64,000 bases of DNA, taken from a virus. Positions 1-64,000 of this stretch are shown piece after piece. The notes below the pieces were generated by a model, which was not told the DNA's origin, searched no databases, and saw only the letters and a list, made by a program, of their open reading frames with translations. The position numbers were made by a program, and so were the translations under genes. The first letter of the stretch is position 1; every line of letters starts with the position of its first letter. Location: the IMG/VR virus record IMGVR_UViG_3300031251_000010, positions 11,810-75,809 of that record; one strand, written 5' to 3'.

Positions 1-872
1 ATGCCGGGGGTGTTGTGGACACCCTTGACCTGCCCGGCGGCATTACTGCCTGCCAACACCTGGAGATCAACCTTGGTGCCGTAGTCGGCGATGAGGTCCT
101 GGAACACGACCTCGTCAAAGTTGATGGGCGACTGGTCGAGCAGCTGGATCGCGACATCCTGCGAACCGGCGGCGGTCCGCACGTCCGCCCGAATGGAGCT
201 GTCCTGGAGGTCCTGCTCGGCCACGGCGGCGTTGTCGGCCGTCTGTATCCCGACGAGCGTTCCCCGGGTGACCTTGGGGATGTTGATGCTGTCGGTTCCA
301 GCCGGGAGGGGCTGCTGCTGAACCAGGTTGGCGAAAGCACGCCCGGAGCGGGCGAGTTCGATGTACTGGCTCACCAGGTGAATCGGCGGCACGAAGTAGC
401 CACCGTTGCCGTCCACGCGGTCCAGGTCGCGGTACTCCTGACCCTGAACGTCAACGGCGTGGCGCCGCAGCCGCTCGGTTGCCTGTCCGTCCTGATCCAT
501 GTTCAGGGACCGGCGCAGCAGATCCTTGAAGTACGAACGGCCATTGCCCTTTTCGTAGGCCGCAGCCTCCTTGATGGAGTCCACGCGGGAGATGGCCTTG
601 CGGACCTTGGTCGCGTTCTCGCTGAGGCGGCCCGAGCGCTCGATCTCCTCGGACAGCTCCTTGATTCGCTCGTCAAAGCCTTCGCACTCGGTCTGCTTCT
701 TGGCGATCTCCGCGCTCTTGACGCGGAACTCGGTGTCCTCCTCGGTGGAGAGGTCTTCGCGGGCCTCTTCCTTGACGAGGTCGGTGATGGCCGAACGCTC
801 GGCCATCAGCTTTTCGAGCTCGTCGGCTGCCTTTGCACGCAGCGCGATGAGCCGCTTGAGACGTTCCTCCAT
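1..872 (-). CDS. HK97-fold major capsid protein (5' part; runs off the window start)
   Basis: ATG at 872 with GAAAGGAGG RBS; MEERLKRLIALRAKAADELEK coiled-coil delta domain, then GNGGYFVPP and NIPKVT capsid motifs; follows the protease gene; not in the ORF track because it has no stop in the window. Confidence 0.88.
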   Translation of the reverse strand, partial: MEERLKRLIALRAKAADELEKLMAERSAITDLVKEEAREDLSTEEDTEFRVKSAEIAKKQTECEGFDERIKELSEEIERSGRLSENATKVRKAISRVDSIKEAAAYEKGNGRSYFKDLLRRSLNMDQDGQATERLRRHAVDVQGQEYRDLDRVDGNGGYFVPPIHLVSQYIELARSGRAFANLVQQQPLPAGTDSINIPKVTRGTLVGIQTADNAAVAEQDLQDSSIRADVRTAAGSQDVAIQLLDQSPINFDEVVFQDLIADYGTKVDLQVLAGSNAAGQVKGVHNTPG

Positions 873-993
873 GGGAGCGTCCCTCCTTTCGGATTGTCCC
901 CAAATTGGTTGGGGCGGTTTCGGATATGGGTGGGCGGCCCGAGCTGGGCACCAGCGGCCTCCGAGCGGGTGGCGGCTGTTCAACCCGCGCACG

Positions 994-1022
994 AAAAAAG
1001 GCCCCCCGAGCTGGGAGGCCTT
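994..1022 (-). terminator. Intrinsic terminator-like hairpin between protease and capsid genes
   Basis: Minus strand AAGGCCUCCC-AGCUC-GGGGGGCCUU followed by a U-run. Confidence 0.6.
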
Positions 1023-1084
1023 GATGTGGTGGTGTGCGGGGTGGAATCTGTGGCAGTGCAGCGTTTTACCGTGGCACTGGGGTA

Positions 1085-1987
1085 CTACTTACCGATCTGA
1101 GCGAGAGCTTCATCGAGCGTGAAGCTCTTACCGTCATCGCTGGCGTAGCCCTGTCGGGCTAGTGCTTCGCGTAGCGACATGCCCTTCGGGGCGTCATTGG
1201 CTGCCTCGGTACGCAGCGCATTGAATCGCTCATTGACCTCCGCAGCGGCGGAGGCGGCGCTTTGAGCCAGCCTCATGGCTTCAGCTGCCATACGGACGCG
1301 CTCGTTTACCGCCCCCACCTTGTCGAGCGCAGCCCGGGCACGGCGCAGGATCTCTTGATCCGAGCGTGCTTCCGCCAGCTCCCGAGGGTCGCATTCGGCG
1401 AGCATCGCCAATGCCTCGTCCACCGACTTCAGTTCCGCTGAGGTGGTGGGGTTCGCACCGAAATTCACCACCGACACGTCCCCCTTGTGGAGGGATACCT
1501 CGGTGATGCACCGGTAGGCGTACTCGTCGTCGGGGAACTCGGGGGTGGACTTCCACTCTTGGTTCTTGACGCGGAACGCGAACGACATCTCGTCCATGTC
1601 CTTGCGCCGCATCTTGGGGGCGAGCCGCTGCACGTCAGGGTCGAGCGGGTCGAGAAGCGAATCCGTCAGCAGGCCGTTGCGGTCCACGCTCAGCTGGAGA
1701 GTGCCGGACTTGGTGCGCGCGAGCGGCATCCCCTCGTGGTTGATGAGCAGGTGCACGTCGGGGTCTTCACGGAGAGTGGCGTTGAAAGCACCCCGGTCAA
1801 GCTGCTCGATCCAGCCGCCGTTGGCGGGGCCGCCGTACATCTCGTACGGCTCGAACGTGGAGGCATATCCCGTCAGCCGCAGGCTGCCACCGTTCGACTC
1901 GGAACGGAGATCGAACATGGGGATGGAGCGGTGCTCCCATACGTCCTTCCGGTTCTCCCGGTCAGCACGAATTGCCTTGGGGTTCAT
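1085..1987 (-). CDS. HK97-family prohead (capsid maturation) protease
   Basis: LTGYASTF, LLINHEG..LART, EMSFAFRV, DVSVVNFGANP motifs; lies between portal and capsid. Confidence 0.93.
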   Translation of the reverse strand: MNPKAIRADRENRKDVWEHRSIPMFDLRSESNGGSLRLTGYASTFEPYEMYGGPANGGWIEQLDRGAFNATLREDPDVHLLINHEGMPLARTKSGTLQLSVDRNGLLTDSLLDPLDPDVQRLAPKMRRKDMDEMSFAFRVKNQEWKSTPEFPDDEYAYRCITEVSLHKGDVSVVNFGANPTTSAELKSVDEALAMLAECDPRELAEARSDQEILRRARAALDKVGAVNERVRMAAEAMRLAQSAASAAAEVNERFNALRTEAANDAPKGMSLREALARQGYASDDGKSFTLDEALAQIGK

Positions 1988-3276
1988 TGGTCCTCCTGTC
2001 CTGAGTCGCCTTCGTCCTCATCGGGTTCGGCGGTAGGTTCCTTTTCGGGGGTCTGTTCTGGTTCGGGTTGGCCGGCAGGGGCACTGCCTGTTGTCGGCAC
2101 AGATCCGAGGGGCGCGTAGTTCATGGGCTGGAGCCGGATATCGCCGTTCTCCACCGGCCCGAGGTCTTCCTTGGCGCGGATCTCATTCACGTCGTAGAGG
2201 CCCATTTCGCGGCCGATCTTGTAGGCCTCGAACCGGGACTTCATGTCGCCGCGTAGCAGGTCGTCCAGGGTGAATCTGACGTACTGCCCCTTCGGGAGAA
2301 GCAGTGAGAGGGCCTGCTCGATGCAGGTCAGCCACGCGCGGAGCGTGAACTTCACGAAGCCGAGGGTCTGCTGCTCGATACCCGTTCCCCAGCTGGTGGA
2401 CTTCTCGGTGTCGCCGATCATGTGGGGCGGGATGCGGAACAGCATCGCGATCTCGCCGCGCTGGTAGCGGCGAGTCTCAAGGAACTGGGATTCCTCGGGG
2501 CTGATTGCGATTGGCTTCCACTTCAACCCGCCGGTAAGGATGGCGGGGCGGCGGCGGCCGGAGTGGGAAGCTATCCACCGCTGCATCACGCCCTTGGTCT
2601 GGTCGGTATCCAACGTCTGGTCGGTTTCCAGAACGGATGATGGGTTCGCGGAGTCTTTGAAGTAGTTCAGGCCGTAACGTTCAGCCGCCAAGGCAATTCC
2701 AACTGCGGCGGCGGCGCGCTGCACCGGGGACAACCCGAGCGCAGCACCGGCCACCGGGTACCGCTTGATATGGACGACATCAGCGGATGGGACCTTCGAT
2801 CCGTCCACTAAGTAGGTCGGCTCCATCCACCCGCTATTGGCAGCAACGTTCACGGTCATAAAGTCCGGGTGCACCGGCATGATCGCCTTGGGGGTGTCGT
2901 CCGGGTTCCGCGCAGTGATGTATCCGAACCCGTTGCCGGTGACGGTGAGCGCTTCCATCGTCATCCAGATCCACTCGAACAGAGTGGTTTCCGGGTATGG
3001 GTTCATAACGAGTTTCGGCTGCGGATCGACGGGTACAGGGATGCCGCCTTCGAGCTGGTAGGCCGTGAGCCCTAGGGAGGCGATGGTGTCGGCAAGCAGC
3101 GTGACGCAGGCGGTGAACGCCGCGACCTGCGTCTCGCGGGCGCCGCGCGGGGTAACGCTGTAGCTGTTGCTCCCCCACGGGTACATCGCGTCGTCTTCGG
3201 CGGGTGTCGGCACGAAAGATGACCCGGTGAGGACTCGCGCCTCGGGAGCAACGAATGGGCGAGACAGGAAGCTCAC
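1984..3276 (-). CDS. HK97-family portal protein
   Basis: ACVTLLADTIASL, GNGFGYI, GLSPV, ESQFLETRRY..EIAMLFRIPPHMIG, NEIRAKEDL; start moved to GTG 3276 (GTGA overlap). Confidence 0.95.
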   Translation of the reverse strand: MSFLSRPFVAPEARVLTGSSFVPTPAEDDAMYPWGSNSYSVTPRGARETQVAAFTACVTLLADTIASLGLTAYQLEGGIPVPVDPQPKLVMNPYPETTLFEWIWMTMEALTVTGNGFGYITARNPDDTPKAIMPVHPDFMTVNVAANSGWMEPTYLVDGSKVPSADVVHIKRYPVAGAALGLSPVQRAAAAVGIALAAERYGLNYFKDSANPSSVLETDQTLDTDQTKGVMQRWIASHSGRRRPAILTGGLKWKPIAISPEESQFLETRRYQRGEIAMLFRIPPHMIGDTEKSTSWGTGIEQQTLGFVKFTLRAWLTCIEQALSLLLPKGQYVRFTLDDLLRGDMKSRFEAYKIGREMGLYDVNEIRAKEDLGPVENGDIRLQPMNYAPLGSVPTTGSAPAGQPEPEQTPEKEPTAEPDEDEGDSGQEDQ

Positions 3277-3443
3277 TGGGCAGCCGCCTTCGGGTTGCGG
3301 CTTGGCGGGTCGATCGCGAGGCCGACGAGAACCAAAGCGAGGCCGCCGATTACGAGGCCAAGCCACGGCGCAAGCACCCAGAACCCGGCTACTAGGGCCG
3401 CGACTCCAGCCAGCTCGAACCCGGCTGAGATGAGGGGGCGCAT
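3273..3443 (-). CDS. Small 2-TM membrane protein between terminase and portal
   Basis: MRPLISAGFELAGVAALVAGFWVLAPWLGLVIGGLALVLVG; translationally coupled on both sides. Confidence 0.7.
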   Translation of the reverse strand: MRPLISAGFELAGVAALVAGFWVLAPWLGLVIGGLALVLVGLAIDPPSRNPKAAAQ

Positions 3444-5041
3444 CAGTAGAGGTCTTCTTTCTGCCACTCCATGATTTCCTCCTCGGAAGGCCATTCGTGC
3501 ACATCAGGCACCTTGTCGGGTCCGGCGAGCCGGACGGATTCAGCCCAGGCAGCCGCCGCGCAGGCGACGAGAGGGCTCGCGTCGATCGGGCTGCCTTGCC
3601 GATCGAAAACCCATGCGTCGCCGAGCTTTTTGGCGACAGTGGCGACGGCAGCTGTATCCAGGGCGGGTTGCGAGCGGTGCCGGACTATCCGTTGAACAAC
3701 CTGGTCGTAGAAGTCGCCGCAGCCCTTGGTGAGGTCGCCGCCGCCCCACTCGATAACGGGGATACCGGCTTCGATCATGTCCTCAATGAATCCGGAAGCC
3801 GGGGCGCCGCGCGCCTGCACGGCCACGGTCTGAAACTTGCCAGGGCGTGCCTTGAACCACGGAATGATCCAGTCTGTACCGCGTTCCGCTGCAACAACTT
3901 CCACGTGGAGCAGGTCGTCGGCCCGGCGAGCAGCGATTGCGACGTAGCCGCGTGATCGTTGCCAATTCACATCAACGGCAGCCCACACAGGCGCCCCCTC
4001 AGCTCGCCGCGACAGCTCATCCAAGGTGGCTTGCCAGTCTTCGGCGGGGATGATGCCGGGGGCTAGCGAATCAACCCACTGGCATAGGTGTTCGGTCTTA
4101 AACCCGGCGATATCAGCGCGTTTCGCTTCGAGCTTCCCCGCGACGGACGCTTCGTCGTGCCCGTCAAGCCAGCCCATCGCCGGGTTCGCCATCGGCCAGA
4201 CGGACCGGTCGTACGGGTCGGAGTCGTCCGGCGCGGACCACTCGAACAACCCGAGCTGGGTCTCCTCGGTCTTACCGGCGATGATCGCCTGCAAGCAGCC
4301 GTCCCGGACCGACCGCAGCACAATGGATTTCTTGTCCCCGGCGTTACTGGCGGTAACGGCTTGGCTGTACTTACGGGCGGTGGTGGTGGGGACAACCGCG
4401 TCCCATGTCTCCCAGTTGGTGTGCTCACGAAGCTCATCGAGCATTGCGAGGTCAATTGAGAAGGAGCGTCCAGCTTTTCGGTTCTGCGCGACGGCCCGCC
4501 ACGACCGTTTCCCTGTCAGGAACATGGCGTGCTTACCGTTGGCGGTGCGGTGGCGGACGAACTCCAGCCGGAGCTTGGAAGATTCCTTCACGTCATCCAC
4601 GACGGCGGCGAGCGTGCCCTCGGCGTACTCCAAGCCCTGCGCCGCGATGACAACCGTCTTGGCGGCCGGGCACCCGGCGCTCGATATTCCCTTGCTGTCC
4701 AGGTACAGCCGCCACAGCCCAAGGCCCTTAAGCCACTGAGTCTTCCCGTTCTGCCGCGCGATCAAAATGACGACAGTGCGGAGCCGGAACCCTGTACCGT
4801 CCGCACCCTTCTCCAAAGCATGTATGTACAGCCACTTTTGGTACGGGAGGAGCGTCCAGCCGAGGAAATTCTCGAGAAAGCCGATGCACTCGAATCCCCA
4901 CGAGGTATCCGGGTTCAGACCGCAGCCACAGCCGCATGCATCCGGGCGACTGGCGTCGCAGTGCGCGGCGAGAGGAGGCGTGAACAGCCGGGGTTTGGTG
5001 TACCCCTTAAGCGTTGGAGCGCTTACGACGCCAGTCGTCAA
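3443..5041 (-). CDS. terL: Terminase large subunit
   Basis: Walker A IARQNGKT, Walker B LAMLDELRE, TASNAGD coupling motif, WPMANPAMG, C-terminal nuclease AAVDV...IDAS. Confidence 0.95.
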   Translation of the reverse strand: MTTGVVSAPTLKGYTKPRLFTPPLAAHCDASRPDACGCGCGLNPDTSWGFECIGFLENFLGWTLLPYQKWLYIHALEKGADGTGFRLRTVVILIARQNGKTQWLKGLGLWRLYLDSKGISSAGCPAAKTVVIAAQGLEYAEGTLAAVVDDVKESSKLRLEFVRHRTANGKHAMFLTGKRSWRAVAQNRKAGRSFSIDLAMLDELREHTNWETWDAVVPTTTARKYSQAVTASNAGDKKSIVLRSVRDGCLQAIIAGKTEETQLGLFEWSAPDDSDPYDRSVWPMANPAMGWLDGHDEASVAGKLEAKRADIAGFKTEHLCQWVDSLAPGIIPAEDWQATLDELSRRAEGAPVWAAVDVNWQRSRGYVAIAARRADDLLHVEVVAAERGTDWIIPWFKARPGKFQTVAVQARGAPASGFIEDMIEAGIPVIEWGGGDLTKGCGDFYDQVVQRIVRHRSQPALDTAAVATVAKKLGDAWVFDRQGSPIDASPLVACAAAAWAESVRLAGPDKVPDVHEWPSEEEIMEWQKEDLY

Positions 5042-5441
5042 TGTCGCTCACCGGGGCCTCGTCGCCGTCGTCGCCCTCGTCGTCCGGGTCGGGCAGGTTC
5101 GGCGGCTCGTTCATCCCTGGCGTCGCGGCGTCATACCCGTAGAGGCGGGTCTGCTGCGCGAGAAGCCTCCGGCAGAACTCGGCGGCTTTCACGTCGCCAC
5201 GGAGCGCGTTCGGGAAATGCGCCCGAAATAGTGCCTCTGAGCGCTCCACGTGCATCGCCAACGCCTGATCTGCCATGTAATCGCGCCGTTTCGCGGCCTT
5301 GGCCATCTCCCGCTGCACGATCCTCTCGGCGGCGGTGTGGGTGATGCCGTGCTGCTCACCGATCTGCCTGTACGGGACGCCAGCGATGAACAGCTGTAGC
5401 ACTTGCGCGTCGCGCTTGGCCCGGCTGACCCGGTCCGTCAC
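5007..5441 (-). CDS. Terminase small subunit (HTH)
   Basis: GVPYRQIGEQHG HTH, GDVKAAE..RRLL..LYG; immediately upstream of terL; GTG 5441 overlaps the upstream stop. Confidence 0.75.
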   Translation of the reverse strand: MTDRVSRAKRDAQVLQLFIAGVPYRQIGEQHGITHTAAERIVQREMAKAAKRRDYMADQALAMHVERSEALFRAHFPNALRGDVKAAEFCRRLLAQQTRLYGYDAATPGMNEPPNLPDPDDEGDDGDEAPVSDIDDWRRKRSNA

Positions 5442-6295
5442 TTGGCCCTGGCCTTCACGGCGCTGACGCCGGGCGGCGGTGTCGTCAGGGGGTGCCCGGC
5501 GTGCCGCTTCTTCGGGGCGAGTGTGATCTCGATGTAGCCGGTGTCCTTCTTGCGGGTGTTCCTGCGCACCAGTCCCGGCCACTGCTTCTCCAGCTCTTCG
5601 ACGCTGAAAGCGACCTTGGCGGGGGTTCTTTGGAACTCACCGGGCGCCTGGCAGCCACCAGGGTCCGTGTAGTAGTTCGCCTGGGCGGCAATCCCGTCGT
5701 GCCGGACGGTGCCGCCGTCGTACCACCATGCGCGGAGGCTGGTTTCGTGCTCGTCCTTGTACGGGACGGTGAACTCGTGGACGGGATGGCTGGGCCGGTT
5801 GAAGAACCCGATGACGGTGAAGATCAAGAATCGCAGGCCTTCACTGATGCGGCCCGGCGACATGTAGAAGGCGTTGACGACCGGCGACAACCCCCACACG
5901 TACAGGTCCCGCCCGGCGGTCTCAGTGAACATCCGCCGGAACAACGCATCCACATCAGCCACGGGGCGAAGGGTTTTCGAGTCCACAGCCTCCACCAGGC
6001 CCGTCACATCATCGTCCAAGCAGACAATCGGGGTACCAGCGGCGAACTGGGTGGGGATGTAGGTCCGCTGCGCCGTGATACCGCGCATCGGTGTGGCATT
6101 CAGGCGGATACCGGACCTGCCGGCCAACTCCTGGTACGCCCCCAACTGAGGGTCGTTGTCGTGGAGGAACACCGTGATCCGCGCCGGGTCCACTCCGGCC
6201 GCGCTCAGCCAGGCGAGCGTCTTCCGCTCCAGCCCTTCGGCACGCTGGTATGAGGGGATCACGATCTGGTACTCGCGCGCCGGGGCGCGCCTCAC
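5438..6295 (-). CDS. TET/JBP-associated GT-A glycosyltransferase (TAGT/GREB1-like)
   Basis: IVIPSYQRA N-terminal strand, CLDDD DxD motif, KDEHETSLR, YYTDPGGCQ; coupled to the dioxygenase gene. Confidence 0.78.
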   Translation of the reverse strand: MRRAPAREYQIVIPSYQRAEGLERKTLAWLSAAGVDPARITVFLHDNDPQLGAYQELAGRSGIRLNATPMRGITAQRTYIPTQFAAGTPIVCLDDDVTGLVEAVDSKTLRPVADVDALFRRMFTETAGRDLYVWGLSPVVNAFYMSPGRISEGLRFLIFTVIGFFNRPSHPVHEFTVPYKDEHETSLRAWWYDGGTVRHDGIAAQANYYTDPGGCQAPGEFQRTPAKVAFSVEELEKQWPGLVRRNTRKKDTGYIEITLAPKKRHAGHPLTTPPPGVSAVKARAK

Positions 6296-7131
6296 TTGGG
6301 CTGCCTCCGCTCAGCGATGAGCCGGGCCTGGTTCTGTTCCCGAGCGGTTCGGACCTTTTGGGCGTATTCGGTCTCCAATGCGCCCTCCAAGCAAGATTTC
6401 ATGCCCTTGAGGGCGTAGTAGACGACGCTCAGTCGGTATCCGTCCGGCCTGCGCAACTGCATCGGGGTAACTCCATGCACCAGCTGATGTCCCGGGAAGA
6501 AGACCGCGGTGCTGTCGCGGCACGGCAACACCACCCCGTACTCCGGGATGTGCAGGTGCCCTCCGGTCATGCCGCGTCGGAACACCGGCATCGCGCTCCA
6601 GGTTGGGAAGTTGAATCCGTCGCGGTGGTACGGCAGCGTCGAGCTCCGGTTGATGACGCCGGATGTCCAGAGCTCGGATTCGCCCAACTTCCAACCGGAC
6701 CCGACCTGGAGCATGGTTGCCCGGTCGCGGGCCTCGATTTTCGCGTCAATTTCGCCGAGCATCCGCGCCAGCTCCCCAGCCCACGCATCCAGCGCCGCCT
6801 CGGCCGCCGGGAACTCCTTCGCGACACCGGAAGCCCTGCACGCGTCCCGGCTGTAACTTGGCCGCCGGGGCTGGAATCCGAAGTTCGCCGACAGGTTCTT
6901 GGCTCCCGACGCGCGCCGCAGGTCCGTGTACTTCAACGAGAGGCACGCGCGCCGCAGATCCGGGGCTTCCACCGGCAGTACCGCCATCACGGTCTCGCCG
7001 GTATCAGCGTCTGTGGCTATGAACGGCTCGCTGTGGGTCGGCTCGTGCTCCCCAACCCACGTTCCGACGAGGGTTGTGGCTTCCTCCGGGCTCACCACTC
7101 GCCGCAAACTCAGCCGCTCCATCGGTGTCAC
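6292..7131 (-). CDS. TET/JBP-family 2OG-Fe(II) dioxygenase
   Basis: WTSGVIN, LPYHRDGFN (HxD), GGHLHIPEY, LVHGVTP (H), RLSVVYY (R); GTG 7131 overlaps the ParB stop. Confidence 0.85.
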   Translation of the reverse strand: MTPMERLSLRRVVSPEEATTLVGTWVGEHEPTHSEPFIATDADTGETVMAVLPVEAPDLRRACLSLKYTDLRRASGAKNLSANFGFQPRRPSYSRDACRASGVAKEFPAAEAALDAWAGELARMLGEIDAKIEARDRATMLQVGSGWKLGESELWTSGVINRSSTLPYHRDGFNFPTWSAMPVFRRGMTGGHLHIPEYGVVLPCRDSTAVFFPGHQLVHGVTPMQLRRPDGYRLSVVYYALKGMKSCLEGALETEYAQKVRTAREQNQARLIAERRQPK

Positions 7132-7823
7132 TCCGCGACCGCTGGCGCTGCGTCGAGCCCGGTCTCTTCCTGCTTGAGCAGGTGCACCAGCACCGCCGCG
7201 TTGCTCTCCAGACCGTGTGCTTCCGCGACCCGCTGCAACGTCTCGACCACCCACAGGTACTCGTCGCCGACATACGTCATCACGACCATCCGCTGGTCGG
7301 ACTGGTCGTAGTTGGTCTTCAAGTCCTCGAGAGAAGTTGCGGTGCCCTGATTTCCGGCCAGCTCGTCCTCTGGCGCCGGTTCCAACTCCTCCAGGGCCGC
7401 TGCCAGGTCATCGAGGTCATCCTGCGCGTAACCGGTGCCGTCCAGGGTGTCCAGGGATTCCAGGATCTCCAACAACGCCTTGTTGTCGTACCCACCCAGT
7501 GCCGGGATCTTGTTGTCAGCAACGACAATCGCCTTGGCCTGCTGCTCATCAACGTCCACCAGCCAGCAGTCGATATCCGCCCAACCGAGTTCTCGCGCTG
7601 CGAGCAGGGTGTGGTTACCGGCCAACACCTCGTTGGGGCGCCCGGTGTGCGTCCCACGGTTCACCACGATGGGCCGGTACTGGCCGTTGGCGGTGAGGGA
7701 CGCCGCGATGTCCGGGACCGAACCGCGCCGGGGGTTGCCCTTGAAAGTCTTTAGCTGGGAAACCGCGATACGGGCAGCCGAATTAGCTGCGGTACCTGCG
7801 GTGTTAACTGTGGGCTCGGTCAT
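7128..7823 (-). CDS. ParB/Srx-like N-terminal domain protein
   Basis: GNPRRGSV, SLTANGQYRPIVV, VLAGNHTLLAARELG, IVVADNK. Confidence 0.85.
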   Translation of the reverse strand: MTEPTVNTAGTAANSAARIAVSQLKTFKGNPRRGSVPDIAASLTANGQYRPIVVNRGTHTGRPNEVLAGNHTLLAARELGWADIDCWLVDVDEQQAKAIVVADNKIPALGGYDNKALLEILESLDTLDGTGYAQDDLDDLAAALEELEPAPEDELAGNQGTATSLEDLKTNYDQSDQRMVVMTYVGDEYLWVVETLQRVAEAHGLESNAAVLVHLLKQEETGLDAAPAVAE

Positions 7824-7848
7824 GCTCGGAGGCTCCTAGCTGGTAGCT

Positions 7849-8160
7849 GCTGGCTAACTTCTTGGCAACATTTTTCGAGGGGGGGCGGAACCCGTGCCGG
7901 GCCGAGGGACCTTGGGCTGGGCGGGCAACTTTTCACCCCGCCCCCGGGTACCTGCCCTGGTCGCATGGTCTTGTGGGGCCTGGTGATGAGGGGTTCATCT
8001 CCGGGAAGGGGTCGTTCGGTTGTGTGCTCGTACAGCGATGGTGTTGGGGCGGGTCCGCAGCGGGGTTGGCGCAGCTGGCTAACTTGGCTCGTTTCCCGAG
8101 GTTGGGGAGGGTGTTAGCCAGTGGTGACCGATTGTTAGCTGGGGACGGGGCGTTGTTAGC
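7849..8160. repeat. Phased GTTAGC/GCTAAC repeats in the HNH-ParB intergenic region (candidate genome-end/packaging region)
   Basis: TGTTAGC at 8112, 8133, 8154 (21-bp period); GCTGGCTAACTT at 7849 and 8074; G/C-run motif around 7878-7950. Confidence 0.55.
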
Positions 8161-8167
8161 TGGTGGG

Positions 8168-8896
8168 TTACCAGGTTTCGGAGGGTTGGCCGATGGCGAT
8201 GTTGGGTTCGGAGTCGCCTCGGCGGATGTTGCAGTTCAGGTGGCTGGGTCGGAAGTTCCGTGGGTCCAGCGCGAGCTCGGGTGCCTCTGACACGGGGATG
8301 GCGTGGTCCACGGAGAAGCTGTCCGGGTGGGGTGCCTTGAGGCTGTAGTCGATGGGGCGCTGGTCCAGCCAGCACACGTCGCCGCGCTCCTGGCACTCCT
8401 TACGGAAGGTGGCCTTGAGCTCCTGGTAGTGGCGGCCGCGTGGGCGTCCCTGTGCGTCCAGGCCAGGGACGTGTTCGGCGGGGGTGCTGCCGGTGGTGGG
8501 GTGCTCCTCGTACCAGCGTTTAATAGCGCCCTGTAGCTGCCATGGGCGTTCGGCGCGGGCTCGTTCCATGACGGTGTCTTGGCCGGGGTCGATCGTGATG
8601 ACCTCGGCGCCGTACGAGCGGTACTTCGTGAGCATCGCGGTACTCGGGGTGGAGTGAATGAGGAACACGTCGTGCTCGCCGACGAGCGTCAGGGCGGTGT
8701 CTATGGCTGCCTGACGGGCGGCCTTGGTGACTGCCTTCACGTGGTCGGGGTGGTCGTGGCGGTGGGGGCTGTCGTCCTGTGGGCTGAGGGTGCAGGCGAT
8801 GGCGTCGTAGTCGATGGTGATGTCACCGGGCCGCGAGTTGTCCCGCACCCATGTGGACTTGCCCGCTGCCGGCGGACCCACCACCACGAACAGCAC
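8168..8896 (-). CDS. P-loop (AAA/kinase-like) domain fused to HNH endonuclease
   Basis: GPPAAGKST Walker A, IDYD; C-terminal CWL...SVDHAIP...NFRPSHLNCNIRRG HNH motif. Confidence 0.85.
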   Translation of the reverse strand: MLFVVVGPPAAGKSTWVRDNSRPGDITIDYDAIACTLSPQDDSPHRHDHPDHVKAVTKAARQAAIDTALTLVGEHDVFLIHSTPSTAMLTKYRSYGAEVITIDPGQDTVMERARAERPWQLQGAIKRWYEEHPTTGSTPAEHVPGLDAQGRPRGRHYQELKATFRKECQERGDVCWLDQRPIDYSLKAPHPDSFSVDHAIPVSEAPELALDPRNFRPSHLNCNIRRGDSEPNIAIGQPSETW

Positions 8897-9115
8897 CTAC
8901 ACGCCCTCGGACATCAGCGGTGTGTCGGTGTGGGCGTGGTCGTTGAAGTTCCCGGTCACCGTGATCTCACCGCAGGTGGCGCAGTGCAGTACAGCGCCGT
9001 TGGAGCATGGATACCAGATCCACGGGCCGAGGCAGGCGGCCATCAGTGGAACCACCGGAGAAGGCGCAGGAACGGTCTCTTCCACCGTGGCGCGGTCAGA
9101 TACCGCACCGTCCAA
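8897..9115 (-). CDS. Small Cys/His-rich phage protein
   Basis: ORF in the coupled minus-strand operon; CxxC. Confidence 0.5.
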   Translation of the reverse strand: MDGAVSDRATVEETVPAPSPVVPLMAACLGPWIWYPCSNGAVLHCATCGEITVTGNFNDHAHTDTPLMSEGV

Positions 9116-9269
9116 TGGGTATCGGTGATGAGTGCGTGGGCGCGGGCGAGCGGGTCCGGGCAGCTGTGAGGTTCTACGTCAGGTGTAAGTCCGCCGTACC
9201 CATGGACCCCTGAATGTTTCTCGACATGGACGACACCGCCGATGAGCAGGCCTACAAGGCCCTGGTGTG

Positions 9270-9695
9270 TCATGCGTTCGCCGTTGGCTGCTCGACGGGT
9301 GCCGGGTCGCTGTCCACCGCGCACGGGCACGGCGGCGCTGGTTCCCCATCCATCGGTGGCGACATCCACGCCGTGGCCTCTTCCCCGCACTCATTCGCCT
9401 TGTGGGGCGGGTGTGGGCAGTATCCGCACACCGGGTCCGGGTCTACGGCTTCGGGGCGTTCCGCGTACGCGACGAACTCATGCCACGTGTATGACTCGAT
9501 CGGCAGCTCCAAATGGTCCTGCGCTGCCCGGGGAATGGTCTCCGGCGGAACGATGCTCGCCCGGTACTCGACTATGTGGAGGCCTTCAGCGGCGGCGGTC
9601 AGCTCGAACGATTCCCGCGCCAGCCAACGCAACACATCCACGTCGGTGTCCGGCGGCTGAGGGAACAGGGTCCGCAACTGCCGAGCGGCGCTCAC
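9270..9695 (-). CDS. Hypothetical phage protein
   Basis: GTGA coupling at 9695; C-terminal Cys/His cluster. Confidence 0.6.
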   Translation of the reverse strand: MSAARQLRTLFPQPPDTDVDVLRWLARESFELTAAAEGLHIVEYRASIVPPETIPRAAQDHLELPIESYTWHEFVAYAERPEAVDPDPVCGYCPHPPHKANECGEEATAWMSPPMDGEPAPPCPCAVDSDPAPVEQPTANA

Positions 9696-10027
9696 GCTGA
9701 CGCCACCACGAACGCGTCCGCGTTGCCCCGGTAGCAGCCGCCGGTACGCGCCGACATGAAGTAGGCGGTGCCGCCCCACACGTGGTTCACGCGCAGATCG
9801 CCGACGCTGGTACGGGTGGACTCGATTTCAGGCTGGGCGAGGTGTCCATCCTCGATGAGGGACCGCATCGCGGATAGCGCCTGCTGGGCAAGGTAGATCA
9901 CCCGGCGCTGGTGACGGAGCTCGGCGGCGACTAACTCGAGTACGACGTAGCGCGCGGCCATGGGATCTGGTGCGTCGATGGTTATGACGCCGGTAGGGGC
10001 GCAGGTTGGGGCAGTGCGTTGGGGCAT
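9692..10027 (-). CDS. Hypothetical phage protein
   Basis: ATG 10027 with AGGAG RBS. Confidence 0.55.
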   Translation of the reverse strand: MPQRTAPTCAPTGVITIDAPDPMAARYVVLELVAAELRHQRRVIYLAQQALSAMRSLIEDGHLAQPEIESTRTSVGDLRVNHVWGGTAYFMSARTGGCYRGNADAFVVASA

Positions 10028-10100
10028 GTCGGGTTCTCCTGTGCTGCTGAGCATGTGCTGGAGGTGCCGTCACTGGGGAGCCAGAGGCGGTAAGTGACGG

Positions 10101-10601
10101 TCAGGCCGGGTTCGGCGCCGGGTTGTTCTGGAACCACTGCTCGTACTGGGCCTGGGTCTGGAACGGGTGGCGCTGCACCGTGGTCAGATTCACCTCGGTA
10201 CCGGCGGTCACGGGCGCGATGATCGCGAAGTTCCGCCAGGTCCGGTCGCCTCGGTTGAACACCACATTCGAGAAGCTGATGTCGATGTACAGGTCCGCTG
10301 CCCACGAGAGCAGAGGCGTGTTCGCGAACAGCTTCATGCCGAGGGTGCCGTTGGGGTGGCGGAGGCGGCCTTCATCGAGGCGGCCCTCGAACGTGTCGAG
10401 CGCGAAATCCGTTGGGCGGGGGTCGTAGTTCGCGGCCCGGAACGCCCAGCCCTGCGGCAGCCGGTACCGGAACAGGACTGTCGCGGTGATGGGGCGGATG
10501 TCGGGCTCGTTGTCCGGGTCGGTGTTGCGGTCCGCGACGCCCGCCCACGTGTCGTACATGACCGTGAACGACTGCGGAACCGCGAGACCCGGACCGGTCA
10601 C
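10101..10601 (-). CDS. Protein resembling mycobacteriophage minor tail/structural proteins
   Basis: DPDNEPD..ITATVLF...GRLDEGRL...KLFANT...FSNVVFN...FAIIAP pattern recalled from mycobacteriophage structural proteins. Confidence 0.5.
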   Translation of the reverse strand: MTGPGLAVPQSFTVMYDTWAGVADRNTDPDNEPDIRPITATVLFRYRLPQGWAFRAANYDPRPTDFALDTFEGRLDEGRLRHPNGTLGMKLFANTPLLSWAADLYIDISFSNVVFNRGDRTWRNFAIIAPVTAGTEVNLTTVQRHPFQTQAQYEQWFQNNPAPNPA

Positions 10602-10915
10602 TTGGTCTGGCTGCCCTTGCCGCTATCGGCGGTGGTGTCGTAGGCGGAGCCGTCGTGGACGGTCTCCAGTACGCCGGGGGCGCCGTCGTTTTCGCCGGGT
10701 TCGTCGCCCTCGGCGTGGAGTGCGCCGTCAACCACTGTACCGGTAGGGAGGAGCGGGCTCGTTTCGGTGGTGAGGACGGTCAGCTCTCTGCTGGCGGCCT
10801 CTCGGGTGGCCGCGATGGACAGCGCGCCGTCCGGCCCCTCCACGAGACTGAAGTTCTCCACGTCCTGCGAGTACTCGATCCGGTCGTTGAAACGGATCTC
10901 TAACCGTCCTGGCAT
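10598..10915 (-). CDS. Hypothetical acidic phage protein
   Basis: ATG 10915 with AAGGAG RBS; coupled to the next gene. Confidence 0.6.
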   Translation of the reverse strand: MPGRLEIRFNDRIEYSQDVENFSLVEGPDGALSIAATREAASRELTVLTTETSPLLPTGTVVDGALHAEGDEPGENDGAPGVLETVHDGSAYDTTADSGKGSQTK

Positions 10916-11358
10916 GTTGTGCTCCTTCGGTATCCAGGTGTAGTGCTCGGCTGGTAGCTCGACCACACCGCGCAGCCACAGCGGGCTGGCCGGGTTGGGC
11001 ATTTGCTGAATCCTTTTGCGCTGCAATGGTTTTAAGGTGCGCCGGGTGGTTGCCTGTCGCCCGTCGTCGTGACGCGTAGCTGCCATGACGTGTTCCACGC
11101 GAGGGCGGATAGCCCGGCCCGGCGCACCAGCTCAATGACTTCCCGCCCCGCGCGACGCGCAGCGCGCCCTCCACCCCATGACGAGGCTTCCTGGGTGTCC
11201 GGCCGACCCTCCGCCCCAGCAAGACGGTATTGACTGGGTCGGCCTGCTATGGCCCGGCGCAACCGCCTGGGGCGGTCTCGGCTACGGGCCGCGCGCTTAC
11301 CCGGGCAAGCACATACCGGCTTAACGAGGCGCGCGGGGCGGAAAGGGTCAGAAACGAG

Positions 11359-11388
11359 AAAAGGCCCCCGGAAGACTCTCAGGGGCCT
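11359..11388 (-). terminator. Intrinsic terminator
   Basis: AGGCCCCUG...CGGGGGCCU-UUU hairpin downstream of the 11459-12858 genes. Confidence 0.6.
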
Positions 11389-11458
11389 GAACTCTGGGCA
11401 TAGCTCTGCCCGCCACACCTGTATAACACGTTACGTCCGACAACCCATGGAGGCCGCG

Positions 11459-12022
11459 TTACTGCTTGTCGCGCGCCGCCAACGGCTGGCGGTTGTCGGG
11501 TAGCTTTGCCGCATCCCCTTGGAGGTCTTCCAGCTGATTACGCAGCCCATCTCGCGTCTTGTTGCTGCCGGCCATGAACAAATCAGAGATACCCGGAATG
11601 CGGTACTCCGACTTGAGCCCCCAGAACACGATTACCCCACCCACTAAAAAGAAGAACAAGGCTGGCACCAGGTACAAGATGGCCAGCGCTACCTCATCGG
11701 TAGCGAAAGTACGAATACTCGCGTAGAGGTACAAGAATCCGGCCAGCGGGCCGAGTACTAGACCATATGCCGCGAGCCGGAAATCGCGCCGCTTGCGGCT
11801 GTCCGATAAGGCACGGCCCTTCAACCGCACGGCGACCCATCGCTCCAGCCACTCCGCATGCTCGGGGAACTTCCCTTGAAGCTTCTCTGCTAGTTCGAGA
11901 TCCGATTTCAGTGAGTCCCAACCGCGATGCCGGGACGCGGCGGTCCATACAGCCAGTCCCCATGCGGAAATAAGCGCCAGAACCGGCAGTGCAGCGTCCA
12001 CGAGCAAGTTTGAGCTGTCCAT
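11459..12022 (-). CDS. Membrane protein (about 3 TM), moron-like
   Basis: Three hydrophobic segments; more AT-rich codon usage. Confidence 0.7.
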   Translation of the reverse strand: MDSSNLLVDAALPVLALISAWGLAVWTAASRHRGWDSLKSDLELAEKLQGKFPEHAEWLERWVAVRLKGRALSDSRKRRDFRLAAYGLVLGPLAGFLYLYASIRTFATDEVALAILYLVPALFFFLVGGVIVFWGLKSEYRIPGISDLFMAGSNKTRDGLRNQLEDLQGDAAKLPDNRQPLAARDKQ

Positions 12023-12032
12023 TTCGGCCCCC

Positions 12033-12575
12033 TTACAGCGTGAAATCGCCTCTGGCGTACTGGACTGCCAGCGCGAACACCATGAACTGCTGGAGCAGGA
12101 CGCCTGACTGCTCCTCAGAAAGTAGCGCCGAGATGTCCGGCTGGGTGGCTATATCCCCCGCATATACACGCTCCGCAATCCCCACACCAATGTCGGTCGG
12201 CCCCATCACGAAGCCACCCGAGTTCTGGTTAGTTCGGTCCAGGAAATCCTTTGCCTCTGGAAAAAAGTTATCCGGGAGGCTGACCTGCGGGAAGTGTTGG
12301 GCGAGCGATTTTGCCGCTGTTTCCGAGGAGAACCGACACAAGTGACCCATGGCTTTTACCTGAACAAAGTGAATCAGGTTTTGTTTATCCGAGAAATTGG
12401 ACAGTGAAATGTTGTCCAACGCTTCAGGATTAGTGGCTAGATTCTCGATTTCCTGCTCGATAGCTCCAAATACCTTGTACGGCATGATGATGCTGGAGCC
12501 GTCACCGAAGTTGATGGACATCGCGTTGGAGTTGTCCTCTGGCTCACTCTCGAATGCATCATGGCGCCTATCCAT
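12033..12575 (-). CDS. Hypothetical protein, moron-like (lower GC)
   Basis: 180-aa ORF in an AT-richer segment. Confidence 0.65.
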   Translation of the reverse strand: MDRRHDAFESEPEDNSNAMSINFGDGSSIIMPYKVFGAIEQEIENLATNPEALDNISLSNFSDKQNLIHFVQVKAMGHLCRFSSETAAKSLAQHFPQVSLPDNFFPEAKDFLDRTNQNSGGFVMGPTDIGVGIAERVYAGDIATQPDISALLSEEQSGVLLQQFMVFALAVQYARGDFTL

Positions 12576-12858
12576 GACTCGCAGCCCCTTGCCCTGTTCT
12601 GCTTAGGCCAGGATTTGGACCGTCGATGGCCTCGATATTGGCCCAGTCACCGGGGGCGTAAGCGAACCAGCGTGGTGTTCGCGGGCCGGGGTTAGGAGGC
12701 GACAGCGGCCTTTCGATCAGCTGTTCCTTGGTGCCTAACGGGTCGTGGACCAACAGCGTGCCGTCTGTCAGGACGTTCCACTGCGAATCAATCCCGTACT
12801 GGTCGTATATCGGATTGTCAGGGCGGAATACCTTGATCCCGATGTATGCCTCAGCCAT
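12568..12858 (-). CDS. Hypothetical protein, probably leaderless
   Basis: ATG lies 6 nt after a TACGTT -10. Confidence 0.6.
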   Translation of the reverse strand: MAEAYIGIKVFRPDNPIYDQYGIDSQWNVLTDGTLLVHDPLGTKEQLIERPLSPPNPGPRTPRWFAYAPGDWANIEAIDGPNPGLSRTGQGAASHG

Positions 12859-12864
12859 TGGGCA

Positions 12865-12886
12865 AACGTACTACGGCGCAGTGACA
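12865..12886 (-). promoter_or_regulatory. PafBC/RecA-NDp-like promoter
   Basis: TGTCAC-N10-TACGTT, compared with consensus TGTCGG-N10-TANNNT. Confidence 0.5.
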
Positions 12887-12915
12887 GCAGGGCGGTTAGT
12901 CGGAACCAAACGGAG

Positions 12916-13266
12916 CTATCTCGGTTTGCACGCCGTTGCGGCATGTATCGCGAGAAGTGCCGCCGCGACCGTTGGGGCGTCCGCGATGGGGAGTGATCGC
13001 GGGATGCCCGCCAAGGCGATGCGGCCCGTCCGGTCAAGGAAGACTTCGCCATCCGCCCAGGGCTGCTCGCTCAATGGGATCCGAACCGCCCAGCCGCCAT
13101 ACCCGTCAGGGGCGATATTCGGCAGTTCCACCAGCAAGATTCCCTCGGCCGCGAGGAGAGCTGGGAGCACGGACGCTATCCGCCCGGCCACCTCCTCCGG
13201 CGTGCGGACTTCAACGAAAGCGTCCGGGTCTCGGATGAAGCTCGGGTCATGGGTGCGGCTCAGCAT
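12916..13266 (-). CDS. Hypothetical phage protein
   Basis: Likely start MLSRTHDPS inside the 151-aa ORF. Confidence 0.5.
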   Translation of the reverse strand: MLSRTHDPSFIRDPDAFVEVRTPEEVAGRIASVLPALLAAEGILLVELPNIAPDGYGGWAVRIPLSEQPWADGEVFLDRTGRIALAGIPRSLPIADAPTVAAALLAIHAATACKPR

Positions 13267-13361
13267 GTTCGGGATACCCGCGATCACCCGCGCCAATACC
13301 GTGCCGACTGCCATAGGCCACGTTCTACTCTCCGCCACCGACAGCACCCCACTGAGCGCGG

Positions 13362-13835
13362 CTAGTCCCACGGGTTGTCGTATCGCCAGTTGCCCATGAT
13401 GTCGCCGGGGTGCTCACGAAACCCGCGCCGGGTGATCTGTTGCCACTCCATCGGGAGAGGCATGAGCGGGGGCCGGTCGATCAGCAAGTCCAGGTAGCGC
13501 GGTACCTGCTCGAAGACGGGGGCCGCCTCCGTGCCCGACTGGTGCTCATCCCAGGCCAGCATGTAAGCCGAGGGCCACACATCCACGCGGGAGGACGCGA
13601 GCACCACCGTCAGGTACGCGCCGTGCTCATCGACGGCGAGAACCCCACGCGCCCGCGCCGTCCTCTGGTCACGGATGTTCGGGCCCAACCGCCACCAGCA
13701 GTCCAGTGGTCCGGGCACCCGCCGAGCCGATGCCTCACGCGGCGCGGCCTCGATCCGCGCCGGCAGGCGGTCAGGCATCGCGAACCACGGCTCGACACCG
13801 ACCCGTGACGGAGTTCGGGGTGACGCAGTCCTCAT
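13362..13835 (-). CDS. Hypothetical phage protein
   Basis: ORF in the minus-strand operon. Confidence 0.5.
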   Translation of the reverse strand: MRTASPRTPSRVGVEPWFAMPDRLPARIEAAPREASARRVPGPLDCWWRLGPNIRDQRTARARGVLAVDEHGAYLTVVLASSRVDVWPSAYMLAWDEHQSGTEAAPVFEQVPRYLDLLIDRPPLMPLPMEWQQITRRGFREHPGDIMGNWRYDNPWD

Positions 13836-13919
13836 TGGACGAATCGTTGGCGTCCATTTCGAGCAGCCTTCGGGCCGTCACGGCGAACGAAGCGTAGGCA
13901 TCGGCCAAGGCTTCTGCCC

Positions 13920-14225
13920 TCACCTGCGCTCGTGTTCCCACTCGCGCAGGCGGTTCCACGCCGTCATCACTAGGTGGTTATCCGCGTCGGTAGGTACGCC
14001 GTCGAAGATGTGCAGCGCGGTGTAGCCGGGCGTGAAGTAGGTCAGGCCGTGCTGGCTGGAGACTCCACCGCCGTAAGCGTCGCCCTCGATCTCCCATTCG
14101 ATGACCGGACCGCCGTCCGGCGCCACGATAACGATGCGCTCGGTGACCGTCGTGTCCGCGATGCGGTGGGCCAGCTGCACCAGACGCCAAGCAACCCAGC
14201 GGCGGATACCCAACTCCCGGATCAT
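13920..14225 (-). CDS. Hypothetical phage protein
   Basis: ATGA-coupled ORF. Confidence 0.55.
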   Translation of the reverse strand: MIRELGIRRWVAWRLVQLAHRIADTTVTERIVIVAPDGGPVIEWEIEGDAYGGGVSSQHGLTYFTPGYTALHIFDGVPTDADNHLVMTAWNRLREWEHERR

Positions 14226-14641
14226 GCTTCGCTCGGCGCCTCAGTCGGGCCCAGTCGTGCAACTCGTGATTCCGCATACTTCAAAGCGTCTTCGCGGGTG
14301 CCGAACCGTCGCCCACCCTGACTGGAAGTGTTGCCGAAACATCCGGGACGAGTTTCATACTGGTAGTCGCACTCGACGTACGTATCGTAAAGATCATCAC
14401 GCCCAGCGTGATAGCGGTACAGCCCGGATACGACACCGAGTTTCTCGCCGGTTTGCACATCGTAGATATCGTCTCCGACTTGCAGCTTCGACGTTTCACG
14501 CATTTTCGCGTCTAGCCATTCGCGGCGCGCGTCTATCGCTGCCTGCACCGCCGCATTCAAGGCTTCCAGTTCCGACTCCTCGTCGGTATTCAACGGCCTC
14601 TGGGTTCTCATCGGATTACGTTGCTTTCCAATAGAATCCAT
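14222..14641 (-). CDS. Hypothetical phage protein
   Basis: ORF coupled to the downstream gene. Confidence 0.55.
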   Translation of the reverse strand: MDSIGKQRNPMRTQRPLNTDEESELEALNAAVQAAIDARREWLDAKMRETSKLQVGDDIYDVQTGEKLGVVSGLYRYHAGRDDLYDTYVECDYQYETRPGCFGNTSSQGGRRFGTREDALKYAESRVARLGPTEAPSEA

Positions 14642-14660
14642 CCCGCCAGTTCGTAAGTGC

Positions 14661-15050
14661 TCATGGTTTGATCACCGCGATTATGTGCTTTCCGGGCATC
14701 ATGTCGGCCAGCTCGGTCAACGCGTTGATGTGGGTGTGGGCGTCGTCGGGGAGCGGCGTCACGGCCAGCTCCGCGCCATAGGTTCCCTCCAGACCGGCGA
14801 GGTACGCCATGTATGCGTCGGGGTCCGGGAGGTCGGGTACGGCGATGTCGGCGAGCAGCGGATGCTGTTCCAGCAGGGCTGGTTTGCACTCACCTGCGGC
14901 ACGAGGCAACTGATGGGTGAACAGGTTGTCGCCGGTCATGAAGTTGAGGAGTTCGTAGATGTCGCCGATATCGTGCGCGAGCATCCGGTCGGTGGTGACG
15001 GTCAAGATGGCGCCGAGGCCGAACATGCGTGGGGCGGGTGCGGTCATCAC
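14661..15050 (-). CDS. Conserved phage hypothetical protein (paralog of 39476-39853)
   Basis: FGLGAILTVTT...LLNFMTG...QLPRA..C...LLEQHPLL. Confidence 0.7.
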   Translation of the reverse strand: MMTAPAPRMFGLGAILTVTTDRMLAHDIGDIYELLNFMTGDNLFTHQLPRAAGECKPALLEQHPLLADIAVPDLPDPDAYMAYLAGLEGTYGAELAVTPLPDDAHTHINALTELADMMPGKHIIAVIKP

Positions 15051-15823
15051 TTACTCCAATGTCGTTGGTACATATTGACCAGCCACGCGTTGATCCGATC
15101 CCAGTCCGGCCCATCCGGCAGAGACGGGATCGATGCGTGGTACTCAAGGCTCACGGCCAGAGTGTCAAGCCAGCGCTTCACCTCAGGGAGCGGGATCTCG
15201 CCGCGCCGAACGCCCAGCAGTGCATCGCGATGCGCTTGGAGCATGGGTAGGTGCACCCTTCGCTCAGTGAGGAGTTGGATGCCTTGCATACCGAGGCGCA
15301 GTGCGTGATACGCGTATTTGGTGTCGAACCCGTACTGCTCGATGAGTTCGGGCCGGTTGGTGTGCCGGTGGTGAGTGCCCTCCAGGCCCTCCCGCTGAGA
15401 GTTCAAGTAACCAAGGAACTTCCGTCCGGCCTGCTTCGTGACGAACAGCTCTGACGCTGCCTGGAGCTCGGCTCCAAGTTGAGTTTTCACGGTCAGCTCT
15501 TCGTCGGGTATCCAAAGCATCAGCAGCACCGAGGGGTTACCGTCTGCGGCCAGCCGCGTCCACTTCCGCAGGCTATAGATGCACAGATCGAGATCGCCGG
15601 GGCCGGAGCGGGCGCCGTCCGGCTGGGTGCGGTAGATGTACTGCTCGAACTTCTCCAAACCGATTACGGCTTCGGGTGGTTCGATGCAGATGCCCATTTC
15701 GTCGCGGTCGTCGGCGCCGGTCGTGACACCGTGCAGACCGGAGCCGACCTGCCCGCGCAGGATCGTGTTCTCGTCCGCGATAACGCGGTGCCGCTCCGTC
15801 CCGTGGCGCGCTTCGGTACTCAC
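15047..15823 (-). CDS. RlaP/YcgL-like DNA polymerase beta-superfamily nucleotidyltransferase (RNA-repair associated)
   Basis: GSGLHG...DDRDEMG (GS..DxD), DLDLCIYSLRKW, GNPSVL, YGFDTKYAYHALRLG. Confidence 0.85.
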   Translation of the reverse strand: MSTEARHGTERHRVIADENTILRGQVGSGLHGVTTGADDRDEMGICIEPPEAVIGLEKFEQYIYRTQPDGARSGPGDLDLCIYSLRKWTRLAADGNPSVLLMLWIPDEELTVKTQLGAELQAASELFVTKQAGRKFLGYLNSQREGLEGTHHRHTNRPELIEQYGFDTKYAYHALRLGMQGIQLLTERRVHLPMLQAHRDALLGVRRGEIPLPEVKRWLDTLAVSLEYHASIPSLPDGPDWDRINAWLVNMYQRHWSK

Positions 15824-15829
15824 GGCTGA

Positions 15830-16093
15830 TCAATGCCTAGCGACCGGGGTTCGGTCGTGTGGGCCACCGGTCTTCTTCTCCAGTAGTTCGACTTTCCGTC
15901 CGCTCTCTCGATGTTCGAGTTCCGGCGCGTCGAACACATACTCGACCAATTCGCCTTGCCCGTTGAGGCCCTTCAGGTTTACCCGCTCGCAGCCATGCTG
16001 GAAGAAATACACAGCGCTGGCCGTGCCCTCGAAACCCGTTGCGGTGTCGCGATATTTCTGTCCGAGTTCGATCTCGGTATTGAACGTGGTCAT
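15830..16093 (-). CDS. Small SH3-like phage protein
   Basis: LGQKYRDTATGFEG...GC motif; likely start ATG 16093. Confidence 0.65.
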   Translation of the reverse strand: MTTFNTEIELGQKYRDTATGFEGTASAVYFFQHGCERVNLKGLNGQGELVEYVFDAPELEHRESGRKVELLEKKTGGPHDRTPVARH

Positions 16094-16314
16094 GGCCGCA
16101 TTCCTCCGGTTCGTTTGTCGATGATTTTCTGGATGAGTTGGGGGCTGCATTTCACGGCGGTGGCGAGGGTGGCGTGGGTCCACTTCTCGCGCTCGGCCGC
16201 CCAGAGTTCACGTACGAGCCGGTCGCGCTGGCTCCGGTGCCGACTGGCAGAGTCGCGGTCTTCCCCGGCCAGCCGGTGGTGCTCGCGGGCTTGCTGTGCC
16301 CTCGGGTCCATCAA
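16090..16314 (-). CDS. Small HTH-like protein
   Basis: WTHATLATAVKCSPQLIQKI. Confidence 0.55.
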   Translation of the reverse strand: MMDPRAQQAREHHRLAGEDRDSASRHRSQRDRLVRELWAAEREKWTHATLATAVKCSPQLIQKIIDKRTGGMRP

Positions 16315-16742
16315 CGCCCCCCGATGCCTACGCGGCGGCGGGATATCTTCTCGATCGCGGTGATGGCTTCCTCGCCTGGGTCTTCGATCTCGGAGCTGCC
16401 GTGCTCCGCTGCGTCACGGCCGGACTCGAACAACGGCACTGGGCTCACGTACTCGAATGCCGCCTGTACGTCCTCGGAAGACAGCGCGCCCGTGACGGCC
16501 CCAATGCGTATCGCGAGTAGTTCCTCGCCGCCGTGGCAGCCGACCCAGCCCGCACACAGCCGGGCCGCCGCGTCGGCGGCGTCGGTCTGGTGGCACAGGA
16601 AGAGGCCGGTCGGCTGCTCCGAGGTTGGGGCGTCGTAGGCGATAAGCTTCTGGTACTCGGTGGCGTGCCACACGCCGCTGGGTACGTCCTCCCGGTAAGG
16701 GCACGACGCGCAGGGGCGCGGAGCAGGGCCACCCACGCTCAC
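16311..16742 (-). CDS. DUF6283-like Cys-rich protein
   Basis: PCASCPYREDVPSGVW, FLCHQ, RLCAGWVGCH, PLFESG. Confidence 0.7.
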   Translation of the reverse strand: MSVGGPAPRPCASCPYREDVPSGVWHATEYQKLIAYDAPTSEQPTGLFLCHQTDAADAAARLCAGWVGCHGGEELLAIRIGAVTGALSSEDVQAAFEYVSPVPLFESGRDAAEHGSSEIEDPGEEAITAIEKISRRRVGIGGR

Positions 16743-16916
16743 CTAAACACCAACCGTGTCGGAGTCGCGATCTGGATGTATGGATTCCGAATCCCAGTGG
16801 GTTTCAGCGTCTACATGCCCCGAGGTAAATCCTCCACGAAGTTGTCTCGCAACGTATTCCACGTACTCGGCAACAGTGTCGCCGTCGCCGGGTACGTGGA
16901 TAGTGATGGTTGCCAT
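16743..16916 (-). CDS. 57-aa hypothetical protein directly after Ro60
   Basis: MATITIHVPGDGDTVAEYVEYVARQLRGGFTSG...; fills the gap exactly; below the ORF-track size cutoff. Confidence 0.6.
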   Translation of the reverse strand: MATITIHVPGDGDTVAEYVEYVARQLRGGFTSGHVDAETHWDSESIHPDRDSDTVGV

Positions 16917-16918
16917 GG

Positions 16919-18619
16919 CTACAGGTCGCCGCGCGCGAAGTCCGAGATGAGCTGCGGTACAGCGCTATCGAACCCGGACACGTCCAGCTGGCGCGGGTCC
17001 GTGGGATTAGCGATGGTCTGCCGACCGCCGGTCATCGCGACAACCATCAGGCTGGTATCCAGACCGAGCTTGTTCCGGTACTCGGTGAGCGCCTGGTGCG
17101 GATGGATGCTCCCGTACCAGGTTTCGTTGTCGGTGAGGATCACGATGGCGTCGTAGGAACGCTTCTGCGCCTTGGCCCACACCATCGGTAGCGCGCAGTC
17201 CGTGGCGCCCATGGGCAGGTCGCGGGTGTACCGGCACACGTCATCAAGGCGGCGACGCGGCGAGATGTCCAGCTCTGTAATACCGGGTGCGTTGAAGCTG
17301 CCACGAGAGCCTGCGGTGAATCCGATGATGTCGTGGCTGGGCTCCACGTTGGCGATCACCAGTGCGAGCGCGGCGGCGGCCTCGCGGCACGTGAGGGGCA
17401 TCCCCGAGATGGCCGCGCACATGGAGCCGGAGATGTCCAGCGCCAGCAGGGTCCGCTTACCCGAGGGCTCGACGGCGCCGTAGGCGTTGTAGAACGCCGC
17501 ATCCAGCGCGTCAACGATGCGCCGGTTCGGCGTCCAGGCGGACTCACCGCGCGCCGAGTGCCCGGAGGCGTAGGTGCGCTGCGCGACAAGGACGTTGACC
17601 GGGTGGACGCGGCCCTTCCGTAGCCGCTCGGTGTCCTGGAGCTGCGCGGTGACCCGGCTGGCGAGCTGACCGTTCAGCACGCCGAGGCGGGTCAGGCGGG
17701 GCAGCTGTCGCATGAGGGCGGTCTGCGGTAGGCCGTGCTCGATCAGCGCTTCCCAGATCGCGGGCTCGGTGAGAGCCTTGTCGGGGAAAGCTTCCCACGG
17801 CAGGCCGTTGCCCCGGCGGATGATCGCCAGCCACTCCTTGGCGGTGGTGGCGCGCTGCGCGGCCTCGTAGTCCGCGATGATGGCGAGCGGGTGCCCGTCA
17901 GCAAGTTCCACATTGGGCAGCTTCGGTAGCGTGGGGTTGCGCTCTCCGGCCTTGAGCTGCTCCGGGGTGAGGAGCGGCTGCTTCCAGTTGTAGTCGTTCA
18001 GGCCCTTGCCGACAGCCCAGTTGAACGCCATGCGGCGGGCCGGGTCGGCGGTGCGGGGGCCACTGAGCCGGAGCATGTCGCGGTGGGTCCAGCCGTCGCG
18101 CTGCCGGTACTTGACCAGCTGGTAGGCGAGCCGGTCCACCGGCTTGTCCAGGTACCAGCTGGAGACGGCGCGCTTCATCGCCGGTCCCCAACCCCGGAAC
18201 TGCTCCATGTACTTGGTGAACAGGTACAGGTGGGTGGCGGTGCGCGCGACTCGGGGCAGCGCAGCTGCGGCGGCACGGCGGCCATCCACGTTCTCGGCGG
18301 CCGACGCAATCGCGAGCGCGAACAGGGCCGGGTTCTGCTTGGGGGCGCGTCCAGCCTCGGAGACCTCAACGATCTTCTGCACGAGGGTCACGGGATCGGT
18401 TGCGGCGAGCCGGATCACGACATCGGCAGCGTCGCGGGTCAGATCCTCGGCGGAGGTGTAGTAGGTGCCGCCGGTAGTACCGAGCGTCAGGAACCGGTGC
18501 AGCCGGGTCCAGTCGTCGGCCTGGAAGGTGTAGCCCCCGGCGGCGTTCTTGACCTGGCGCGGGTCCGCCTTCTGGGACTGGGGGGTGCGCCGCGTGCTGA
18601 TCGAGGATAGAACGTCCAC
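16919..18619 (-). CDS. rsr: Ro60/Rsr RNA-binding protein (TROVE + vWA)
   Basis: QVKNAAGGYTF, RLHRFLTLGTTGGTYY, KYRQRDGWTHRDMLRL, MIDAS DISGSM, TDCALPM, TDNETW, GFDSAVP; AAGGAG RBS. Confidence 0.97.
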   Translation of the reverse strand: MDVLSSISTRRTPQSQKADPRQVKNAAGGYTFQADDWTRLHRFLTLGTTGGTYYTSAEDLTRDAADVVIRLAATDPVTLVQKIVEVSEAGRAPKQNPALFALAIASAAENVDGRRAAAAALPRVARTATHLYLFTKYMEQFRGWGPAMKRAVSSWYLDKPVDRLAYQLVKYRQRDGWTHRDMLRLSGPRTADPARRMAFNWAVGKGLNDYNWKQPLLTPEQLKAGERNPTLPKLPNVELADGHPLAIIADYEAAQRATTAKEWLAIIRRGNGLPWEAFPDKALTEPAIWEALIEHGLPQTALMRQLPRLTRLGVLNGQLASRVTAQLQDTERLRKGRVHPVNVLVAQRTYASGHSARGESAWTPNRRIVDALDAAFYNAYGAVEPSGKRTLLALDISGSMCAAISGMPLTCREAAAALALVIANVEPSHDIIGFTAGSRGSFNAPGITELDISPRRRLDDVCRYTRDLPMGATDCALPMVWAKAQKRSYDAIVILTDNETWYGSIHPHQALTEYRNKLGLDTSLMVVAMTGGRQTIANPTDPRQLDVSGFDSAVPQLISDFARGDL

Positions 18620-18644
18620 CGTGTGCTCCTTGCTGGGTTAGGTA

Positions 18645-18719
18645 GCGCGGGCGTGTGAGTGACCGCCGGGGTTCATCCAGTTGCGAGGTTGGGGTAACCG
18701 ACCGTCGTCCTGCTCGCGC
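18645..18719 (-). ncRNA. Y RNA-like unit 1 (minimal; scaffold only, no tRNA module)
   Basis: GCGCG/CGCGC closing stem; conserved GAGCAGGACG..GUCGGUUA and CCGG..ACACGCCC strands; 25 nt upstream of Ro60. Confidence 0.78.
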
Positions 18720-18734
18720 CAAGGGGGTTCGGGT

Positions 18735-18855
18735 GATGTGGGCGTGTACGTGCTGACCGGGATTTCGCTTTACACCCGCACCGAGGCACGGGCGACAGGG
18801 GTCGAACCTGCATTAACCAATTGAGTGATAACCGACCGAGCGTCCTGCTCACATC
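18735..18855 (-). ncRNA. Y RNA-like unit 2 (T-arm and acceptor-like hairpin; no recognisable D-arm)
   Basis: GAUGUG/CACAUC stem; GCAGG-UUCGACC-CCUGU; CGCCCGUGC-CUCG-GUGCGGGUG. Confidence 0.82.
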
Positions 18856-18890
18856 GAAAAGCTATGGAGTTATTGATGATTCGCGTAGGT

Positions 18891-19032
18891 GGTGTGGGCG
18901 TGTGATTGCTGACCGGGTTTTTAGGTGCTCTACCAAGCTGAGCTATACGGACGCACTACGCGCCCGCAGCTGGATTTGAACCAGCGACCACCCGCTCCAG
19001 ATGCGATAACCGACCTGCGTCCTGCTCACACC
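18891..19032 (-). ncRNA. yrlA: YrlA-class Y RNA unit 3 (permuted class I tRNA mimic)
   Basis: GGUGUG/CACACC stem; T-arm GCUGG-UUCAAAU-CCAGC comes before a closed acceptor hairpin and D-arm UA-GCUC-AGCUUGGUA-GAGC. Confidence 0.9.
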
Positions 19033-19054
19033 GACTACTACGAAGCCTTGGGGG

Positions 19055-19190
19055 TGATGCGGGCGTGTGTGTGCTGACCGGGGTTAAGCGCTCTACCGAC
19101 TGAGCTACAGCTGCCGAAACGGCTGACGGGACTCGAACCCGCGACCTCTCCATTAGCAAGTGGTAACCGACCTGCGTCCTGCTCGCATCA
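19055..19190 (-). ncRNA. yrlA: YrlA-class Y RNA unit 4 (permuted class I tRNA mimic)
   Basis: UGAUGCG/CGCAUCA stem; AGGUC-GCGGG-UUCGAGU-CCCGU; acceptor CAGCCGU-UUCG-GCAGCUG; D-arm UAGCUCAGUCGGUAGAGCG. Confidence 0.9.
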
Positions 19191-19213
19191 TCAAATGTGA
19201 AGTTGTATCCGGG

Positions 19214-19385
19214 GGATGGCGTGGGCGTGTGAGGTGCCTGCCGGCGTTGATCTTGGATCAATGCATTCGGCCGCTCTGCCACGTCCACCTGGTGAGCCCG
19301 AAGCTCTTACCCGGAGGACGGCGGGATTCGAACCCGCGATCTGATGATTTTCAGATAACCGACTCGCGTCCTGCTCACGCCATCC
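19214..19385 (-). ncRNA. Y RNA unit 5 (permuted class II, Leu/Ser-like tRNA mimic)
   Basis: 10-bp GGAUGGCGUG/CACGCCAUCC stem; variable-arm hairpin AUCUGA/UCAGAU; T-arm GCGGG-UUCGAAU-CCCGC; D-arm GUGGCAGAGCGGCCGAAUGC; hairpin UUGA-UCCAAGA-UCAA. Confidence 0.87.
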
Positions 19386-19408
19386 ATGTTTTGTTGACTA
19401 CGCAAAGA

Positions 19409-19439
19409 ACTATACCTCAGTAATGCCTGTTCAGGGCAT
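19409..19439 (-). promoter_or_regulatory. Candidate promoter of the Y-RNA/Ro60 operon with an inverted repeat over the -35 region
   Basis: TATAGT -10 at 19414-19409; ATGCC-N7-GGCAT at 19423-19439; AT-rich upstream. Confidence 0.5.
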
Positions 19440-19558
19440 ATTTTTTGAGTAAATAGCTATTCGCTAGCCTGCGTCTCCTGCACCAGGGGAAGTATGCCGT
19501 CGCGCCCCTCCAGCTGGCTACCGATTATCGGCCAGTCGAAGGTCATGCGCCCTTGGGA

Positions 19559-20107
19559 TTACCGAACAAGCTCCGTGCAGATCGTAAACATGCGGATGGG
19601 GTGTTGGTATCCGACGGGGCACATGTCAGCGGTCCTGGCGCCGAGGACCACCCTGGTCGGCCGGAAGCGACTCACAGCTGTGGCGTCGTCGCATGCCACG
19701 GCCCGTGTGGCGTCATCGGTGATGCTCAGGCAGTTTGAGCTGGTCCAGTTCAGGTCCAGGCATGCGGTCCATTCACCTGCGGCAGTGTTTCGGTAGTAGC
19801 GCCGGTCCACGTCGCGGACACAGTCTTTCGGCTCGATGACACGTTGCACGATCCGGTGGGTAGCGTCTGGAGCGTCGCACTTCGTCAGTTTCATCGCAGC
19901 ATCGTGGCGCGGGCCGGTGATCTTGACGCATGCGCCCACCGGGGCGTCGTCCGCTCCTGCGGCTGTCGTGGTGGCAGGGGTGGGGAACTGTCCGGGGATC
20001 TGCGCGAAGTTGGAGTCGGCTTTCAGTGCTTCGGTGGGGGTCTCGCATCCCGATAGCGATAGCGCTAACACCGCAACACCGACCGCGAGGGCGCTTGCTC
20101 GCCTCAC
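19559..20107 (-). CDS. LppU-like lipoprotein
   Basis: Lipobox LSGC; APVGACVKI...CD.PDA.HRIVQRV..PKDC..DVDRRYY...WTACLDLNW. Confidence 0.8.
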   Translation of the reverse strand: MRRASALAVGVAVLALSLSGCETPTEALKADSNFAQIPGQFPTPATTTAAGADDAPVGACVKITGPRHDAAMKLTKCDAPDATHRIVQRVIEPKDCVRDVDRRYYRNTAAGEWTACLDLNWTSSNCLSITDDATRAVACDDATAVSRFRPTRVVLGARTADMCPVGYQHPIRMFTICTELVR

Positions 20108-20613
20108 TTGGCGTCGGCCCTGAACGTCTCCACACTCATGACTTTCCATTGCCCATTGAGTCGATACATGCTGTACCGGACCCGCGCTCCGGTGTAATAG
20201 TACATATTCTCCGGTTTTGCGTTTTTCTGGTCCTCGAATTCGGTGTAGACGAACGCATCGTAGACGAGATCGCCGCGCGCAAGAATGCCGAAATCGGCAA
20301 TATGCATTGGCCCGTGGTCCAGTATCTCCGACGCCATCTCGCGGACATACCCCGTTTTATAGAACGGGTTGAGGTGTTCTTCGGCTATGCCAGTCGATAG
20401 CGATTCAAGGCGTTTGAGGTCACCAGAATTCAATGCATCGACATATTGCTCGATCACCTGGCGTACTTCTGCATCGTATTTATCCGATGTGGTGCTGGGG
20501 TGCTGCATGCACAGAACATAGGTCAGCAGCGAGGCGATGGCAATCGTGGCTACCCAGGCCACTCCGACCACCGCCGCGCGCCGACTAAATCTCTCGCGAA
20601 GGTAAGTAATCAT
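20104..20613 (-). CDS. Membrane-anchored NTF2-like protein (candidate immunity/accessory protein)
   Basis: N-terminal TM; VRQVIEQYVDALNSGD; C-terminal RLNGQWKV. Confidence 0.7.
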   Translation of the reverse strand: MITYLRERFSRRAAVVGVAWVATIAIASLLTYVLCMQHPSTTSDKYDAEVRQVIEQYVDALNSGDLKRLESLSTGIAEEHLNPFYKTGYVREMASEILDHGPMHIADFGILARGDLVYDAFVYTEFEDQKNAKPENMYYYTGARVRYSMYRLNGQWKVMSVETFRADAK

Positions 20614-21971
20614 GCGGTAGGCCCCTTTTCAAGGCACTGGAGGGTGCTTGAATAGGACGGGACCGCCCAAATTCCCTCAACGAACTCTGTTACCTGGAAT
20701 CCTTCTTTGAACCGGCGAAAATAGTTCGACTGACCGCCGATGGATTGGTTGAGAGCGATATCCATGGGAAGCACTTGGCGGTCATCGACTGCTGTTCCAC
20801 CCCATGTTAGATCCGGCATGTGGCCCGGCGCTTTGCCTTTAAAGGCATCTTCACCAAAGATTGCTATCGCCCTCTTGATATCGTCTTTTCGGCGGGTGTC
20901 CATGCCAGCGGTCGTACGTTTGACTACTATGCCGCCCTTTTCCTCATTCTTCTCAATCAGTTTATTTCCGCCGTTTATATAGTCCTTCATGCCGTCTATC
21001 TGGAATTGTGATGGGTTCTTGACATCCTTGGGGTAGCAGATCGGAACCCTGCCCTTGCAACCCGGCTCCCCGGTCTTGCACTCCTCGGAAAAGTTATCCA
21101 TCCAAGGATCGATGTAGTCATTGCACACCTGCTTGGCAGCCGGGTTAGGTATCAGCTTGCACAGCGGATTCTGCGGCTTACGATCCGGTGGGCAGTCTGT
21201 ACATTCAAGCGGCTCAATCGGCAAGCGGCCGGGAGAACGCTCACCGCCCGGTCCTAGTGTTCCGCCGCCGCCCTTGGGCTTGGGCAGCACCTCGTCGGCC
21301 GCGTCCCCAACCTGCTGAACGACGTCAGCGACCTGCCCGGCAGTCTCGGTCAGCTGGTCCATCTGCTGCGACATCGCCTGGCAGCGCTGCTGCCGCTGCT
21401 GGTCACCCTGGTCCTGCTGGTCCTGCTGGTCCTGCTGGTCTTGCTGCTCGGGCTGGTTCTGCTGCTGACTTTGTTGCGGCGACTGCTGCTGCCCCTGCTG
21501 TGGCGACTGCTGACCCTGCTGAGGTGAACTCTGCTGCGGCGCTTGATAATCAGGGTTCGGCTTACCCGGCCCCTGCGTGTACCCCGGCGCGGTCGAATAA
21601 TCGGGAATCTGGGTACCGTGAGCGGGCTGATCCCAGCCCTGTTGGGGCTGTTGTCCGCCTTGCTGACCTCCGGCTTGTTGCCCGGCCTGCGGCGCGCCGG
21701 AATTGTAAATTGAGATCCCCGAATTCTGGTCCAGGGGCGGTAAGTTGTTGCCGCCCTGGTAATCCGGCATCGACGGCGGTTGCGCGGGCGGTTGGAACTG
21801 CGAGCCCCCGCCGTCGGTCATGCCGCCCGTAGGCCCAGGCGGGCCAGTCGGCTCCGCTCCCACCGTCGCCAACGTGGAGAACCCGCTGCCCGGCGCCGTG
21901 TGCAGAGTCGCGACCTCGACCGTGCCCGCCCCCACTGCCAGGACTGCGACCGCAACTAGTGCCGCACGCAC
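20610..21971 (-). CDS. Secreted protein with Gln-rich linker and C-terminal polymorphic-toxin-like (HNH/Ntox15-like) domain
   Basis: Signal peptide VRAALVAVAVLAVG (GTG 21971, AAGGAAG RBS); Q/P-rich region; GHMPDLTWGG...LNQSIGGQ motif. Confidence 0.7.
   Translation of the reverse strand: MRAALVAVAVLAVGAGTVEVATLHTAPGSGFSTLATVGAEPTGPPGPTGGMTDGGGSQFQPPAQPPSMPDYQGGNNLPPLDQNSGISIYNSGAPQAGQQAGGQQGGQQPQQGWDQPAHGTQIPDYSTAPGYTQGPGKPNPDYQAPQQSSPQQGQQSPQQGQQQSPQQSQQQNQPEQQDQQDQQDQQDQGDQQRQQRCQAMSQQMDQLTETAGQVADVVQQVGDAADEVLPKPKGGGGTLGPGGERSPGRLPIEPLECTDCPPDRKPQNPLCKLIPNPAAKQVCNDYIDPWMDNFSEECKTGEPGCKGRVPICYPKDVKNPSQFQIDGMKDYINGGNKLIEKNEEKGGIVVKRTTAGMDTRRKDDIKRAIAIFGEDAFKGKAPGHMPDLTWGGTAVDDRQVLPMDIALNQSIGGQSNYFRRFKEGFQVTEFVEGIWAVPSYSSTLQCLEKGPTA
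21390..21540. repeat. Low-complexity CAG-rich tandem repeats (QQD/QQS coding), including (TGGTCCTGC)n
   Basis: Visible 9-bp tandem units at about 21409-21445. Confidence 0.7.
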
Positions 21972-22312
21972 CCGCTTCCTTGCGCGTTGAACCTGTGGCT
22001 TGTTTGGCGGGTGTTGCAGTACTCGACACCAGTGTGATTTGCACTGGTTGCCTGGGGAGGGGTTGCCAGAGGCCATGGGGAAGACATTAGAGCACGGTGA
22101 TCTGCGGTAAAAGCTGTTCTAGAAAACAAATCAAGATCTTTGCGGCTGAGCAGTCGGCGACCTGCGGAAAGGTAGCTTTGTGTGTCAGCTCCCGGACAAG
22201 CGGTGCGTTCAATGACTGCTCGCGAGCTGCGGTGCTTATACCGTCGCAACCATCGAACGTCCCAATTGGCTGGTGATAAGCTACGGCAAACAGGCGGCGA
22301 GGGGGGTTGCGG

Positions 22313-22639
22313 GTGACTGAGCAGCTGGAAGTTGATCTTGATGCTCTGGGGAAGTTATCCCCTGAGTTGCAAGGCTTGGCAACGAAGTTGACCACGGCCG
22401 CCAATAGCCACTCCGGCGTGGAGTCGGGCGGTTCGCCCGCGACGACTGCCATCCGCGCCTTGGTGGAGAAGTCGATACCCGGCGTACAGCGCACGTTGGC
22501 GGCGCGGCTGAATACCGTGGCCGATTTGTCCCAGCAAGCCAAGACGCAGTTCGGCGACACCGAGGCACACATACAGCAGACCATCAGATCCGCGGCGGGG
22601 CTGGCGCTCACACGCGATGTCCCGATCGGGGATCACTGA
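22313..22639 (+). CDS. Small WXG100/ESX-like helical protein
   Basis: LEVDLDALGKLS...LA helical hairpin of about 108 aa; coupled to a large WXG protein. Confidence 0.7.
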   Translation: MTEQLEVDLDALGKLSPELQGLATKLTTAANSHSGVESGGSPATTAIRALVEKSIPGVQRTLAARLNTVADLSQQAKTQFGDTEAHIQQTIRSAAGLALTRDVPIGDH

Positions 22640-24894
22640 TGTCCGCCCGCTCGTACAAGCTCCTGCTGTCCACGCCCACGAAGGCGAACATCGAACTGAT
22701 GCGCCAGACCATGGTGGCCGCCGTAGAGATCCAGCAGACCGGGGCCGACTACAAGAACGCAGTAGAGCGCCCGGACGGCCACCCGTGGGAAGGCGCGACG
22801 GCGGACGCCGCCCGCGAGACTGCCGGCAGCGACGAGAAGGTGTTCTTCGGGACCGGGCAATCGATCCTCAACGACGCCCCGAAGGTGATCGACACCCTTT
22901 CCCAGGCGTTGGAGCACCAGAACGCCACCATCGCTCTGCATGACGATGCGATCAGCAACCACTACAAGGTGGCCGATGATCTGACCGTCGAGTGGGAGGT
23001 GCCGAAGGGGGCGTCCGAGGAGAACATCGCCAAGGGCAAGCAGTACGCCGCGAACCTGCAAAAGATGCTGCAAGCCAAGTACGACGCGTGGGCGGCAGCC
23101 GATCTACAGGCGGCCAACGAGGTCAAGGCCATGGACCTCGATACCCTGCTGGCGCCCGTGGGTGGGTTGGACGCCGCGCGCGGAAACGAGGATGGTTCCG
23201 CGCTGCAAGGCGGCTACATCGACCCCGAGCTGATCAAGCGGGTACGGGCCGCCGGGTTCCTGTCGCCCGAGCAGGTGGCCGCGCTGGCTGACGGCAAGAC
23301 GGTGACCATTCCGTCCAACCAGATGCAGTACCTGTATCAGCTGTCCCGCTCGCTGGACGGTAAGACACCGGGCGAGGTCAACGCGTTCCTCAATGGAATC
23401 AAGAGCCCTGAGGACCGTACGGCGGTCAAGGACGCGCTGGCGATGGTGTCCAACCGGAACATCCGCTCCGGGGTGGACAACAAAGCCGGGGTCACCGAGG
23501 CCACACGCGCCAACTTCATCCCGGCGGCGGGCTCGGTGTCGAATCTGCCCGATGGGCTTCGCGAAGCCCTGACGCGACCCGACCGGGTGGGTACCTCGTT
23601 CGACAACGCGGCACGGGGGTACGGCGGACCGCAGACCGAACTACGTGGCGTCGGTGATCTCCAAGATGTCGCCAAGATCTTCAACGGCGTCACGCCGGGA
23701 TACCTCAACGGATCGGACGCCACGCAGGCGATGCTCGGCGCCGCGTCCGACTACTCAAACGCCGAGATCCACACCTGGGACAAGGACTGGAAAAACCTCA
23801 GCGGCAGTATCACCTCCGATGCCCATGGCGACTTCAAATCCGCCGTAGCCGACATCTTCCAGGGCGCCAGCAGCGACCACGTGGACATCGCCGACATGGC
23901 CAAGAAAGCCGCCGACCTGCCCAGCTCTACCGACTCACTTCTGAGCGCGATCAACGACAACCGCTGGAACGGGCAGGACGCCAAACTCGCCGACGTATTC
24001 AACTGGGCCGCAGACGATCCCGGCAACCCGCTCGCCCAGCAGGTCGCCAACGCCGAGGGTCATTTCCTCGGAAACCCGGACAACCAGGAGACGCTGCGGG
24101 GCATGCCTGGACCGCACATGAACTTAGGTGAGGGCGATTCATTCGCCGAGGCGAACCCCCATCTGGCCCAGAGCGCGGCCCGGCTCGACGCCCCGCACAT
24201 CGCCGAGCTCAATGGGGCACAGAACCCCAACGCGCCCGAGATCAAGGCGTTCGACTTGCCCGATCAGGGCAAGAATCTGATGGCTAACCTCGACCGCAAT
24301 GAGGACGCAGCTCGGATCATCAACGGCGGTGCGTACCACGGGTACATGGAGAACCTCGCCGACGCAGCGCAAATGCCCACGGACACCCCGCAAGAGCGTG
24401 CCACCCAGGATCACGCCTTCCAGGTGGGCGGCCAGATACAGCATGGAATGCTCGACGGCGCGGCCGACGCTGGCACAGAGCCGCCGGAGAAATCGATCAA
24501 GAAGCTCGGCGAATGGTTCAGCGGTCAGGCGGGAGTAGACAAGCCCCTCGGGCTGCTGGAAGGTGTCGACAAGGCTGTGCACGGAGATGCCAACCCCGCC
24601 GACGCGGCGCGTTCGATGGTCTCCACTGGTGATTACGGATTCAGCACGACCGACAGCTACAAGGCGATACTCGATGGCCTCATTCAAGCGAACCCGGACA
24701 TTGCCAGCAGCGAGGGAGTGAAGGACTACATCACCGGCGGCCACCTCGATCCGTTCAAGATCGCTGCGGACCCCAACGCCGAGACCGCCCTGAAAGCTGC
24801 CCTGGATAGCAATAACTTCAACACCGACCACTGGGCAATCCAGGAGTCGTTGGGAAACAACGGGGTTCATCAACGATGGCAACCACACGGGTAG
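22639..24894 (+). CDS. Large ESX (type VII)-substrate-like / polymorphic toxin-like protein
   Basis: N-terminal WEGATADAA (WxG) motif, YKVADDLTV; C-terminal domain unrecognised. Confidence 0.75.
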   Translation: MSARSYKLLLSTPTKANIELMRQTMVAAVEIQQTGADYKNAVERPDGHPWEGATADAARETAGSDEKVFFGTGQSILNDAPKVIDTLSQALEHQNATIALHDDAISNHYKVADDLTVEWEVPKGASEENIAKGKQYAANLQKMLQAKYDAWAAADLQAANEVKAMDLDTLLAPVGGLDAARGNEDGSALQGGYIDPELIKRVRAAGFLSPEQVAALADGKTVTIPSNQMQYLYQLSRSLDGKTPGEVNAFLNGIKSPEDRTAVKDALAMVSNRNIRSGVDNKAGVTEATRANFIPAAGSVSNLPDGLREALTRPDRVGTSFDNAARGYGGPQTELRGVGDLQDVAKIFNGVTPGYLNGSDATQAMLGAASDYSNAEIHTWDKDWKNLSGSITSDAHGDFKSAVADIFQGASSDHVDIADMAKKAADLPSSTDSLLSAINDNRWNGQDAKLADVFNWAADDPGNPLAQQVANAEGHFLGNPDNQETLRGMPGPHMNLGEGDSFAEANPHLAQSAARLDAPHIAELNGAQNPNAPEIKAFDLPDQGKNLMANLDRNEDAARIINGGAYHGYMENLADAAQMPTDTPQERATQDHAFQVGGQIQHGMLDGAADAGTEPPEKSIKKLGEWFSGQAGVDKPLGLLEGVDKAVHGDANPADAARSMVSTGDYGFSTTDSYKAILDGLIQANPDIASSEGVKDYITGGHLDPFKIAADPNAETALKAALDSNNFNTDHWAIQESLGNNGVHQRWQPHG

Positions 24895-25289
24895 CGGGTG
24901 CGCTCGCAGCGGTCCTGGCCACGGCGGTGACCGGGTGTCACGGGCCATCCCAGCCAGCACCAACCACCACCTCGACGTGGCGCCTCACGCGTGACGCTGG
25001 CTCTGAATGCACACCGGATCAATGGGGAGCAACCGATCCCTCGGGTCTGAAACTTGAGTGCTGGCAGCGGAACCCAGACAAGATCGAACTTGGCCGCTGG
25101 TGGGCCGTGCACGTCACGGACGGACCCGACGCCATGGGGTCGCCTTGCCCCCGCGACGGTATCCCCGGTATCACCAACGTTCCAGTACCGGATGGGTCTA
25201 AGCCTGGGAGTGGATTCCGCCTTCTGATGTGCCAGAACGGCAAGTGGAAGAACACCCCCGAGGGCTGGCCCGAGGGCACCTCGGCCTAG
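24876..25289 (+). CDS. Cys-rich lipoprotein (candidate immunity protein)
   Basis: Lipobox VTGC; overlaps the upstream stop. Confidence 0.7.
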   Translation: MATTRVAGALAAVLATAVTGCHGPSQPAPTTTSTWRLTRDAGSECTPDQWGATDPSGLKLECWQRNPDKIELGRWWAVHVTDGPDAMGSPCPRDGIPGITNVPVPDGSKPGSGFRLLMCQNGKWKNTPEGWPEGTSA

Positions 25290-25807
25290 TCGAATAACGC
25301 GAGCTGCCCGATAGGTTCTTCTTCCAGCTGGAACGCGCGCCGTAGTAGCACCTTCTCCAGGTCCGATATGCGCCAGTGCTCGGCGCGGGCAGCCTCGTCT
25401 TCGGCGTCGGTGGGGTGGTAGCGCTTACAGGGCTCCGAGTGCTCAGTGCGTGCCTCGTGCTTCCACGGGCAGTGACACCAGCCGTACTGGAGAAGGTTGA
25501 GGGCGCGGCTGTCTTTCCGCCATTGCTCCATCTCGGCACGGAGATCCGCCGGCAGTGCGAGGCCGTACGCGGTGATCCGGGTGACCTTGATCAAGAGGAC
25601 GGGGGTTCCGAACGCTGGGCAGTGGATCTTGCCGCCGTTGGTGCTGAACCCGCCCTGGAGCCATTCGGGGCCGCCTTCAACGTCACGCAGCGTGCCGCCC
25701 CACTGGCTCTGGGCTAGGTAGTCTGCGCCCGCCTTGCTGAGGAGAGCGTCGAGGATCATCCAGCCGCCCATCGCGAACAGGAGCCAACGCTCGTCCTCGC
25801 TCAGCAC
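25286..25807 (-). CDS. Hypothetical phage protein
   Basis: Last gene of the early operon; ends in QLALFD (clamp-binding-like). Confidence 0.6.
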   Translation of the reverse strand: MLSEDERWLLFAMGGWMILDALLSKAGADYLAQSQWGGTLRDVEGGPEWLQGGFSTNGGKIHCPAFGTPVLLIKVTRITAYGLALPADLRAEMEQWRKDSRALNLLQYGWCHCPWKHEARTEHSEPCKRYHPTDAEDEAARAEHWRISDLEKVLLRRAFQLEEEPIGQLALFD

Positions 25808-26172
25808 GGCGGGTCGTTCTCACGGTGGTATCGGGCCCAGGCCAGTTGCCGCCGGGACTCCAGGTGATGTTTCTCGGCGGCGCGGCGCGCGGCGCGTAGG
25901 TCATGGCCTCGGTATAGCTCCGAGGGGACGATGATGGCACCTGGTTCGGACGGGTGGTCGTATTCTGCGATCCAGTGTCGCTCAACAACATTCCGTGGCT
26001 CCCAAGTGCCGCTGAACAGCTTGCTCATCATATGAAGTGTGTACTCCCTGATGCGCAGCCGGAGGCGGTACCTCCCCTCGCTGGCATCGCGGTGGGGCGC
26101 GAACCAGCAGACCCCCTTGTCCCAACGGTCATATTGGCCGCGTTGCCAATCCAGGCTTCCGTCGATCATCAC
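25801..26172 (-). CDS. Hypothetical phage protein
   Basis: Coupled ORF. Confidence 0.55.
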   Translation of the reverse strand: MMIDGSLDWQRGQYDRWDKGVCWFAPHRDASEGRYRLRLRIREYTLHMMSKLFSGTWEPRNVVERHWIAEYDHPSEPGAIIVPSELYRGHDLRAARRAAEKHHLESRRQLAWARYHRENDPPC

Positions 26173-26930
26173 CGCGCCCTCACGGGCTGCATACCGGGGA
26201 TGGCCATTCGGATGAGCCTGTGTGGACTCCCGTCAAATCCGTTGAGCGCGAACGTAAGCATCTGCCACCCGTCCCACCGGGCCATCTGGAGCCAGCCTTT
26301 CGCCGGTACAAGCTCCAGGGGCACGCGCTGCACATAGGGGCCGACATGGAGTAGGGCTTCCACGGGGACAACGATCTGCCGTTCGTGCACCGATCCTGCT
26401 CTCCGCTCGGTGATCCGGACGAAAACGAGTTCTCTCCACTGGTCGTACCTGCTGGATGTCTCCACTTCGATGATGGGGGTTACCAGCTCAGGTTCAGGCA
26501 TTCCTTCGGCCACGCTCCAGCGGACTATTGGCACTGCTGCCATTAGTGCCAGTCGATCCACCGGGCGCTCGATCAGAGCCACGATTTCCTCTTGAGTAGG
26601 GTCCGTGGGGGCCACGCTAACGTCGGGGACCGCGTCAACTTGGAACATCGTGGGCGATGCTGTCTGAAATATCGGCCAACCCGTCCTACGGTCAGCATCG
26701 AAACCATCACCCACGGGGGTGTTCCGGTACGCCACCTTCTGCTCCCCCGTTCCGTACGGGCCGGGGCAGCCGCCCAATGCGAGGCCATGCCATTCGCGAC
26801 CGCACACCGCGCACTTGTCCTGGTTGACGTTGTGGTCGTAGCCGCTTCGCTGGCTGTAGCCGGACAGCTGTTCATCGACCAGCTCGCCGATCGCATCGAT
26901 GACGTTCTGCTCTGGGTTGCGGGTGTTCAT
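26169..26930 (-). CDS. Hypothetical phage protein
   Basis: ATG 26930 with AAGGAG RBS; CAVCGREWH...CPG. Confidence 0.6.
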   Translation of the reverse strand: MNTRNPEQNVIDAIGELVDEQLSGYSQRSGYDHNVNQDKCAVCGREWHGLALGGCPGPYGTGEQKVAYRNTPVGDGFDADRRTGWPIFQTASPTMFQVDAVPDVSVAPTDPTQEEIVALIERPVDRLALMAAVPIVRWSVAEGMPEPELVTPIIEVETSSRYDQWRELVFVRITERRAGSVHERQIVVPVEALLHVGPYVQRVPLELVPAKGWLQMARWDGWQMLTFALNGFDGSPHRLIRMAIPGMQPVRAR

Positions 26931-27349
26931 CGGGTTCTCCTTGCGCGGCGGCGCTTCTTGTATTCGAGTACGTCTCCCCACCGGAAACGGGGGCCGTCTG
27001 GGGTGTCTATGGCCCGGACACCATCGAGCCCTTGCTTGGCGCGGCTGTTCCACATGCGTACGGCAGCCGGTGAAACGTAGGCGTGTGCGGCGACCTCGGC
27101 CGTCGTGAGTAGGTCATCCTCGCCGGGCGGTGCGAGCTGCGGCACCACCCACAGCTGGTTGCCTTGCTGGTCGTCCTGCCAGTAGCAGTCCAGATTGGCG
27201 ACCACCCCAAGGACGGGGTGGGTGGCCGGTACGTACTCAGCTAGGCACTCGGTGAGCTGTTCAGCGAGGCGCCGGTACGACAGCGCAACGCGGCGCGTCC
27301 GCTCCACAGGGGAATCACCCCGGTACCGGTGGACGTTCGGGTTAGTCAA
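26927..27349 (-). CDS. HTH (MerR-like) DNA-binding protein
   Basis: LLTTAEVAAHAYVSPAAVRMWNSR...PRFRWGDV. Confidence 0.65.
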   Translation of the reverse strand: MTNPNVHRYRGDSPVERTRRVALSYRRLAEQLTECLAEYVPATHPVLGVVANLDCYWQDDQQGNQLWVVPQLAPPGEDDLLTTAEVAAHAYVSPAAVRMWNSRAKQGLDGVRAIDTPDGPRFRWGDVLEYKKRRRARRTR

Positions 27350-27527
27350 CGGATTTCGCCGCCTTCTGGCCGAGTGCCGCTACTACAGGCAGTACCTCGC
27401 CGTCGATGTCGTAAGCCATCCCGAACGTGAGTTCCAATACACCTTCAATCATTCTGGCGCCCTTGAGTTTTGATTTGACGAAGTGACCCGTCTTCGGGTC
27501 CTGGAAGCTGAGACCCTCGATGCTCAC
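27342..27527 (-). CDS. Small hypothetical protein
   Basis: Coupled ORF. Confidence 0.5.
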   Translation of the reverse strand: MSIEGLSFQDPKTGHFVKSKLKGARMIEGVLELTFGMAYDIDGEVLPVVAALGQKAAKSVD

Positions 27528-28525
27528 TTCTTAGGGCCTTTCACTGTCTGGCGTTCCTTCGGGGTTTGGTGCGGGACGAGGCCGTTATTGAGGACACCCT
27601 GAATGCTTTCCGCGACAACGCGGCCCGCGCCGGGCAGATCAATGGCCGGGTCGCTGTCCGCCTTCTTGACTAGGTTGGAGATCTCATCGAGTCTTGAATA
27701 GGCTTCTGCTAGCAGGAATTTCAGCAAGTCAGTCTCCTCTTGTTCCTTGATCAGGTCGATTACTAGCCCTTGGAGCCACTGGTACTCGCGCTCAGGCCAG
27801 CGAGCGCCACATGTGGTGCAGTCGTATTCGGCGGTCCCGTCCCAGCGGCCAACGGTGTAGGCACCGCACTGCTCGCCCTTGTGGTTGACCGCCGGGCAGG
27901 GCATAGGGTCCGAATGCCGGAGCGCGGCGCGGCCGAGTTCCTGGTAGACGAGCCGGGACGCGTGCACGATCTGCGCCGCGATACCGACACCGTCGAACGA
28001 TTGAAATTCTCTTGGCTGTCCGTTGCGGGGGTGCCAGCCTTCATCCCCGTCTGGTATCCGCCCCCACACGAGCATGTCCTGCTCCGGCTGGGCCAGCAGC
28101 ACATCGAGATTCGGCTCCAGAATGTTCACGGCGTGTTCGACGGTCGCCTTGTCGTGGGCGGGGAATCCCATCCGTCCGTGCCGCTGCCGGCCATTGATGT
28201 TCAGCGCGGTCTCTACCATCTCGGCGGCGCGGTCGGCGAGGTCAACGATGTGGGCCTGGAGGGCTTCGCGGTGTTCGTTGATGACGAGGGCGTGCTCGTG
28301 GGTGCCGGATACCTTGGCGCCCCCGGCGATGAATCGCTCGCCCATGCCGTGGTGGAGCCGTTCCCAGTCGGCAGGCATACCTTTCACCGCGTAGCGGAGT
28401 TTCGTGAGGCATCCATCGCAGACCACGCCGTCAACGATTTGCGCGCCGACATGCTCGTCTTCGAGTAGTTCGCGGCGGGTGCAGCGGGCCTCGAAAGCGC
28501 AGCGGTGCGGGTCGCGTTGTGTCAC
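27524..28525 (-). CDS. Zn-finger-containing phage protein (possible transcription factor)
   Basis: VCDGC, PCP...CG...CTTCG..W; GTG 28525 coupling. Confidence 0.6.
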   Translation of the reverse strand: MTQRDPHRCAFEARCTRRELLEDEHVGAQIVDGVVCDGCLTKLRYAVKGMPADWERLHHGMGERFIAGGAKVSGTHEHALVINEHREALQAHIVDLADRAAEMVETALNINGRQRHGRMGFPAHDKATVEHAVNILEPNLDVLLAQPEQDMLVWGRIPDGDEGWHPRNGQPREFQSFDGVGIAAQIVHASRLVYQELGRAALRHSDPMPCPAVNHKGEQCGAYTVGRWDGTAEYDCTTCGARWPEREYQWLQGLVIDLIKEQEETDLLKFLLAEAYSRLDEISNLVKKADSDPAIDLPGAGRVVAESIQGVLNNGLVPHQTPKERQTVKGPKK

Positions 28526-28902
28526 TCGGGTTCTCCGTTCGCGAGTTCGAGTAGGACATCGGCATGGCAGGGTTGATCGAGCGCGCAGTAGCAGCACAGG
28601 TCGTGTCCGCGTAGCAGCGGCACCAAGTCCTCTACGCGCTTAATGGAGCCGAGGAGCCAGCGGCGGTAAAGCCGCACCGCGTAGTCGGCTGCCCATTCGC
28701 GTGTCCCGGTGCCCTGGAAGAACGTTCCGGGACCCTCGACTGTCCAGACGCGTTCGCGGCGGCGGCTGAGTAGGCCGGGCTCCGTTCCGGCGGGTACGAC
28801 CTTGAACGGGTTCCCCCATCGGCCGGGCCGAGTAACGCAGATCGCGCCTTCCGGTTTGCGCCAGCCCTTTACGCGTTGCCGCTGGATACGTTGTGGGCTC
28901 AT
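28522..28902 (-). CDS. DUF4326 family protein
   Basis: RIQRQRVKGWRKPEGAICVTRPGRWGNPF...LRGHDLCCYC...CHADVLLELAN. Confidence 0.85.
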   Translation of the reverse strand: MSPQRIQRQRVKGWRKPEGAICVTRPGRWGNPFKVVPAGTEPGLLSRRRERVWTVEGPGTFFQGTGTREWAADYAVRLYRRWLLGSIKRVEDLVPLLRGHDLCCYCALDQPCHADVLLELANGEPE

Positions 28903-29123
28903 TTGTTCACCCCGAGGTAGTCGGCAAGCACCTTGTGCACGAGTGCGAGCGCGCCATCGCGGTGATAGTGATCGACGTGCCCGGATGCCGGTTCCGCGCG
29001 GTCGCTACTGGTCACGCTGTACTCGTAGCCTCGGGTGTCCGTGTAATCGCTCCACTCAACGCACTTGATTTCCACATGACCGACCAGCAGGCCGTTCACT
29101 GTGAGATCGACTGAAAGGCTCAC
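28899..29123 (-). CDS. Small hypothetical protein
   Basis: Coupled ORF. Confidence 0.5.
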   Translation of the reverse strand: MSLSVDLTVNGLLVGHVEIKCVEWSDYTDTRGYEYSVTSSDRAEPASGHVDHYHRDGALALVHKVLADYLGVNK

Positions 29124-29560
29124 GCGGCCTCCTGTTCCCATGAGTTGGCGCAGGTGATGCAGGTGCGGAGGACATACCGGCGCACCGGGTAGCCGCCCCA
29201 GCCCCAGTCGGTGTCGCAGAACCCCTCGAGCTCGGGCACCTCGATGTGGTGCACGGTCTCGGTCGCGCAGGCCGGGCAGGTATCAAAGGAGTTGAACACC
29301 ATAGGTATTCGGTGGGGGCTGGTCTTGCGGGTAAACCAGCCGGTGTCGCCCTGGCGGGCGTTCGGCGGCCACACAGCAACATCCACCCAGGCGGGCCTGC
29401 CCGTGGCGATGCCCGGGAGTTCTATCCGGTCTCCGGGGTGGAGGGTGTCTGGCAGGTTGAGGGTCGGTAGTTCACCCTTCTGGTATATGAGATTGAACGA
29501 GAGGGGCCATCGTTTCCCGTTGCGTTCCAGCCAGACTGGCTCCGGGGTGTGGGCGGTCAT
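29120..29560 (-). CDS. Zn-ribbon hypothetical protein
   Basis: CPAC...RTCITC..SW. Confidence 0.55.
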   Translation of the reverse strand: MTAHTPEPVWLERNGKRWPLSFNLIYQKGELPTLNLPDTLHPGDRIELPGIATGRPAWVDVAVWPPNARQGDTGWFTRKTSPHRIPMVFNSFDTCPACATETVHHIEVPELEGFCDTDWGWGGYPVRRYVLRTCITCANSWEQEAA

Positions 29561-30354
29561 TTCTCGCCCCATTGCTGTTTGCAGTTGGTGCATTCGCGGC
29601 CGATGGTGGCTCCTTCGGGTAGGTCTGTGGTGTGGAGGTAGTGGGCGTCTACCCATCCGCAGCGGGGGCAGCTGTTGGTTGCTTTGAACTCACGCACCGG
29701 GATTGGGCTGGTGTAGCTGAGTAGGAACTCGGGTGGTTCTGGTTGGTCCGAGCTGGCCCCGGCGCCTTCGATGAGGAATCGCGAACCGTCCCAGAGGTAT
29801 CCGCACCGCTCGTTCTCGTCGTAGAACAAGGTGTTCTTGTCTGCCACGGTCAGCCAGGTCGGCAACTCGCCCACGTGCTGGACGGCTGGTCCCATCTTCA
29901 AAGTGGCTGCAATGCTTTGGGCCCGGTACAAGCCAGCGAGAACGGCTGCCAGGCCGGGTTGGTCGTCAGGGCGTGCGGCGCCCTCCTGCTGCGCCGCGAG
30001 CTGCCTTTCCCAAGGCGTTTGGGGACGAATCACGGGGCCAGCTTGAATCGGTGGCGTGCATATTGGCGGCGCCCCCCATGCCTGGCCGTCCCGCGTGATG
30101 TCTGCCCGGCGGGGAGAGACGGAGGCCTTCCCACGGCCCACCGTGACATCGCCGTCGATGGTGTGCGCCGCGAGGGAGCCGTTCGTGGCCGTGATGGTGA
30201 TGTTGGTGCCGGATATCAGTGTCGAGTTGTCGCCCGCCACCTGAACCCGATTCGTCCCGGCAGAGTCACGGCGCAGTTTCCACACGCGGAACCACACGAG
30301 GTCGAGCACGAGTGCGCTCAACGCGATGATCATCGCCATGTTGGCGACGGTCAC
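29557..30354 (-). CDS. Membrane-anchored hypothetical protein with C-terminal Zn-ribbon
   Basis: N-terminal TM; CPRCG...RECTNC. Confidence 0.55.
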   Translation of the reverse strand: MTVANMAMIIALSALVLDLVWFRVWKLRRDSAGTNRVQVAGDNSTLISGTNITITATNGSLAAHTIDGDVTVGRGKASVSPRRADITRDGQAWGAPPICTPPIQAGPVIRPQTPWERQLAAQQEGAARPDDQPGLAAVLAGLYRAQSIAATLKMGPAVQHVGELPTWLTVADKNTLFYDENERCGYLWDGSRFLIEGAGASSDQPEPPEFLLSYTSPIPVREFKATNSCPRCGWVDAHYLHTTDLPEGATIGRECTNCKQQWGEK

Positions 30355-30570
30355 GTTGTTCGCCTGCTCTCCACTGCCAAGATGTCGTACACGCAACCCA
30401 TGGCGTGGGGCTGGGAGTCGAAGGCGGCCATAGGATTCAGCTGTCCCGGCCGCCATACCCACCACCGTGGGGTTTGAATACCGAGTAACGGCGGTAGTTC
30501 CGGCCATGGTGGTCGCTCACCGGCCAGTGATTTCCGTATCCGCCAGCGCTCTAACTGTTCTGGTGTCCAT

Positions 30571-30984
30571 TCACGCGCCATCGGGGAACACCTCCTCGTA
30601 CCGGCGAACCGAACGCAGGATTTCCCGGTGGCTCCTGATGGGCGCTACGCATGTTTCGCAGCGCAGGGATTCATCTCGGCCGGAGAGGATGGCGTGGAGG
30701 CCGCGCGTGGCTACGTCCAAGCAGATCTTGATGACCAGCTCGGTAGCGCATTCATGGCATAAAAAGCTCACCCAGTTCCCAAACTCGTTGACGCCGTCGC
30801 CCTTGCATTCATCGGTCGCGTGCGCCTCGATCACGTACACGGCGGCGTTCGGGCACGGCTCGTCGTCGTGTGCGGCGCACTGGCATCCGGTCCGATGGCC
30901 TTGGAATTGCTCGTTCAGATCGGGCAGCTCCGAGGCGATGAGCGCCTGAATCTGGGCTTCCGACAATCGTTCCGCCATCATCAC
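30571..30984 (-). CDS. Cys-rich hypothetical protein
   Basis: Multiple CxC/CxxC. Confidence 0.55.
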   Translation of the reverse strand: MMMAERLSEAQIQALIASELPDLNEQFQGHRTGCQCAAHDDEPCPNAAVYVIEAHATDECKGDGVNEFGNWVSFLCHECATELVIKICLDVATRGLHAILSGRDESLRCETCVAPIRSHREILRSVRRYEEVFPDGA

Positions 30985-31214
30985 TGCGCTCCCTCGTACG
31001 GCGGGTAGGTCGTAGGCATCACGGCCAGCACAGTCACGTACTGGCGTATCCGGTCGGCGATGACCGGGCCGCCGTCCTCGGCGGTCTCCTCGTAGTCGGC
31101 TACACCGGCCAGACTCAGGCGCGCCAGTTCCATCCCGAGGTCAATTCCGTCCTGGAAGGCGGTTTGTATCGCCTCCGGCGTGGCGCTGGCGGCCTCGGGA
31201 GTCGGCTGCGTCAT
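30981..31214 (-). CDS. Small hypothetical protein
   Basis: Coupled ORF. Confidence 0.5.
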   Translation of the reverse strand: MTQPTPEAASATPEAIQTAFQDGIDLGMELARLSLAGVADYEETAEDGGPVIADRIRQYVTVLAVMPTTYPPYEGAQ

Positions 31215-31825
31215 CGGTCGCTCCTGACCGGTTCACCGCATCCGGCGGCCCCGAACTCATCCCACGGAATGAACCGCTCGACTTCGACTTGGCCGTCGGT
31301 GGAGACGACGATCCTGTCCAGGTCGTCATAGGTGTCCGCCGACCACGTGTCAACCAGTCGGCGGCACCAGAAGCCCCACAGCCGTCTTCGGCGCCCCGTG
31401 ATGATCAGCGTCCAGCAAGGGATGCGGCCGGTGTTCCACAGACGCACGCGAGGCGCTCGCTGCCCGAGCGTTTCGAGCTCGCCGACTTCCGCCAGTGTCT
31501 TGTCCAGGATGACCCGGTGGCGCCACTTGGCTGGGCGGAACACGACGGACCCGGCGCGGCGTCGGCGCTCCCCGGTGGGCGTCATTTCGGTGTAGCTGCC
31601 CCGCAGAACGACGGAAACGAACCACCATGGGTGATCGTGTAGGGCGCGGTCTTCGTCGTCGCGTAGGAACTTGTGGAGATACACGTTCAGCCAGCGGTTC
31701 CTCGGGATCACGTACCAGCGCAGCAAGTACGGCGGCTCGCCCTCGGCGCCGATGGGCTGGTGGGGTTCCAGCCGGAGCCACTTCCGCAGCCATTGGTGGT
31801 TGTTCGGTCCAGTGGTGGTGCTCAT
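31211..31825 (-). CDS. Cupin-fold phage protein
   Basis: YLHKF..DDED.ALHDHPWWFVSVVLRGSYTE...WRHRV...WTLIITG. Confidence 0.7.
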   Translation of the reverse strand: MSTTTGPNNHQWLRKWLRLEPHQPIGAEGEPPYLLRWYVIPRNRWLNVYLHKFLRDDEDRALHDHPWWFVSVVLRGSYTEMTPTGERRRRAGSVVFRPAKWRHRVILDKTLAEVGELETLGQRAPRVRLWNTGRIPCWTLIITGRRRRLWGFWCRRLVDTWSADTYDDLDRIVVSTDGQVEVERFIPWDEFGAAGCGEPVRSDR

Positions 31826-31994
31826 CAGGTCTCCTCGGGTGCTGGTTGGTTGTGTCGTTGCTTCTGGTGGAGTGGCATCACGCCGTCGCGGCGGATGCGG
31901 TAGGGGCGCTGGCAGGTTGGGCAGTTGGCGCGGCCTCTACGCGGTCTGATGAGCGGAACCTTGCCGCTGCCGGCACATACCTTGTCGGTGGTGT

Positions 31995-32639
31995 TCATCG
32001 CTCGTCCCGGAGTCGCCCGTGGGCGCGGAGTACGGCGGCGGCTTCCTCGGCGGCATCCCAGCCTGAGCGGTCTCCGCCGTTGCGGTCGGGGTGGGCTCCG
32101 GCTCGTGCTGCTCGGTAGACCCTGTCGAGCGGCGAATCCATATCGCCAGCGGCAAGTCGGAGTTGGCGTTCAGCCTCATCCGCGGTGACGCCTGCGGGTG
32201 CTTGTTCTCCGGCGGACGGGAGTTGCTTCCATCCGGCGTATTGCTCGCTTCGAGGTGTGATCCCGTAGCGATCGAGACGCCGGAGCGCTTCCAAGGCGAG
32301 CGCGATAGCACGGAGGTTGTCTTGCCAGCTGGTGAACGTGTCGCAGGGGAACGACAGTGGGCCTGTGCGGGACTCGACGTTCAGGATGACGCCGGGGTGT
32401 TCGGGTTTGGCGGTAGCGCGGGGCATCCCGTCGATACGGAAGTCCTGTTCACGCATGGCGATCTGGAGGATGGCGGGTGCGTTCCGCTGGCCGTTCCCGA
32501 GATACCAGAGCTCGCGGTCAAGAAGGCCGAGGGTGTCGCCCCATTGCGCGGAGAAGTTCGAGCGGCGGCGTTCCTGGGTGAGCTGGTGTGGCCAGGCTGT
32601 GATCGGGCGCAGGGTCATGTTGGTGGGGTAACTCGTCAT
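31995..32639 (-). CDS. Phage protein with C-terminal J-domain-like (HPD) module
   Basis: HPGVIL, CDTFTSWQDNLRAIALALEALR, YRAARAGAHPDRNGG. Confidence 0.75.
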   Translation of the reverse strand: MTSYPTNMTLRPITAWPHQLTQERRRSNFSAQWGDTLGLLDRELWYLGNGQRNAPAILQIAMREQDFRIDGMPRATAKPEHPGVILNVESRTGPLSFPCDTFTSWQDNLRAIALALEALRRLDRYGITPRSEQYAGWKQLPSAGEQAPAGVTADEAERQLRLAAGDMDSPLDRVYRAARAGAHPDRNGGDRSGWDAAEEAAAVLRAHGRLRDER

Positions 32640-33574
32640 GCTGACTCCTTGGGTGCTTCGGGGTTGCATTGGCAGCGGCGGAGGCTGTTGTCGTCGGTGT
32701 CGAGCCAGCCGCGCCCGTCGCAGTCGGTGCAGGCGGCGATGCGGGCGCGGCGTTCGGCTTTCTCGCGGGCGGGGCGTTCTGCGTCCCAGGCTTCGCGGCG
32801 TTCACGATGGCGCTGGCATGCGCGGCACGGATCGTCGGTGCCGCCAGGATGCTTTGGGCAGAAATCGGGGGGCGGCGCGGAGCGCTCCCCAACCCAGGTA
32901 CCTACGGAAGGTGAGATAACACCCTGACCCTGACCCTGACCCGACCCTGAGGCGAACCCTTCTCCAAAGGGTTCCCGGAAGGGTTCTATTTCCCCAGGTG
33001 GCGTGAACCCTTCTGGTAACCCTTCACCAAAGCCTTCAGTAAAGGGTTCCGGAAAGGGTTCCGATAGCCCTTGGGTAAGGGTTCCCAAGTGCGCCAACGC
33101 TTCCGCGTGAGCCCTCTTCAAGTTGTCGCGGAGCTTCACCGCTTTCAGGCTTTCGCCTGTGATCGACGGCAGCGGCACCCGCTCCAGCTCGCCGGTAAGG
33201 ACGTACGCGAGTTTCGGCGACTCCACGTGCGCCGCCGAGCGGAGTGCCGACAGCATCACGTTGGGCTGCTTGCCAACCTCGTCGCGGCGCATAAACGACC
33301 GCACCAGGGTCTCCCCGGTGTCTTCGTCAGTGAACACGTACCGGCGGCGCTCCAGCCGCACCAGAGCGTTCTCTACGGCAGACTCCTGGGGTATGCGCCC
33401 GCCCTGACGGAGGGCCTTCCGCCAGCGCCGCATGTTGATCGGCTGCAACCCCGCGTAATTCATGGACGGTTGCGCGATCAGCACACAGAACAGGAGTTTG
33501 TCGAATACCTCCTGCGAGCAGAAGTCCTCATCGGTCCACATCGAGAACCACATACGCCCGTACTCGCGAGGCAC
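32636..33574 (-). CDS. Replication initiator (RepA/O-like HTH protein)
   Basis: MWTDEDF...LERRRYV..D..TGETLVRSFMRRD; internal iterons; C-terminal FCPKHPGGTDDPCRAC and CTDCD..GW. Confidence 0.75.
   Translation of the reverse strand: MPREYGRMWFSMWTDEDFCSQEVFDKLLFCVLIAQPSMNYAGLQPINMRRWRKALRQGGRIPQESAVENALVRLERRRYVFTDEDTGETLVRSFMRRDEVGKQPNVMLSALRSAAHVESPKLAYVLTGELERVPLPSITGESLKAVKLRDNLKRAHAEALAHLGTLTQGLSEPFPEPFTEGFGEGLPEGFTPPGEIEPFREPFGEGFASGSGQGQGQGVISPSVGTWVGERSAPPPDFCPKHPGGTDDPCRACQRHRERREAWDAERPAREKAERRARIAACTDCDGRGWLDTDDNSLRRCQCNPEAPKESA
32955..33083. repeat. Iteron array (candidate replication origin)
   Basis: 8 exact AACCCTT/AAGGGTT copies plus 2 one-mismatch copies, mostly at 12-bp spacing. 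Confidence 0.75.
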
Positions 33575-33602
33575 TACTGCTCCCCTTCCATCTTGTTGTT
33601 GT

Positions 33603-34310
33603 TCACCAGCCGAACTCCGTGGGTACGTACACCTGTGTCTGTGAACGGATGAATCCCGAATCCACCGGGGGTTGATCGGATTCCGTGACTCGGATTAGGA
33701 GCCGCCAGCCACGCCACTGGGCGGGCGTCGCGGTATGGACATTCGACCAATCCCACGACATCCACTGCGCCAAAGGGGCATCCACGAAATCGTCCTCAGT
33801 CAGATGCTTGGCAGAATTCACCTTGGCCGTTAGTTCCCGGTATAAACCCGAGTCCTCACCATGGTCCAACCCCACGGTGAATGGGAATGCCATGAACTTT
33901 GTGGGGCAATCGTTCCCGACATGGATGGTATGGAACCGAGGTCGGTACCCTCCGGCCTCTTGAGCGCACTGAGCCTTCATCGAGGGAGGGCCAGCATTGA
34001 ACGGGGTGCCGACCTTTTCCGTCGCTGTGTCGAGACGCGGAACGCCATCGGTATGCCAGCCGGGTATGGCCGGGATGAAACCCGGCAGCAGTAGTGAGAC
34101 CTTGGTGTCCACAAACACGTGCTTGTGGTCCCCGACAATCGGGGCCTGCTCCAAGCACCGCTGCACAGCGGGGCCGCCGAACAGCACGGCGTTCTGGAGG
34201 CTCGCGCGCTCCAAGTTCGGTGTGGCCGGCAGGCATCCCCTTTCCTGCGCGTAGAACTCGACTCGCTGGCCCAGGTGCGGAGGTTCTACGTTGAACGTGT
34301 AGGCGGTCAC
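33603..34310 (-). CDS. Second 2OG-Fe(II) dioxygenase-like protein
   Basis: PGWHTDG (HxD), VHTATPA (H), WRLLIR (R). Confidence 0.65.
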   Translation of the reverse strand: MTAYTFNVEPPHLGQRVEFYAQERGCLPATPNLERASLQNAVLFGGPAVQRCLEQAPIVGDHKHVFVDTKVSLLLPGFIPAIPGWHTDGVPRLDTATEKVGTPFNAGPPSMKAQCAQEAGGYRPRFHTIHVGNDCPTKFMAFPFTVGLDHGEDSGLYRELTAKVNSAKHLTEDDFVDAPLAQWMSWDWSNVHTATPAQWRGWRLLIRVTESDQPPVDSGFIRSQTQVYVPTEFGW

Positions 34311-34729
34311 TGGATCACTTGCCACGGCTTGTCGTCGCGGATCTTCCAGCCGAGGCCGGGTAGCTCCGGGCCACTCTCGACTTCGACCTTCTTGTCGCTC
34401 GGTGGCTGAACGACCAGCCACGTCAACCGTTGCTCAACATCCGAGTAGTACCGGCGGGCTAGACGCCCGTCGTTGTGGGTAGCGACAGTGCCCTCCGCGT
34501 ACCCCAGGCGAGTGGAGTTGACCTTCTGAATCAGCGATATAACAAGTGATTTCGCGGCCTTGGCGTCGATTTCCCTCATTTGGCTTGCGGCATAACCCGG
34601 CTTGAAGTTGACCGCCAGCCATGACTCATTCACCGTTTCGCGCAGCAGCCGAACCACATTGGCTAGCTCCTCCTCGGACACGGTGACGCGGCTATCGTGC
34701 CGCACTGGCATTGGAGGGGTGTCGGTCAT
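34307..34729 (-). CDS. Hypothetical phage protein
   Basis: ATG 34729 with GGAG RBS. Confidence 0.55.
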   Translation of the reverse strand: MTDTPPMPVRHDSRVTVSEEELANVVRLLRETVNESWLAVNFKPGYAASQMREIDAKAAKSLVISLIQKVNSTRLGYAEGTVATHNDGRLARRYYSDVEQRLTWLVVQPPSDKKVEVESGPELPGLGWKIRDDKPWQVIQ

Positions 34730-35211
34730 AGTGTGCTCTCCGCTCTTTTGATGATCGCCACGCCCGCCGCCCGATACGCGAGCGCCTGTACTACGTGCTG
34801 TGGCAACGGTTCCGGTGTCTTGTTGATCGAGACTTTGCGCCGTACCTCGATGCGCCCGTGCGGGTGAACCCACCACAGGCCGCATCCGTAGACGGGTGGG
34901 TGTTCGATGAGTTCGGCAGGGACGACGTACACAAATCGATGGCACACGCGGCGCCAGGGTTGGACCTTCTCCCAGGTCTCCCTCGCAGCATCGGCCTTGG
35001 AGACCTTGATCTCGATCGCGGTGCGCTCCAAGCTGTCGAACATCAACGCGTCGATCCGGCGCGTGTAGGGCTGGCCGTGCCCATCGGGCAGCTCAGCCCA
35101 AGTTGGATGGTCGTCGTGGATCACTACTTCGGGTACCAGCGCTGCACCACTATGGTGTTTGCGCAGTGCAGTGAGCACATCAGCGGCGTTCATCGGTACT
35201 GGCACGGTCAC
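34726..35211 (-). CDS. MmcB-like PD-(D/E)xK nuclease
   Basis: PEV...RRIDALM...AIEIKVSKAD...CHRFVYVVP...GL. Confidence 0.75.
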   Translation of the reverse strand: MTVPVPMNAADVLTALRKHHSGAALVPEVVIHDDHPTWAELPDGHGQPYTRRIDALMFDSLERTAIEIKVSKADAARETWEKVQPWRRVCHRFVYVVPAELIEHPPVYGCGLWWVHPHGRIEVRRKVSINKTPEPLPQHVVQALAYRAAGVAIIKRAESTL

Positions 35212-35849
35212 GAGCCGTCACCCCGATTCAGGAACTCGATGCCTTCGGCGAGGGTGTCGATACCGACCGGCGCCATGTTCCATGCGTCCACACCCACGTG
35301 GAGTTGCCGTTGGTGCACGAACGGCAGATAGCTTGCGGTGCTGTGGGTATGCCCGTGGAGAAGCCACGCGCCCTCATCACGGAGCCGGTATTGGTTGTAG
35401 CGCTCAGCAGTCGTGCGGTCGCACTGATAGGGCAGGTGTGACATGAGTACCGTTCGGCCGCCGATACGACGCCGCGCGAACGGCTGCACCGACTGAAACA
35501 CCTGGAGGTAATCGCGTTGCCACTTGTGGGCGTCGCGGTACATAGGGTGACAGCGGTCATGGTTACCCGGCACCAGATGCTTCTCCCCTGGCCTCCGGAA
35601 CAACCAAGCAAGGGCCTTCATCTGTGCGGTATTGGTGCCAGAACTGTTGTCCCCCAAGTCCCATACCTGGTCCTCTGGATGAACGATCGCGTCCCACTTC
35701 TCCGCCAAGGTTCGGTCGTGCCACTCGATGGCCGCGAGCTCCCGATCCACAGGGTTGGCAGGCAGGGCGATACCGGCCCGTTCCGCCCGGATCACAGCGA
35801 CCAGTCCATGCCCGATATGGAGGTCCGCAACAAACCAGACGGTCGTCAT
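35208..35849 (-). CDS. Calcineurin-like metallophosphoesterase
   Basis: ADLHIGH, LGD, PGNHD, SHLP, LHGHTH, HVGVD. Confidence 0.9.
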   Translation of the reverse strand: MTTVWFVADLHIGHGLVAVIRAERAGIALPANPVDRELAAIEWHDRTLAEKWDAIVHPEDQVWDLGDNSSGTNTAQMKALAWLFRRPGEKHLVPGNHDRCHPMYRDAHKWQRDYLQVFQSVQPFARRRIGGRTVLMSHLPYQCDRTTAERYNQYRLRDEGAWLLHGHTHSTASYLPFVHQRQLHVGVDAWNMAPVGIDTLAEGIEFLNRGDGS

Positions 35850-36172
35850 TGGGCGACCGCCTCGAACGCCCATGCACCATTGGACTTGACGGCCCGGTAG
35901 CGGCCAGGCGGGACCGGTCGTCCATTGAGGTTGGCCAGGTAGGCCGCCAGGGGGCATTGAAAGAGGTCAAAGTCCAGGCGCTCGCATAGCGGGTGCTGGA
36001 TTGTGAAATCACTGTGCCCGATCTTGACGATATGCTCGATCTCGCTGTCGCCCAGAATGTCTGATACGGCGGTCGGTTTCGGGCAGTCCCAAAACGTGCA
36101 GGTGACGTAACCGCCTTCGCCAACGGCCAAGGTTTGACCACACCCCATCGGGCAATGCCCATTGACTCTCAT
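35846..36172 (-). CDS. Cys-rich hypothetical protein
   Basis: CPMGCG...C...C. Confidence 0.6.
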   Translation of the reverse strand: MRVNGHCPMGCGQTLAVGEGGYVTCTFWDCPKPTAVSDILGDSEIEHIVKIGHSDFTIQHPLCERLDFDLFQCPLAAYLANLNGRPVPPGRYRAVKSNGAWAFEAVAQ

Positions 36173-37086
36173 CGCTCACTCGCTTTCGGGTACTGGTTCC
36201 ACGTGCGCCCGTCCAGCTCGCGTCCAGCCGCCTTCTTGCCGACGCGCATGACGAATGCGTGCGGGTCACTGAGGTTCGCCCAATCCCGGTAGCGGTGACC
36301 GGTGTTCGGGGTCCACTCGCCCCACTGTTTGAACAGGAACGACACACCGGCGGCCATGCACTGATCGCGCAGCGAGCGCGCCCAATCGGGATGCATCGGC
36401 CTTGCGCCAGGCCCGGATTCACCGCCGACGACCACCCAGTCGAGAGCTGGCACGTCGTACTTGGTGTCGTCATTCTCGACAAACCGGGCGATGTCCAGCG
36501 GCCCGAGTAGCGGCTCGGCGCTGATCCACCGCACGGCAGCCGGGGTGTCGAGCAGTGCCGGGATGCGGAGGTCGGCGCGCTTCTGGTCCTCTGCGCTCAC
36601 GCCCAGCCAGACGTTAGGCAGCGGCCAGCGCTCGGCAGGGTCGGTCCCAAGCGATTCAGATTCGTCAGGACCGTCTTCCACGCTCCAGGCGTCCCATACC
36701 AACTGGAGAAAGTCTCTTGAATTCAAAAGCGCCCGCATCCGGCCGTGACGCTTGGTGAGTATCTGAAATGTGTGTTGTGGTGCGAGTGCCATGACGGCGA
36801 ACACGCGGGCGATGTACTCGTCAGGCACCTTGTCGTGGAACAGGTCTGACATCGAGTTGACGAAGACGCGGCGCGGCTCTTCCCACTTCTTCGAAAGCGG
36901 TAACTCAAGCATGTTGGGGCGCAACTGAACATCGAAACCGTGCTCGAAGTGGTGACCCGGTGTGCCACGGAATCGCTCGGCCAGGGTTTCGGCGTAGCAG
37001 TGGTCACAACCGGGAGACACCTTGTCGCAGCCTGTAACCGGATTCCACGTCGCGTCGGTCCATTCGATGCCGGTCTTGTCACCCAT
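36169..37086 (-). CDS. DUF5131 (phage Gp37/Gp68) radical-SAM-like protein
   Basis: IEWTDATWNPVTGCDKVSPGCDHCYA, FVNSMSDLFH, SAEPLLG, VVVGGESG, FKQWG. Confidence 0.93.
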   Translation of the reverse strand: MGDKTGIEWTDATWNPVTGCDKVSPGCDHCYAETLAERFRGTPGHHFEHGFDVQLRPNMLELPLSKKWEEPRRVFVNSMSDLFHDKVPDEYIARVFAVMALAPQHTFQILTKRHGRMRALLNSRDFLQLVWDAWSVEDGPDESESLGTDPAERWPLPNVWLGVSAEDQKRADLRIPALLDTPAAVRWISAEPLLGPLDIARFVENDDTKYDVPALDWVVVGGESGPGARPMHPDWARSLRDQCMAAGVSFLFKQWGEWTPNTGHRYRDWANLSDPHAFVMRVGKKAAGRELDGRTWNQYPKASER

Positions 37087-37432
37087 GGCCGTTCCCTTTC
37101 ACGGAGTGCAGCTCGCGCGCCTCGATGGGGTGCCGTTCCTCGAAGGAAGTCCCGTAGCCGCATACGGTGCAGCTGCCTCCGTAACTAACTGTCACGACGC
37201 CGGTTTCGGCACCGTAGATCTCGTAGTCCTCGCGAAACGTCTTCTCCAGCGGCCATTCCCGGATAGCGGCGACGGCTGCCCCGGCTTGTGCCCGTAGGGC
37301 GTCGTACTCGTCTTGCGGGATCGTGCCGTATGCGTGCTCTAACCGCTTCTGTTCCTTGGCTATCCGCTCAGCGATATCGCCGTCGTGTTTGGTCCGGCAG
37401 GCGTAGCAGGTGGTCCAGTTGTCGGCGCTCAC
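37079..37432 (-). CDS. Hypothetical Zn-ribbon protein
   Basis: MSADNW.TC..C...TFREDYEI...CTVCG. Confidence 0.65.
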   Translation of the reverse strand: MSADNWTTCYACRTKHDGDIAERIAKEQKRLEHAYGTIPQDEYDALRAQAGAAVAAIREWPLEKTFREDYEIYGAETGVVTVSYGGSCTVCGYGTSFEERHPIEARELHSVKGNGHG

Positions 37433-37893
37433 CGGGCTGCCGCCTCAGCCACAGAGCTGAGCAGCTTCGCGACCGCGCGGGTCAGGTTGCTGCCACCTAT
37501 GCCGTAGCCGCGCTCCAGGCGCCCGGCGGCTGCCGCGTACATTGAGGCATCGGTATCGTGTGGCCCCTTGTGTGCAACCCGTGGGACCTGAACGACCACA
37601 TGCCCTTCCTCGGCCAACATCTCCCGAATGCAGGCGATCACGCTTCCGGCATCGCCGCCCAATTCCAGTTCCTCAGCGGCGGTGCCGTTCAACACGTCCC
37701 AAATCCCCTGAGATGGCGGAACGTTCGTAGTATCCGGCTCCGTCTCGAACTCGCGGCCCTCGTTCCGGTGCCCGAGCGGGCAGTGGAATGGGTGCCCGCT
37801 AAGCCACAACGGCACACCGAAGTAGGTGTCGCAGTGGTCGCAGATCACCGCTTCCAGAACGAGCTTTACTCTCAGATTCGGCATCTTGATCAC
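37429..37893 (-). CDS. Hypothetical phage protein
   Basis: CDHC...FHCPLGH. Confidence 0.55.
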   Translation of the reverse strand: MIKMPNLRVKLVLEAVICDHCDTYFGVPLWLSGHPFHCPLGHRNEGREFETEPDTTNVPPSQGIWDVLNGTAAEELELGGDAGSVIACIREMLAEEGHVVVQVPRVAHKGPHDTDASMYAAAAGRLERGYGIGGSNLTRAVAKLLSSVAEAAAR

Positions 37894-38171
37894 CGTTCCT
37901 TGCTGTCCGGGTTGAAGACATTGAGATTTCTTGTCTCACCTTCGATTCCGAGGAGTCGTTCGCGGACCTCGCGGCGTACTTCTTCCATAGCGGCCGGATC
38001 TGCTTTGATCGCGCGAACGAGGGCGTTGGAAACGCGGTCGGCCTCGGCGTCGTCGCCCTGGCTGTAGTTGAGGGCACAACTGGCGGCGCCCGTCATGAAG
38101 CCGTCGAGATATATGTCGATGAGGACGCTCGAATCGAGCGGCTGCACGATCACTTTCGTCTTGTCGGTCAT
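37890..38171 (-). CDS. Hypothetical phage protein
   Basis: Coupled ORF. Confidence 0.55.
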   Translation of the reverse strand: MTDKTKVIVQPLDSSVLIDIYLDGFMTGAASCALNYSQGDDAEADRVSNALVRAIKADPAAMEEVRREVRERLLGIEGETRNLNVFNPDSKER

Positions 38172-38830
38172 GCGCATTCTCCTGCGTGCTGGCACCAGCA
38201 TTTGGGGCATACGTCCCGTATGTCGGTGGGGGTTACTGGATTTGGGCACCTGGTGTGTACGAGCGCGTCTTCCTCGTAGCGGACTTCATCTCCGCGATGG
38301 ATCGCGTCATCGCCGTAGTCGCACCATCCGCCGAACTCGGCGCGGAACGGACGACTGCTACTCATCGCTGGAGTCCGATGTTGTCTCCGGCGTCACCGAG
38401 CCCTAGGACGTACTGGAGGCCGGGGTTGTCGTACAGGTCGAATGTCATGGTCATGCTGCTCAGCAGGCGGACGTTGTGCCCGCGCCGAGCGCGGTGGCGG
38501 GCCGCGAACTGTTCGGCTTGCTTTGCACCGTCCCGGCCACCGGGGAATTCCCACGCGGCCTTCACTTCATGGCCGTATTCCTCGTCCTTTGTGGTGGGGC
38601 AGTCCTGGCACTCGGCGACCCATTTCCGCTCTTCACCTTTAGGATTCACGTCTGCGTCCCGTACTCGGTGATGTGCCCGGCGGCGACCTGGGCCAACGCT
38701 TCGATGAGATCCACCGTCTCGCCTAGATGTTCGTAGGTCGTTCCCCACTGCATCCAGCCGAGGGGCGCGATCTGAAACTTGCGGGTCACGCCATCGGTGG
38801 TGGTGATCTGGCCGCGTATCAGCTGGACCT

Positions 38831-39193
38831 TCACGGGTACATCCCCAACACCCGGTACGTGCGCGTCACGTGACGGGAGACGCCATCCCAGTGGAGGTGG
38901 CCCATGGCGCACGCCTGGCACACCCAGAGGGTGTCTGGTGCGGTGAGCTGGTCCATCATGCGTGGGCACAGCTCGCACGACACCTTGATGACGGAGCCCA
39001 CGGCAGGCGGCTTCTGGGTGCCGTTCCCCTCTGCTACCGGCGCGGGTGCGGGCGTGATGGTGGAGCGGAGGCCGGTGATCCAATCGAGAAGCTGTTGCCC
39101 CTCAGAGCTCTCGATAGTGTCAGCAGCACGGCGAACGGCTTTCGCCGCGTACCGGGCTCCGACCTCAAGAATTTCGGCGAGATTGCTTGCCAT
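38831..39193 (-). CDS. Hypothetical phage protein
   Basis: AGGAG RBS; CELC..CQAC. Confidence 0.55.
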   Translation of the reverse strand: MASNLAEILEVGARYAAKAVRRAADTIESSEGQQLLDWITGLRSTITPAPAPVAEGNGTQKPPAVGSVIKVSCELCPRMMDQLTAPDTLWVCQACAMGHLHWDGVSRHVTRTYRVLGMYP

Positions 39194-39475
39194 GCTTGGT
39201 ATCTCCTAGTAGTCGGCGCTGTCGGCGGTTCAGCCCGAACGGGGATGGTTGCTCCTCGCGCTTCCGCTTCGTGGGCTGCCGGCGGGGGATCGGGCGGAAC
39301 GTGACCTTCGTGTTGTCGGTGGCCGGGTCGTAGACCGCTGACACCGGGGCGTAGTAGGCGCCGTGCAGGTCGGGGCCGAACGGGTGGGTGTCGGCCATGA
39401 TGTGGGCGGCGATGTCACCTCGATAGTTGGCGGTGCTCCGGGCGGCGCCGGGGAACAGGTCTGCGAACTCAGGCA

Positions 39476-39853
39476 TCAGGACGCCACCTTCCGGCGGCGC
39501 CATAGGCCCTGGACTTCTTCGACGGAGCTGCGATGGCGGTAGGCGTCGCCGGGGCAAGCCTCCACCAGCACTTCCTTGCCCCATTGCTTCTCACACCGTG
39601 TGCCCCAGCGCCGCACCTTCTCCACATCGGTGGACTCCGGGACCAGCGCTTCCAACCAGCCGTGTTGGTCTAGGAGGAACTCCTGGCAGAAGTCCCTAGC
39701 CCTCGGCACCTGGTTGATGGTGATCGTTCCGCCGGTCATAAACCCGAGGAGCGCCTGCACTTCGCGGACGTTGCAGAGCGCGCCTTCGGGGAGCCCGGCG
39801 GCGACGGTCAGGACAGCGGCGAGCGGGAACCGTTCCTTGTGTGGGCGGCTCAT
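39476..39853 (-). CDS. Conserved hypothetical protein (paralog of 14661-15050)
   Basis: FPLAAVLTV...LLGFMTG...QVPRA..C...LLDQHGWL. Confidence 0.65.
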   Translation of the reverse strand: MSRPHKERFPLAAVLTVAAGLPEGALCNVREVQALLGFMTGGTITINQVPRARDFCQEFLLDQHGWLEALVPESTDVEKVRRWGTRCEKQWGKEVLVEACPGDAYRHRSSVEEVQGLWRRRKVAS

Positions 39854-40064
39854 TCAGTCCTCCAGGTGGGGTCACCGATGAACGGGGCTTTGGCCTCGAC
39901 AGACGGCCCAGCGATGTAGGCGGATTCGGACAGCAGCTCGAACAGGGCAAGCGATGAGTTCAGTTGCGCCTCCGCGATGAGCGGGGCTGACTGTGCGCCG
40001 CGGAGGCCCTGCGCCTCTTCGTAGAGACGCAGGGCTTCCTCGTGGCGTTCGGCAGCAGACACGA

Positions 40065-40916
40065 CTACCGGCTGGACTCAGTGGTGAACGGCTGAACCGG
40101 CTCCGGCGCAGGGCCGTACGCAATCGGCAAGCTGTCGGTGACCTTCGCGACCTCCGCGTCGAACGCCGCGTCGACAACTTCCTGTGCCCGGTCCAGCTTG
40201 TATCCGAACGCAACGCCTTGCGGCCCCAGCCGGTACATGAAGTTCGCCAACAGTTCGTAACGCTCTCCTCGCTCGTAGATCGGGAGTCTCAGCGTGAGTA
40301 CCTGCGGGATCTCGACTGTCCCGGCCGTGCCGCCGCCCGCCTCCGAGGTCTCTTCGACGTACTCGAACTGGACCTCGCCATTGGCGATATCCCGAGCCGA
40401 TTTGAACGAGAGGGACCGCTTGGCTTGGAACTTCCGCACGATCTCCACCAAGTCGGCCGCCGGAGGGTTGTAGATCTCGGAGAGGCCATCCTGGAGGTGT
40501 TCGGCGAATATGGCCTGGGGCAGGAAATCGCCGTCCAGGCGGGCCCAGTGCTCCCATTCTCGAGAGTGCTTCAAGTGCAGAGCGATCCGGTGATCACCCC
40601 AGCCCTCGTAGTTGAGGATCGCGGTTACCCGGTTATTGGCGCGGTCGGCGAAACCGAGAGCGTCGAGGTGCTGGACCTTAGCCAGGAGCAGGTTCAGGCT
40701 GTCGGCATCCAGGACCGCCGTTGTACCGCGTTGGCGGCGCGGGTTCGGTAGGTACTTCTCCAGCGAATGAAACTGCTGGCTCTCGTCATTTCGGACCGTG
40801 TACGTGAAAACATCTGCTGTATCGGGTGATACAGCGTCTACGCGCTCTGCGGCAAGCCGCGCTAGGTCGGCTGTGGCATCGATCTCGGTACGGGAATTGT
40901 GGTCGTTGAATGGCAT
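40065..40916 (-). CDS. DUF2303 (YfdQ-like) protein
   Basis: SLEKYLPNPRRQRG, AILNY..GWGDHR, QAIFAEHLQD, LRLPIYE. Confidence 0.85.
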   Translation of the reverse strand: MPFNDHNSRTEIDATADLARLAAERVDAVSPDTADVFTYTVRNDESQQFHSLEKYLPNPRRQRGTTAVLDADSLNLLLAKVQHLDALGFADRANNRVTAILNYEGWGDHRIALHLKHSREWEHWARLDGDFLPQAIFAEHLQDGLSEIYNPPAADLVEIVRKFQAKRSLSFKSARDIANGEVQFEYVEETSEAGGGTAGTVEIPQVLTLRLPIYERGERYELLANFMYRLGPQGVAFGYKLDRAQEVVDAAFDAEVAKVTDSLPIAYGPAPEPVQPFTTESSR

Positions 40917-41291
40917 CTAGTTGGCTTCCTTTCTGGTTTTGTCCTCGGTTGGCACCGGGGTGGGTACGGCTTGGATGGAGTTGAAATCGAGCTGATTCGG
41001 GTCGGACCTCGTGGGGTTGCCGTCTTTATCCACGAACCACAGGGAACGCGTCCGGTCAGGCTTCGGGAGCTTGGGCGTCACGTCGTCGTCAATGATGAGC
41101 ATTGGAGTCTTCTTCTCCTGCGACACAACTAAAGTCAGCGTGAGCGAGCCCTTCTTACCCGTGGCCTTGACCGCCGCTAGAAGATCGTGGAGCCCCTTGG
41201 ACAGCTCGTCGTGAACGCGGCCCTTATTGAGTTCCTGGAGGAACGCCGCGAACGGACGGACAACCGCCTCGTCCTCGTCAGGCTCAGCCAT
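40917..41291 (-). CDS. YfdP-like partner of DUF2303
   Basis: F..FLQELNKG..HDELS...TGKKGSLTLTL...FVDKDGNPTRSDPNQ. Confidence 0.75.
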   Translation of the reverse strand: MAEPDEDEAVVRPFAAFLQELNKGRVHDELSKGLHDLLAAVKATGKKGSLTLTLVVSQEKKTPMLIIDDDVTPKLPKPDRTRSLWFVDKDGNPTRSDPNQLDFNSIQAVPTPVPTEDKTRKEAN

Positions 41292-41631
41292 GGGTCGCCA
41301 CCCCATTCGGCGTGAGCGGCTGCTCCGAGTCCTTCTGGGGCGGAACCCATCCGGCATTCATGAAGCGGACCATGGCCTCCCTGAACTCAGGCGTGTTCTC
41401 ACCGAATGCTGCACTGATTTGCGCCTTGGCTGCGACGTTGGAAAGCAAGTAGGCGGCCCGCTTGGGCACCTTCCCCTCCTCTCCCAGGGCCTCGATCTTG
41501 CTCGCCGCGCTTTCAGCCACCTTGAGGACGGTGGTGATCATCAGCTCGGTTGCGACATCGAACTTGGCTTCACCAATTGGTGTTTCAGCCTCGGGCGGTG
41601 GCCCCGGAGGGAACTCTCTTCCGAACAACAT
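41284..41631 (-). CDS. Hypothetical phage protein
   Basis: AGGAG RBS; coupled. Confidence 0.55.
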   Translation of the reverse strand: MLFGREFPPGPPPEAETPIGEAKFDVATELMITTVLKVAESAASKIEALGEEGKVPKRAAYLLSNVAAKAQISAAFGENTPEFREAMVRFMNAGWVPPQKDSEQPLTPNGVATHG

Positions 41632-41635
41632 TCGG

Positions 41636-42730
41636 CTACTTCTCCTTCTCGGTGTTGGTCAGGACGGCGATGACTTCGGCGACCTGGTCGTCGGACAGCG
41701 AGTCGATGTCCGTGACTTCTTGAGATACGCACTGGGACAGGAACTCCAGAGCTTCCTTCATGCCCTGCTTGGTGCGGAGCTGGTACTTCTCGGCCGTGAG
41801 CAGGTCACGGACGTTCTGGATGGCGGCGCGGTCGGCTTTGCCGCTGCCGGGCGGCGGGGTGTTGTCACCGCCGTCCGGCGCGGTGGCCTCCTGTGCCTCC
41901 GTTGCTACTGGCGCTGGCTCGGGTTCTAGTGCCGGGACGGGCTCTACGGTGGTGTCCGGCTGGCTGGGTTCCGGCCCCTGTTCCGTCGTCTCGACTGCCT
42001 GCCGGCGTTCCTCGATTGCGGCTTGCAGCCCAGCGAGGCCCTTCTGTTGCGCAGGCGGGCGGACGACCCGCTGTACCGACACTGTCTCCGAGAGCTGTAG
42101 TTCCTCGACGGAATGGCTCATGCCGAGGAGTACGTCCTGGAACAGGATTCGGCAGACTTCGGCTTGCGCTTTGGCGCGTAGCATCTCGGTCGGCTGCTTC
42201 TGGTACTTCTCGTTGCTTGTGAACCCTGCTGTCTTGGCGCGTTCGATAGTCCACTCGGATGAGGCGGGCTTGCCGTCGCGCCGCCCCGCCCATACGACGC
42301 GCTCGGGCGACGCAGCGACCTCCCAGACCCCATCGCCGTCAGGGCCACCGGTTCCGTTGTTGTCGATCCAGCGCCGGACCTGCGCCACCATGGTCTTGCT
42401 GTAGACACCCGGCGATCCGTGGACCGTGAACACGTTCTGCGCGGCCTGCATCGCGGACATACCGAGCTCGGCGCCATACATGATGGCGGCGGCTAAATCC
42501 TGCGCTGCTCTGTCCCCAAGAGGTTCCCGCTGCCCCTTCGGAATGTGTGTCTGCTGGAAGTGCAGCGGCACCATCGACGTTTTCGACAGGGACTTCGCCA
42601 TGTTGTAGGCGGTCTGGAGCGCGCGGGCTTCTGCCTCCATCCGCTTGATCGCGGGAGTGGTCGGCTCATCCATGAACACTTCTGGCAGTGGTGGAACATC
42701 CACCTGGACGATGTCGGTGGTTTCGGACAT
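41636..42730 (-). CDS. RecT-like single-strand annealing protein
   Basis: AIMYGAELGMSAMQAAQNV..VHGSP, WTIERAK.AG, PTEML.AKA...R; follows the exonuclease gene. Confidence 0.7.
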   Translation of the reverse strand: MSETTDIVQVDVPPLPEVFMDEPTTPAIKRMEAEARALQTAYNMAKSLSKTSMVPLHFQQTHIPKGQREPLGDRAAQDLAAAIMYGAELGMSAMQAAQNVFTVHGSPGVYSKTMVAQVRRWIDNNGTGGPDGDGVWEVAASPERVVWAGRRDGKPASSEWTIERAKTAGFTSNEKYQKQPTEMLRAKAQAEVCRILFQDVLLGMSHSVEELQLSETVSVQRVVRPPAQQKGLAGLQAAIEERRQAVETTEQGPEPSQPDTTVEPVPALEPEPAPVATEAQEATAPDGGDNTPPPGSGKADRAAIQNVRDLLTAEKYQLRTKQGMKEALEFLSQCVSQEVTDIDSLSDDQVAEVIAVLTNTEKEK

Positions 42731-42753
42731 TGCTGGTTCTCCTTCTGGTTGTT

Positions 42754-43647
42754 TCACTGGACCGCGTACAGGGACACCGATCCGCCCCTGCCTGGTTGTC
42801 TGCGGGCGATACGGACGCCGCCCGCTGTCGCGTACTGGGCATCGCCCATAAGGTCGAGAATCTTTGTCTTGGCGCCGCGTTCGCGGTTCGCGGCCTCTTT
42901 CGATTCCGACACTGCGGCAAGGAACTCGGAGCCGTCCTCGGCGGTGACGTTCACGGTGATCCCGCGCGCGATATCGGGATGCTGCTCGCGAACGAACTCG
43001 TAAGTAGCCACCGAGTTATCGAGAGAAGGCGGATCACTCGCTTCGAGCGAGTCCCAGAACTCCTTGCACGCCTTGATGATCGCGGCCGCAGCCGCCATGT
43101 TGTACGGGATTACGTACGTGTGGTGCTGAAACCGCGGACCCATCACCACAAGGTGTGCGGGCTCTTTCGTCAGCCCCGAGAACACCTGCTGGGTAAGAAC
43201 TTGAGTGAAGTAGTCCGGCGGCGCTTCATCGGTGAAGTCGTCGCCCCACTCCTCCAACGAGCGGGCGATCTTGAACTCCACATCGCGGCGAGTCCGGCCC
43301 CGACGCCCGCGCCGGTCCAACGTGACCAGATAAGGGAATCCGAACTTGTCCGGGTCACCGACGTACTGGACCTCGCCGGGCGAAAGCTGCCAGCCGGGGT
43401 TGTCGTACCGCCAGAGCTCGGCGAGCGCGAGCTCGAACGCATGCCCAACCCGGAAGATGTCCTTCTCCGGCTCCGGTGCCGCGAGGCCCTTCATCCGGTG
43501 CCACAGGCAATACGGCGAATCCCAACGCGAGAGGCCCATGATTGCCGCCACCTTGGAGGGGCTGATGAGCTCCGAGTGCTCCGGTGTGCCCGGAGCGATG
43601 AACCCCGGTTCGCCGGGCCGGTAGATCCCCGGCTTGATATCAGTCAT
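42754..43647 (-). CDS. YqaJ/RecE-like exonuclease
   Basis: ISPSKVAAIMGLSRWDSPYCLW..MKG, GHAFE, TLDR, VEFK, PPDY..QV. Confidence 0.85.
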   Translation of the reverse strand: MTDIKPGIYRPGEPGFIAPGTPEHSELISPSKVAAIMGLSRWDSPYCLWHRMKGLAAPEPEKDIFRVGHAFELALAELWRYDNPGWQLSPGEVQYVGDPDKFGFPYLVTLDRRGRRGRTRRDVEFKIARSLEEWGDDFTDEAPPDYFTQVLTQQVFSGLTKEPAHLVVMGPRFQHHTYVIPYNMAAAAAIIKACKEFWDSLEASDPPSLDNSVATYEFVREQHPDIARGITVNVTAEDGSEFLAAVSESKEAANRERGAKTKILDLMGDAQYATAGGVRIARRQPGRGGSVSLYAVQ

Positions 43648-44012
43648 CGCATGTTCTTCCCTGCTGGTAGGTAGTTGTCGTGAAGCCAGAGGTCCGGCTG
43701 CCGGTTCGGCCGGTTCCGCACCGGCACCGCCGAGGGCGAGATCTGTGGGTGGCCGGGGATGGCGAGACCGACCGATTGCGCCCATTCCGGGTTGACCGTG
43801 ACGGCCCGGTGGTCGGCCCCGCAGAGGTCGATGATGTTGGCGGGGTGCCACTTCCCGCCTTGCGAGCGGTTGATCCGGTGGTGCTTCTCGGCGGCCTTCT
43901 CCTTGCCGCACCACTCGCACCACCCCATCGAGCGGCCACTGACGTGCACGCGGGTAAGCGGTTCATCCCAGTTGGTGATGAACTCCTCGTCCCAGATCGA
44001 CGGCGCGGTCAT
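43644..44012 (-). CDS. HNH endonuclease
   Basis: CEWCG...HHRINRSQGG.W.PANIIDLCG.DH. Confidence 0.8.
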   Translation of the reverse strand: MTAPSIWDEEFITNWDEPLTRVHVSGRSMGWCEWCGKEKAAEKHHRINRSQGGKWHPANIIDLCGADHRAVTVNPEWAQSVGLAIPGHPQISPSAVPVRNRPNRQPDLWLHDNYLPAGKNMR

Positions 44013-44417
44013 TGGACCGGTCCGACGATTGACGACTTGGCCGGCAGGACATCGACGTGCAGAACGTCACCGGGGCTGAGTGGAGTGGCGCACTGCCACT
44101 CGTCGTAGCCATCATCGTCTTTCCCGACGTAGACAAGTTCGCAAACGATCTTCCGCCCATCGGCTTTGGTGATGGAGACGCCTTGCGGACGCTCAGGCTG
44201 CTCGCTCATTCGTCGTCCGGTTCGAGCGGTGTGTGGGCGGGCTTGGCTGTAAAGCTCCGCGCGAATTTCCGACCGGCTGCGGCTGCCGCTGCCTTCGTTG
44301 GGTATGGGCCGTAGTTGAAGTGCTCATTACCCTTGGGACTGGTCCACTTCCACGCAAACCCGTCGTTGTCCTTCCGGGGGAACGCCTCGACGGTGCCGGG
44401 TACCGGCTTGGTCTTGC

Positions 44418-45215
44418 TCACGCCGCGCCTTCTTCTTTGTTCGCGGACTTGATCCGTTCGAGCTGGCGCTTAACGGATTCCGGCTTCTGTTCGAGGCGTT
44501 CTGCGATCTCATTGACATCGCGGATACCCATGTCGTGCAGCTCCTCCAACCGCTCTTTGAACGGGCTGTGGTTGCTGCCCTCTATGGGTTTGGCCGCCGG
44601 GTCATCGATGGTGTCCTCGTCCCATTGGAGAGGTAGTGGCCAGCCCTTCTTGATGGCAAGGCGCCGTGCGATAGGGCTTGGCCCCTCAGTTATTTCGATT
44701 TTTTCGAACAGCTCTGATATCGCTAGGGCCTTCCCGGCAGTGATCTTCTTCGCCTTCCCCGCGTACAAACCGCCCAGGGCCGTTCGGTCAGCGATGCCGA
44801 GCAGCTGGGTGACCTGCGGTCCCCCGTAGCCGATCCGGGCTAGAGCGCGGAGTCGCCGGATGGTTCCGGTGGAGTCGATGAACGCGTTCGGGTTGGCTAG
44901 CTGGTGCGGCGCGGCGGCCGGGATAGCGAGTATCAGGTCGTGAGTGCGGCTGGAGCACCAATGCCGCCCCGGTTCCATCAGTTTGTAAAGGGTGGCGCGC
45001 TCCAACCCGGTGAGTGCCTGGATTTGGCGGAGCCCGATACCGGCGCCGCGTAGTTCACGGAGCCGCTGCTGCGGGGCATCGACGGGGCGCCGATCGTTGT
45101 CGAAGCGACCGTACGCACGCTGCCGTAACGTCCACTGTTTCAGGTGGTTCGCGCAGCGGCCACGCCCGACAGCGAGCTTCGGGCAACCCTCATGGATGCA
45201 CTGGCGGCGGCTCAT
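44418..45215 (-). CDS. Multi-HTH DNA-binding protein
   Basis: Zn-finger N-terminus; GIGLRQIQALTGL; GTIRRLRALARIGY; EIAERLEQKPESVKRQL. Confidence 0.7.
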   Translation of the reverse strand: MSRRQCIHEGCPKLAVGRGRCANHLKQWTLRQRAYGRFDNDRRPVDAPQQRLRELRGAGIGLRQIQALTGLERATLYKLMEPGRHWCSSRTHDLILAIPAAAPHQLANPNAFIDSTGTIRRLRALARIGYGGPQVTQLLGIADRTALGGLYAGKAKKITAGKALAISELFEKIEITEGPSPIARRLAIKKGWPLPLQWDEDTIDDPAAKPIEGSNHSPFKERLEELHDMGIRDVNEIAERLEQKPESVKRQLERIKSANKEEGAA

Positions 45216-45574
45216 TGAACCTCCGGGTACAGCAGGGTCAGGTTCTCGAACGGGTTTGTGGCGTTGCCGCGTGCGAACCGGCGGCGGCGCTTCTGGGCGT
45301 AGTTCAGCCGGTTCTCGAGGGCGACGGCTGCCGTATTACCGCTCCTGGCGCGGCGCGCGTGCCGGTTCTTCTTGCGGCGCCGCTCCACTTCCTCGACGGG
45401 GACCGAACCCGCGTACACGTTTGAGCCTTGGAGGGCGAGGAGAACGGCCTTCTCGAACTTGCCGGGCTCCAACGGCTTTGGTGTGGGCTCCAGCTGGTAG
45501 ACGCCGGTTTCCGGCTTCTTGCCAGCCTCGGTGCGAGCGTTCTGGTCGCGGAGCAGCTTGTACATATCAGGCAT
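45212..45574 (-). CDS. Basic hypothetical protein
   Basis: VYAGSVP..EVERRRKKNR..RRAR. Confidence 0.6.
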   Translation of the reverse strand: MPDMYKLLRDQNARTEAGKKPETGVYQLEPTPKPLEPGKFEKAVLLALQGSNVYAGSVPVEEVERRRKKNRHARRARSGNTAAVALENRLNYAQKRRRRFARGNATNPFENLTLLYPEVQ

Positions 45575-46145
45575 TTGGTTGTGCCTCTCTCAGATTGGTG
45601 GCGAGCTTGAGGGCGCGGCGGAAGCATTCAGCGGTTGCGCGTGCGTCACCGAGCGCTGTGTGTTCGGCGCTGTTGGTGACGCCGAGGAGTTCGCAGCAAG
45701 CGGCGAGTCCGGGTATCTTGGCCGGGTCTAGCGCGAATACGCCTGCGGTGTAAGCGGATAAGTCAGAGACCCGATACCGCCACGGCTCCCTACGCGAAGT
45801 GGCGGTATCGGCGCCCCTGACGTTTTCGTATCCGGCGATGAGCATGTCAGCGTCGAATCGCGCATTCGCACCGCCGAGAGTGTTTCCTTCCAGTACCCCA
45901 AAGAGGTCGTGGTAGCAGTTCAGGGTCGGGGTTTTGGCGAGCTTGTCCCGGTAGAGGGCTCGCTCGTAGTACCGGTGGATCCGCAACGCTTCTGGGTCTG
46001 CGTTGCCTAGAGCCTCCGACGTAACAAATGGGACGAAGTAGATCTCGCGGCCCGTCTTGAGGTTGACTGCCGCCACTTCCACCGGAACGTGCCGGGTTCG
46101 GTCCAGGCCGGTGGTTTCTACATCCACTACCCACAGTTCAGTCAT
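45567..46145 (-). CDS. DnaQ-like (DEDDh) 3'-5' exonuclease
   Basis: VVDVETTGLD, GANARFD, HTALGDA. Confidence 0.9.
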   Translation of the reverse strand: MTELWVVDVETTGLDRTRHVPVEVAAVNLKTGREIYFVPFVTSEALGNADPEALRIHRYYERALYRDKLAKTPTLNCYHDLFGVLEGNTLGGANARFDADMLIAGYENVRGADTATSRREPWRYRVSDLSAYTAGVFALDPAKIPGLAACCELLGVTNSAEHTALGDARATAECFRRALKLATNLREAQPNA

Positions 46146-46441
46146 GCGGTCCTCCAGCGGGCGGATTTCACGTACAGGTCGAAAAGCGGCTGTTGCCAGG
46201 GGCAGTAGGCAGAGATGGACAGCTGCACGACTCGTCCCGCATCGTGGTAGGTGAATCCGCGCTGGTGGAGGGCATCGCCGATTCGGTTGATGCCCTTGAA
46301 GGTTGGATCACCCTTGATTGCAATGCAGAGGGCTCCGCCCACGTTGTTCGCAGCGTCGTTCACTGGGTCGGCGGTCGCAGGGGAAGCCGATGCCACGGCT
46401 ACTACGAAAGCAACGGCAGTGGAGGCTAGTAGGCGGATCAT
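46142..46441 (-). CDS. Secreted DUF732-like protein
   Basis: Signal peptide ...ASPATA-DP; GALC...SAYCP. Confidence 0.65.
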   Translation of the reverse strand: MIRLLASTAVAFVVAVASASPATADPVNDAANNVGGALCIAIKGDPTFKGINRIGDALHQRGFTYHDAGRVVQLSISAYCPWQQPLFDLYVKSARWRTA

Positions 46442-46603
46442 GCTGCGGTGCTCCAGATCTCGGCGGGTGTGCCGAGCTTGGCGGACAATTCGTCCCAGAT
46501 CGGGTTGAGGCTTGGCGGTGCCTGTTCGGGTGCCGGTTGGACCCCGAACAGGACACGCCGCAACCATTGGCTTTTCATTGCCTTCTCCTTGTGCTGGTTT
46601 GTG

Positions 46604-46960
46604 TTACGCGAGTGCGAGCTGCTGGGAACCGCCCAGCCGGTAGTGCATTTCGCCGATACCGGCAACGGTGAGGTGGATGATGTGCGGGCGTTCCTTGGTG
46701 ACCCCGGTCGGTGTTTCGTATTCGCCGCCGGGACGGAGTGCGAGGTAGCCGAGGGTCACGCTCTCTGGGTAGGCGTGCCAGCGTTGGTCACGACCACGGG
46801 TTATCCAGTCCTCGTTGGCCATTGCCTCGAACAGCTGGTCCCGCCCGATGTTGATCGCAGGGTCCACGGACAGGAGACGTGCAGCCTCGGTCACCGTGTG
46901 ATCCCCGCTGAGTTCCGCGAGATGCGCTGGCAGCTCAGGGCGTTGAAGGATGCGCGCCAT
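46604..46960 (-). CDS. Antirepressor KilAC-domain protein
   Basis: TVTEAARLL...IGRDQLFEAM...WITR...LTVAGI. Confidence 0.7.
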   Translation of the reverse strand: MARILQRPELPAHLAELSGDHTVTEAARLLSVDPAINIGRDQLFEAMANEDWITRGRDQRWHAYPESVTLGYLALRPGGEYETPTGVTKERPHIIHLTVAGIGEMHYRLGGSQQLALA

Positions 46961-47084
46961 GGTGATCACCGGCTGGCGAGGACGTTCGTTGTCAGGACGG
47001 CGCCGAGGAATGCCCCGAACGTGAGCACCCAGAAGACGGGCACCACAGTCTCGCGGAGCCAGGGCACGACGATCTCGCGGAACA

Positions 47085-47945
47085 TCAGGCGAGTGCTTCC
47101 TGCGTGGCGCGGGAAACCGTGGGGAAGTTGGTTCCGTTCCAGCCGCCCTTGGGCTGCTGGAGCTTCGCGATGTTGTGCCCGGCGAGCCAGTGGTTGAACG
47201 CCACGATGAAGTAGCCAATCGCCTCGCGGTCAGACATCTTGAAGCCCTCGCCGCGCACCCGGTCTAAACGGTTACGCAGGGCCAAGATCGGAGAGCCAAT
47301 CTCCAGCCCGGCGCCGTCGAGCACACGCTGGAAGAACAGGCTGGTTGTCTCAACGCCGTGCCAGTACGCGATACCCGCGAACACGGCACGCACCAGGCCG
47401 GGCCGCGCCTTCACCCGATTGAACGCGCCGCCCCGGCGGATCAGCTCGAACACCTCGGGGTGCTCCGTGGCCCACTGCACTACGTCCGAGGTCGTGATGG
47501 CGCCGGAGGCCTTGTCGGTGTAAAGCCATCCGCGCTGCCACACCATGAACGTCTTGATCGCCGATGCGTCTGAGTTCGTGGAGTTGATACCGGCGAGGTT
47601 CAGCTGGTCCGACGCGCTCCGCCTGAGGCCCTGGTCCATGGTGCTTTGCGATTCCGCCGGCAGGCCCCGAACCACAAGCATCTCCACGGGCACGCCGCAT
47701 AGGGAGACCGCGTGGAGGCGGTGCTGCCCGTCGAGGAGTGAACCGTCAAGGGAGAACTTGATTGCCTCGCCGTTGAACTGCCAGCGACCCGCCTCCATGT
47801 CGGCGGCGAGCTGCATGATCTTCTTCTCGCTGAGGGGCCGGTTGTGGACGTTGAACTTGAGGTATTCGTCGGCGAGCTTGCCGTCGATCCGCTCGACATC
47901 GGATGTGACCATTTGGTTCCTCCGAAGTGGGATAGCATTCGACAC
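47085..47945 (-). CDS. ParB-like DGQHR-domain protein
   Basis: HNRPLS...DMEAGRWQFNGEAI...LLDGQHRLHAV...MDQG..RS. Confidence 0.75.
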   Translation of the reverse strand: MSNAIPLRRNQMVTSDVERIDGKLADEYLKFNVHNRPLSEKKIMQLAADMEAGRWQFNGEAIKFSLDGSLLDGQHRLHAVSLCGVPVEMLVVRGLPAESQSTMDQGLRRSASDQLNLAGINSTNSDASAIKTFMVWQRGWLYTDKASGAITTSDVVQWATEHPEVFELIRRGGAFNRVKARPGLVRAVFAGIAYWHGVETTSLFFQRVLDGAGLEIGSPILALRNRLDRVRGEGFKMSDREAIGYFIVAFNHWLAGHNIAKLQQPKGGWNGTNFPTVSRATQEALA

Positions 47946-47966
47946 TGAGGTGCTCCTTCTGCTGGT

Positions 47967-48848
47967 TTACGAGGGCAACTTCTCGATGACGCGTTGCAGC
48001 GCGTCTCGCGCGCGGATCAGATCGCTTGCGTAGATGGCGATTTGGTCCGCGTTCTTGTCGAAGCGGTCATCGGCCGCTATCGCCTCTACCCGCTTCACCG
48101 CCTTCGTCATGGCCGTGGTGGCATCGGCGAAGGAGTCTGTGATCGGCTTCCGGCGCGGGGTGGGCTCGGGAACCGGTGCGGGGGCGGCGGGTTCAGGAAG
48201 GGCGCAGCCTTCGTGCTCATCGCGCCAGTCCTGGTAGGCCAATCGGTCTTCGTACGTCGCACCCGCGTAAAGCGTCATGGTGGAGCCGCACGGGCATTTC
48301 GCAAAGCTCTCCACGGTCTCGGTGGTGGCGGCAGCGGGGGGAGCGCTCACCCCCGAGACCGTGGGAGCGCCCGTTGCCACCTGCGCGGGAGAAGGCGCAG
48401 CGTCGGCGGCCACCGGGGGCTCATGTGGGAGGTCTGGGACAACGGTCAGCGGTGGTCGTACCGGCTGCGTCGGCTGGTAGATCTTGCCGTTGGTGCCGGT
48501 GATCGGCCCTACTGATTCATTTGACTCAGTAGGCGGTGCGGGGAGTTCGCGTTGCACTGTGCTCTGGCTGACCCCGGTTGCCGCCGCGATAGCGCGTGTG
48601 GAGAGCCCAGAATCGCGGAGAGACACCACTACCTGAGTGCGTGTCTCGCGCGGCAGCTTGAACCAGGTGGAGGCGAACTCGCGCTCGCAGTAGACATCCC
48701 AACTTGGGTATCCGAGGACAGCCCAGGCCCGCTGGGTGTACGCCTTCGAGATCAGATCCCAGACCCGATCGACGGAGGTGCGGATGCTCTCGGTGAGGGC
48801 GCGGGCGTCACTCGGGGACATCGCGGTCACGGAGACGGCGGACATCAT
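47967..48848 (-). CDS. HTH-containing early protein
   Basis: AWAVLGYPSWD.YC..EF; GLSTRAIAAATGVSQSTVQREL; GTNGKIY. Confidence 0.7.
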   Translation of the reverse strand: MMSAVSVTAMSPSDARALTESIRTSVDRVWDLISKAYTQRAWAVLGYPSWDVYCEREFASTWFKLPRETRTQVVVSLRDSGLSTRAIAAATGVSQSTVQRELPAPPTESNESVGPITGTNGKIYQPTQPVRPPLTVVPDLPHEPPVAADAAPSPAQVATGAPTVSGVSAPPAAATTETVESFAKCPCGSTMTLYAGATYEDRLAYQDWRDEHEGCALPEPAAPAPVPEPTPRRKPITDSFADATTAMTKAVKRVEAIAADDRFDKNADQIAIYASDLIRARDALQRVIEKLPS

Positions 48849-49099
48849 GCGGCCTTGGAGGCGGAGTCGGGGAGGAGAGAGGTGAGGGAGATACCCAGAA
48901 AGCGGGCGATGCCGTCGAGGTCGGCGAGAGTGAAGCTCAATTCCCCTTTGAGGCGGCGGCTCACGTACTGCCGGGTGCGCTTGAGGGGAACGGATGCGTC
49001 GGTGGCGGTGAGGCTGCGTCGGGCGAGCTCAGCTCGGATAGTGGAGCCAATCATCTCGTCCAACGTCGGATCGTTACTCACAGCGTAACGATAACTCAC
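48845..49099 (-). CDS. Cro-like XRE HTH protein (true start may be GTG 49081 or ATG 49054)
   Basis: RQYVSRRLKGELSFTLADLDGIARFLG; divergent from the repressor; ends SKAA. Confidence 0.8.
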   Translation of the reverse strand: MSYRYAVSNDPTLDEMIGSTIRAELARRSLTATDASVPLKRTRQYVSRRLKGELSFTLADLDGIARFLGISLTSLLPDSASKAA

Positions 49100-49161
49100 G
49101 GCAGGTAACGACGCTACCGTTTGGAGATACGGCGCGCCGGTTTAAGTGAGGTGTGCGTTAC
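49072..49161. promoter_or_regulatory. Candidate repressor/Cro operators (CGTTAC/GTAACG motif)
   Basis: CGTTAC-N7-GTAACG at 49072-49090; further half-sites at 49105 and 49156. Confidence 0.4.
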
Positions 49162-49215
49162 TTTTCCGGCCGTTTAGTTAGCTTTAACTTTCACCACGAC
49201 CGCTAGACGGTTATC

Positions 49216-49635
49216 ATGAGCGCTATGAGTACGTTGTATTCGGTCCCAAACGAGACTTTGTCCCAGACGGTGGCCCGCCGAATCCGGGGGCTGCTCGGGG
49301 AGAAGCGCATCTCTCAAGCGGCCTTCGCCAGGCTGCTTGGAACCAACGTCGCCAGCATGTCTCGGCGACTTTCAGGCGATCACCCTATTGATCTCGCCGA
49401 GGTTGAAAAGTACGCAGCCGCCCTAGGGGTTTCCCCAGAGCGGCTGTTGACTGGTCGGCCTGATGGGAATGACCCCGGTGGCCCAGGTGTGCGCCCGAAG
49501 GGATTCGAACCCCTAACCTTCTGGTTAGGGGTTCCCAAGTCGCCTGCCTCTTCCGAGGGAGCGATCACGGATCTCGGCGAGTATCGCAGGGCGCGTCGCA
49601 ACACACCAACGCCGCAAGAACCCGCAGTAGCGTGA
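49216..49635 (+). CDS. Immunity repressor (XRE HTH), viral form containing attP and a C-terminal degron
   Basis: ISQAAFARLLGTNVASMSRRLSG; VRPKGFEPLTFW is encoded by the att core; ends PAVA. Confidence 0.88.
   Translation: MSAMSTLYSVPNETLSQTVARRIRGLLGEKRISQAAFARLLGTNVASMSRRLSGDHPIDLAEVEKYAAALGVSPERLLTGRPDGNDPGGPGVRPKGFEPLTFWLGVPKSPASSEGAITDLGEYRRARRNTPTPQEPAVA
49489..49523. other. attP common core (3' half of a tRNA-Arg-type gene, antisense)
   Basis: Reverse complement CAGAAGGTTAGGGGTTCGAATCCCTTCGGGCGCAC is a T-arm plus acceptor 3' strand; no tRNA 5' half; inverted repeat at 49507-49534. Confidence 0.88.
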
Positions 49636-49637
49636 GC

Positions 49638-50327
49638 CTACGACGCATCAGCCGTGTCCGACTGGACGCGCCGCCGGGCGCCGACCACACCGGCCAACGA
49701 CAGCGCCGTGAAGCTGACGAGCTGGATCGTCCACACGATCGGGTAGGTGGCCTCCAGCGTCCACCGGAGCGTGTACATATCGACCCGATCCAGGACCATG
49801 AGCAGCGGGTAGAGCGCGCCAACGACGCCGTAAATTCCGAACAGCCAGAACAGAACCCGGTTCTCCTGCCCTTTCTTCGCGCCGACGACGGCGGCGATAT
49901 GTGTAGGCAGCAGCCCGACCGCGAGCAGCCACGAGAACACATAGCTAGGCGGCCCAGGGATGGTCTCCATCACGAGGCTGGGTGTGGTCGAGAGATTGGT
50001 GATCAGATACACGGCGCACATACCGATGATCGATGCCCACGTAATCACCAGTGCCCAAAGGGTGTTCAGGTCTGCGATGCGGCAGGTCGTGCGCGCGAAG
50101 ATGTACGAGGACGCCACCATGAGCACGTAGGTGATCACCTGGGAGAGGTTGGCCCAACCGGTCAGGTCCATGAGTGGCGGGTCGAGGGTGGTGACGAGAG
50201 CGCTCACGAGCTGCGAAACGCTTGTCACCCAGAGCCCGATGGTGAGCGGCCACGGTGCCCGTTTGACCGTCCGATAGAGGGCCGCGAGGGCAAGCACCAC
50301 TGCGCACGCCGTGCCGAGCGGGTCCAT
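49638..50327 (-). CDS. Polytopic membrane protein (about 6-7 TM)
   Basis: Continuous hydrophobic helices; coupled to an XRE gene. Confidence 0.8.
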   Translation of the reverse strand: MDPLGTACAVVLALAALYRTVKRAPWPLTIGLWVTSVSQLVSALVTTLDPPLMDLTGWANLSQVITYVLMVASSYIFARTTCRIADLNTLWALVITWASIIGMCAVYLITNLSTTPSLVMETIPGPPSYVFSWLLAVGLLPTHIAAVVGAKKGQENRVLFWLFGIYGVVGALYPLLMVLDRVDMYTLRWTLEATYPIVWTIQLVSFTALSLAGVVGARRRVQSDTADAS

Positions 50328-50623
50328 CAGAAACCTCTCTCGAAGATCTCGGCGGCAGATGGCCGCCTCTTGGGCCGGTCGGGAGTATCGCGAATAGCTT
50401 CCGCAATCACCTCAAGCAGGTCGGTGTCCAGGGCATTCGCGATCATGTCTGCGTCATCGAGGCCAATCGGCTGTGCGCCGGTGCGGCGCGTCCCCAGTAG
50501 TCGCGACACCTTGTCGTCGGTGTAGCCGGTGCGTTTAGCGATGGTGTGCTGGTCGATTTGCTTTTTGGCAGCGATGGCTCGAAGGACAGCACTCACCGCA
50601 CGGGACAGGGGATGTAGTCGCAC
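50327..50623 (-). CDS. XRE-family HTH regulator
   Basis: IDQHTIAKRTGYTDDKVSRLL...DADMIANALD. Confidence 0.75.
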   Translation of the reverse strand: MRLHPLSRAVSAVLRAIAAKKQIDQHTIAKRTGYTDDKVSRLLGTRRTGAQPIGLDDADMIANALDTDLLEVIAEAIRDTPDRPKRRPSAAEIFERGF

Positions 50624-50815
50624 AAGTAACAGAATAGACGCGAATTTCCAGATTTTCTGGCGGTTTCTAATAACGGCAGCTATCGTCCGTTTTCTAGTTA
50701 CGTCGGGGAGGCGGCACTACAAAGCAAGGGGCGGAGCACGCATGGTGGAAACACTTGTCTCAGAGGGGTATTCGCAGCACTATATTGACCTCCACATCAA
50801 GACCGAGGGGCCTCA

Positions 50816-51796
50816 GTGATAACTGGGCGAAGTACCTCAGGACCGGCGCCGCTACCAATACCGGCCGAATGGCAGCCGCTCATCGAGCGTTACCGGCTGT
50901 TCCTCCAGGCAGCCGGGCGACCGAAGACAACAATCGGGACCCGGATGGCCCATATGAGCCGGATAGCCAGATGCTTAGGAGCCTCACCCGAGGAGGTGAC
51001 ACACGATTTACTCGAGGTGTGGTTCGCCCACCAGAGGCAGTGGGGGCAAGAAACTCGGCGCGGCTACCGCGCATCGACTACTGGCTTCTTCGGTTGGGCC
51101 CATGCGGCAGGCCACATCCCGATCGACCCTTCCACGAAACTGCCATCGGTGAAGGCGGGGCTACCTACACCGAAGCCCGCCCCCGACCGCATCTGGAAGG
51201 AAGCTCTCGTCGCGGCCGACGCACGGACCACGGTGATGCTGTACCTGGCTTGCGAGGCAGGGCTCCGACGAGGCGAAGTCGCCCAAGTCCACACCGATGA
51301 CCTCCGCGAGGGATTCTCTGGGTATCAGCTGCTCGTGCACGGCAAGGGCGCCAAGGATCGCCTCATCCCGATCTCGGACGAGATCGCGGCGATGATCCTC
51401 GCCGGGCCGGGCGGGCACACCCCCGGCCGCGGAGACCGCGGATTCCTGTTCCCCGGCGCGGACGACGGCCACCTCTCTGCACGTTGGGTGGGGAAGCTTT
51501 GCGCGGTAGCGATGCCGGGGGTTTGGACGATGCACAAGCTGCGGCACCGTTTCGCCACCCAGGCCTACCAGCGGACCCGGAACCTCCGCGCGCTCCAGCA
51601 GCTCCTCGGTCACGCGAGTGTCGCCACGACGCAGCTCTATACGGCGGTCGATGACGACGAGATGCGGGAGACGATGCTGGCCGCCGCTAATAGCGGCCCG
51701 CGCCCTTGGACGCGGTGGGCCAGTTCAGCGGCGGCAGTTGTGGTTGCGGCCAGTGCCGCGACACTAGCCAGCCACGCGGTGTCGCTAGTACCTTAA
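50816..51796 (+). CDS. int: Tyrosine integrase lacking an N-terminal arm-binding domain
   Basis: AGLRRGEV (R), HGKGAKDR (K), HKLRHRFAT (HxxR), LLGHASVATTQLYT (H,Y). Confidence 0.93.
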   Translation: MITGRSTSGPAPLPIPAEWQPLIERYRLFLQAAGRPKTTIGTRMAHMSRIARCLGASPEEVTHDLLEVWFAHQRQWGQETRRGYRASTTGFFGWAHAAGHIPIDPSTKLPSVKAGLPTPKPAPDRIWKEALVAADARTTVMLYLACEAGLRRGEVAQVHTDDLREGFSGYQLLVHGKGAKDRLIPISDEIAAMILAGPGGHTPGRGDRGFLFPGADDGHLSARWVGKLCAVAMPGVWTMHKLRHRFATQAYQRTRNLRALQQLLGHASVATTQLYTAVDDDEMRETMLAAANSGPRPWTRWASSAAAVVVAASAATLASHAVSLVP

Positions 51797-51801
51797 CCGC
51801 T

Positions 51802-52224
51802 ATGGACCTGCGCAAACTCGGCTTGTACGGGCTCTCGGCAGTCGCGCTGGCCGCGTGTAGCCAACAGCCCGCTCCTCCTGCCGGCGGCAGCACGGTTGTC
51901 ACGTCGGTGATTGTCTCGGTACCGGCGCGGGAAACCGTCACCGTGACGGCGCAACCCACCTCCGCGACCCCGGAGGAGGGAAACCCCAGCGATCAGGCGT
52001 TCATGGCGGTGCTCGTCCAGCACGACATCAATGTGGGCAGCCGGGAGCAGTCGATTGCGCTGGGGCACAGGGTCTGTGAGTGGTTCGAGGAGCGACCGGG
52101 CAACGACTTGGCCGCCGCCGTGAAGGGGATCGTCCAGAACTATCCGAAGATCTCTCAGGAGCATGCGGCGCTACTCGCTGGCGCGGCGGGCCGCGCGTAC
52201 TGCCCGGACACCCCGATCAGTTAG
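51802..52224 (+). CDS. DUF732 lipoprotein
   Basis: Lipobox LAAC; DQAFMAVL...ALGHRVC...AAGRAYCP. Confidence 0.8.
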   Translation: MDLRKLGLYGLSAVALAACSQQPAPPAGGSTVVTSVIVSVPARETVTVTAQPTSATPEEGNPSDQAFMAVLVQHDINVGSREQSIALGHRVCEWFEERPGNDLAAAVKGIVQNYPKISQEHAALLAGAAGRAYCPDTPIS

Positions 52225-52237
52225 CCCTGTACAACAG

Positions 52238-52268
52238 AGAGGGCCAGCCCGCGGTGGGCTGGCCCTCT
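52238..52268. terminator. Bidirectional terminator hairpin between convergent genes
   Basis: AGAGGGCCAGCCC-GCGGT-GGGCTGGCCCTCT, 13-bp stem. Confidence 0.75.
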
Positions 52269-52287
52269 TGGGGGTTTCGGGAGGTAA

Positions 52288-53475
52288 CTACCGGCGGGCA
52301 GCGGCGAGCATCGCGTCCACTCCGGTGGCGGCGAAATCGTTGGAGCGGTCTACGTCCTCGATCTCTTGCGCGTACGAGGTGACCGCGTGCATCACTCCGC
52401 CAGCGGTGAGCTGGCCGCCCTTGATGAAGTGGTCCAGGATGCCCTTCATTTCGTCCTGTGAGTAGGCGAGCTTCTTGGCGACGGCCTCGATGGCGCCTTG
52501 GGCATCGTCCAACGGGACTGCGCTGGTCTGCTCCAGCTTGGCGACGGTGCGAGCAACGTAATCAACGTTCATAAACGCGGCGACCGCGTCCTTGACCTGC
52601 TGCTTGACCAGCTCGTTGGATGCGTCGATGGTGTCGGCGGACCATTCGATCTGGCCTTCATCGAGCTTGCGGCCGAGATGAACCTTCCGCATGGCGTCAG
52701 CGTTGATGGTCATGCCGTTGTCGCACACCAGGACCCGAAGCTCGGGAGTGATAGTGAGCGCGCCCCCACCGGTCTCACTGTTGGTGACGAGGAGACCCGC
52801 GTACACGAGCTTGGGATTCTCGGCAGCCTCGCCGCCGTGGCCGGTGCCTTGGAACGGTGAGCGGTAGTTCTCCAGCAGCTTCTCTGCTTGGACGCCGAAT
52901 TCGCGGGCGGTGACACGCAAGTACAGGCGGTCGTCGGTGAGGTCGCAGCTGCGAATATGTGCCTCGTTGAGACCGGCGGCCCGCATTCCTTCCAGGAGTG
53001 CCAGCACGGTATCGAGGTTGTCGCGGATGCCGTACTTGTCCGAGAGCACCGCACGAACAATTCCGTTGGTGTCGGGGTACAGCGGGTCCACGCCGTACAG
53101 GGTTCGGATGAGGACCTTCTTGTTGGGGTCAGCCATGATGGCCAGCTCGTTGAAGTTGGTATCCAGCAGTTCGACGTGCTGCCCACGTAGCTTTCGCACG
53201 TACTTGGTGGGGATTTCGAGGACGTTGCCGAGCTGCGCGTCAGCGAGGCCGGTCATACGGAAGGCGCCGTTTACCTCAGTGACGCCGTTTTCATCGATGT
53301 GGGGCTCAAACCCGTCAAGGATCAGTTCGCCGTGCTCGAAGTGGATACGGGACATCGGGACAACGAGATCTGCCTTGTGGGCGTGTTGGTGTTGGAGGAG
53401 TTCCACCAGGGAGGCGAGGTCGCCGCGACGGAGGGTGCGTTGCGGGAGTGCCGGGAGGGTAGTGGGAGCGGTCAT
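52288..53475 (-). CDS. DUF932-family protein
   Basis: AQLGNVLEIP.KY, VRAVLSDKY..DN, LLVTNSETG.GAL...RVLVCDNGM. Confidence 0.8.
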   Translation of the reverse strand: MTAPTTLPALPQRTLRRGDLASLVELLQHQHAHKADLVVPMSRIHFEHGELILDGFEPHIDENGVTEVNGAFRMTGLADAQLGNVLEIPTKYVRKLRGQHVELLDTNFNELAIMADPNKKVLIRTLYGVDPLYPDTNGIVRAVLSDKYGIRDNLDTVLALLEGMRAAGLNEAHIRSCDLTDDRLYLRVTAREFGVQAEKLLENYRSPFQGTGHGGEAAENPKLVYAGLLVTNSETGGGALTITPELRVLVCDNGMTINADAMRKVHLGRKLDEGQIEWSADTIDASNELVKQQVKDAVAAFMNVDYVARTVAKLEQTSAVPLDDAQGAIEAVAKKLAYSQDEMKGILDHFIKGGQLTAGGVMHAVTSYAQEIEDVDRSNDFAATGVDAMLAAARR

Positions 53476-53535
53476 CGGATCATTCCTTTCGTGGATTCAG
53501 CGAGGCAGCGAATCGTTCGCTAGACTGACCACAAA

Positions 53536-53557
53536 AGTATAGCGCGCTTTACCGACA
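53536..53557 (-). promoter_or_regulatory. PafBC (RecA-NDp) DNA-damage promoter with overlapping palindromic operator
   Basis: Exact TGTCGG-N10-TATACT; GTAAAGCG|CGCTATAC imperfect palindrome. Confidence 0.75.
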
Positions 53558-53707
53558 CAGCGCTCTTCCGCTGCATAAATATGCTATTTCCCCAGGTGAC
53601 TAGATTTGCATCATCGAATTTGCCTAAGGCAACACGGAGTCACTCGGTCATGGATGGCCGCCAGCGCGGGACCAGGAGGAGACGGAAGAGGGGTGGCCGG
53701 ACCGGAG

Positions 53708-53914
53708 TTACCGGGTACCGCGCCAGATCTGCCCAACACGCTGCTTGGTAAGGCCTGCGACCTCACCAATCTCAGGCTGGGTCAGACCGAGGTTTTGGCC
53801 GTCCTTGATCGCTTCAATAAGCTGCGAATCGGCGCTTTCACGGCGCGCACGACGGCGGGCGATGAGTTCCAGGTGTGCCACCTGCTCCTCGCTCAGCTTC
53901 CGCTCTCGCACCAT
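53708..53914 (-). CDS. Small HTH protein (leaderless)
   Basis: GLTQPEIGEVAGLTKQRVGQI; TATACT -10 lies 7 nt before the ATG. Confidence 0.75.
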   Translation of the reverse strand: MVRERKLSEEQVAHLELIARRRARRESADSQLIEAIKDGQNLGLTQPEIGEVAGLTKQRVGQIWRGTR

Positions 53915-53920
53915 GCGCCG

Positions 53921-53939
53921 AAGTATAGCCCGCTTTACC
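53921..53939 (-). promoter_or_regulatory. Second copy of the promoter/operator repeat
   Basis: AAGTATAGCCCGCTTTACC, 18/19 identical to 53535-53553. Confidence 0.7.
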
Positions 53940-54008
53940 TATCAGCAAACGACAGAATCCGCCCCCCGGCCCGGAGGCCAAGGGGGCGGACATCGAACGC
54001 TGGTCTGG

Positions 54009-54368
54009 TCAGGTCTTGGTTTGAATCCTTCGTAACGCCGCGATCAGCTTCACGAATGCGTACGCCAACCCCGCGTACAGAAGCCCGCGAACATGGCCCC
54101 GCCACGGGTAGTCCTGTCCCCACCACGCCGAGACCGAGTTCTGGGTAAGGACGAGCGACAATGCCAGGTAGATACACACCGTTACTCGGCCAACTGGGCG
54201 CGCCCACCACGTAGACCGCAGCAGGTAAAGCAGGGTGAAAATCCACGACAGCGACGCGGAGACCGTGAGCGCGATGTCCGCGACGGTGTCGGGCTTCGCC
54301 CAGATCGTCGGTAGGAACGCCAACGCCGCGACCGCCGCCACGTGTCGCAGACGTACCGGGTTTCTCAT
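54009..54368 (-). CDS. Membrane protein (holin-like, lysis accessory)
   Basis: 3-4 TM; at the end of the lysis cassette. Confidence 0.7.
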   Translation of the reverse strand: MRNPVRLRHVAAVAALAFLPTIWAKPDTVADIALTVSASLSWIFTLLYLLRSTWWARPVGRVTVCIYLALSLVLTQNSVSAWWGQDYPWRGHVRGLLYAGLAYAFVKLIAALRRIQTKT

Positions 54369-54565
54369 CGAGCCAGCCTCCGTCTCATCGTCCGCTCGAA
54401 CGCTTCCGCAAACCCGTTGGCTTCAATGAGCCTTTCGGCGCGGCGCTCCATTTCTGTGGCCTGTTCCAAACGCTCTTGCGCTTCATCGCGACGCACCAGC
54501 GCCTCCTCGACACCAGCCCCATCCGGGCTTGGCCGCTTACCCCACTTCAGGTTTCGCCATTTCAT
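54365..54565 (-). CDS. Small coiled-coil lysis-region protein
   Basis: ...LIEANGFAEAFERTM motif; coupled. Confidence 0.65.
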   Translation of the reverse strand: MKWRNLKWGKRPSPDGAGVEEALVRRDEAQERLEQATEMERRAERLIEANGFAEAFERTMRRRLAR

Positions 54566-54882
54566 GGCCGCTCCTGCATGGACTCGATGGCCCTTACCGC
54601 GAGCTGGGCTGGGGCCGCGTACTTATCCACGGCCCCGGCCAGCTTGCCGGTGGCTTCGCGGAGGAATTTGATCTCGTCGTCCTTCGACGTAACGATCTTG
54701 TCCACAGTGCCTTTCGGCACAAGACGGCCAGTGATCACCGCCCAAACCACCGCCGTGGACAGGAAGAGAAAAGCCCCGGCGAACATGAAATCGTCGGGGC
54801 TATTGAGCAGAGGCGACATTGGCCCAAGCGCGAACATGTAGTCCTCTCCGGGCCGGTTCAGTAACCGCCACATCGCCCTCAC
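54562..54882 (-). CDS. Membrane protein (lysis region)
   Basis: TM followed by ITGRLVP; coupled. Confidence 0.65.
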   Translation of the reverse strand: MRAMWRLLNRPGEDYMFALGPMSPLLNSPDDFMFAGAFLFLSTAVVWAVITGRLVPKGTVDKIVTSKDDEIKFLREATGKLAGAVDKYAAPAQLAVRAIESMQERP

Positions 54883-55869
54883 CTACGCAGCCACCAACGC
54901 CTCTAGGCGCTTGGTCGCAACGTCTCTCATGTGCTTGATGCCGTACTGCCAGTACGTCATCCCCGTCCCCGGGCACTCATTCACGTGGTACGTGACGTGC
55001 GGGCCGGTACCTCGAACTACGAACAGGCCGCCGTTCCAGATGGCCTTACCCAGTGCCGGAATCTCCCTGCCCGGATTGGTGATCAGCTCCAACAACTGCT
55101 CGGGAACACTGTCTTTGCCAGTCCAGCGGCGGAACACCGCATTGAAGATGGCGCGTTCCATCTCCCCCACGTCCCCGTCCGGGCAGGTGGTGTACAGGTC
55201 GCCGCGCTGCGCCAGGTTGATGCAGAACGGCTCGGCAATGATCTCCAGCTGTGGGTCGATCCCGTGGCCACCGGGATCGCCGTTGCCCGCGTAGGAGCCT
55301 GGGGGCCGCATCGGGTTACCCCAACTCGCGGAGGCGATGAAGTCCCTGTATCTGGACCGAAGGTCACCATCACGAAGCCGGTTTCGGATACGCCCGCCCA
55401 CGATGCTGCCCTGGCTGTAGTCGAACATCGCGAACGGGCCGGGGCAGATAGTGCGGTCGTTGATGAGGCTGAACAGCTCAGCCTCACCCTGATTCACGGA
55501 GCCATCCATCGGCACCGCTGTCGCCGGGTAGTTGCCGACCGGCTGCCACCAATACAGATCCAGGCATTCCCGCGCGGCGTCCGCCGGCAGGCCAATACCG
55601 AACGGGTCCGCTTGCCCTGTCCCGTGAACAGAGAACAACGTCGGAAACACTCCGAGTCGATGCAGGTCCGCATCCGTGACGACGCCGGTCTGGGGTTGTC
55701 CGGTGCGGCGTTGGTACTCGCGTTGCACCTTCTCGTCGTCGTAGCCGAAGTACGAGTCAACCTTCAGCTGGGAACCGTTCGCTGATACCGCGTACACCCG
55801 ATAGCGGTTGACCATCGTCTTCTGCCAGGCCGCCGTTACGAGGCCGTTCGAGCTGACGTGGAGGGGCAT
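54883..55869 (-). CDS. lysB: Lysin B (mycolylarabinogalactan esterase, cutinase-like)
   Basis: N-terminal PG-binding (DSYFG..QREYQRRTG..TG), SVHGTG, YSQGS, WGNPMR, GDLY, H.TY. Confidence 0.88.
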   Translation of the reverse strand: MPLHVSSNGLVTAAWQKTMVNRYRVYAVSANGSQLKVDSYFGYDDEKVQREYQRRTGQPQTGVVTDADLHRLGVFPTLFSVHGTGQADPFGIGLPADAARECLDLYWWQPVGNYPATAVPMDGSVNQGEAELFSLINDRTICPGPFAMFDYSQGSIVGGRIRNRLRDGDLRSRYRDFIASASWGNPMRPPGSYAGNGDPGGHGIDPQLEIIAEPFCINLAQRGDLYTTCPDGDVGEMERAIFNAVFRRWTGKDSVPEQLLELITNPGREIPALGKAIWNGGLFVVRGTGPHVTYHVNECPGTGMTYWQYGIKHMRDVATKRLEALVAA

Positions 55870-56261
55870 CAGTTGCCCGGCAGGATCTGGTCCAGTGCCT
55901 GCCTAGCGAGGGGCCCGACACCCGGAACGCTGCCGAACGCGTCACCGGCTACCTTCTTCACGCGGTCGAGGTCAGCTTGCGCCTGCGCGGCGGTATCGAT
56001 CAGTACCGGTATGCCGTTGAGGACCTGGTCCACAGGTGAGGCCGCCGGGTCGAGGGTTCCCTTCTTGAGCTGCTTACCCAAGACGACGCCAGCGGCGCCC
56101 GAGCCGACAGCACCGATCAGTGAGCCGAAGGTGACGACGAGGTTATTCCACTGGCTTCCTTGGTCCGTGCTGAGGACACCGACCGCAATCAGGATCGGAA
56201 CAACAGCGCCGACGAGGCCGGAGAGCAGGTAGTAGTATTGGCGAATTTTGTCGGTTATCAT
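55869..56261 (-). CDS. Holin
   Basis: 2 TM helices; between lysin A and lysin B. Confidence 0.8.
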   Translation of the reverse strand: MITDKIRQYYYLLSGLVGAVVPILIAVGVLSTDQGSQWNNLVVTFGSLIGAVGSGAAGVVLGKQLKKGTLDPAASPVDQVLNGIPVLIDTAAQAQADLDRVKKVAGDAFGSVPGVGPLARQALDQILPGN

Positions 56262-57730
56262 GACGCTCCGTTCTGTGAGATAAATGCCTGTAGTAGTGCA
56301 GGATTCGTTGACTCCAGGTAGGCCAGGCCCTCTTGGAGGTATTCGGTGGGGACCTTCTTCAACATCCGCTTGGCGTTAGCGATGAAAGCGGGCGTGGTGT
56401 TGGCGCCGAGCCCGGCTGCCGATCGGACGAGGCGTCGAATTGAATCGAGATCGCCGACCTGGACGGCCTTCCACTCGGTGAATAGCTCGTGGATCATCAG
56501 ATCCTTGTTGCGGTCGATTCGGCACCAGGTTCCGATCTTCCCTTCGTCGGGATCGCGGTAGCCGGAAAGGGATTCGTGTTCCTGGGTCTGCTCCTGGAAC
56601 ACACGATCCCACTGGCCTTGTGGCACTTGGGCCATGTCGTCTCCTTCCTGAAGTAGTTCGAGTAGCCGGTCACCTAACGCGAGTGCGCGGTTGTACCGGG
56701 TTTGGCGTTCGGGCAGGCCGTTGTAGCCGCCGTTGATGAGGTAGGTGACCCCGTTCAGGTCACCCCGGTCGCATAGCGCGTTGATGTTGGCCCGGGCTAC
56801 GGTCCAGTACCAGGCCGGGCCGAGACCTGCGTACTGAAGTTCGGCGAGCTCTTGTGGGTGGTCCACGAAATATGTTGGTGTGGAGCACAGGCCACGGTCA
56901 TAAGCCCAGCGGGAGAAGCCAGCGTAATTCGTAAGCCACGTAATTTGGATCCAGGTGCGTCCGAGGTACTTCCATCGCTCGGTAACCCCACCATCGCCCT
57001 TTTCGTACTCTTCAGTGGCATTGAAGTTGTCCGATTCGTGGCCAATTTGCGCCAGCCACATGGCGATACGGCGGGGGCTCACGCATTCACTCAGGCGTAG
57101 ACCCTCCGCGATTTGCGGAAGGATCAGCGATGCACGGCTGAGCGTCAGGCCTGTTGCCTCAGCGAGAACCTGTGCGGTCCAGCTGCCGTCGCTGCTTCCC
57201 CGCTGGTATGTCGAGAACCCGTCAGCTCGAATGAATTTCGCTATGAACTCCCGGCACAGGTCTTGGTTAGTGTATGTCCCGTACCCGATCTGGAAATGCA
57301 TGCTGTCTTTCGGGGTGGACCAGTCGTTGCCCCAGAAGACGAGTTGCACGCCCTTGTACGTGTAGAACTTGAGTAGTTCCCGTATCGCGGGTACTTGATC
57401 GCCAGGAATGAGGCTGGAGCCTTTCCACCCGGCGGCGGGGTCACCGGCCTCCGGCCCCATGGGGTGATCGGTCCAGTTGTAATCAAATGCCGTGCCACCC
57501 AGATGGTTAGAAGTGTCAACACTGTTCGTGGGTGTCCAGCCGCCTTCATCGGTACCGCCCCGAGAGTTGTAGACAGATTCGACGCGGGCGTTCAAGTCCG
57601 CCGCGAATGCTTTCAGGATGATGTTCGGTATGCCGCGTTGCAGCGGGACACTGACGTCTGTGCCCGGAATCGGGTTGGCGTCGCATTCCGCGATACTGCA
57701 CGAGGGCCAGCCATTTTCGGTGATCATCAA
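56258..57730 (-). CDS. lysA: Lysin A (M15-like peptidase + GH19 glycoside hydrolase)
   Basis: ENGWP, SNHLGGTAFDYNW, DSMHFQ; AMWLAQIGHES, YLGRTWIQIT, INGGYNGL. Confidence 0.93.
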   Translation of the reverse strand: MMITENGWPSCSIAECDANPIPGTDVSVPLQRGIPNIILKAFAADLNARVESVYNSRGGTDEGGWTPTNSVDTSNHLGGTAFDYNWTDHPMGPEAGDPAAGWKGSSLIPGDQVPAIRELLKFYTYKGVQLVFWGNDWSTPKDSMHFQIGYGTYTNQDLCREFIAKFIRADGFSTYQRGSSDGSWTAQVLAEATGLTLSRASLILPQIAEGLRLSECVSPRRIAMWLAQIGHESDNFNATEEYEKGDGGVTERWKYLGRTWIQITWLTNYAGFSRWAYDRGLCSTPTYFVDHPQELAELQYAGLGPAWYWTVARANINALCDRGDLNGVTYLINGGYNGLPERQTRYNRALALGDRLLELLQEGDDMAQVPQGQWDRVFQEQTQEHESLSGYRDPDEGKIGTWCRIDRNKDLMIHELFTEWKAVQVGDLDSIRRLVRSAAGLGANTTPAFIANAKRMLKKVPTEYLQEGLAYLESTNPALLQAFISQNGAS

Positions 57731-57861
57731 TAGCTCGCTTCCATTTCGTGCTTGGACTCGTACACGAACAAGGCGACACCGACCGCAACACCGAGAAGGG
57801 CGCCGCTGACGACACCGCCGATGATCACGAGCGTGTTAGAGACTCGCGATTTGCTTATCAT
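57727..57861 (-). CDS. 44-aa single-TM protein
   Basis: MISKSRVSNTLVIIGGVVSGALLGVAVGVALF; GGAGG RBS; stop overlaps the lysA start. Confidence 0.55.
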   Translation of the reverse strand: MISKSRVSNTLVIIGGVVSGALLGVAVGVALFVYESKHEMEASY

Positions 57862-57878
57862 GTTGTCCTCCAAAGGTT

Positions 57879-58076
57879 TCAGGGGAGACGCCACAGGACT
57901 AGAGCGCTAAACAGGACAGCGCGGCGGTGCGGCCACCTTGCGGCTCCGCCACCTCGGCAGGGATGATCGATCACGGGCCGCTCACAGATCGGACAGCGGT
58001 CCTCGGGGTGGCTCTCGTTGAAGCCGGGGAGGTCGGTTCCGTACTCGTCGCAGAGCGCGAGTACTTCCCGAATCAC
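57879..58076 (-). CDS. Small hypothetical protein
   Basis: Coupled ORF; CPIC. Confidence 0.5.
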   Translation of the reverse strand: MIREVLALCDEYGTDLPGFNESHPEDRCPICERPVIDHPCRGGGAARWPHRRAVLFSALVLWRLP

Positions 58077-58423
58077 AGCCCAGCGCGCCGTATCTCGTCG
58101 GACACGAAGAGATCGCCGTTCTTTATGGGCCGGATGTCGACAACAGTTCGAATATCGAATACGAGTGGATGTTCAGGTTGCGACATTCCCACCGGGGCGC
58201 CGCCTTCGGGCTGCATCCAGTACGTGAAGAACGGGTACCGTCCGGCGGGGACATGGACAAACGCCGAGCCCTCAATGCTGCCGTTTGGCACTGGCTGCCA
58301 GTCGATCTGGCCGCGCCGGTATTCGGGGTGCAACGGCTCGCGGCCATCCTCACCGGCCATCCCGATGTACACGGGCCAGACGACAACCCGGAGTAGCCCA
58401 TCGGCTTCCGCCGGGGCGGTCAC
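58073..58423 (-). CDS. Tail-region hypothetical protein
   Basis: EP.HPEYRRGQI.W...VHVPAG. Confidence 0.65.
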   Translation of the reverse strand: MTAPAEADGLLRVVVWPVYIGMAGEDGREPLHPEYRRGQIDWQPVPNGSIEGSAFVHVPAGRYPFFTYWMQPEGGAPVGMSQPEHPLVFDIRTVVDIRPIKNGDLFVSDEIRRAGL

Positions 58424-58770
58424 ACGATGCCCAAGGATGGGGTGAGGACCAAGTTCCCAGGGGTGGAGAAAATGGCTTGCGTGACAGCGCAGTTGTCGAT
58501 CATGTTGGCGGCGCCGACCGTAGCAGCGGATGCCAAGATGGCGTAGTTGATGGTCACATTTGGAACGGGAAGTGTGACGGCGCTGCCGGATACGTTGCCG
58601 CCGCTACCGGAAGTGTAGGTAGCCTGAGCACGGGCGTAGCCGCCACCGCTGACCTCGCTGGCTGGGGTCTGGGTGACACCTGGGTCGTTGGTGGCTGCTC
58701 CAATCCAGCTGCCGAGACCCTTCCATGCGTCGGCGAGGGACTGCCGTGTCTGGGGGACCTTGATTGACAT
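58420..58770 (-). CDS. Minor tail protein
   Basis: DPG....ASEVSGGGYAR motif. Confidence 0.75.
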   Translation of the reverse strand: MSIKVPQTRQSLADAWKGLGSWIGAATNDPGVTQTPASEVSGGGYARAQATYTSGSGGNVSGSAVTLPVPNVTINYAILASAATVGAANMIDNCAVTQAIFSTPGNLVLTPSLGIV

Positions 58771-58783
58771 GAGGATTACCTCT

Positions 58784-59941
58784 CTATTGGTATGCGCGGC
58801 ACCAGGCTTGGCCGTTACCGCCTAGTCCGCCCTGGGTACGTGAGCCGAAGATTCCGCCGTTGCCTCCGGCACCTCCGGCGCCCGGCTGGGCTCCGGCGCC
58901 CGCGTTGCCTGTCCCCCCGTTGCCTCCGGTGTAGGGGACGCCTTGGAAGGTGAAGTTCCCTGGTACGCCACCGTTCTGGCTGGACTGGGTGCCGCTGCCG
59001 CCCGCTGCCGTCAGGGTGATGGTTTGGCCCGCGAGATTCTGGTAGGTGAGTACTGTGTTCGCGCCTGCGGTGGGTCCGGCGTTATCGCTGTTGGCGGGCC
59101 GCGCCCCACCACTTCCGACATTGAGCGTTAACGTGGTCGCGGTCCACGGGATATCGACCCCGCGCTCCAGCCGGACTGCTTGCCACTGGCCGGGGTTTCC
59201 GCCCTTACCGGCGGTGCTGATTGCACCGTTACCGGTTTGGCCCGAGGCCCCTCCCCCGATGAAGACGACATCGATGTACCTGCACCAGTAAGGGATGTTG
59301 TAGGTACCGTTGCCGGTGCTGCTGAAATTCTGTGTAGCCGGAGACATGGCCGGGAAAGCTGCTCCGCAGGCCATACTCCCGGCGCCTGCGAACGCTGCCC
59401 CGAGTTGGTACTTCTGCGCGACCTGCGTCGCCAAGGTTCCTACGCCGGTAAGTGCCGCGCCGAGCGCGTACGCCTGCGACACCTGCGCGGCCATCGTGCC
59501 CGCCGCCGAGAACACTGCCGGGCGGAGAAACTGCTGGAGCAGCTGCACCGAGAGGGTTCCCGCCGCCGCGAGCTGGGCGATGCGATCGAGGCGGACCCTG
59601 GCGTCGGCGGCCATTGTTCCCGCGCCGGACATGTCGGCTTGCCTCGTGTAGATCTGTCGGATGTCGGCGGCGAGGGCGCCTGCGCCCACGAATTCCGTTG
59701 TCGAGTTGTATATCTGGGCTACCTGCGCCGACATGATGCCCGCACCTGCCATGTCGGCGCCGATGGTGTATACCTGCCCGACCTGGGCCGCCATGTGACC
59801 CTCGGCCTGGAATGTCCCTGTGCGCTCGGGTATCCAAAACCAACTCTGTGAAGGCCTCTGCGGTTCAGAGGGGGCAGGCTCTTTCCACCAACTTCGCTGC
59901 GGCTCAGGAACTTCCGCAGGTGGGTTGGGAGACCAGGGCAT
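58784..59941 (-). CDS. Minor tail/fiber protein with 20-aa repeats and Gly-rich C-terminal domain
   Basis: Seven GxMAAQVxQxY-type repeats; YNIPYWCRYIDVV.IGGG. Confidence 0.8.
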   Translation of the reverse strand: MPWSPNPPAEVPEPQRSWWKEPAPSEPQRPSQSWFWIPERTGTFQAEGHMAAQVGQVYTIGADMAGAGIMSAQVAQIYNSTTEFVGAGALAADIRQIYTRQADMSGAGTMAADARVRLDRIAQLAAAGTLSVQLLQQFLRPAVFSAAGTMAAQVSQAYALGAALTGVGTLATQVAQKYQLGAAFAGAGSMACGAAFPAMSPATQNFSSTGNGTYNIPYWCRYIDVVFIGGGASGQTGNGAISTAGKGGNPGQWQAVRLERGVDIPWTATTLTLNVGSGGARPANSDNAGPTAGANTVLTYQNLAGQTITLTAAGGSGTQSSQNGGVPGNFTFQGVPYTGGNGGTGNAGAGAQPGAGGAGGNGGIFGSRTQGGLGGNGQAWCRAYQ

Positions 59942-60148
59942 CTATTCCTCGGCGGCGGGTGTGGGGTTGAGGAATTCGAGGTATTCCTCGGCGCTGCCCT
60001 GAACGGTGACGGTGTACGGTCCAGCGAAGGTCATTTCGACACCGTCCGCAACGTTGCGCATGCCCAGAGTCAGCGGTTTGAACCACACGTCTGAGCCGTC
60101 GAGTCCCTTAGCCTTGATAAAACCGCTGTTGTCCTGCTCGAAGTTCAT
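59942..60148 (-). CDS. Small tail-region protein
   Basis: AAAGGGG RBS; in operon. Confidence 0.6.
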   Translation of the reverse strand: MNFEQDNSGFIKAKGLDGSDVWFKPLTLGMRNVADGVEMTFAGPYTVTVQGSAEEYLEFLNPTPAAEE

Positions 60149-60157
60149 TGTTCCCCT

Positions 60158-62719
60158 TTACAGTTGGCTTCGGTTGAGCAGCGAAAGGGACAGGTAGGTC
60201 GCTGTGCCCGCAGCATCCCCGGTAACCTGCCGGTTCGCTGCATTGGACCCGATGACCTGGCCGCCGCGCACAACGTCACCGGTATTGAGGTAGACGACGA
60301 ACGAGTCCGACAGCGCCAGAACGGGAACGCGCAAGTCAATGCTTCCGTCACTGGAGTTCGATCTCGAATACTGCTGCGACAGACCTAATTTCGTCGGTGT
60401 GGTGGTGCTATTGATGAATAGTGCCGGGCTCGCTTGCCCAGAGCTATTGAGAGAGCTTGTGTCGATGTTCGACTTGGTGGATAGTTTCGCCAGATACCAT
60501 CCGCTCAAGGACACCGTCATCGTTCCGTTCGGCAGGCTGCACGTGATGTCGGGAGTCGCCGCCTGAACGACGGTGTAGAAACTGCTCGGCAGTACGGTCG
60601 TGCCTGTCGCTACCGTGACGGCTGTTGCGCTGGTGCGGGCCATCACGGCACCGGAACCCAAATAGATGGGTTCGACGTAGTCCGACAACGTGATTGCCGC
60701 AACCCGGAAGCTGTCGTAGGTGGTGGTCCCTTGGAACCATCCGTTGTTCACGGTGGCGCGCTGCACCACGAATCCGCCGCCGTATCGAGTGGTTCCACCG
60801 AACGGCACTGCCGAAGATGTGGACGAAAGAACCGTATTGCCGCCCACGGTGAGCGTCCATGCTGTGCCGACGTTGTGCACCTCGACCAGGGAGCCTTGCC
60901 CCAGTGTTCCTGACCAAGACCCGCCCGAGAACGGCGTGAATGTGATGCTGGCGCCCGAGCGGGTGTAGCTGCCGATTGTCGCACTGCCGTTGTCGATCTT
61001 GAGGCAAGCGCCCGCCGTGTATCCCGAATCCGAGTGGAACAGATGATATTCGGGAACGTTGGGCGATCCACCCTGGTCTCCCAGTACGACGGCCAGGCTC
61101 TCATCGTCCGAGCTGTACTGCTTGTTGCAGGTGACGAAATAGCTGCCGTCAGACTTAGAGGCGGCGATACCCGCGTACCCGTTGTTTCCGCGTACTTTCA
61201 GGTCAGAGCCGGTGAACTCGGCAGGTAAGGCGGCCCCGTCGGCGCCACCAAACACCGTGGTGTAGTTCAGTCCACCGCCAGCTGCGTTCTGCTGCCCCTG
61301 CGACTTGGCCAGCTGTGCGTTGGCCGCTGCCGCCGCCGCTGCCGCCTGCGCGGCGATCTGCGCGACTTGGATCGCCTGGTTCTGGGCCTGCAAGTTTGTG
61401 AAGTTAGAACCGATGGCGCCGAGGCCATTTGCAATCGCATCGCGCACGGCATTGAGTCCGGTCTGCGCCTCAGAGATAGCGCCTGTGATCGCTGACCCGG
61501 CGAGCTGTCCTGAGCTGTTCAGACCTTGAGTCTTGTTGTTGTTCCCGGCAAACCAGTCCTTGATGGCCTGTGTGATTGGGTCGGTGGCAGTGATGGCGCT
61601 GCCTGAAAGTATGTGCCGTAGTTGATCGAGCCAACTGTTGATATCGGGTAGGTCGGTGACTTTGTTTTGCGGCAATAACGGGATATTGCCGAGCCCAAGG
61701 AAGCCGAAAATTTCCGAGGCATCGACCTTGCCGTCAGCGGTAATCGCCTGGAGTCGGCTTGTGATATCCCCGATCTCGGCATTGATCTTGCCGCCGACAG
61801 AGTCGAAGAACTCTGTGAAGCGGTCTAGGCCGACTTTTTCGGCGAGCTGAGCGAAGGCGTCACCGATGTCGTCGGTGAACTGCTGGAGCTGGCCAACAAG
61901 GTCCTGCACGTAGTCCAGTGGCAGCTTGCCTACCTTGATGGCGCTGGCATCATCGAACCAAAGCAGCCCGCCGGTAGCGTCTGCCGTGACTTGAAGGCTC
62001 ACCCGGATTGCATCCACGCCTGCCGGCACTTGGAAGGAGCCGGTGAGGTGTTCCCAGGTGGTGGAGTTGGCGGTCGTCGGCTGAAATGAAGCGATGACGG
62101 TGCGGACTGGCTGCCCGCCCGACATCACAGGAGCGTCGTTCAGGTAGTGCGAAGCGATGAGCCGTATCGGGTTGGTTCCGGCGGACGCTGAGAAACTGGA
62201 CCACTGGGCCCATGACTCCAGGGTCATCTTCTGCCCTGCGACAACCGGGATGTCGTTGGAGTGCAGTATCTTCATCACGCCGGAGACGACGGTCTTCACT
62301 GATCCGAGAGGCCCTGAGCGGCCTACTGTCCCGTCCCAGGCCCAATCCGGGTTGTCTTGAAGGGTCTTGGCGTCATCGAATCCGCCGTTGAGGATCAGGT
62401 TCGGGAACCACTCCCCGATCTGCGATAGCGGAATCAGGGGCAGCAGGCCGGGTTTAATCCAGGAGAGCACGTTGGAGAGGGAGTTCTGGAAGTCCTCCAG
62501 CCAGTTCACGATCTCCGGTATCGGGTTGGTTGCGATTCCGAGGAGGGTGTCGATGAGCCGTTTAAGTTCGGCTTGCACCTTCTCGTTGAGCTGCGCGATG
62601 GCCTTGCCGACATCCTGGACGTTCTTGCCCAACACCGAGGCCGGGTCCTGCGCGAGCTGATTGGTCGGGTCGTAGTCCGTCTTGAAGCTCTGTGGGACGA
62701 GATCGACCGCGCGTGGCAT
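60158..62719 (-). CDS. Minor tail protein (with carbohydrate-binding-like domain)
   Basis: MPRAVD, NLILNGGFD, VPAGVDAIRV..LWFDDAS. Confidence 0.85.
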   Translation of the reverse strand: MPRAVDLVPQSFKTDYDPTNQLAQDPASVLGKNVQDVGKAIAQLNEKVQAELKRLIDTLLGIATNPIPEIVNWLEDFQNSLSNVLSWIKPGLLPLIPLSQIGEWFPNLILNGGFDDAKTLQDNPDWAWDGTVGRSGPLGSVKTVVSGVMKILHSNDIPVVAGQKMTLESWAQWSSFSASAGTNPIRLIASHYLNDAPVMSGGQPVRTVIASFQPTTANSTTWEHLTGSFQVPAGVDAIRVSLQVTADATGGLLWFDDASAIKVGKLPLDYVQDLVGQLQQFTDDIGDAFAQLAEKVGLDRFTEFFDSVGGKINAEIGDITSRLQAITADGKVDASEIFGFLGLGNIPLLPQNKVTDLPDINSWLDQLRHILSGSAITATDPITQAIKDWFAGNNNKTQGLNSSGQLAGSAITGAISEAQTGLNAVRDAIANGLGAIGSNFTNLQAQNQAIQVAQIAAQAAAAAAAANAQLAKSQGQQNAAGGGLNYTTVFGGADGAALPAEFTGSDLKVRGNNGYAGIAASKSDGSYFVTCNKQYSSDDESLAVVLGDQGGSPNVPEYHLFHSDSGYTAGACLKIDNGSATIGSYTRSGASITFTPFSGGSWSGTLGQGSLVEVHNVGTAWTLTVGGNTVLSSTSSAVPFGGTTRYGGGFVVQRATVNNGWFQGTTTYDSFRVAAITLSDYVEPIYLGSGAVMARTSATAVTVATGTTVLPSSFYTVVQAATPDITCSLPNGTMTVSLSGWYLAKLSTKSNIDTSSLNSSGQASPALFINSTTTPTKLGLSQQYSRSNSSDGSIDLRVPVLALSDSFVVYLNTGDVVRGGQVIGSNAANRQVTGDAAGTATYLSLSLLNRSQL

Positions 62720-64000
62720 TAGACCGGCGTCACCTGCACGTACAGCTGCGCGTTGGCCTTGTTGAACAGATATGCCCCGGCAAGCCCGTCGTTGTACAGG
62801 TTCACGTACAGGGTGCCTTGCATGCCAGTGTGATTCGCGGGCACTAGCGCATAGGAGTTGTCCGGTGTGATGGCCAGGGTCGGGTCAGCTGTGCTTGACG
62901 CGTGGGGCATCATGTGTGCCCACGAGGCTGTGTTTCCGAAGCCGCGCGCCACGAGCTGCCCGGAGGTGGGATGCCCCAGCCGGATCTCGCAGCCGATGAT
63001 CAACGGATCGGAGTCCAGCTCCAGACCCGTGGCCTTGATGTGCCCGAACACGATTGGCTTCCAAGGGAAGGGCTGCGCCGGTATCGCGAACGAGCCGATG
63101 GGCGCTCGGGTAGAGATGCCCTGGTAGTTGGTGAACGCCGCCTCGGGCACCGTGTAGGGCCGGGGGATGATCGCACCGATGGACATCGGCCGCCATTTAC
63201 CGCCGGGGAGGATATTCGCGTCGAAGGCAAGCACCTGGAGATGCGTTGGCGGCGTGGACATGTCCACGTCCGGTGACTGGGACAGGTTCCCGGCAGGGCC
63301 TTGCGGCCCGCGCGGCACGTTCAGGTGCGCGATGACGGACGGCGCGTAGGGGCTGCCGGACTGCGACATGTAGGACTCCACGCCGCCATCCGGGTCCAGA
63401 AGCTCTACACCCCAGGTGATCAACGGGACGGGTCCTGGAGGACCTTCGGTGCCCATCATGATGACGCGATAGTGGTCGCCGAACCACACGTAGGCGCGGG
63501 AGCCGATGAGGTTGGTGCCGCCCTGTTGGTTGGTAACCACGTTCACGGCTGAGGAGGTACCCCCGGTCGCGGCGCCGGTGATTGGCGGTTGGTTGAGGCC
63601 CGCCCTCGCGCCGGTGAAGGTCACCGCGTAGGGGCCGCCCGCCACACCGGCCACTGCGACATCGCCTGGCGCGATATTAGGGAGGGCTTCAAACGCTGCT
63701 TGCACCACGCCGGAGTAGGCGCCCCCCGTGATCGAGGAGGTCGGCTGCCCGTCGTAGGTGAGCGTGAAGGAGGTTGGACCACCGGTAACAGTGATGGTCT
63801 GGACCTCGTTCACCACGTCGTACTGGTTGATGACCCAGTACTTGCCGATATCGTCGTCGGTGTTCGTCAGGTTGGTTGGCAGGTCTTCCGGATCGTCAAT
63901 GGTGGAGACCTGGAGCCGCAACGCGAAGGCGTGCTCACCGGCAGGGCCTTGCGGCCCGACGAGCGCCGGGATAACGAGGGTGGCCTGGTCGCCTGCGATT
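62719..64000 (-). CDS. Minor tail protein (5' end beyond the window)
   Basis: Collagen-like GPQGPAG, NEVQTITV, PYTVPEAAF, PFPWKP.V.GH. Confidence 0.85.
   Translation of the reverse strand, partial: IAGDQATLVIPALVGPQGPAGEHAFALRLQVSTIDDPEDLPTNLTNTDDDIGKYWVINQYDVVNEVQTITVTGGPTSFTLTYDGQPTSSITGGAYSGVVQAAFEALPNIAPGDVAVAGVAGGPYAVTFTGARAGLNQPPITGAATGGTSSAVNVVTNQQGGTNLIGSRAYVWFGDHYRVIMMGTEGPPGPVPLITWGVELLDPDGGVESYMSQSGSPYAPSVIAHLNVPRGPQGPAGNLSQSPDVDMSTPPTHLQVLAFDANILPGGKWRPMSIGAIIPRPYTVPEAAFTNYQGISTRAPIGSFAIPAQPFPWKPIVFGHIKATGLELDSDPLIIGCEIRLGHPTSGQLVARGFGNTASWAHMMPHASSTADPTLAITPDNSYALVPANHTGMQGTLYVNLYNDGLAGAYLFNKANAQLYVQVTPV

Follow-up and report, generated by a model that had tools for sequence, protein, structure and literature searches.

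Y RNAs are regarded as adaptors between Ro60 and other proteins. Mycobacterium smegmatis has two, YrlA and YrlB, encoded upstream of the rsr gene; both are cut from a common precursor and accumulate as discrete RNAs bound to Rsr. In vivo, RNase P cleaves YrlA and CCA is added to it, which the authors tied to its 7-bp acceptor stem, and YrlB has a possible T arm (Chen 2014, PMC4201824). YrlA of Salmonella Typhimurium (RF02553; crystal structure 6CU1) joins a Ro60-binding stem to a tRNA-like module, an effector-binding domain, which is arranged in the order T arm, closed acceptor, D arm and has conserved T and D loops (Wang et al. 2018, 10.1101/312249); the Salmonella Y RNAs are located downstream of rsr. 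The Ro60 protein of Thermus phage phiLo forms a complex with two Y-like RNAs, encoded directly upstream of its gene, and with the PNPase of the host, which the phage is suggested to hijack; these RNAs, Yrl1 and Yrl2, were found through a CGAA motif, and tRNA-like modules are not reported for them (PMC12135203). The Yrn1/Yrn2 locus of Deinococcus radiodurans also has several (four) small RNAs upstream of rsr, with a Y RNA that tethers Rsr to PNPase, but its docking helix is nearer to the metazoan one, its T/D elements are oriented otherwise, and its origin is independent according to the authors (PMC4201824).

A temperate mycobacteriophage-like virus with a complete genome of 75.8 kb, a 64-kb stretch of which is called the window here, carries a real, expanded variant of the two-RNA system of M. 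smegmatis. Its five units (U1 to U5 in the order of the minus strand, Table 1), separated by spacers of 23, 22, 35 and 15 nt, belong by sequence and pairing to the YrlA/YrlB class of the known bacterial Y RNA family that is found beside rsr. As in M. smegmatis, they immediately precede rsr and share its strand, and the 3' docking sequence ...ACACGCCC-ACAUC-ACC is common to both systems; U2 matches the YrlA probe sequences, and U4 resembles YrlB in its T arm. The M. smegmatis locus has two RNAs, whereas this one has five, the additions being U1 (tRNA-Ser type), U3 (YrlA type) and U5 (minimal), and is borne by a phage. The Salmonella RNA shares with these units the combination of Ro60-binding stem and tRNA-like module, the order of the arms and the conserved loops, but U2 and U3 differ from it in a separate anticodon-like hairpin, whose loop has 7-8 nt, and score half the gathering threshold of the Rfam model. 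Compared with phiLo, another phage with Y-like RNAs directly upstream of a Ro60 gene, the array has five RNAs, no literal CGAA motif, and four units with tRNA parts.

Table 1. Features of the Y RNA array and its surroundings, in coordinates of the 64-kb window.
Feature	Position	Strand	Score or remark
U1, 172 nt, tRNA-Ser-like module	19214..19385	minus	R1 112.5 bits
U1 parts	hairpin A 19355-19340; T arm 19337-19321; extended closed acceptor hairpin 19320-19282; class II D arm 19279-19263; hairpin B 19261-19247	minus	
U2, 136 nt, canonical YrlA	19055..19190	minus	R1 136.8 bits; Rfam YrlA 36.2 bits over full model
U2 parts	anticodon-like hairpin 19163-19148; T arm 19142-19126; acceptor 19125-19108; D arm 19105-19090	minus	
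U3, 142 nt, second YrlA-type unit	18891..19032	minus	R1 138.1 bits; Rfam YrlA 36.8 bits
U3 parts	anticodon-like arm 19005-18991; T arm 18985-18969; closed acceptor 18968-18946; D arm 18943-18927	minus	
U4, 121 nt, T arm and acceptor-like hairpin, no D arm	18735..18855	minus	R1 107.4 bits
U4 parts	T arm 18811-18795; 9-bp closed acceptor-like hairpin 18794-18773	minus	
U5, 75 nt, minimal Y RNA (docking stem and 24-nt loop, no tRNA-like part)	18645..18719	minus	R1 68.7 bits
Putative upstream control region	19406..19439	minus	17-nt hairpin/palindrome 19439-19423, then GGTATAGTT
rsr ribosome-binding site AAGGAG	18631-18626	minus	14 nt past U5
rsr start codon GTG	18619-18617	minus	
rsr / Ro60, 566 aa	16919..18619	minus	Pfam TROVE PF05731 5.8e-50; vWA_Ro60 PF25045 4.9e-57
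RlaP-family Pol-beta nucleotidyltransferase	15047..15823	minus	PF10127 2.2e-33; PHROG 388; 1.1 kb downstream of rsr

Within the 64-kb window, GAGCAGGACG, GTCGGTTA and ACACGCCC are each present in exactly five copies in the array, on the minus strand, and in one or two copies outside it, on either strand. Matches to the combined 5' pattern in the whole 75.8-kb genome number five, all on the reverse strand, versus none for a reversed control pattern. Under a covariance model made from U1-U5 (R1), the five units reach 69-138 bits (E-values of 1e-14 to 1e-32), and the model has no other match in the genome, a weak plus-strand hit at 12088-12177 (E = 0.3) being regarded as chance. The array ends 25 nt upstream of the GTG codon of rsr, on the same strand and within the distance of about 4 kb from rsr that is characteristic of the family. 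The Ro60 protein is canonical, with a TROVE domain, the HEAT-repeat ring, and a C-terminal vWA domain, belongs to PHROG 850 (RNA-binding protein) and is 67% identical to Rsr of M. smegmatis. A first-pass annotation of this DNA had described five minus-strand units with spacers of 15-35 nt as YrlA-class Y RNAs that adjoin the Ro60 gene and form its leader. The coordinates of the units hold, with R1 scores and motif counts above chance; their class is supported by matches to the M. smegmatis probe sequences, by R1 and by the canonical Ro60 gene; and the shared strand, the lack of a terminator-like site there and the position of the ribosome-binding site agree with a leader.

The 5' and 3' ends of all five units pair into a conserved helix, which is the putative Ro60-docking module shared by U1-U5. 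The terminal helix extends into GAGC/GCCC, with an A.C mismatch in every unit. When 109 units from 31 loci were compared, 96.4% of the cells of the scaffold stem were paired (shuffles gave 76.6%, and slid partners 31-45%), and compensatory double changes were found at 20 of the 21 pairs. The earlier observation that the terminal stems differ in sequence and pair perfectly is correct for each of the five units, and the covariation that it had pointed out extends to homologues. As for folding energy, U1 is more stable than its shuffles (z = -4.2) and U3 marginally so (z = -1.9); for U2, U4 and U5, the minimum-energy folds show no gain in stability over shuffles.

The Rfam model of YrlA (RF02553) has no match at its gathering score (threshold 69 bits); U2 and U3 reach 36-37 bits, and U1, U4 and U5 have no match to it even below threshold. 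The probe sequences of M. smegmatis YrlA (PMC4201824) recur in U2 and U4. The two loci found with the Rsr proteins closest to that of M. smegmatis (86% and 83% identity) served as stand-ins for it: each has exactly two R1 units, matching the published M. smegmatis count, and R1 scores their first units at 98 and 81 bits. The literal motif GNCGAAN0-1G (Chen 2014) is absent from the 5' scaffold of all five units; the sequences nearest to it, GACGCAGG (U2 and U3), GACGCGAG (U1) and GACGACGG (U5), differ at one or both of the A positions, and the 5' scaffold of U4 has no sequence near it.

Mapping of the arms of U1-U5 confirms that each unit has its own insert, as the first-pass annotation had noticed (none, T arm plus acceptor, or a full mimic), and that the inserts of U1, U2 and U3 are circularly permuted into the order that defines YrlA: T arm, closed acceptor stem, D arm. 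What had been called a class II mimic is U1, and its description can be sharpened to tRNA-Ser-like. The 5' acceptor strand and D arm of U1 agree with Mycobacterium tRNA-Ser(UGA) at 26 of 27 bases, with one base inserted; its three top-scoring tRNA matches are all Ser; and it also resembles tRNA-Ser(UGA) in the T arm, the 3' acceptor strand and the long arm beside the T arm. Unlike the mycobacterial tRNA, U1 is permuted in arm order, has a closed acceptor, and is grafted onto the putative Ro60-docking stem. Its D arm is of the class II type (3-bp stem, 11-nt loop), its acceptor is an 8-bp stem with a U.U mismatch, closed at the end by a 23-nt extension, and the hairpin in the anticodon position has a loop of 3 nt. 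The sequences bordering the T and D arms of U1 can pair in trans over only 4 bp, and the two local hairpins were retained instead.

U2 and U3 had been described as two class I mimics; they are tRNA-like as proposed, and they also have an anticodon-like arm, in composite form. The docking stem exits a complete anticodon-like arm at a nick, between positions 28 and 29. The pairs of this composite arm are 27-28 with 42-43 and 29-31 with 39-41, whereas the published reading takes the hairpin for a variable arm. The composite anticodon stem is in register in 27 of 57 units, above shifted controls, with all five pairs formed in U3, and the anticodon-like loops have U at position 33 (32 of 36) and a purine at position 37 (33 of 36). 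The loop of U3 consists of 7 nt (AUCUGGA), and its closed acceptor has 9 bp; the acceptor stem of U2 has 7 bp and is closed by UUCG. With respect to isoacceptor identity, the best tRNA matches of U2 and U3 are non-specific. ARAGORN predicts no tRNA genes, the tRNA model RF00005 scores 28.9 and 23.8 bits (cut-off 29) in alignments that cross unit borders or mismatch heavily, and the units do not have the standard-order cloverleaf with free acceptor ends that characterises a tRNA.

Next to almost all related Ro60 genes, R1 detects arrays of this kind, and the linkage of units to rsr spans phyla. Comparison of the arrays contradicts the initial impression that the five-unit form is special to one phage: it is the conserved state of the clade, found in five of five close relatives, and M. 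abscessus prophages have 6-7 units. Chromosomal mycobacterial loci have 2-4 units, as opposed to 5-7 in arrays of phages and prophages. The closest payloads to those of U2, U3, U4 and U5 are found, in the same order, in the arrays of relatives or M. abscessus prophages: the U2 payload is 85-90% identical to units of loci L109, L108, L100 and L111, that of U3 is closest to L100_U3 (79%), and that of U4 shares 90-91% identity with L001_U5 and L100_U6. Arrays vary in their first position and in the extra internal units. Payloads resembling tRNA-Ser are present in the window array, L108, L111 and L128, and a payload of L109 resembles tRNA-Glu (27 of a possible 30). In most arrays the last unit before rsr is minimal, 64-79 nt long, and ends about 20-50 nt before the gene; in three loci (L035, L036 and L052) the Y RNAs are downstream of rsr.

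The putative control region upstream of U1 contains a palindrome, which has counterparts at the same site in relatives (alignment A5), CTATACC-GC-GGTATAG in L001 and L100 and CTGTACC-CC-GGTACAG in L108; a possible -10 hexamer, TATAGT (19414-19409), is also within it. A scan for the sigma-70 consensus found no promoter, and a scan for terminators found one site only, on the plus strand, and none on the strand of the array and rsr. The RlaP-family nucleotidyltransferase encoded downstream is possibly a partner of rsr, albeit not a required one: RlaP adjoins rsr in five distant loci (L016, L025, L044, L075 and L145) and was not found in the examined flanks of M. abscessus prophages. The genome has no RtcB-family RNA ligase.

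The region is probably a polycistronic array of five YrlA/YrlB-class Y RNA genes that constitutes the 5' leader of the phage rsr gene. The structure of the array and its place in the family are shown by the analysis, and the steps that follow, from transcription to the choice of partners, are inferred. By analogy with the YrlA/YrlB precursor of M. smegmatis, a single transcript would start about 20-30 nt upstream of U1 and be cut into five RNAs of about 75-172 nt and an rsr mRNA with a short leader. The ends of each RNA would close one bipartite helix, in which a terminal stem with GAGC/GCCC and an asymmetric loop (AGGAC / A-N3-4-ACAC) are followed by GGUCGG/CCGGUC and then by the invariant UUA-Y-C, together the presumed Ro60-docking module. 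Since a Ro60 accommodates a single Y RNA at a time, a mixed population of particles is the most likely product of the array: instead of one Ro60 loaded with several RNAs, as had been proposed initially, the cell would receive a mixture of five kinds of Ro60 particle, with the distal module selecting the partner of each. U2 and U3 would present the complete shape of a tRNA (acceptor hairpin, D arm, T arm and anticodon-like arm), U1 a tRNA-Ser-like shape with a long extra arm, and U4 only a T arm and acceptor; U5 would present nothing, and may merely gate the Ro60 ring. Going by characterised systems, the modules might recruit or occupy exoribonucleases and tRNA-handling proteins of the host (PNPase, RNase P, the CCA-adding enzyme, TruB/Dus), which would tune RNA decay or repair to the needs of the phage.

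It is quite improbable that the array is mainly a cis-acting leader, with Ro60 binding its own mRNA (above all at U5) and autoregulating translation or transcript stability, and with the free RNAs as by-products. The distance from U5 to the ribosome-binding site is 14 nt and to the start codon 25 nt, and the fixed position of a minimal last unit, some 20-50 nt before rsr in most related loci, is as expected of a regulatory contact; but the upstream Y RNAs of M. smegmatis are discrete and Rsr-bound (PMC4201824), the leader position is not required since Y RNAs are downstream of rsr in L035, L036, L052 and Salmonella, and conserved tRNA-like payloads of 80-110 nt would be superfluous for autoregulation. 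Cis-regulatory and free Y RNA roles can coexist. It is highly unlikely that RNase P cleavage, trimming and CCA addition convert the units into two-piece tRNA analogues, which would be substrates or inhibitors of aminoacyl-tRNA synthetases (U1 of SerRS) and not passive adaptors. The acceptor strands, discriminator G and long extra arm of tRNA-Ser are identity features for SerRS, and U1 retains the tRNA-Ser acceptor strands, a G in the discriminator position and a long extra arm by the T arm. [quoted passage not shown]

That the units are decoys or baits showing tRNA identities to host tRNA-targeting toxins or defence nucleases, or else guides for the repair of cleaved tRNA with RlaP, is conjectural and unlikely. 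This role would fit the larger size of phage arrays (5-7 units, versus 2-4 in mycobacterial chromosomes), the isoacceptor-specific character of some payloads (tRNA-Ser in the window array, L108, L111 and L128; tRNA-Glu in L109), the tRNA register of the anticodon-like loops, the presence of RlaP in the same gene string and its linkage to rsr in five distant loci, and the suggestion that Ro with a tRNA-like partner is a phage RNA-repair platform (PMC7824862). It is opposed by the lack of an RtcB-family RNA ligase in the genome, by the failure to find RlaP in the examined flanks of the M. abscessus prophages with 6-7 units, by the occurrence of the same kinds of unit at chromosomal loci, and by the fact that no matching toxin target is known. 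The units might also, conceivably, be tethers for different effectors. That the region is a degenerate or reshuffled set of tRNA genes, or what is left of an attachment site, and does not function as RNA is barely credible; this reading was rejected because it is contradicted by the covariation of the scaffold. In its favour are the tRNA-like T and D arms, the annotation of one relative's unit as tRNA-Thr (GenBank MW584167) and sub-threshold matches to the Rfam tRNA model; however, ARAGORN finds no tRNA and the model stays under its cut-off, every unit has a docking stem foreign to tRNA with compensatory changes across 31 loci, the arm order is uniformly permuted, and the linkage to rsr holds across phyla.

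The polycistronic Y RNA array apparently goes beyond published descriptions in its size, in the tRNA-Ser copy of U1 and in the nicked anticodon-like arm, with the reservation that reviews or the supplement of Chen 2014 may list large arrays. Published searches and Rfam detect at most two of the five units, and phage arrays are two to three times the size of chromosomal mycobacterial ones. Because a constant handle bears a natural series of payloads (none, T arm only, full tRNA shape, tRNA-Ser copy), the adaptor idea is directly testable. A rather doubtful extension is that phage and prophage arrays are panels of isoacceptor-specific tRNA mimics (of tRNA-Ser here, tRNA-Glu-like and tRNA-Trp-like in relatives) on one Ro60 handle, which would direct Ro60 and nucleases to host tRNA-binding proteins, or divert those proteins, as an adaptor or decoy set in phage-host conflict. 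Candidate targets of such a panel would be synthetases, modification enzymes and tRNA-cleaving toxins, and the set would be evolvable. If the payloads are identity-specific, the array would be an RNA-based instrument of phage-host conflict of a new kind; otherwise it amounts to a well-documented expansion of a known family.

For related prophages, the GenBank entries carry no annotation over 1.4 kb, or give one unit as a tRNA. No RNA run on record contains the stretch. Contigs from four sequencing runs, of a type guessed to be RNA, span the array and diverge at 19454; they belong to a relative about 95% identical, and are unable to show transcription, ends or strand. A wastewater run yielded deep, short contigs over the T arms, which are most likely genuine tRNAs of other organisms.

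The five-unit array leading to the Ro60 gene (rsr) is a real feature, an expanded and diversified variant of a known system. Its units (U1 to U5, numbered 5' to 3' toward rsr on the minus strand) measure 172, 136, 142, 121 and 75 nt and are separated by spacers of 23, 22, 35 and 15 nt, too short to leave room for promoters. Every unit starts on a short stem strand of variable sequence, after which come GAGCAGGACG and GTCGGTTA, 3-4 variable bases apart. On the 3' side, a short variable stretch lies between CCGG and ACACGCCC, and the complementary stem strand comes last (alignment A1). The three scaffold motifs occur five times each inside the array on the minus strand and one or two times each elsewhere in the window, and the combined 5' pattern has five matches in the whole genome versus none for a reversed control, confirming the array at the place where the first-pass annotation had located it. 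The genome (75.8 kb, complete, with direct repeats at its termini) contains no further Y RNA unit outside the array, no tRNA gene and no RtcB; its nearest named relatives are the Mycobacterium abscessus prophages prophiGD43A-5 and prophiT37-1 (~77% DNA identity across the locus). The 3' end of U5 lies 14 nt upstream of AAGGAG and 25 nt upstream of the GTG start codon of rsr, the 566-aa product of which has TROVE and Ro60-type vWA domains and is 67% identical to the Rsr of M. smegmatis.

The paired ends of the units form a shared docking stem, drawn by hand on the five units: the terminal stem extends into GAGC/GCCC, where every unit has an A.C mismatch. Next come an asymmetric internal loop in which AGGAC faces A-N3-4-ACAC, then a 2-bp helix and a small purine-rich mismatch, and last a 6-bp inner helix (GGUCGG/CCGGUC). 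A covariance model built on A1 with this structure (R1), a check proposed in the first-pass annotation, recovers all five window units (69-138 bits), and R1 also finds units beside almost every Ro60 locus in a set of 54 viral and 80 bacterial ones gathered with a Ro60 alignment. In an alignment of 109 units drawn from 31 loci, pairing holds in 96.4% of cells, versus 76.6% when shuffled and 31-45% with slid partners, and compensatory changes are found in 20 of 21 pairs (399 cells); fitting of this alignment to R1 biases it toward the structure, and the margin over the controls is large nonetheless. The terminal stems vary freely from unit to unit, and the covariation originally noted within the array holds in this larger set. 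The most conserved single-stranded letters are U-U-A-Y-C, right after the inner helix (fixed letters in 106-109 of 109 units). Minimum-energy folds give little further support: U1 beats shuffled sequences (z -4.2), U3 does so weakly (z -1.9), and U2, U4 and U5 do not. At the second pair of GAGC/GCCC the 109 units have G-C (57), A.C (27), A-U (20) or G.U (3), suggesting that some lineages tolerate or prefer A.C. The 3' flanks are C-rich (C at +2 in 72 and at +3 in 55 of 109 units), the terminal stem being followed in the window by ACC, CCC or UACC, which may serve as a processing signal or form a single-stranded tail that is conserved.

U2 aligns over its full length to the Rfam YrlA model (RF02553; 36.2 bits) and U3 through its tRNA-like core (36.8 bits), but neither reaches the gathering score of 69, so that this check gave alignment below threshold. 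Complements of the probes published for M. smegmatis YrlA (Chen et al. 2014, PMC4201824) recur almost exactly, …ACACGCCCACATCACC… in U4 and U2, and TTACCACTTCTAATGGA… in U2. At the two loci with Rsr closest to that of M. smegmatis, R1 scores 98 and 81 bits and finds exactly two units each, of 134 and ~105 nt, in agreement with the published pair of YrlA and YrlB, two Rsr-bound RNAs processed out of a single precursor that lies upstream of rsr (Chen et al. 2014, PMC4201824). Together, the Rfam alignment, the probe matches and these R1 hits place the five units, as judged by sequence, in the bacterial Y RNA family, consistent with the YrlA-class identity first assigned to them. U2 matches the YrlA probe sequences, U4 (a T arm and closed acceptor hairpin without a D arm) resembles YrlB, and U5 is a minimal Y RNA.

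The payloads (distal, mostly tRNA-like parts) of U2 and U3 start with a small hairpin and a linker of 5 nt (AGGUC or UGGUC). A T arm comes next, followed by a closed acceptor stem that has 7 bp and a UUCG loop in U2 and 9 bp in U3; UA, a D arm and a short return strand rich in A and U complete the payload. The small hairpin of YrlA-type RNAs is named the variable arm ('V') in the literature covered. In a register test that took positions 39-43 as the five bases before the variable loop, 27-28 as the two bases after position 26, and 29-31 as the three bases before the 7-nt loop, all five composite anticodon pairs form in 27 of the 57 units having both arms, with many pair types (CCA/UGG, CGC/GCG, CUC/GAG, UCA/UGA and others; CU/AG, CC/GG, CG/CG and others). 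The outer two pairs are complete in register in 40 of 57 units, versus 8-24 with shifted partners, and the inner three in 29, versus 2-19; loop position 2 is U in 32 of 36 units and loop position 6 a purine in 33 of 36. U3 fits the register exactly and U2 fits it with an 8-nt loop. Given this pairing, the docking stem seems to exit the tRNA-like body at an anticodon-like arm that is complete but nicked between positions 28 and 29. Neither U2 nor U3 is like a specific isoacceptor among the 45 tRNAs of a Mycobacterium genome. GenBank records of relatives leave the array region blank or call one unit tRNA-Thr: the tRNA-Thr(tgt) of prophiGD43A-5 is the 5' half of the second Y RNA unit, its 'anticodon' being the loop CUUGUAA of the anticodon-like hairpin, and the other five units of this prophage and the entire prophiT37-1 array are without annotation.

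U1 has a plan unlike that of U2 and U3: a 5-bp hairpin abuts the T arm where a long variable arm would sit; the acceptor hairpin carries an extension; and the D arm (3-bp stem, 11-nt loop) is followed by a 6-bp hairpin with a 3-nt loop. Against all 45 tRNAs of the same genome, the 5' acceptor strand and D arm of U1 share 26 of 27 bases with tRNA-Ser(UGA), plus a one-base insertion, and the top three matches are all tRNA-Ser (scores 23, 19 and 15; next best 12, median 7). The T arm and 3' acceptor strand likewise align with tRNA-Ser, and the class II mimic recognized at first reading is thereby borne out. The tRNA-Ser-type D arm also occurs in units of three other Ro60 loci (L108, L111 and L128), and the 5' half of the third unit of L109 scores 27 of a possible 30 with tRNA-Glu(CUC). 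Several units of related arrays are nearest to tRNA-Trp, by a margin of 4-5. In near-identical relatives (L093, L094, L096 and L012), U1 differs only in its acceptor-like hairpin, by compensatory changes and small indels (alignment A4). In the U2 lineage the acceptor hairpin differs in every array, the T and D arms being fixed.

Coordinates of the array, its neighbours and features of compared Ro60 loci
Feature	Sequence	Coordinates	Strand
Array, U1-U5	window	19385-18645	minus
Extended acceptor hairpin of U1	window	19282-19320	
Second GAGC/GCCC pair (example)	window	19375 with 19224	
3' tails (examples)	window	18890-18888; 18734-18732	
RlaP-family nucleotidyltransferase	window	15047-15823	minus
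Upstream palindrome	window	19406-19439	minus
Upstream palindrome	L001 (prophiGD43A-5)	~8620-8640	
Upstream palindrome	L108	~2815-2835	
Terminator-like hairpin	window	19423-19439	plus
Secreted-protein and lipoprotein cassette	window	19559-22076	
BrnT-like toxin and antitoxin	L001	9131-9564	opposite to array
BrnT-like toxin and antitoxin	L002	9149-9591	opposite to array
Annotated tRNA-Thr(tgt)	L001 (MW584167.1)	8374-8452 (26001-26079)	
Isoacceptor-like unit	L109	3222-3362	
Isoacceptor-like unit	L109	2915-3040	
Isoacceptor-like unit	L128	2587-2725	
Isoacceptor-like unit	L115	3183-3307	

Arrays upstream of rsr were compared across mycobacterial prophages, as had been suggested. The same five units recur in each of the five close relatives, whose Ro60 is 92-96% identical; the M. 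abscessus prophage clade has six, or seven in three records. The closest payload matches of U2, U3, U4 and U5 (79-91% identity) are in the M. abscessus prophage arrays, with their order kept, the first position there being an unrelated non-tRNA unit and extra tRNA-like units lying mid-array. Four or more units (E ≤ 0.001) are present in 28 of 54 viral loci, many of them near-duplicates, and five in several independent lineages (L108, L115 and L122); counts at 11 chromosomal loci from the same bacterial family range from two to four. Because R1 was trained on the window phage, unit counts in distant loci are lower bounds. Typically, long tRNA-like units come first and a 64-79 nt minimal unit adjoins rsr. 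R1 matches downstream of rsr in myxobacterial and Chloroflexi-type loci (L035, L036, L037, L039, L052, L069, L083 and L091; up to five in L052) indicate that the position of the array relative to rsr varies by lineage, as in Salmonella, where it is also downstream.

Anatomy, covariation and the precedent of M. smegmatis all suggest a single transcript spanning the array and rsr, and no terminator-like site was found on the array strand between units or ahead of rsr. Such a transcript would be processed into five Ro60-binding RNAs and the rsr message, each RNA forming a distinct Ro60 particle with a partner chosen by the distal module. The tRNA-like module is the effector-binding domain (10.1101/312249); PNPase is one partner of Ro60 and Y RNA, and a phage Ro60 and two Y-like RNAs assemble with host PNPase (PMC12135203). 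Apart from such particles, U5 may act in cis at the ribosome-binding site, or the units may turn into two-piece tRNA analogues ending in CCA. They may also act as decoys or in repair jointly with RlaP; a repair platform has been proposed (PMC7824862). The genes that follow rsr on the same strand encode DUF6283, a small protein, a nucleotidyltransferase of the RlaP family and DUF7736. RlaP is encoded close to rsr in this phage clade and at five distant loci of actinobacteria or phages (L016, L025, L044, L075 and L145; 45-51% identity), but was not found in the available flanks of the M. abscessus prophage arrays.

The Y RNA family, its link to Ro60, permuted tRNA mimicry and occurrence in mycobacteriophages are already published. 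Chen et al. 2014 (PMC4201824) listed 355 YrlA candidates in 254 bacteria and 22 phages, slightly more than one per genome, and stated that further Y RNAs elude bioinformatic detection. The literature covered holds no description of five- to seven-unit arrays, of one constant handle bearing graded payloads, of tRNA-Ser-type units or of a nicked anticodon arm in Y RNAs. The main value of the locus is as a natural test set for the function of Y RNA payloads.

In several clades a palindrome (CTATACC-GC-GGTATAG, CTGTACC-CC-GGTACAG) lies 25-40 nt upstream of the first unit, overlapping a possible -10 hexamer, and may be an operator for a regulator of the Y RNA-rsr transcript. The window version is partly kept (TTACTGAGGTATAG), with a hairpin ATGCCCTGAACAGGCAT ahead of it. 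Read on the plus strand, that hairpin is followed by ATTTTTTGAG and scores as an intrinsic terminator, although no convincing plus-strand gene ends there. The upstream neighbour of the array in the window is a secreted-protein and lipoprotein cassette; in two M. abscessus prophage loci (L001 and L002), a BrnT-like toxin and antitoxin pair is encoded on the opposite strand just past the upstream end of the array.
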